Shown piece by piece: positions 1 through 15,802 of a DNA stretch of 15,802 bases. A program made the translations under genes and the position numbers. The notes below the pieces were generated by a model. The model did no database searches and had not been told where the DNA came from. It saw only the letters and a list, made by a program, of their open reading frames with translations. Each line of letters begins with the position of its first letter. Position 1 is the first letter of the stretch. This DNA comes from Elusimicrobiota bacterium (lineage in GTDB: Bacteria; Elusimicrobiota; Elusimicrobia; F11), in NCBI GenBank assembly GCA_046153645.1, contig JBJXGI010000100.1:1-15802 (forward strand). Direction: 5' to 3'.

Positions 1-137
1 ATCACCATTTCGCATCTCAGATGCTCAAAGCTAAAGAAAAACTCTTTTCTTCTCTCGGTACAACTTGATTTCTACGACGCACGGCTTGATTCTTATTTGA
101 GGCTCATTCTTGGATTGGAATATGCTCTTAATGATAA

Positions 138-3100
138 TTATGCACTAATGAGCCTTTGGCGAACTTCGTTCCAATTTGGAAGGGCTGATGTCCCCATTTT
201 TACAGCCAGAAGAGTTTGAGTCACAAAATACACATATGTTTGCCGTTTAAGTTCAAATAGGTCACTGGGCTGAAGATTAAAGAAAGAAGAGGGCAAAACT
301 GTCCCCTCTATCATCAGAAAATTAACTTTTCCACTATTATTTTCTCTTAAAACAACCGAAGCGCGAGCTTTATTTACAAAGTTTAGTGCGGTTACATCCT
401 TATTTTCTATTACAAAACCAAGTCGGTTATTTTTGATAAGAACTTGAATTTCAGGATCTAATTTTAGTTTATCGATGATCGCTTTATTTTTACTTGATAA
501 ACCCAAAACTAATCTTTCTTGGGTGTTTTCTCCCATAAGACGTTCGTTAATAAGGGTTTTGGCTGAATCTTCGGTAGAAATCCACGCAACGCTTCCCCCA
601 ACATTGGGATCATCCACTGATGTTGGAATATCTTTTAAGGGTATGGGAGATCGGGATGAATCCAGGACAGGTTTACGAGCATAGACATAAACCCATTTTG
701 TGTCAGCATTGGTTTTTTCGCTGTCTTGAATTCCAGAAGAAATAATCTCAAATCCATTACGAGTCATAAGGTCATTTAAAGACGCCTCCGTATAAAGTTG
801 ATTAATGCTTTCTCCTGTTGGGTCCCATTGCAAGCCTTCTCCTTCTCTGGTTAGAACATAATAAACTCCACCAGGCTTAAGAATGCGGTAGGTTTCACTG
901 GCAGCACGATCAGCTCCCATTCCCGGAGTTCCATCCAAAAAGAAAAGCAGGGAGGCCCGACTTCTGATGGCATCATAAGAATTGTTAGAAATAGCAGATA
1001 AATCTACATCGACTCCTAGTACTTCTAATAAATTAATTGGTCCATTTAACCCAATGCCCCTGCTATCCCGTGCGGTTCTAACCAAGTTCTCCATTGATTT
1101 CTCCACTTGTGTTGCCTTAACAACTGAGGGTGCGTTTATTCTGATTATTCTTTCGATTAATTTGAGATCAAACAACATCGATTTCAATCGTTCTGGGTCA
1201 GGATGATTAATTGATCGTTCTTTTAGTGCAGCGACGCGTCGGTTTAATCCTAAAATAAATCTATCTCCAGCATGACTAAGGTCAAACAACTCACGTCCTA
1301 TATCCACATTGGATTTTCTAGAAGAAATTTTTGGACCATTTACCACTAACTTTCTCGCAATTCTCCTCAACGTTTTATGAGGAAGATTTTCTATTTCCTG
1401 CTCTAATAATACAGATGCTCGGCCATGAAAATAATGCTCTAATACAGCTGTTCGGCCATGAAAATAAGCTTCTGCTAAAGTTCTCTCTCCCACCAACTCA
1501 ATCAAGTCAATTATAGCGTCAACTTGTTTATGGTAATCATTCACTTCCAAACCATCAATAACGGTATCAGACGTATTTAATCGTTTATTAAAGTCGCGAA
1601 TATCTCGAGGTGAATGAGGCATCCCTCGATTAAGTAAATAAAATTTCAAACTAAGATATTCAGTCATACCTTCGTCAGCATCAACATGAGAAAAACCAAC
1701 AGAGTTTGCATGAAAATGTTCATGTACCAGCGTTTTAGATAATTGTGTCGCGCGTAATTCCCCCGGTAGAATAACTGCATTGAAAAATGAATAATAAAAA
1801 CCATTACTGTTCATTTTTTTCTTTGAGAAAATTACTTGAGGTCGTTTCATTTCTACACCTAATCTATTTAGGATCAATCCGAGACTACTCTGCATTGCAT
1901 AGATTTCAGCAGCTTCTCCAGGGTCCGCTAAGCGTGCATCCGTAATTATTTTTCGGATTCTTAATATTTCAATAACCAATTCCATAATAATATCGCGTGG
2001 TAAAAGCTTTAAGCCTCGGGCTTTCCATTCTATTTTTTTAATTGAAACATCTCCTGGCAAATCGAATATTTCTCGAAGTTGATCAACAATGTGTCGAAGC
2101 TGCTTGGAATTAATAAGCTGATTTTGGGTCGCTTCTAAGAGTTGGAGAACCTGGGTTCTTTCAGGAGCATCAATCAAAGCGAAATGAAATCTCATTTCGC
2201 GGGAGTAAATAAATCGATACTGAACTCTATATCCAAACCGAACAAAAGTTTTAAGCAAACTATTAATAATTGGAGATGAAAAATTTTTAAGAATAAATGG
2301 AAAAAGAATCAAATAAAACCCAAATATAATACTCGATGTAAGAATGCCGCGAACCAGAGTGAAATTCCATAACTGCCGAATTCGAATTGTAAAGAGTGAA
2401 AACACTGCGAAAGCAGACCAAGCCATATTACTTGAAATGAGCGCAACAATTGTAGCTACTAGAAGAATTTGCACGCCATAAGCGACTTTTTCGCTTGTGA
2501 TTCTCTCAACGTGAACTGCTTCATGTAATGGAACAAAGAAAATAGAAAGAAGGAAGTGTGCAAATAATCGAGTTACTTTATTTTTAGTAAGGAGAAAATA
2601 CAAAACAGGATTTACTTCATACTGAAATGTTTTTGGATTGTACTTAATCAAGCCAACCCGTGAAGGAACCGCGTAACGACCGAATAGATTTATAGGCGGA
2701 CCCGTGATTGAATAATTCCCCCGCTCACTTATTTTCTTGAAAACATAGGGCATTAAAAATAACCCGGCAACGAAAATCGGCAGAACAATGGCGAAATTTC
2801 CCATTGCCGCTGAAACAAATGAATTCGATTGAATAAAGCCAGCGGAAATATAAATACCTGTAGATATAATCCCAATTTTAATAAAGGCAGATAAAAAGTT
2901 TTTTAAACCCAAGTGATTATCACTTATCGTCATAGGTCTTTTACTGGGTTTCCCATCAATCTTGTTATCCCATGCGTCTTTATTATATAGATCATGACCT
3001 CTAATACCCCCCAACCAAAAGCCTATTATTGGGACAATAGGAGTTGCAGCAAGGAGTTTGAAACCAATAATTGTGTATTCCATTTGATTGGAGATAAAAC

Positions 3101-6100
3101 CAACAATGAAATAACCTAATGAAAAGACTGCAAGCGCCATGCTTATGTACAAGGCGTTCTCAAAACCTTGACGAGCTTTTTCCCAGACGAGTATTTGGCC
3201 TGATTTTAGATTTTCCCATTCTTTATCATCTTTCGGATCATGATGAGCTATAAAATCATTTGAAAAATGTGCTAAAGATTCCCATTTACCCGCAAAATAT
3301 CTTGAAATAAATTCATTAGATGGGTTAAATAACACACGGCCAAAGAAATAAATAATTGGAGTAGCGACAAATAAGCCCTGAATAAAATAATTTGGATTAA
3401 TAAAGAAATAAATAATAACTGGTAAGAAAAAGATACCAACTCCGATTAAACGGAAGAATACATGACCAACTATATAGGTTGTCCACAGAGTTAAAGGTTT
3501 TTTATCTCCGGGTTTTCCTTCAAATTGAGGCTTATCGATATTTGAAATACCAAATGATTTAATCTCTGAATTAATTCCTTTTTCTTCTTTCTTTTGGAAA
3601 AGCGCTTTGACCTGAGGACTGGCGTCTTTAATAATAATTCCAATAGCATCTTCCACATACATAAAAATTTTAATAGCTGGTGCAAGTCTCGGATCGTTTC
3701 TTTTTTTCCAGATCGTAGAGAGTATCATTCCATCTAAAACAGGTAATGTTTCCAAAATTCCTAAAGGGGATTGAAGTGTTTGATTGGCTATTCCAGTTAA
3801 TTGCTGAAGATATTCATTTGTTAAGTTATTCGAATCGTGGTCCAAGATACTTTGAAAAACTTTTTTTTGATCAGGACTTATAAGTGAAAGCCCATATAAA
3901 ATCATGCCTCGAGCATTGTTTCGTGATGTTTGTTTTTGATTTTCTCTATCGGTTGCATCTTGAGGGACTGAGAGGCGATTGTCAATCTCATCAGGTATTG
4001 TTGGGTTTTTAAATTGGGCCACCCATTCTTCTAGCGATATGCCTTCTATTTCTGAAATCTTTCGGCCTACCAACCGGCGAACCTCTGTCTCCGGGTGTGA
4101 TAATGATAAAAAGATGGCTTGTTTTCTTTTTTCTGAAGGGGCTGATTCCAGCACAACTCTGATGGCGAGGACCGCTTGAGCAGCATTTTGATCACGACCT
4201 TGAAGAGCACTAATACTATCATCTAAGTTTTGATAGGGGTTGGGTTGAGTTTTAGGTTGAGTTTTTTCTACTGGTTCCTTAGTCGATTTAGGAATATCTG
4301 ATCTTTTTCTAAAATCATTTCTATCATGAAACCATTGAATAAGTATCAAAGGTATAATCAAAAACAAATAAGCAAGATCATTATTATAACCTGCCAATAA
4401 AATAGCTGTGGGGTAAATAGATATTAAAAGACTTAAGATTCCTATTTGCCGATAAGAACTCCATTCATGCTCGAAGAACAAAAATGACAAAGAGGTGATT
4501 ATTTGAAAAATGAGAATGCTATTAAACCAGATTGCCGAATTCCAAACATAAGGGATAAATAGTGCGCCCCATACCCCCAATCGAATCCCTTCTACAAAAA
4601 CCGTAAAAGTAGATTCAGGCCCTGGTGCTTTCCTCCCACTCCATTTCTTCCAAAGCCATTTTGTGAACCGAGATTGAGCCGCCTTAGAAAGGTTAGGTTT
4701 TTTTGGAGTTTCATCACTAATTTTCAATATGACAACTCCGTTATCATTTTTTCCCCAAACTACTTTAACTTTAGCCTGGCCAGGTTTATGAGCATTAGTA
4801 ACATCTACATCAGTTTCATTAGGTTCATTAGGTTCATTAGTATTATCAGAAATTGTTTGTGGATCTAATGATAATTCTCCTTCGAATTCAGGAAGAATAG
4901 AGCGAATCAATTCCGGATTACCGTCAATTGCGCATTTGGCAATAGCACCAGAAAGAACACCTTCAGTGGGATTTTTCGCAAGAAAAAGTTTCTCCCCCGA
5001 AAACAGATTTTCTAAAGGTGTTTTTTCTTGTGAAAAAGCGGTAAGGTAAGAGGAGCCGTTTTTAGTATCTATTTGAGTGACTTTCGGAATAAAATTAATA
5101 ACCGTAAAGCCAGCCTTTTCCATTTGCCCTGCTATCCCATGAGAGTGAAAGCCGCCAGTTACAAGAACAGAAGATTTCGAACGAGTTCTATTTATTTCTT
5201 TAATTAAATTATGAGACATCGCAAAATCGCGAGCTTCTGCTTCAAGATAGAATTTTTTGAAAGGGTCAAAATCAATCAAACTTCCCCACTGATAAGTCAT
5301 ATTTGTATGGGGTGTTAGTGACCTGTATTCTTTCCATTCTGTTTTTGTCAGAGAAAAATTAACCAACTTTCTCGATAAATAAAAATATTTTGATTCACGA
5401 ACGAGCTCTTGCTGTTTCCAAGTCTGAGCCAGTTTTTTATAAACATTCGATTCTGCCTGATTTACTTCGGTCAAAATACTTCCCACATCTAAAGAATCTG
5501 AAATAATTACATAAGAAAAATAATCATTTAAAGCTGAGTGGCTAAAAAGAGACACATTTTTTTTCTCACAAAAATTCTTTAAATGACTATAAAATTCTGC
5601 CTGGCGAATTCCCTGAGACCTAAAAGCAACACTTAAGTTAATAAATATCGTTTTTTCCTGCTCATTCATAACGCTTAATAGTTGACTTAAAAGCTGTGCA
5701 CGTTGACGCTCTATTTCTCGAAGGTTTAATTTTTTCTCCAAATCAAGTGCTTTTAAAAAGTGCTTTGTATTTTCAGATAACGCTGTTTCTTTTTCTAACA
5801 CACGAACGAATTCACCGAGAGAAATTGTTCCTTCGTGATAACCCATCGCTTGAATATCAAAGAGGTTTAACTTTGGCGGAAATTGAGTGGCTTTTTCATT
5901 TAGCAATTCGGTTTTCCATTGAGACAATTTCTTTTCAATAACTTCGCTTTCAACTTTGGAATTTTGGTAAGCAGACACGTTCGCGTTGTAGTGCACCATG
6001 TCATCAATACCAACAATTTTTGGCATCGGACGCGTACTTTTAAGTGCCGCATTGATAGGTCCGGAAATTTTGTTTTCATGGAGAAGGTAATCGGCAATTT

Positions 6101-6527
6101 TTTGAACCGTATCTTGCGGAGATGATTGACGGAATGGTTCCAAGTTGATCGGAGAAAATGCTCCCTCTAACGCGATGAGTTCAATGTTTTTATTTTCCAC
6201 CAAATCATGAATCGTATTGGCTATATTTTTCTGAGCTTCTTCATTTTGATGGATATCTTGGATGTGATAAATAATGCTTCGACTGTTTTTAGAGGAAACG
6301 GTTTCTTGCATACGGCCAAAGTGGGCAATAGGTGGGAGTTCAGGAACAATTGTCTTTTTTAGAAATGTGGAAATTGATTTTTGACGCTCTTTCCAAATAC
6401 TGCTTTCCTGGGCATGCCCCAAAACAACCTGCCCAAGAAAAAATATAGTAGTTAAAAAGAGATGAAAAGCCGTTTTCGCCCTAAAAAAAAGGCGAAATCT
6501 AAAAAGAAATAAATCTCGATTTCTCAT
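138..6527 (-). CDS. Giant (2129 aa) secreted/polytopic membrane multidomain protein: TraB/EreA/ChaN-like N-domain, CPBP-like TM modules, two HExxH metallopeptidase motifs, partial class I SAM methyltransferase
   Basis: Uninterrupted 6390-nt ORF. N-terminal basic + hydrophobic signal ending LGHA|QE. Motifs: QDIH (aa90-93), EGA (121), RDFAM (433), GGFH (458), HEAVH (1335), HEHFH (1602) + EGMTE (1619), LKPGG (1883). Many hydrophobic stretches in aa ~650-1420. CDS is confident; function is not. Confidence 0.9.
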   Translation of the reverse strand: MRNRDLFLFRFRLFFRAKTAFHLFLTTIFFLGQVVLGHAQESSIWKERQKSISTFLKKTIVPELPPIAHFGRMQETVSSKNSRSIIYHIQDIHQNEEAQKNIANTIHDLVENKNIELIALEGAFSPINLEPFRQSSPQDTVQKIADYLLHENKISGPINAALKSTRPMPKIVGIDDMVHYNANVSAYQNSKVESEVIEKKLSQWKTELLNEKATQFPPKLNLFDIQAMGYHEGTISLGEFVRVLEKETALSENTKHFLKALDLEKKLNLREIERQRAQLLSQLLSVMNEQEKTIFINLSVAFRSQGIRQAEFYSHLKNFCEKKNVSLFSHSALNDYFSYVIISDSLDVGSILTEVNQAESNVYKKLAQTWKQQELVRESKYFYLSRKLVNFSLTKTEWKEYRSLTPHTNMTYQWGSLIDFDPFKKFYLEAEARDFAMSHNLIKEINRTRSKSSVLVTGGFHSHGIAGQMEKAGFTVINFIPKVTQIDTKNGSSYLTAFSQEKTPLENLFSGEKLFLAKNPTEGVLSGAIAKCAIDGNPELIRSILPEFEGELSLDPQTISDNTNEPNEPNETDVDVTNAHKPGQAKVKVVWGKNDNGVVILKISDETPKKPNLSKAAQSRFTKWLWKKWSGRKAPGPESTFTVFVEGIRLGVWGALFIPYVWNSAIWFNSILIFQIITSLSFLFFEHEWSSYRQIGILSLLISIYPTAILLAGYNNDLAYLFLIIPLILIQWFHDRNDFRKRSDIPKSTKEPVEKTQPKTQPNPYQNLDDSISALQGRDQNAAQAVLAIRVVLESAPSEKRKQAIFLSLSHPETEVRRLVGRKISEIEGISLEEWVAQFKNPTIPDEIDNRLSVPQDATDRENQKQTSRNNARGMILYGLSLISPDQKKVFQSILDHDSNNLTNEYLQQLTGIANQTLQSPLGILETLPVLDGMILSTIWKKRNDPRLAPAIKIFMYVEDAIGIIIKDASPQVKALFQKKEEKGINSEIKSFGISNIDKPQFEGKPGDKKPLTLWTTYIVGHVFFRLIGVGIFFLPVIIYFFINPNYFIQGLFVATPIIYFFGRVLFNPSNEFISRYFAGKWESLAHFSNDFIAHHDPKDDKEWENLKSGQILVWEKARQGFENALYISMALAVFSLGYFIVGFISNQMEYTIIGFKLLAATPIVPIIGFWLGGIRGHDLYNKDAWDNKIDGKPSKRPMTISDNHLGLKNFLSAFIKIGIISTGIYISAGFIQSNSFVSAAMGNFAIVLPIFVAGLFLMPYVFKKISERGNYSITGPPINLFGRYAVPSRVGLIKYNPKTFQYEVNPVLYFLLTKNKVTRLFAHFLLSIFFVPLHEAVHVERITSEKVAYGVQILLVATIVALISSNMAWSAFAVFSLFTIRIRQLWNFTLVRGILTSSIIFGFYLILFPFILKNFSSPIINSLLKTFVRFGYRVQYRFIYSREMRFHFALIDAPERTQVLQLLEATQNQLINSKQLRHIVDQLREIFDLPGDVSIKKIEWKARGLKLLPRDIIMELVIEILRIRKIITDARLADPGEAAEIYAMQSSLGLILNRLGVEMKRPQVIFSKKKMNSNGFYYSFFNAVILPGELRATQLSKTLVHEHFHANSVGFSHVDADEGMTEYLSLKFYLLNRGMPHSPRDIRDFNKRLNTSDTVIDGLEVNDYHKQVDAIIDLIELVGERTLAEAYFHGRTAVLEHYFHGRASVLLEQEIENLPHKTLRRIARKLVVNGPKISSRKSNVDIGRELFDLSHAGDRFILGLNRRVAALKERSINHPDPERLKSMLFDLKLIERIIRINAPSVVKATQVEKSMENLVRTARDSRGIGLNGPINLLEVLGVDVDLSAISNNSYDAIRSRASLLFFLDGTPGMGADRAASETYRILKPGGVYYVLTREGEGLQWDPTGESINQLYTEASLNDLMTRNGFEIISSGIQDSEKTNADTKWVYVYARKPVLDSSRSPIPLKDIPTSVDDPNVGGSVAWISTEDSAKTLINERLMGENTQERLVLGLSSKNKAIIDKLKLDPEIQVLIKNNRLGFVIENKDVTALNFVNKARASVVLRENNSGKVNFLMIEGTVLPSSFFNLQPSDLFELKRQTYVYFVTQTLLAVKMGTSALPNWNEVRQRLISA
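1399..1467. repeat. Intragenic tandem duplication (~33-36 nt unit) encoding YFHGRTAVLEH/YFHGRASVLLE
   Basis: tcggccatgaaaataa at 1419-1434 and 1452-1467. 1407-1434 vs 1440-1467 differ at 2 of 28 nt. Confidence 0.9.
4243..4266. repeat. 12-bp tandem repeat x2 (KTQP-KTQP linker)
   Basis: ggttgagtttta ggttgagttttt. Confidence 0.7.
4815..4840. repeat. 9-bp tandem repeat x~3 (NEP-NEP-NE linker)
   Basis: ttcattagg ttcattagg ttcattag. Confidence 0.85.
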
Positions 6528-6534
6528 ATTAATA

Positions 6535-6578
6535 ATTGTAATGATTTAGCCTTAAGATTTCCTTAAGTTTAAGTTAAG
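6535..6578 (-). promoter_or_regulatory. Putative OmpR/PhoB-family (PmrA-box-like) activated promoter of the giant gene
   Basis: Minus strand reads CTTAAC-N5-CTTAAG-N5-CTTAAG (6578-6551), 10 nt, TACAAT (6540-6535), 7 nt, ATG (6527). Confidence 0.6.
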
Positions 6579-6766
6579 AAATAACTCAAGCGGGGCAACA
6601 AACAGTTGAGATATGAGAGAGTTTTTGAGTTAGATTAACGAGGTGTTTTTTATAGTTTGTTTTTAGTTACGTTCAGACACGAACAGATTCAATACGTTAA
6701 ATCAACAAAACTCACATCGGAGTTAATTAGAAATAAATCAGCAGAATATAGAAACGATGCGAAAAA

Positions 6767-7480
6767 TCAATCAAATCGTTCGAAGTGAATTTGTTCCTTA
6801 GGCACACCCAGGGAGGTTAGCTTTTCAACAACGGCATCAATCATTTTGACGAGTCCGCAGATGTAATAGTCTTTAGCGGCTGGCTGAGGAATGAAATTTT
6901 GAATTTTATCTTGAACGTACCCCTGTTCCCCTTTCCAGGTTGAGTCAGGCTTACTTAATGTATATTCAACATGAAACTTGGGGTTAGATAGTTGAAGTTG
7001 ATCCCATTCATTTTTATAAATAATGTCATCGGTAAAACGGTTTCCGTAAATGAGATAAATTTGTTGAGGTAACTTTTTAAATATCATTTCTTGAATCATG
7101 CTTCTAAAAGGGGCAATACCAGAACCCGTGGCAATAAACACAGCATCGCGAAGAATGGGATCAGGAAGTATAAACTTCCCTAAAGGACCTGTCATGGGAA
7201 TCGTTTGGCCTACTTTTAATCCGTGAAGAAATGGAGAAGAAATCCCCCCTTGAACCAAAGTTACGCAAAGCTCAAAAAAATTTTCGTATTGGGATGATGA
7301 GGCAATTGAATAAGAAGTTCGCCGTGGTTTTTCTGGTTGGGGAATATGAATTTGAACAAATTGTCCGGCTTTAAAATGAAGAGTTTTTCCAGCAGGAATT
7401 TTAAACTTGATCCCTTTGACTCGGGGAGTTAAATCAATTGTTTCTTCGACTATTACATCGTAGGTATCAAAAACTCGCAC
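6767..7480 (-). CDS. Ferredoxin-NADP reductase-like FAD/NAD(P)-binding oxidoreductase (no 2Fe-2S domain)
   Basis: Motifs FKAGQF, SYSIAS, GGISSPFL, GPLGKF, ATGSGIAPF, YICG, HFERF. Start moved from TTG 7519 to GTG 7480, which has AGGAG (7493-7489) 8 nt upstream; 7519 lies inside a terminator-like hairpin. Confidence 0.88.
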   Translation of the reverse strand: MRVFDTYDVIVEETIDLTPRVKGIKFKIPAGKTLHFKAGQFVQIHIPQPEKPRRTSYSIASSSQYENFFELCVTLVQGGISSPFLHGLKVGQTIPMTGPLGKFILPDPILRDAVFIATGSGIAPFRSMIQEMIFKKLPQQIYLIYGNRFTDDIIYKNEWDQLQLSNPKFHVEYTLSKPDSTWKGEQGYVQDKIQNFIPQPAAKDYYICGLVKMIDAVVEKLTSLGVPKEQIHFERFD

Positions 7481-7502
7481 AAGAAATGCTCCTATATTTG
7501 AT

Positions 7503-7532
7503 AAAAAAAAACCCGTCAACGACCCAACCGGG
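7503..7532 (-). terminator. Possible second intrinsic terminator downstream of csp
   Basis: Minus strand CCCG(G)UUGG-GUCG-UUGACGGG (imperfect, G:U-rich stem) followed by U9. Confidence 0.45.
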
Positions 7533-7538
7533 AAATTG

Positions 7539-7568
7539 AAAAAAGCCCCTTAAAGACCTTAAGGGGCT
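7539..7568 (-). terminator. Rho-independent terminator of the cold-shock gene
   Basis: Perfect stem agccccttaa (7544-7553) / ttaaggggct (7559-7568), 5-nt loop. A-run at 7539-7544 is the U-tract on the minus strand, ~22 nt after the csp stop. Confidence 0.85.
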
Positions 7569-7590
7569 AGAAAAGCAAAAGAACTTCTGG

Positions 7591-7794
7591 TTATTTAGCT
7601 TTTGTTACATTGGCCGCTTTCGGACCTTTATCCGAATCAACGACCTCGAAATCTACCGGGTCACCTTCAGCAAGGGATTTAAATCCGTCGCCAGTAACCG
7701 AGGAGTAATGGACAAAAACATCGCCCGCACCATCATCTCTTGTTATGAAACCGTAACCTTTTTGATTATTGAACCATTTAACTTTTCCAAGCAA
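7591..7794 (-). CDS. csp: Cold-shock protein (CspA family), TTG start
   Basis: GKVKWFN, RNP1 KGYGFI, RNP2 [19 protein letters not shown]; 67 aa. AAGGTAGGT SD-like sequence 7 nt before TTG. Confidence 0.97.
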
Positions 7795-7821
7795 GACACG
7801 TACCTACCTTTGTGAATAATT

Positions 7822-7860
7822 TCAGAGCTGCATTAACACTTCGACAGTAAACAACTCTGA
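7822..7860 (-). promoter_or_regulatory. Stem-loop in probable csp 5' UTR
   Basis: UCAGAGUUG (7860-7852) pairs with CAGCUCUGA (7830-7822), 9 bp with one G:U, plus an inner UACU/AGUG pairing. Confidence 0.5.
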
Positions 7861-7903
7861 GACTAAATATGGTTCAAACAGATTGATTTTTCCAGGGGAA
7901 ATT

Positions 7904-8215
7904 TCAATCTCTTTTAAGGGCTCCCTCGTTTAATAGCAACTGAAGCTTCTTCTTAATGCCTCCAGTGGCAGAGTATCCCCCCATTTTTCCGTCGGTACGT
8001 ATGACACGGTGGCAAGGGATAGTCGGAGCAAAAGGATTTTTAGCTAGGGCCGAACCAACAGCGCGAACGGCATGGGGATGATTAATTTTTTTTGCGAGTT
8101 CTGTATAGGTTAAAACTTGACCCTTAGGAATCTGGTAACAAGCCTCCCATACTTTCTGTTGAAAAGGAGTGTAACGGGCAAGATCATTTTTTATATTTGA
8201 AGGTAATTTCTTCAT
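7904..8215 (-). CDS. ogt: Methylated-DNA--protein-cysteine methyltransferase (MGMT/Ogt family), single C-terminal domain
   Basis: TPFQQKVW..IPKGQVLTYTELA, RAVGSAL..NP, active-site IPCHRVI, GGYS..GIKKK..LL.NEG. Likely start ATG 8215; the ORF track extends to 8260. Confidence 0.92.
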   Translation of the reverse strand: MKKLPSNIKNDLARYTPFQQKVWEACYQIPKGQVLTYTELAKKINHPHAVRAVGSALAKNPFAPTIPCHRVIRTDGKMGGYSATGGIKKKLQLLLNEGALKRD

Positions 8216-8230
8216 ATTAAAACAGTCAAT

Positions 8231-8239
8231 ATCATAGCA
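8231..8239 (-). promoter_or_regulatory. Possible extended -10 promoter (TGcTATGAT) for ogt
   Basis: TGCTATGAT 15 nt upstream of ATG 8215; no well-spaced -35. Confidence 0.3.
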
Positions 8240-8256
8240 CAAGAAATCAAAGCAAA

Positions 8257-9585
8257 TCACTCTAAATTTTCTTTAAAAAATAATTTCGATCTTCGCGCCC
8301 GGTGAAAAGTAATCGCAAACCGGTGTGCCTCATCGCGAACCTGCCTTAATAATAAAAGAGCGGGAGAATCTAACTTAAGCTGAATGGATTCTTTTGTATG
8401 AGGTCTAAAAATTTCTTCATTTTCTTTGGCTAAAGCAGCCACTTCTAAAGATTTGATGTCTAAACCTTCAATAGCCGCCAAGGCAAAAGAGAGTTGACCT
8501 TTCCCTCCATCAATAAGAACCAAATCAGGAAGAGCTTTATTTTCAGTTAACAATCTTTTATATCGACGACCAACCACTTCGGCCATTGATTTAAAATCAT
8601 CAATTCCTTTTACTGTTTTAATAATGAACTTTCGATATTGAGATTTATCTGGTTTCCCATTTAAAAAACTAACCATAGATGCCACTTTTTCAGCTCCTTG
8701 TATATGAGAGATATCAAAACATTCTATTCTCAGGGGAGGGCTTTTCAAAGTGAGCGCCTTCATCAATTCTTGAATTGCTCGACTGGCACCGACTTTTTCA
8801 CCTAACATTTCGGGAGTCATTTCACGAATTGTGACAAATTGATTCATGCGCTCAATGGTGTTGATACGGTCTCGTAACTCAGCTGCTTTTTCGTACTCCA
8901 TTTTAGAAGAAGCTTCCGACATTTCCGAAGACCACTCAGCGAGCAATTTTTCTTTTTTTCCCTGAAAGAACCATTTCGCCTGAGCAACGATTTTCTGATA
9001 ATTGCTCTTTGTTATCTTAGCCAGACAAGGGGCAGAACATTCTTGAGTATGCAAATAAAGACAAGTTTTCACTTTTTTATAGGGAAGGGGACTTCCTTCA
9101 TTAATTTCAAATTTACAGGGGCGAAGCGGAAACAGTTTTTTTCTCCAAGCCCACTTCAAAAGATGGCGAACGCTAGAAACATTTGGATAAGGTCCAAAAT
9201 AAAGAGAACCATCACGTTTCTTTTTCCTTGTTAAAAGAAGGCGAGGAAAATCTTCTTTTAGTGTGATCATAACATAGGGGTAAGACTTGTCGTCTTTCCA
9301 CATCGCATTATAAATGGGTTTATAATCTGAGATGAGTTTTCGTTCTAATACAAGTGCTTCTCTCTCACTGGCGGTGGGAACATAATCGATATGTCGAATT
9401 TGTGCCACTAAAGTTTCAATTTTAGAACCGTAGGAATCAACTGCTGTTCGTTGACGAAAATAAGAAGAAACCCTCTTTTTCAGATCAATGGCTTTTCCAA
9501 TATAAATAATCTGACTGGTGATATCCCGCATTAAATAAACTCCGGGACAATGAGGAAGTTTTGAGTAAAAATCTTTTGGGTTCAC
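8257..9585 (-). CDS. uvrC: Excinuclease ABC subunit C, compact form lacking the C-terminal HhH domain
   Basis: GIY-YIG (PGVYLM..IIYIGKAIDLKKRVSSYF, EALVLE, PIYN..DDKSYPY), YFGPY, 4-Cys region, UVR (EYEKAAELRD), RNase H-like (RIECFDISH, PDLVLIDGGKGQ, RDEAHRFAITFHR). Probable GTG start 9585, 10 nt after the murJ stop; the ORF track starts at 9636. Confidence 0.93.
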   Translation of the reverse strand: MNPKDFYSKLPHCPGVYLMRDITSQIIYIGKAIDLKKRVSSYFRQRTAVDSYGSKIETLVAQIRHIDYVPTASEREALVLERKLISDYKPIYNAMWKDDKSYPYVMITLKEDFPRLLLTRKKKRDGSLYFGPYPNVSSVRHLLKWAWRKKLFPLRPCKFEINEGSPLPYKKVKTCLYLHTQECSAPCLAKITKSNYQKIVAQAKWFFQGKKEKLLAEWSSEMSEASSKMEYEKAAELRDRINTIERMNQFVTIREMTPEMLGEKVGASRAIQELMKALTLKSPPLRIECFDISHIQGAEKVASMVSFLNGKPDKSQYRKFIIKTVKGIDDFKSMAEVVGRRYKRLLTENKALPDLVLIDGGKGQLSFALAAIEGLDIKSLEVAALAKENEEIFRPHTKESIQLKLDSPALLLLRQVRDEAHRFAITFHRARRSKLFFKENLE

Positions 9586-9595
9586 GAGATAAATT

Positions 9596-11176
9596 TTAAG
9601 TTTTTTTACGCAGAAAAAGATCCAAAAAGAAATCAAGTTCTTTTACTTTCAATAGTTTTGCAATCAAGAAATAAAAAAAAGATCCCGCAGCGATGGAGGT
9701 AAAAACTCTCAAAACCAAACTCCAATGAAGAAGAAGATGAAAACATAAACCATAACAAATGACTGCCATACAAAGCCCCGCAAAAATGCCAAAAAAGAAA
9801 CTCTTTGATATGGCTTTCCCATCAATCCTGCCCATTTTATTGCGCAGAATAAAAAAGAGCAAAATAACTTGAACCCAAGCGGCGACAGCAGTTGCCAAAG
9901 CAAGCCCTGAGACCTGTAATTTATGCATTAATAAAACATTGAGAACAACATTTATCAGCATCGAAATAAAAGCGATCTTTACGGGCGTTTTCGTATCTTT
10001 TCGGGAATAAAATGAAGTCGCCAATATTTTAGCCATTGAAAAAGCCGGAAGACCCAACACATAGGGGGCCAATGCCCGGTAAGTCATAACAGAATTTTCA
10101 AATGTAAATTTTCCCCGTTCGAACAACAATTGAGTAATAGGAAAACCAATAACAATCAAACCAATGACCGAAGGAATCAAGATAAAATTGGCGATACGAA
10201 TAGAAAAAGATAACAAACGCTTAAACTCAGTCCAATTTTCTTGGGTAGCGGCTTTTGAAAGTGCTGGAAGAGAAACACTCGATACCGCAACCCCGAAAAT
10301 AGCCAAAGGCAATTGCATAATTCGATTTGAATTATAAAGCGCTGAAATGGAACCATCACCCAAAAAACTGGCACAAAATTGATCAACAAAGGAATTAATT
10401 TGATCTGCGCCAAGACCAATGATGGTAGGCACCATTAAAAGAAAAACAGATTTTACTTCCGAATGTTTAAATGGTTGGACCAGTTTAAGATGGTACCCCT
10501 GTTTATATAAGCCTGGAATAAGCCATAAAAAATGGATTCCCCCACCGACCACCGCCGCTACAGCTAAACCATGAATAGGATTTTCAAATTGAGATGCCAT
10601 TAAAGAAATAAAGGCAATCTCAGCAATGGATAAACCTGAAGGAGCCATGGCCGGAATAAAAAATTGTCCCGAAGAATTGAGAACGGCCGAAATAATGGCG
10701 GCCAATGAGATAAACAGTAAAAAGGGCCAAATAAGGCGTGTTAAATTTACCGCCAAATCAAACTTAGCGGGGTCGCGAGTAAATCCAAAGGCCACAAATT
10801 TTGTTATCGGTTCAGCGAAAATAATACCGATGATAACAATCAACGACAATAAAATGGCCTGCCCCATCAGTAATGAATTAAAAAAAGAATTCGCTTCTTC
10901 TTTCCCTTTTTTATGGAGAATTCCAGAAAAAACCGGAACAAAGGCAGCCGTTAATGCCCCTTCTCCGAGAAAACGCCTTAAAAGGTTGGGGATTTTAAAC
11001 GCCGCGTAAAATGCGTCTGTTTGGATACCTCCACCAAAATAAGCAGCCACCATTGAATCTCGGAAGTAACCAAGAACGCGAGAAATCATGGTCGCCGATG
11101 AAAACGCGCTCACACGCCGTCCAAACTGCTTTTCTTCACGTCGAGTTGAATTTATGTTTGTATCTTCATTTTCCAT
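9596..11176 (-). CDS. murJ: Lipid II flippase MurJ (MviN)
   Basis: SRVLGYFRD, DAFYAAFKIPNLLRRFLGEGAL..AFVP, YNSNRIMQLPLAIFG, FERGKF, FYSRKDTKTP, GLALAT; 526 aa polytopic. Confidence 0.97.
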   Translation of the reverse strand: MENEDTNINSTRREEKQFGRRVSAFSSATMISRVLGYFRDSMVAAYFGGGIQTDAFYAAFKIPNLLRRFLGEGALTAAFVPVFSGILHKKGKEEANSFFNSLLMGQAILLSLIVIIGIIFAEPITKFVAFGFTRDPAKFDLAVNLTRLIWPFLLFISLAAIISAVLNSSGQFFIPAMAPSGLSIAEIAFISLMASQFENPIHGLAVAAVVGGGIHFLWLIPGLYKQGYHLKLVQPFKHSEVKSVFLLMVPTIIGLGADQINSFVDQFCASFLGDGSISALYNSNRIMQLPLAIFGVAVSSVSLPALSKAATQENWTEFKRLLSFSIRIANFILIPSVIGLIVIGFPITQLLFERGKFTFENSVMTYRALAPYVLGLPAFSMAKILATSFYSRKDTKTPVKIAFISMLINVVLNVLLMHKLQVSGLALATAVAAWVQVILLFFILRNKMGRIDGKAISKSFFFGIFAGLCMAVICYGLCFHLLLHWSLVLRVFTSIAAGSFFYFLIAKLLKVKELDFFLDLFLRKKT

Positions 11177-11180
11177 ATGG

Positions 11181-11209
11181 TTGACGAGTCCTCTTATGAT
11201 TGCTACGAT
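11181..11209 (+). promoter_or_regulatory. Sigma70-type promoter for rpsT
   Basis: TTGACG (11181-11186), 17 nt, TACGAT (11204-11209) with TG extension. SD AAGGAG at 11225-11230 before ATG 11240. Confidence 0.75.
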
Positions 11210-11239
11210 CCTCTAATAATTTTAAAGGAGTTTTAAATC

Positions 11240-11524
11240 ATGGCTCAAAAGAAAATCATGCGCCACGCATCAGGCTTAAAAGCGCATCGCAAATCAGAAG
11301 CATTAAGAAAATTAAACTTTGCCGTTCGTAGCAAAGTGAGAACCTTAACTCAAAAAGTTGTTAAAGACATTGCCGCCAAAAATGTTCAAGCTGCGAAAGC
11401 CAGCTTCAAAGTGGCCCAATCCGCCTGGCAACGCGCCGCTCAAAAAGGAATCTTCTCCAAAAACGCTGCTTCTCGAAAAATTGGAGTTCTTTCGGCTCGA
11501 GTTTCAGCGCTCTCTAAAAACTAA
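11240..11524 (+). CDS. rpsT: 30S ribosomal protein S20
   Basis: Basic 94-aa protein, HASGLKAHRKSE..N..VRSKVRT..K, AAQKGIFSKNAASRK; strong SD; located between holA and murJ. Confidence 0.93.
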   Translation: MAQKKIMRHASGLKAHRKSEALRKLNFAVRSKVRTLTQKVVKDIAAKNVQAAKASFKVAQSAWQRAAQKGIFSKNAASRKIGVLSARVSALSKN

Positions 11525-12555
11525 CCGATTGCCCTCGTTAACAGCACAGGGTGTTTAAGCAAGTTTAAAATCAATAAAGAAACCACGACCGAACTGGGGA
11601 TTGTCCCCGTTTTTAGGTCGTGGTCTGCTTGTGTAATTTTTTCTAACGATTGATATAACTCATCAGATGAATACTGCTTTACCCCTTTGATAAATAAGGC
11701 TTCTTGGATTTTTCCACGGATTCCTAAAATAGGAAGCACTTCCATTAAGCCCATTTTTTTTTCATTCATATAAATCGAAGCCAAAATAAGCGTTTTAAAA
11801 ACTCTCTCAAAAAGAGGAAAAATCATTTCGGGACGAGTCCCCCCTTCTGCCATCAACTTCGATTGATTTAGAGCTTCTACCCAATTTCTTTCCCAAAGTG
11901 CCACTTCTAAGGTTTTATAGTCCCCAGCCTCGTTTGGCAATCCAAATGCTTCGATATCAGTTAAATCAATAAGGTTTTTCTTACCAACGAATAAACATAG
12001 TTTTTCAATTTCATCAGAAATTTGTTGTAAATCTTCACAAGCTTCGGCCAAACGATAGGCTGCTTGAGAGGCAATGGTTTTCCCTTTCGCTTTTACTTCA
12101 GAAGTGACCCAAAAGGGAAGTTGGTTGGCAAAAGGTGTCCAAAAAGTAACCAGATGTCCATGAGAAAGGCTTTCAGCAACAATTTCTTCTCTTAAATTGG
12201 CTTTCCCAGAATAAACCAAAATTAAACAAGTTGATGCTGGTAAACCCTCAAAATTTTCGGCCAATAACCTTCGATCGCCAGCAGAAAATTCATTTACGGA
12301 TTGAACGATAATTAAACGTTTTTCTCCCATCCAAGGAAGGCTTTGTGCCGAAGAGATCACCTGACCTGCTTCATTTTGAGTTCCATCAAATCGTTCCAAA
12401 TTAAAATCACGACTCTCAGCAGGAACCAACTTGTCAATTAAACGATCAATGGCACGATTTTTTAACCAAGCTTCAGGACCATCAAATAAATAAACAGGCG
12501 CTAACTTTCCTGATTTAAGCTGAGATTCAAATTCTTCTGGCTTAATTTGAGGCAC
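11521..12555 (-). CDS. holA: DNA polymerase III subunit delta
   Basis: LAPVYLFDGPE, FNLERFDG, SLPWMGEKRLIIV, EIEKLCLF, ADHDLKTG; 344 aa, GTG start; leuS-lptE-holA synteny. Confidence 0.92.
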   Translation of the reverse strand: MPQIKPEEFESQLKSGKLAPVYLFDGPEAWLKNRAIDRLIDKLVPAESRDFNLERFDGTQNEAGQVISSAQSLPWMGEKRLIIVQSVNEFSAGDRRLLAENFEGLPASTCLILVYSGKANLREEIVAESLSHGHLVTFWTPFANQLPFWVTSEVKAKGKTIASQAAYRLAEACEDLQQISDEIEKLCLFVGKKNLIDLTDIEAFGLPNEAGDYKTLEVALWERNWVEALNQSKLMAEGGTRPEMIFPLFERVFKTLILASIYMNEKKMGLMEVLPILGIRGKIQEALFIKGVKQYSSDELYQSLEKITQADHDLKTGTIPSSVVVSLLILNLLKHPVLLTRAIG

Positions 12556-12557
12556 AA

Positions 12558-13271
12558 TTAATAAGGCGCGGGCTTTTTATAATCTGGCGGAGGAACATCG
12601 GGAAGAGGCTCTTTTGGAATAGAACGGGGTGAAACACCCGTAACAGAACCAAAACCTTCAATGGTTCGCCTGACAATATCACGAGAAAAACGCTCCCATA
12701 AATCTTCACGGGCTTCTTCAACTGTTTTCCCGCCAGGAGCGGTTTCAGCGAAGTATCGCAACTTTTGTTCAATTAACGGTTCTTCCCAAATATACTGATT
12801 ATTTTTGATGTCTAAAAATTTCAGGTCCATAACAACCCAAAGCTGATATTCAAGCGGAACCAAATTCACATCATGACTCAATTCACTTTCACGGTACTGC
12901 GTAATGACCCCAACAATGACAGCATCAGCCTTAGATTCATCATCTACATAACGAATTCGCCCATCGCGAATAAACTCTTCTGTTGTGGCAAGCCACAGCT
13001 TATTTCCGATAACAGATTGAGACGTTTGATTTTCAAAAGGACGCACTGATAAAGTTTTTACATTACCTGGAATAATAATATTCGGAGCTTGATAATCGAC
13101 ATTGTTTCTTAAATCACCACAACCGACAAGAAGAAAGGCGAAAACAAAGGCTATCATCCCCAAAATTTTCAACCTACATGACAGCTGGCTGGCGCGTCGG
13201 GGATCTAATCTAAAAGACATGAGATTCCCAATAACGACATTTGGGAATGACGGCATATTAATTTTTAACAT
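12558..13271 (-). CDS. lptE: LptE/RlpB-family LPS-assembly lipoprotein
   Basis: Lipobox LLVG|C (Cys codon 13119-13121), IPGNVKTLSVRPFENQT, ADAVIVGVI; position between leuS and holA. AGAGG SD 8 nt before ATG 13271. Confidence 0.8.
   Translation of the reverse strand: MLKINMPSFPNVVIGNLMSFRLDPRRASQLSCRLKILGMIAFVFAFLLVGCGDLRNNVDYQAPNIIIPGNVKTLSVRPFENQTSQSVIGNKLWLATTEEFIRDGRIRYVDDESKADAVIVGVITQYRESELSHDVNLVPLEYQLWVVMDLKFLDIKNNQYIWEEPLIEQKLRYFAETAPGGKTVEEAREDLWERFSRDIVRRTIEGFGSVTGVSPRSIPKEPLPDVPPPDYKKPAPY
13198..13251. repeat. REP/RS3/RPE-like palindromic element remnant inside the lptE 5' end
   Basis: Minus strand GTC-ATTCCCAA-N9-TTGGGAAT-CT...AGATCCCCG. Perfect 8-bp stem at 13224-13231/13241-13248, plus a second inverted arm (13199-13206 vs 13222-13229, 7/8). 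Confidence 0.7.
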
Positions 13272-13303
13272 TTTATTTTCCTCTGTTGTCGCCCTGGCTT
13301 GGT

Positions 13304-15787
13304 TTACCCCACAAAATTTATCAATTTATTAGGAACAAAAATAACTCTTTGTGGATTAATTTGCATACCGCGTTTAACTAAAGACGCCAAAGCTTCTTCC
13401 TTAACCTTTTCTTCAGGTAAATTGGCTGCCAGTGTCAATTTATCACGTAATTTACCATTTACTTGAATAATCATTTCCACTTGTTTTGCAGATAGTTTTT
13501 TAGGGTCTGGAATCGGCCAAGGAGATTCAACCAGTGATAGGCGGTGCCCCATTTTCTCCCACATTTCCTCACAACAGTGCGGCGCAAAAGGTTCTAACAA
13601 TCCAATGGCTGTTTCAACCGCCTCTTTTGTACACCTATCACCTAAATCAGGATAAAGATAGATTGCATTAACAAGCTCCATTAATCGGGAAATAACGGTG
13701 TTAAAACCAAAATCTTGTTCAATATCTTGTGTTACTTTTTCAATGGTGACATGAACTTGATGCTCTAATTGCTCTTGAGAAATAAACTGAACACCATCCC
13801 CCTGATTTCGTTTAATTTTATCTTCATCATTTCCGGAAAATACCATGGCCAAACGCCACAAACGATTTAAAAAACGCCAGATCCCTTCGATTTGTTTATC
13901 TGACCACTCTAATTGTTGAGTTGGTGGCGCAGCAAACAAGATAAACAATCGACAAGTATCGGCTCCGTACTTGGAAATCACCTCATTAGGATCTACCACG
14001 TTCCCTTTGGATTTAGACATAGCAGACCCGCCCAACGTCACCATCCCTTGCGTTAACAAAGAAGAAAAAGGCTCTTCACTGTTAACCATCCCCAAATCTT
14101 TAAACACTTTATGGAAAAACCGGGAATAAATAAGATGCATGCAGGCGTGTTCAATTCCCCCGACATATTGATGAACAGGTGTCCAAGAATTGGCATGTTC
14201 TCCTGAAAAAGGAAGCTTTTTATTAAGCGCATCGGTATATCGCAAATAATACCAAGATGAATCTACGAAAGTATCCATGGTGTCGGTTTCGCGCTTGGCA
14301 GCGCCGCCGCAACCTGGGCAAGTGGTATTTACCCAAGTTTCATCTTGAGCAAGAGGTGAGCCTCCTTCTCCTGTAAACTTAACATTATCAGGCAATTTAA
14401 CAGGTAATTCAGACTCTTTAACAGGTTTTACCCCACATGAGGGACAATAGACAACAGGAATTGGTGTCCCCCAATACCTTTGGCGAGAAAGCAACCAATC
14501 TCTTAATCGAAAGGTCGTGGTTGGCCCGCCCAAATCTTTATTTTTTAAATATTCGGCAATCTTCTTTTTAGATTCCTCTGTGGAGATTCCGTTAAATTCA
14601 CCAGAATTAACTAAAACACCATCACCTTCTGTGGCCTTAGAACCATCAAATTCTTCACTTTCACTTTTAATAACCTGGATCACTGGAATTTTGAATTTCT
14701 GAGCAAAATCGAAATCGCGCTGGTCGTGAGCAGGTACCGCCATAATTGCCCCTGTACCATAATCAGTTAAAACATAGTCAGCGATCCAAACAGGAATGGG
14801 TTTACCTGTTAAAGGATTCTCAGCATAAGCACCGGTAAATTCTCCCGTCTTTTCTCGATTTTCATTGGTCCGATCAAACTGAGAAAGTTTCTTGGCGTTA
14901 ACCCGGTAAGCATCTACAGCCTCTTTTTTGTTTTTTGAGGTAATAACAGGAACCAAAGGATGCTCAGGTGCCAGTACCATAAAAGTTGCACCAAATAAAG
15001 TATCAGGACGGGTGGTAAAAACTTTAATCAATTTTTCAGTTTTTTTATTTTTTTCATCCAAAATAGAAAAATCAACATGCGCTCCCCATGATTTTCCTAT
15101 CCAATTTTTTTGCATGGCTAAAACTTGATCCGGCCACCCTTTTTGCGCGGCCGAGGATTTTAATAAATCATGACCAGTGACCAATCGATCAGCGTAATCA
15201 GTAATTTTAAAAAACCATTGCTCTAATTCTTTTTGACGAACGACGCTATCACAACGCCAGCATTTCCCCTCATGAACCTGTTCGTTGGCTAAAACCGTCA
15301 CGCAAGAATCACACCAGTTCACAGGAGCTTTTTTTCGAAAAGCCAACCCCTTTTCCAACATTTTGATGAAAATCCATTGATTCCACCTGTAATATTCTGG
15401 GTCGCACGTGGCCACTTCTCGGTCCCAGTCATAAGAAATTCCAAGCGCTTTTAATTGACCACGCATGACAGCAATATTGTCCCACGTCCATTTTGAGGGA
15501 GCCACATTGCGTTTAATCGCGGCATTTTCTGCGGGCAAACCAAACGAATCCCACCCAATCGGATGAAGAACAGAACGTCCTTTCCGACGATGATACCGAG
15601 CAAACACATCTCCAATCGTATAATTTCTCACATGTCCCATATGGAGATTGCCCGAGGGATAAGGAAACATAACAAGAATAAAATAAGCAGGTTTATCAGA
15701 GGTAGGACTGGGGGCGGCAAAAGTTTTTTCATGATCCCATTTTTGCTGCCATTTTTTCTCTATTTCAGTAAAGTTATAACTTGCCAT
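13304..15787 (-). CDS. leuS: Leucine--tRNA ligase
   Basis: MFPYPSGNLHMGH (HIGH), GWDSFGLPAENAA, CP1 editing TTRPDT / GTGAIMAVPAHDQRD, DWLLSRQRYWGTPIP, RETDTMDTF, GGIEHA, AMSKS, QVNGKLR; 827 aa. Confidence 0.99.
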   Translation of the reverse strand: MASYNFTEIEKKWQQKWDHEKTFAAPSPTSDKPAYFILVMFPYPSGNLHMGHVRNYTIGDVFARYHRRKGRSVLHPIGWDSFGLPAENAAIKRNVAPSKWTWDNIAVMRGQLKALGISYDWDREVATCDPEYYRWNQWIFIKMLEKGLAFRKKAPVNWCDSCVTVLANEQVHEGKCWRCDSVVRQKELEQWFFKITDYADRLVTGHDLLKSSAAQKGWPDQVLAMQKNWIGKSWGAHVDFSILDEKNKKTEKLIKVFTTRPDTLFGATFMVLAPEHPLVPVITSKNKKEAVDAYRVNAKKLSQFDRTNENREKTGEFTGAYAENPLTGKPIPVWIADYVLTDYGTGAIMAVPAHDQRDFDFAQKFKIPVIQVIKSESEEFDGSKATEGDGVLVNSGEFNGISTEESKKKIAEYLKNKDLGGPTTTFRLRDWLLSRQRYWGTPIPVVYCPSCGVKPVKESELPVKLPDNVKFTGEGGSPLAQDETWVNTTCPGCGGAAKRETDTMDTFVDSSWYYLRYTDALNKKLPFSGEHANSWTPVHQYVGGIEHACMHLIYSRFFHKVFKDLGMVNSEEPFSSLLTQGMVTLGGSAMSKSKGNVVDPNEVISKYGADTCRLFILFAAPPTQQLEWSDKQIEGIWRFLNRLWRLAMVFSGNDEDKIKRNQGDGVQFISQEQLEHQVHVTIEKVTQDIEQDFGFNTVISRLMELVNAIYLYPDLGDRCTKEAVETAIGLLEPFAPHCCEEMWEKMGHRLSLVESPWPIPDPKKLSAKQVEMIIQVNGKLRDKLTLAANLPEEKVKEEALASLVKRGMQINPQRVIFVPNKLINFVG

Positions 15788-15802
15788 TTATTTTGTTTCC
15801 TC

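Follow-up and report, generated by a model that had tools for sequence, protein, structure and literature searches.

A putatively membrane-threaded giant protein of an Elusimicrobiota bacterium, member of a paralogous family with a Tiki-like head

In regulated intramembrane proteolysis, a site-1 cut outside the membrane is followed by that of a site-2 protease of family M50, as in the case of RseA/DegS/RseP, and TraB/PrgY and Tiki are outside-facing domains held by membrane segments. Among giant proteins, those of Omnitrophota are encoded by very long open reading frames, start with a signal peptide, contain many membrane helices and string together enzyme domains of cytoplasmic type, and it has been suggested that their N-terminal peptidase domains let them cleave themselves (main texts of 10.1101/2023.11.21.568195 and 10.64898/2026.06.07.730766). 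Elusimicrobia enter this literature solely through downloaded genomes or by mention as a phylum with many huge proteins (main text of PMC11573180). The protein analyzed here, P0001, resembles the Omnitrophota giants, as described in those main texts, in its signal-type start, membrane helices and strings of enzyme domains, but it is much shorter (2129 aa), and where C39 and S8 peptidases are named for them its family carries a Tiki-type head. The words "Tiki" and "TraB" occur nowhere in the two main texts (10.1101/2023.11.21.568195; 10.64898/2026.06.07.730766), and the single word-start match of "ChaN" in each of them is, in its passage, not to ChaN. Giant proteins with a signal peptide and transmembrane segments are described in the main texts of the open papers searched, but no account of the head of P0001 was found there.

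The gene and its upstream element

P0001 is encoded at positions 138 to 6527 of the minus strand of the window, that is, the whole stretch of 15,802 nucleotides that was analyzed, by an open reading frame with an ATG start and 2129 codons plus stop. This is a real gene, in DNA with a G+C content of 36-40% where an open frame of that length is far beyond chance. One study provided four DNA runs whose short contigs match the stretch without differences or joints, no single piece spanning the whole gene, and the neighbours of the gene are housekeeping genes. In Pfam, nothing matched P0001 above the curated cut-offs, DUF6782 and Methyltransf_11 being the only, weak, matches at E ≤ 0.1, and PADLOC gave none at E ≤ 0.01. 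The original prediction had read in it, in this order, a signal peptide, a conserved N-domain of about 500 aa, a low-complexity linker, a first membrane cluster, a soluble helical region, two further membrane clusters, a zinc-peptidase domain, a methyltransferase fragment and a C-terminal domain, and this order was borne out by re-reading the sequence and by domain comparisons.

Upstream of the gene, the sequence reads as a direct repeat, CTTAAGG-N4-CTTAAGG (6550 to 6567, minus strand), of a kind typical of the head family, and a -10-like TACAAT (6535 to 6540, minus strand) stands 7 nt before the ATG, so placed that the mRNA is predicted to be leaderless or nearly so. This upstream element is shared within the head family. 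With patterns defined post hoc, after inspection of the family, a loose TTAAG repeat was found in the 80 nt upstream of the start in 21 of 44 family reading frames versus 53 of 1156 others (at least 250 aa), and a TAYAWT box 5-10 nt ahead of the start in 12 of the 44 versus 16 of the 1156.

The head and its family

The N-terminus (aa 1-40; 6408 to 6527, minus strand) is signal-peptide-like, with an R/K-rich, positively charged stretch and 19 hydrophobic residues ending in ...VLGHA/QE, as would be expected of the signal peptide foreseen. It is followed by a family motif, E..IW.ER, whose W45 and R48 are kept in at least 90% of 40 heads. The head itself (aa 41-520; 4968 to 6407, minus strand), which recurs across the paralogs and corresponds to the conserved N-domain, has an alpha/beta core divided by a helical insert of around 270 aa (aa 177-448). 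D91, H93, E121, R433 and H461 are invariant in all 40 aligned paralog heads, and G458 and G459 likewise (A1 alignment).

On the head, every Pfam and NCBIfam model stays below its cut-off. PF04187 was matched by 18 of the 40 paralog heads under the cut-off (best E 6.1e-6), and in P0001 itself it gave nothing at E ≤ 1. An AF2 model of the head, with a pLDDT of 82.8 that falls below 60 beyond about aa 485, was compared with known structures. Foldseek gave nothing at E ≤ 0.001, and VIA-align gave ChaN (2g5g, Z 8.6), 2rad (7.9), 2qgm (7.9), HopBA1 (7.9) and EreC (7.7), in such a way that five of the top six rows were members of the TIKI superfamily, the best Z still lying among the values classed by the tool as common. 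The set used for comparison comprised Tiki1/2, TraB/PrgY/GumN, ChaN (2g5g), HopBA1 (5t09), RRSP (5w6l), and the erythromycin esterases and Bcr135/136 (6xcq, 3b55, 2rad). Like these, the head has a parallel sheet in an alpha/beta core whose first strand bears an acid-x-His, with a Glu following 28 residues on and a Gly-Gly-x-His late in the domain. It differs from them in its large helical insert, in a centre whose first acidic residue is Asp instead of Glu and in always starting long chains, from around 1,300 residues up to more than 10,000. The spacing from H93 (of D91-x-H93) to E121, 28 residues, equals that of H3902/E3930 in RRSP and H85/E113 in Bcr135, the equivalence of the residues being drawn from order and spacing rather than superposition, and the 2His/2Glu centre of these two proteins is essential for catalysis (text of PMC6254334). 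On these comparisons, the head is an unannotated, enzyme-like relative of the Tiki/ChaN/erythromycin-esterase hydrolases.

A search of the 2.63-Mb genome with the head matched the N-terminus of 48 of 2494 open reading frames (at least 100 aa), mostly with unrelated bodies. Together they sum to 319,107 nt, 12.15% of the genome, and among the 66 frames of at least 1200 aa, 40 bear the head. The paralog heads are 24-44% identical, indicating old paralogs and not swapped cassettes. Beyond this genome, a sample of 201 Elusimicrobiota genomes contained the head in 62 cases, spread over 32 of 77 genera and with frames as long as 11,814 aa, and the complete frames found elsewhere (n = 37, 305-3741 aa) begin the head at residue 40 or before in 36 cases. 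The proposed occurrence of such N-termini in Elusimicrobiota agrees with the origin of the retained loci, 79 of 79 from Elusimicrobia/Elusimicrobiota MAGs. For P0001, neither a set of 5.8 billion clustered proteins, at near length, nor 60 genomes of the same class yielded a colinear full-length ortholog, and the matches obtained were at the level of modules only, supporting that its body is a mosaic. A constant head with variable cargo, as originally proposed, is what these 48 paralogs display.

A mosaic body behind the head

The head is followed by a low-confidence, partly low-complexity linker (aa 521-640; 4608 to 4967, minus strand; NEPNEPNETD...) that has no relative within the genome. Hydrophobic stretches were found at about aa 641-741, 1017-1266 and 1317-1415 by a crude hydropathy scan, the segment counts differing between scans, in agreement with the three clusters predicted. 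Cluster 1 (aa 641-741; 4305 to 4607, minus strand) has two further copies inside paralog C80_31546. The soluble helical region (aa 768-985; 3573 to 4226, minus strand) is 34-37% identical to two copies in paralog C67_2577, and pieces of cluster 2 (aa 1017-1266; 2730 to 3479, minus strand) are common to paralog C29_46151 and to the giant P0012, which holds them at a shifted position. Next comes a repeat module (aa 1274-1415; 2283 to 2708, minus strand) with a small beta-sheet (tGPPI..YDP..NP.L.YFL) and four predicted helices, the first of which, in the AF2 model, ends with HEAVH (1335-1339) plus E1346. The genome holds ten copies of it, eight in C86_11315 (10,179 aa), one in C29_77734 and one in P0001, and all ten retain HExxH-x6-E. 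No free-standing relative of the module was found, and fold searches barely covered it.

A gluzincin domain of the M1/thermolysin-like type (aa 1481-1710; 1398 to 2087, minus strand) carries HEHFH at 1602-1606 and then DEGMTEY. P0001 and the eight relatives aligned with it all retain HExxH and (N/D)EG.T(E/Q)Y. VIA-align gave LTA4H a Z of 11.1-11.3 over 164-210 residues, and 50 of the 50 fold matches listed were M1-family enzymes, while DUF6782 reached only E 0.004 on this region. The zinc-peptidase domain and the two HExxH centres announced for P0001 (HEAVH at 1335 and HEHFH at 1602) are thus present. The class I SAM-methyltransferase remnant (aa 1787-1953; 669 to 1169, minus strand) aligns with 33% identity to P0025, a methyltransferase of 263 aa, beginning just past the LLDVATGNG motif of the latter, and lacks the glycine-rich motif I. 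Accounting for the fragment predicted, it covers the Methyltransf_11 profile at positions 43-94 only, and around 80 similar sequences were among the matches listed for it. The distinct C-terminal domain (aa 1964-2129; 141 to 638, minus strand) ends in ...NWNEVRQRLISA and contains the family-wide tail. The same domain stands at the extreme C-terminus of the head giants P0012, P0023, P0036, P0039 and P0043, and ends short proteins too. Ala is the last residue in 30 of 32 long family frames with a stop, versus 76 of 1135 other frames, which points to a common handling of the whole chain. The body is thus a mosaic of membrane clusters, a repeated HExxH membrane module, an M1-like gluzincin, a methyltransferase remnant and a common tail.

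CPBP identity of aa 641-741 found no support, hhalign giving a probability of 0.1-0.2% against the genome's own CPBP modules. PF02517 had no match in P0001 (E ≤ 0.1), nor had M50 (PF02163), and a genome-wide scan with PF02517 (E ≤ 1) returned three paralogs and one free-standing gene, contig C91 being without a match. Hence, of the five protease-like centres once counted in the chain, three have support, namely the head, the gluzincin and the membrane module with HExxH, and the two CPBP-like modules have none.

In the paralogs, PF02517 is above the cut-off right after the head in C29_46151 and C19_20992, an M50 match adjoins the head in C34, and an HExxH adjoins a membrane segment in only 6 of the 48 head-bearing frames. 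Their bodies hold sigma-70 regions 2/3/4 in several copies, SNF2 and SF1 helicases, AAA_5 plus VWA, HATPase_c, cNMP-binding domains and MTS/PrmA methyltransferases, and 23 of 38 scanned paralogs are without any recognized body domain, so that a protease built into the chain is no general feature of the family. The paralog cargo needs the cytoplasm and partly needs release, a point on the side of cleavage.

Topology and fate of the chain

The reading that we tentatively favour is that P0001, one of 48 paralogous giants, is threaded by Sec into the cytoplasmic membrane of its producer with the head outside, as a membrane-tethered pro-protein whose soluble parts are likely to be freed by proteolysis. 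From the signal-like N-terminus, the head would be exported to the outside, where it may act as a hydrolase or sensor, and the numerous hydrophobic segments that follow the Sec-type start would arrest the chain in the producer's own membrane and keep it there. The gluzincin, methyltransferase-like and tail portion would be cytoplasmic, since the corresponding places in paralogs are taken by domains that depend on ATP, SAM or DNA. The membrane modules may be cutting or re-entry units (HExxH-x6-E in P0001, CPBP or M50 in some paralogs). The most speculative step is the release of the soluble parts by cleavage, which might proceed in the manner of regulated intramembrane proteolysis. The scheme would share with the latter a hydrolase or sensor on the outside, a membrane module of the intramembrane-protease type and cytoplasmic cargo to free, and some paralogs have M50 or CPBP right after the head or sigma factors as cargo, but here all parts are in one chain, P0001 has no M50 or CPBP match and cleavage is a proposal. 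The position of head and cytoplasmic cargo on opposite sides of the membrane was counted against this reading, and no cleavage-site motif was seen in the chain.

An unlikely though serious alternative is that the chain stays uncut as a membrane-tethered enzyme array, the head being an ecto-hydrolase or ligand sensor of a very large one-component transmembrane device. Both extremes of the chain are conserved, the head in 48 frames and the Ala tail in 30/32, which fits selection on an intact chain, most paralogs have no recognizable protease besides the head, and HATPase_c, cNMP-binding domains and sigma factors are signalling-type cargo; TraB/PrgY and Tiki are themselves membrane-anchored ectoenzymes. 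However, sigma-70 domains, helicases and a PrmA-like methyltransferase between membrane clusters would be hard to use while tethered, P0001 has two conserved HExxH centres, and three paralogs carry CPBP or M50, families of intramembrane proteases, behind the head.

The effector or predation system in the manner of MARTX that had been originally inferred is poorly supported. A secreted or injected multi-effector, in which the head would drive export, hydrophobic parts would enter the target membrane and cargo would be freed in prey or host, is very improbable, even though P0001 shares with MARTX and polymorphic toxins the modular giant chain, several enzyme domains and internal protease(s), its family pairs an N-terminal module that stays constant with C-terminal parts that vary, and its hydrophobic regions are translocation-like. 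The MARTX effector RRSP and the type III effector HopBA1 have the fold of the head, and predation has been linked to giant Omnitrophota proteins (main text of 10.1101/2023.11.21.568195). Against this, P0001 has a Sec-type start and not the C-terminal type I signal of MARTX, and that start with around a dozen hydrophobic segments predicts arrest in its own membrane. The family cargo is of housekeeping and not toxin type (sigma-70, helicases, AAA+, methyltransferases), the heads are those of old paralogs, the gene neighbours are housekeeping as well, matches to Pfam above cut-off and to PADLOC are absent from P0001, and no immunity gene is visible within the 137 nt after the stop, all the downstream DNA in the window.

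Least probable is a largely decaying or neutral mosaic, a recent patchwork with a dead methyltransferase kept for its head alone or being lost, for although there is no colinear ortholog but only module-level matches, motif I is absent and broken family members exist in the genome (C23 fragments, the split C80_20564/C80_24414), the 6.4-kb frame is intact in A+T-rich DNA and the head invariants, both HExxH centres, the tail and the upstream element are all retained.

The giant gene and its locus

A single ATG-initiated open frame of 2129 codons (window 138..6527, reverse strand) encodes P0001, the 2129-aa protein studied here. The window is the complete contig C91 of a genome of 2.63 Mb distributed in 105 contigs and 99.7% complete according to marker genes. 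The G+C content ranges from 35 to 41% along the ORF and from 35 to 42.5% across the window. The genes found upstream on the same strand are ordinary ones, encoding an FNR-type reductase, Ogt, UvrC, MurJ, HolA, LptE and LeuRS, with S20 on the opposite strand. A search of sequencing runs listed no RNA run and located parts of the stretch in four DNA runs of one study, whose short contigs are identical to it and show no joints, at a depth of 3–5; several bins have no contig cover, and no piece spans the whole gene.

The downstream neighbour of P0001 is out of view because the contig ends 137 nt past the stop codon. At this end (window 1–126), the first bin (1–230) has in most runs a summed contig depth 2–3 times as high as the remaining bins, and contigs of two runs continue into unlike sequence at window positions 3 and 126. 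The contig end is probably a repeat that hides whatever follows the giant gene. Among the upstream neighbours, the UvrC ORF (window 7904–9636, reverse strand) has 459 aa versus about 570–690 positions in the NCBIfam models, and is matched no further than the RNase H-like endonuclease domain. The start of a 118-aa Ogt, which has the DNA-binding/active-site domain only, overlaps the UvrC stop.

The order of parts proposed in the original prediction, from a signal peptide and an N-terminal domain to membrane modules and cargo, holds. P0001 gave two weak matches in Pfam, one to DUF6782 (E 0.004) and one to the second half of Methyltransf_11 (E 0.03), and no NCBIfam family was found for it.

The N-terminal head and its family

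Forty heads, corresponding to the N-terminal ~520 residues of P0001 and sharing 24–44% identity with it, were aligned, and residues D91, H93, Q99, E121, G122, G173, Y339, F426, Y427, R433, G458, G459, H461 and P481 were found to be invariant. The AF2 model of the head (pLDDT 82.8, pTM 0.76) places strands at residues 71–77, 85–91, 117–120, 170–173, 452–458 and 475–481 and a helical insert at 177–448, in such a way that the modelled domain has the parallel central sheet and flanking helices of the alpha/beta fold of the TIKI superfamily. When it was compared with 48,161 chains by VIA-align, ChaN came top with a Z of 8.6 (189 residues aligned, rmsd 6.4), with further scores of 7.9 for 2rad, 2qgm and HopBA1, 7.7 for EreC and 5.8 for RRSP; members of the superfamily are five of the top six rows, at Z values near the background stated for the tool. 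Foldseek against the PDB gave no match to the head model at E ≤ 0.001, its weak top rows being Bcr135-type proteins, EreC, ChaN and HopBA1, and the best E in a PDB sequence search with the head was 0.081. The Pfam family PF04187 (ChaN, Tiki superfamily) was weakly matched by 18 of the 40 heads, with a best E of 6.1e-6, below its gathering cut-off of 27.7 bits; whole-ORF scans of the paralogs reached at most 24.6 bits, and P0001 itself had no match to this family at E ≤ 1. The head is a superfamily-level relative and not a member of PF04187.

In the structural paper on RRSP, the active members of the superfamily are described as sharing a centre of two His and two Glu, with E3900, H3902, E3930 and H4030 in RRSP and H85/E113 in Bcr135 (PMC6254334). 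The head has D91-x-H93, E121 located 28 residues on, and H461 within a GGFH motif, all of them present in 40/40 heads; their match to this centre is judged from order, position on the strands and spacing instead of a residue superposition. The spacing of 28 between His and Glu is the same as in RRSP and Bcr135, whereas the first acid of the centre is an invariant Asp91 in the head and a Glu in RRSP. Because the fold matches, and the centre residues are invariant and spaced as in RRSP and Bcr135, the head is probably an active hydrolase of the superfamily, with Asp in place of the first Glu.

P0001 (window 6408–6527) and other family starts share a conserved hydrophobic core in their signal-like N-terminus (…YF.TQ..FAH..E..W.ERR). 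Such a conserved core is unusual for signal peptides, and the N-terminus may not be simply cut off and discarded.

In the source genome, tblastn and phmmer searches with the first 560 residues as query detected the head in 48 of 2494 ORFs of at least 100 aa, with the match at the N-terminus in every ORF whose 5' end is assembled. These ORFs total 319,107 nt (12.15% of the genome), and the head is present in 40 of the 66 ORFs of at least 1200 aa, the longest having 10,179 aa. Among 185,579 species genomes, a pattern scan picked out 325 candidate head stretches, of which 293 were confirmed. All 79 head loci kept belong to Elusimicrobia/Elusimicrobiota MAGs, including Ca. Obscuribacterium magneticum, and contain 89 head-bearing ORFs, 37 of them complete (305–3741 aa), the head beginning at residue 40 or before in 36 of these 37. 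In a sample of the phylum, the head was found in 62 of 201 genomes and 32 of 77 genera, with open frames of up to 11,814 aa, and in none of the 58 genomes sampled from one Elusimicrobiota family of small genomes. The relatives are publicly named "hypothetical protein", and one partial relative is labelled Omnitrophica.

Five hallmarks of the family are all found in P0001: an upstream TTAAG repeat, a signal-like start with E..W.ER(R/K), the head, a membrane cluster that follows the head directly, and an Ala-ended helix at the C-terminus. P0001 ends in ...RLISA, and an Ala end was detected in 30 of 32 family ORFs of at least 1000 aa with a stop, versus 76 of 1135 other ORFs of 250–999 aa. Upstream of P0001 there is a CTTAAGG-N4-CTTAAGG repeat and, 7 nt ahead of the ATG, a TACAAT box. 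With patterns defined post hoc, a loose version of the repeat was found upstream of 21 of 44 family starts versus 53 of 1156 others, and a -10-like box 5–10 nt before the start in 12 of 44 versus 16 of 1156. Giant genes of uncultured bacteria are a known curiosity, so far without a common handle, and P0001 shows that the Elusimicrobiota giants are one family with testable hallmarks, namely an intact hydrolase centre in the head, a shared tail and a shared upstream element. As the ~520-residue head can be expressed and assayed alone, the purpose of the giant genes would become a problem of enzymology and topology.

Two broken cases were seen in the same genome. On contig C80, a 1291-aa head-bearing ORF without membrane segments or Ala end (20564–24436, forward strand) extends over the first codons of a headless 1350-aa ORF ending in ...LIDSQA (24414–28463, forward strand), and the pair seems to be a single family gene interrupted by a frameshift or an assembly error. 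On contig C23, ORFs of 178 and 174 aa (17662–18195 and 18258–18779, forward strand) hold the front and the back of the head, and are a broken family member.

Protease-like centres and the mosaic body

Up to five protease-like centres had been proposed for P0001, of which the head, a membrane module with an HExxH-x6-E motif and a gluzincin are supported, and two CPBP-like modules are not. CPBP proteases carry the motifs EExxxR, FxxxH and HxxxN/D, and the sole resemblance in P0001 is the HxxxD-like stretch HDRND. A CPBP/Rce1-like protease is not supported in P0001, PF02517 having no match in the contig at E ≤ 1, and the first membrane module (aa 641–741) did not compare as CPBP, with an hhalign probability of 0.1–0.2% against the CPBP modules of the genome. 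A site-2 protease (M50) is not supported either, as the contig has no PF02163 match at E ≤ 1; elsewhere in the genome, an RseP-like gene and paralog C34 match this profile. The CPBP idea was right for the relatives, because CPBP and M50 modules follow the head in paralogs. In three of them a recognised intramembrane protease module forms the first membrane cluster after the head: PF02517 is above its cut-off directly behind the head of C29_46151 (27.9 bits; C29:50357–50659, reverse strand) and of C19_20992 (22.8 bits; C19:22810–23127, forward strand), and an M50 module is found in C34 (7381–7977, reverse strand) with 25.7 bits alone and 30.3 bits with its neighbours in frame.

P0001 contains two HExxH motifs, at 1335 and 1602, and the first of them, HEAVH, is placed where a predicted membrane helix ends. 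The HExxH-x6-E motif is kept in 10/10 copies of the membrane module; no free-standing relative of 85–273 aa was found for this module, which is barely covered by the fold-search rows (model residues 1–150).

The second motif, HEHFH (1602–1606), is followed by E1619/E1623 in DEGMTEY, and HExxH plus (N/D)EG.T(E/Q)Y are kept in 9/9 sequences (P0001 and eight relatives). The AF2 model of aa 1270–1710 (pLDDT 79.2) matched LTA4H by VIA-align with Z of 11.1–11.3 over 164–210 residues; a wide search gave 15 chains at Z of at least 8, and in a second look M1-family enzymes were all 50 among the matches listed. None of the M1 Pfam models matches P0001, Foldseek of this model against the PDB gave nothing at E ≤ 0.001, and the PDB sequence search with the corresponding alignment reached a best E of 0.17. 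With HExxH, a downstream Glu and a predicted thermolysin-like fold, the putative zincin of P0001 is a gluzincin at clan level only.

Behind it, the alignment of P0001 to ordinary methyltransferases (about 260 aa) begins only past their motif I. The alignment with P0025, a 263-aa methyltransferase, starts just past its LLDVATGNG motif, with 33% identity and a pairwise E of 5e-25; the glycine-rich SAM motif I is absent, the preceding stretch of P0001 (…PERLKSMLF) having no glycine, and the Methyltransf_11 match covers profile positions 43–94 only. By sequence comparison, this part is a class I methyltransferase remnant in which the rest of the domain is homologous.

The 166-aa C-terminal domain of P0001 is also the extreme C-terminus of five other giants of 1932–2889 aa, all of which have the head; the best E of a PDB sequence search with this tail was 0.39. 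In P0012, one of these five giants, the head is 32% and the tail 38% identical to those of P0001, and a piece of membrane cluster 2 occurs at a shifted position. In a head tree (FastTree, midpoint root, support not assessed), P0001 groups with C67, apart from the five tail-sharing giants, a hint of shuffling of parts.

The body of P0001 is a mosaic. When aa 600–2129 were searched against 5.8 billion clustered proteins, P0001 itself was the sole near-length match, and 60 other genomes of the class, 8 of them of the same family, gave single-module matches only. The module at aa 641–741 has two further copies inside paralog C80_31546, aa 768–985 has two copies in C67, C29_46151 contains part of cluster 2, and aa 1274–1389 has eight copies in the 10,179-aa giant and one in C29_77734. 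An exhaustive HMMER search with aa 1420–2129 gave 115 matches at E ≤ 0.001, which resolve this part into three independent modules, namely the zincin, the methyltransferase remnant and the 166-aa tail domain; the ESM Atlas gave nothing usable for this region. An alignment of the C-terminal 860 aa with 82 sequences (A2, MAFFT) was discarded, as relatives of the membrane module and the zincin were misplaced under the methyltransferase and the tail, and alignment A3 was used. The first half of the 10,179-aa paralog (C86:11315–41851, reverse strand) holds AAA_5 and VWA domains, and the final 5,300 residues of this protein consist of eight tandem units of about 540–730 aa, each with the HExxH-x6-E membrane module of P0001.

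Paralog cargo and possible processing of the chains

The bodies of 38 paralogs were scanned as 40 items, the largest being split into three, with a domain threshold of E ≤ 1e-4. Recognised body domains were found in 15 of the 38 and none in the other 23. They are multiple sigma-70 regions, HATPase_c, cNMP-binding, SNF2/DEAD and SF1 helicases, AAA_5 with or without VWA, MTS/PrmA-type methyltransferases, Metallophos, UDPGP, beta-propellers and M50, and these recognised cargos are functions of the cytoplasm type.

The head would be exported by Sec and the chain retained in the membrane of the producer, because many hydrophobic segments behind a Sec-type start are expected to halt transfer. The helix counts, based on hydropathy, are too crude to settle the topology, and in one sigma-bearing paralog they are inconsistent with all of its sigma regions being cytoplasmic. 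Our most likely reading, held tentatively, is that P0001 is a tethered pro-protein whose soluble parts are freed by proteolysis in the style of regulated intramembrane proteolysis; if the chains are cut, they would be a bacterial counterpart of viral polyproteins in combination with regulated intramembrane proteolysis. The main rival, in which P0001 stays uncut as a membrane-bound enzyme or sensor array, seems to us rather unlikely. The effector function of the original prediction is very improbable. MARTX and polymorphic toxins are marked by RTX repeats together with a type I signal at the C-terminus, by a cysteine protease domain, or by a toxin tip next to which an immunity gene lies. P0001, with 137 nt of DNA visible downstream, does not fit this description: it has no Pfam match above a curated cut-off, only DUF6782 and Methyltransf_11 at E ≤ 0.1, and no PADLOC match at E ≤ 0.01.

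Extending the tethered pro-protein reading to the phylum, a doubtful step, Elusimicrobiota would run a bacterial polyprotein system, with dozens of giant chains per genome inserted in the membrane behind an exported Tiki-type hydrolase and closed by an Ala-ended tail, in such a way that, on a signal that the head senses or cuts, the chains would be dismantled and release sigma factors, helicases, peptidases and other enzymes. If true, this would be a new way to store and deploy a tenth of the proteome, with P0001 as the member delivering a gluzincin peptidase.

Giant proteins of Omnitrophota are described as having C39 or S8 peptidases at the N-terminus and numerous membrane helices (West-Roberts et al., bioRxiv 2023, 10.1101/2023.11.21.568195), the long proteins of this phylum are reported commonly to combine a signal peptide with membrane helices (10.64898/2026.06.07.730766), and Elusimicrobia are among the phyla rich in huge proteins (PMC11573180). 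Tiki and TraB are absent from the main texts of both Omnitrophota preprints, each of which has a single word-start match to "ChaN" that is not ChaN. No description of a P0001-type head was found in these two preprints or, under "Elusimicrobia" only, in PMC11573180, nor was a printed description of the head-tail family found in the open-access papers searched. New for P0001 are its anatomy, the negative CPBP comparison, the M1-like gluzincin, the repeated HExxH-x6-E module and the tail domain of a sub-family. In P0009, a partial protein of 1023 aa labelled Candidatus Omnitrophica, the head precedes a UDP-glucose pyrophosphorylase domain, a pairing also present in paralog C29_21333 of the source genome.
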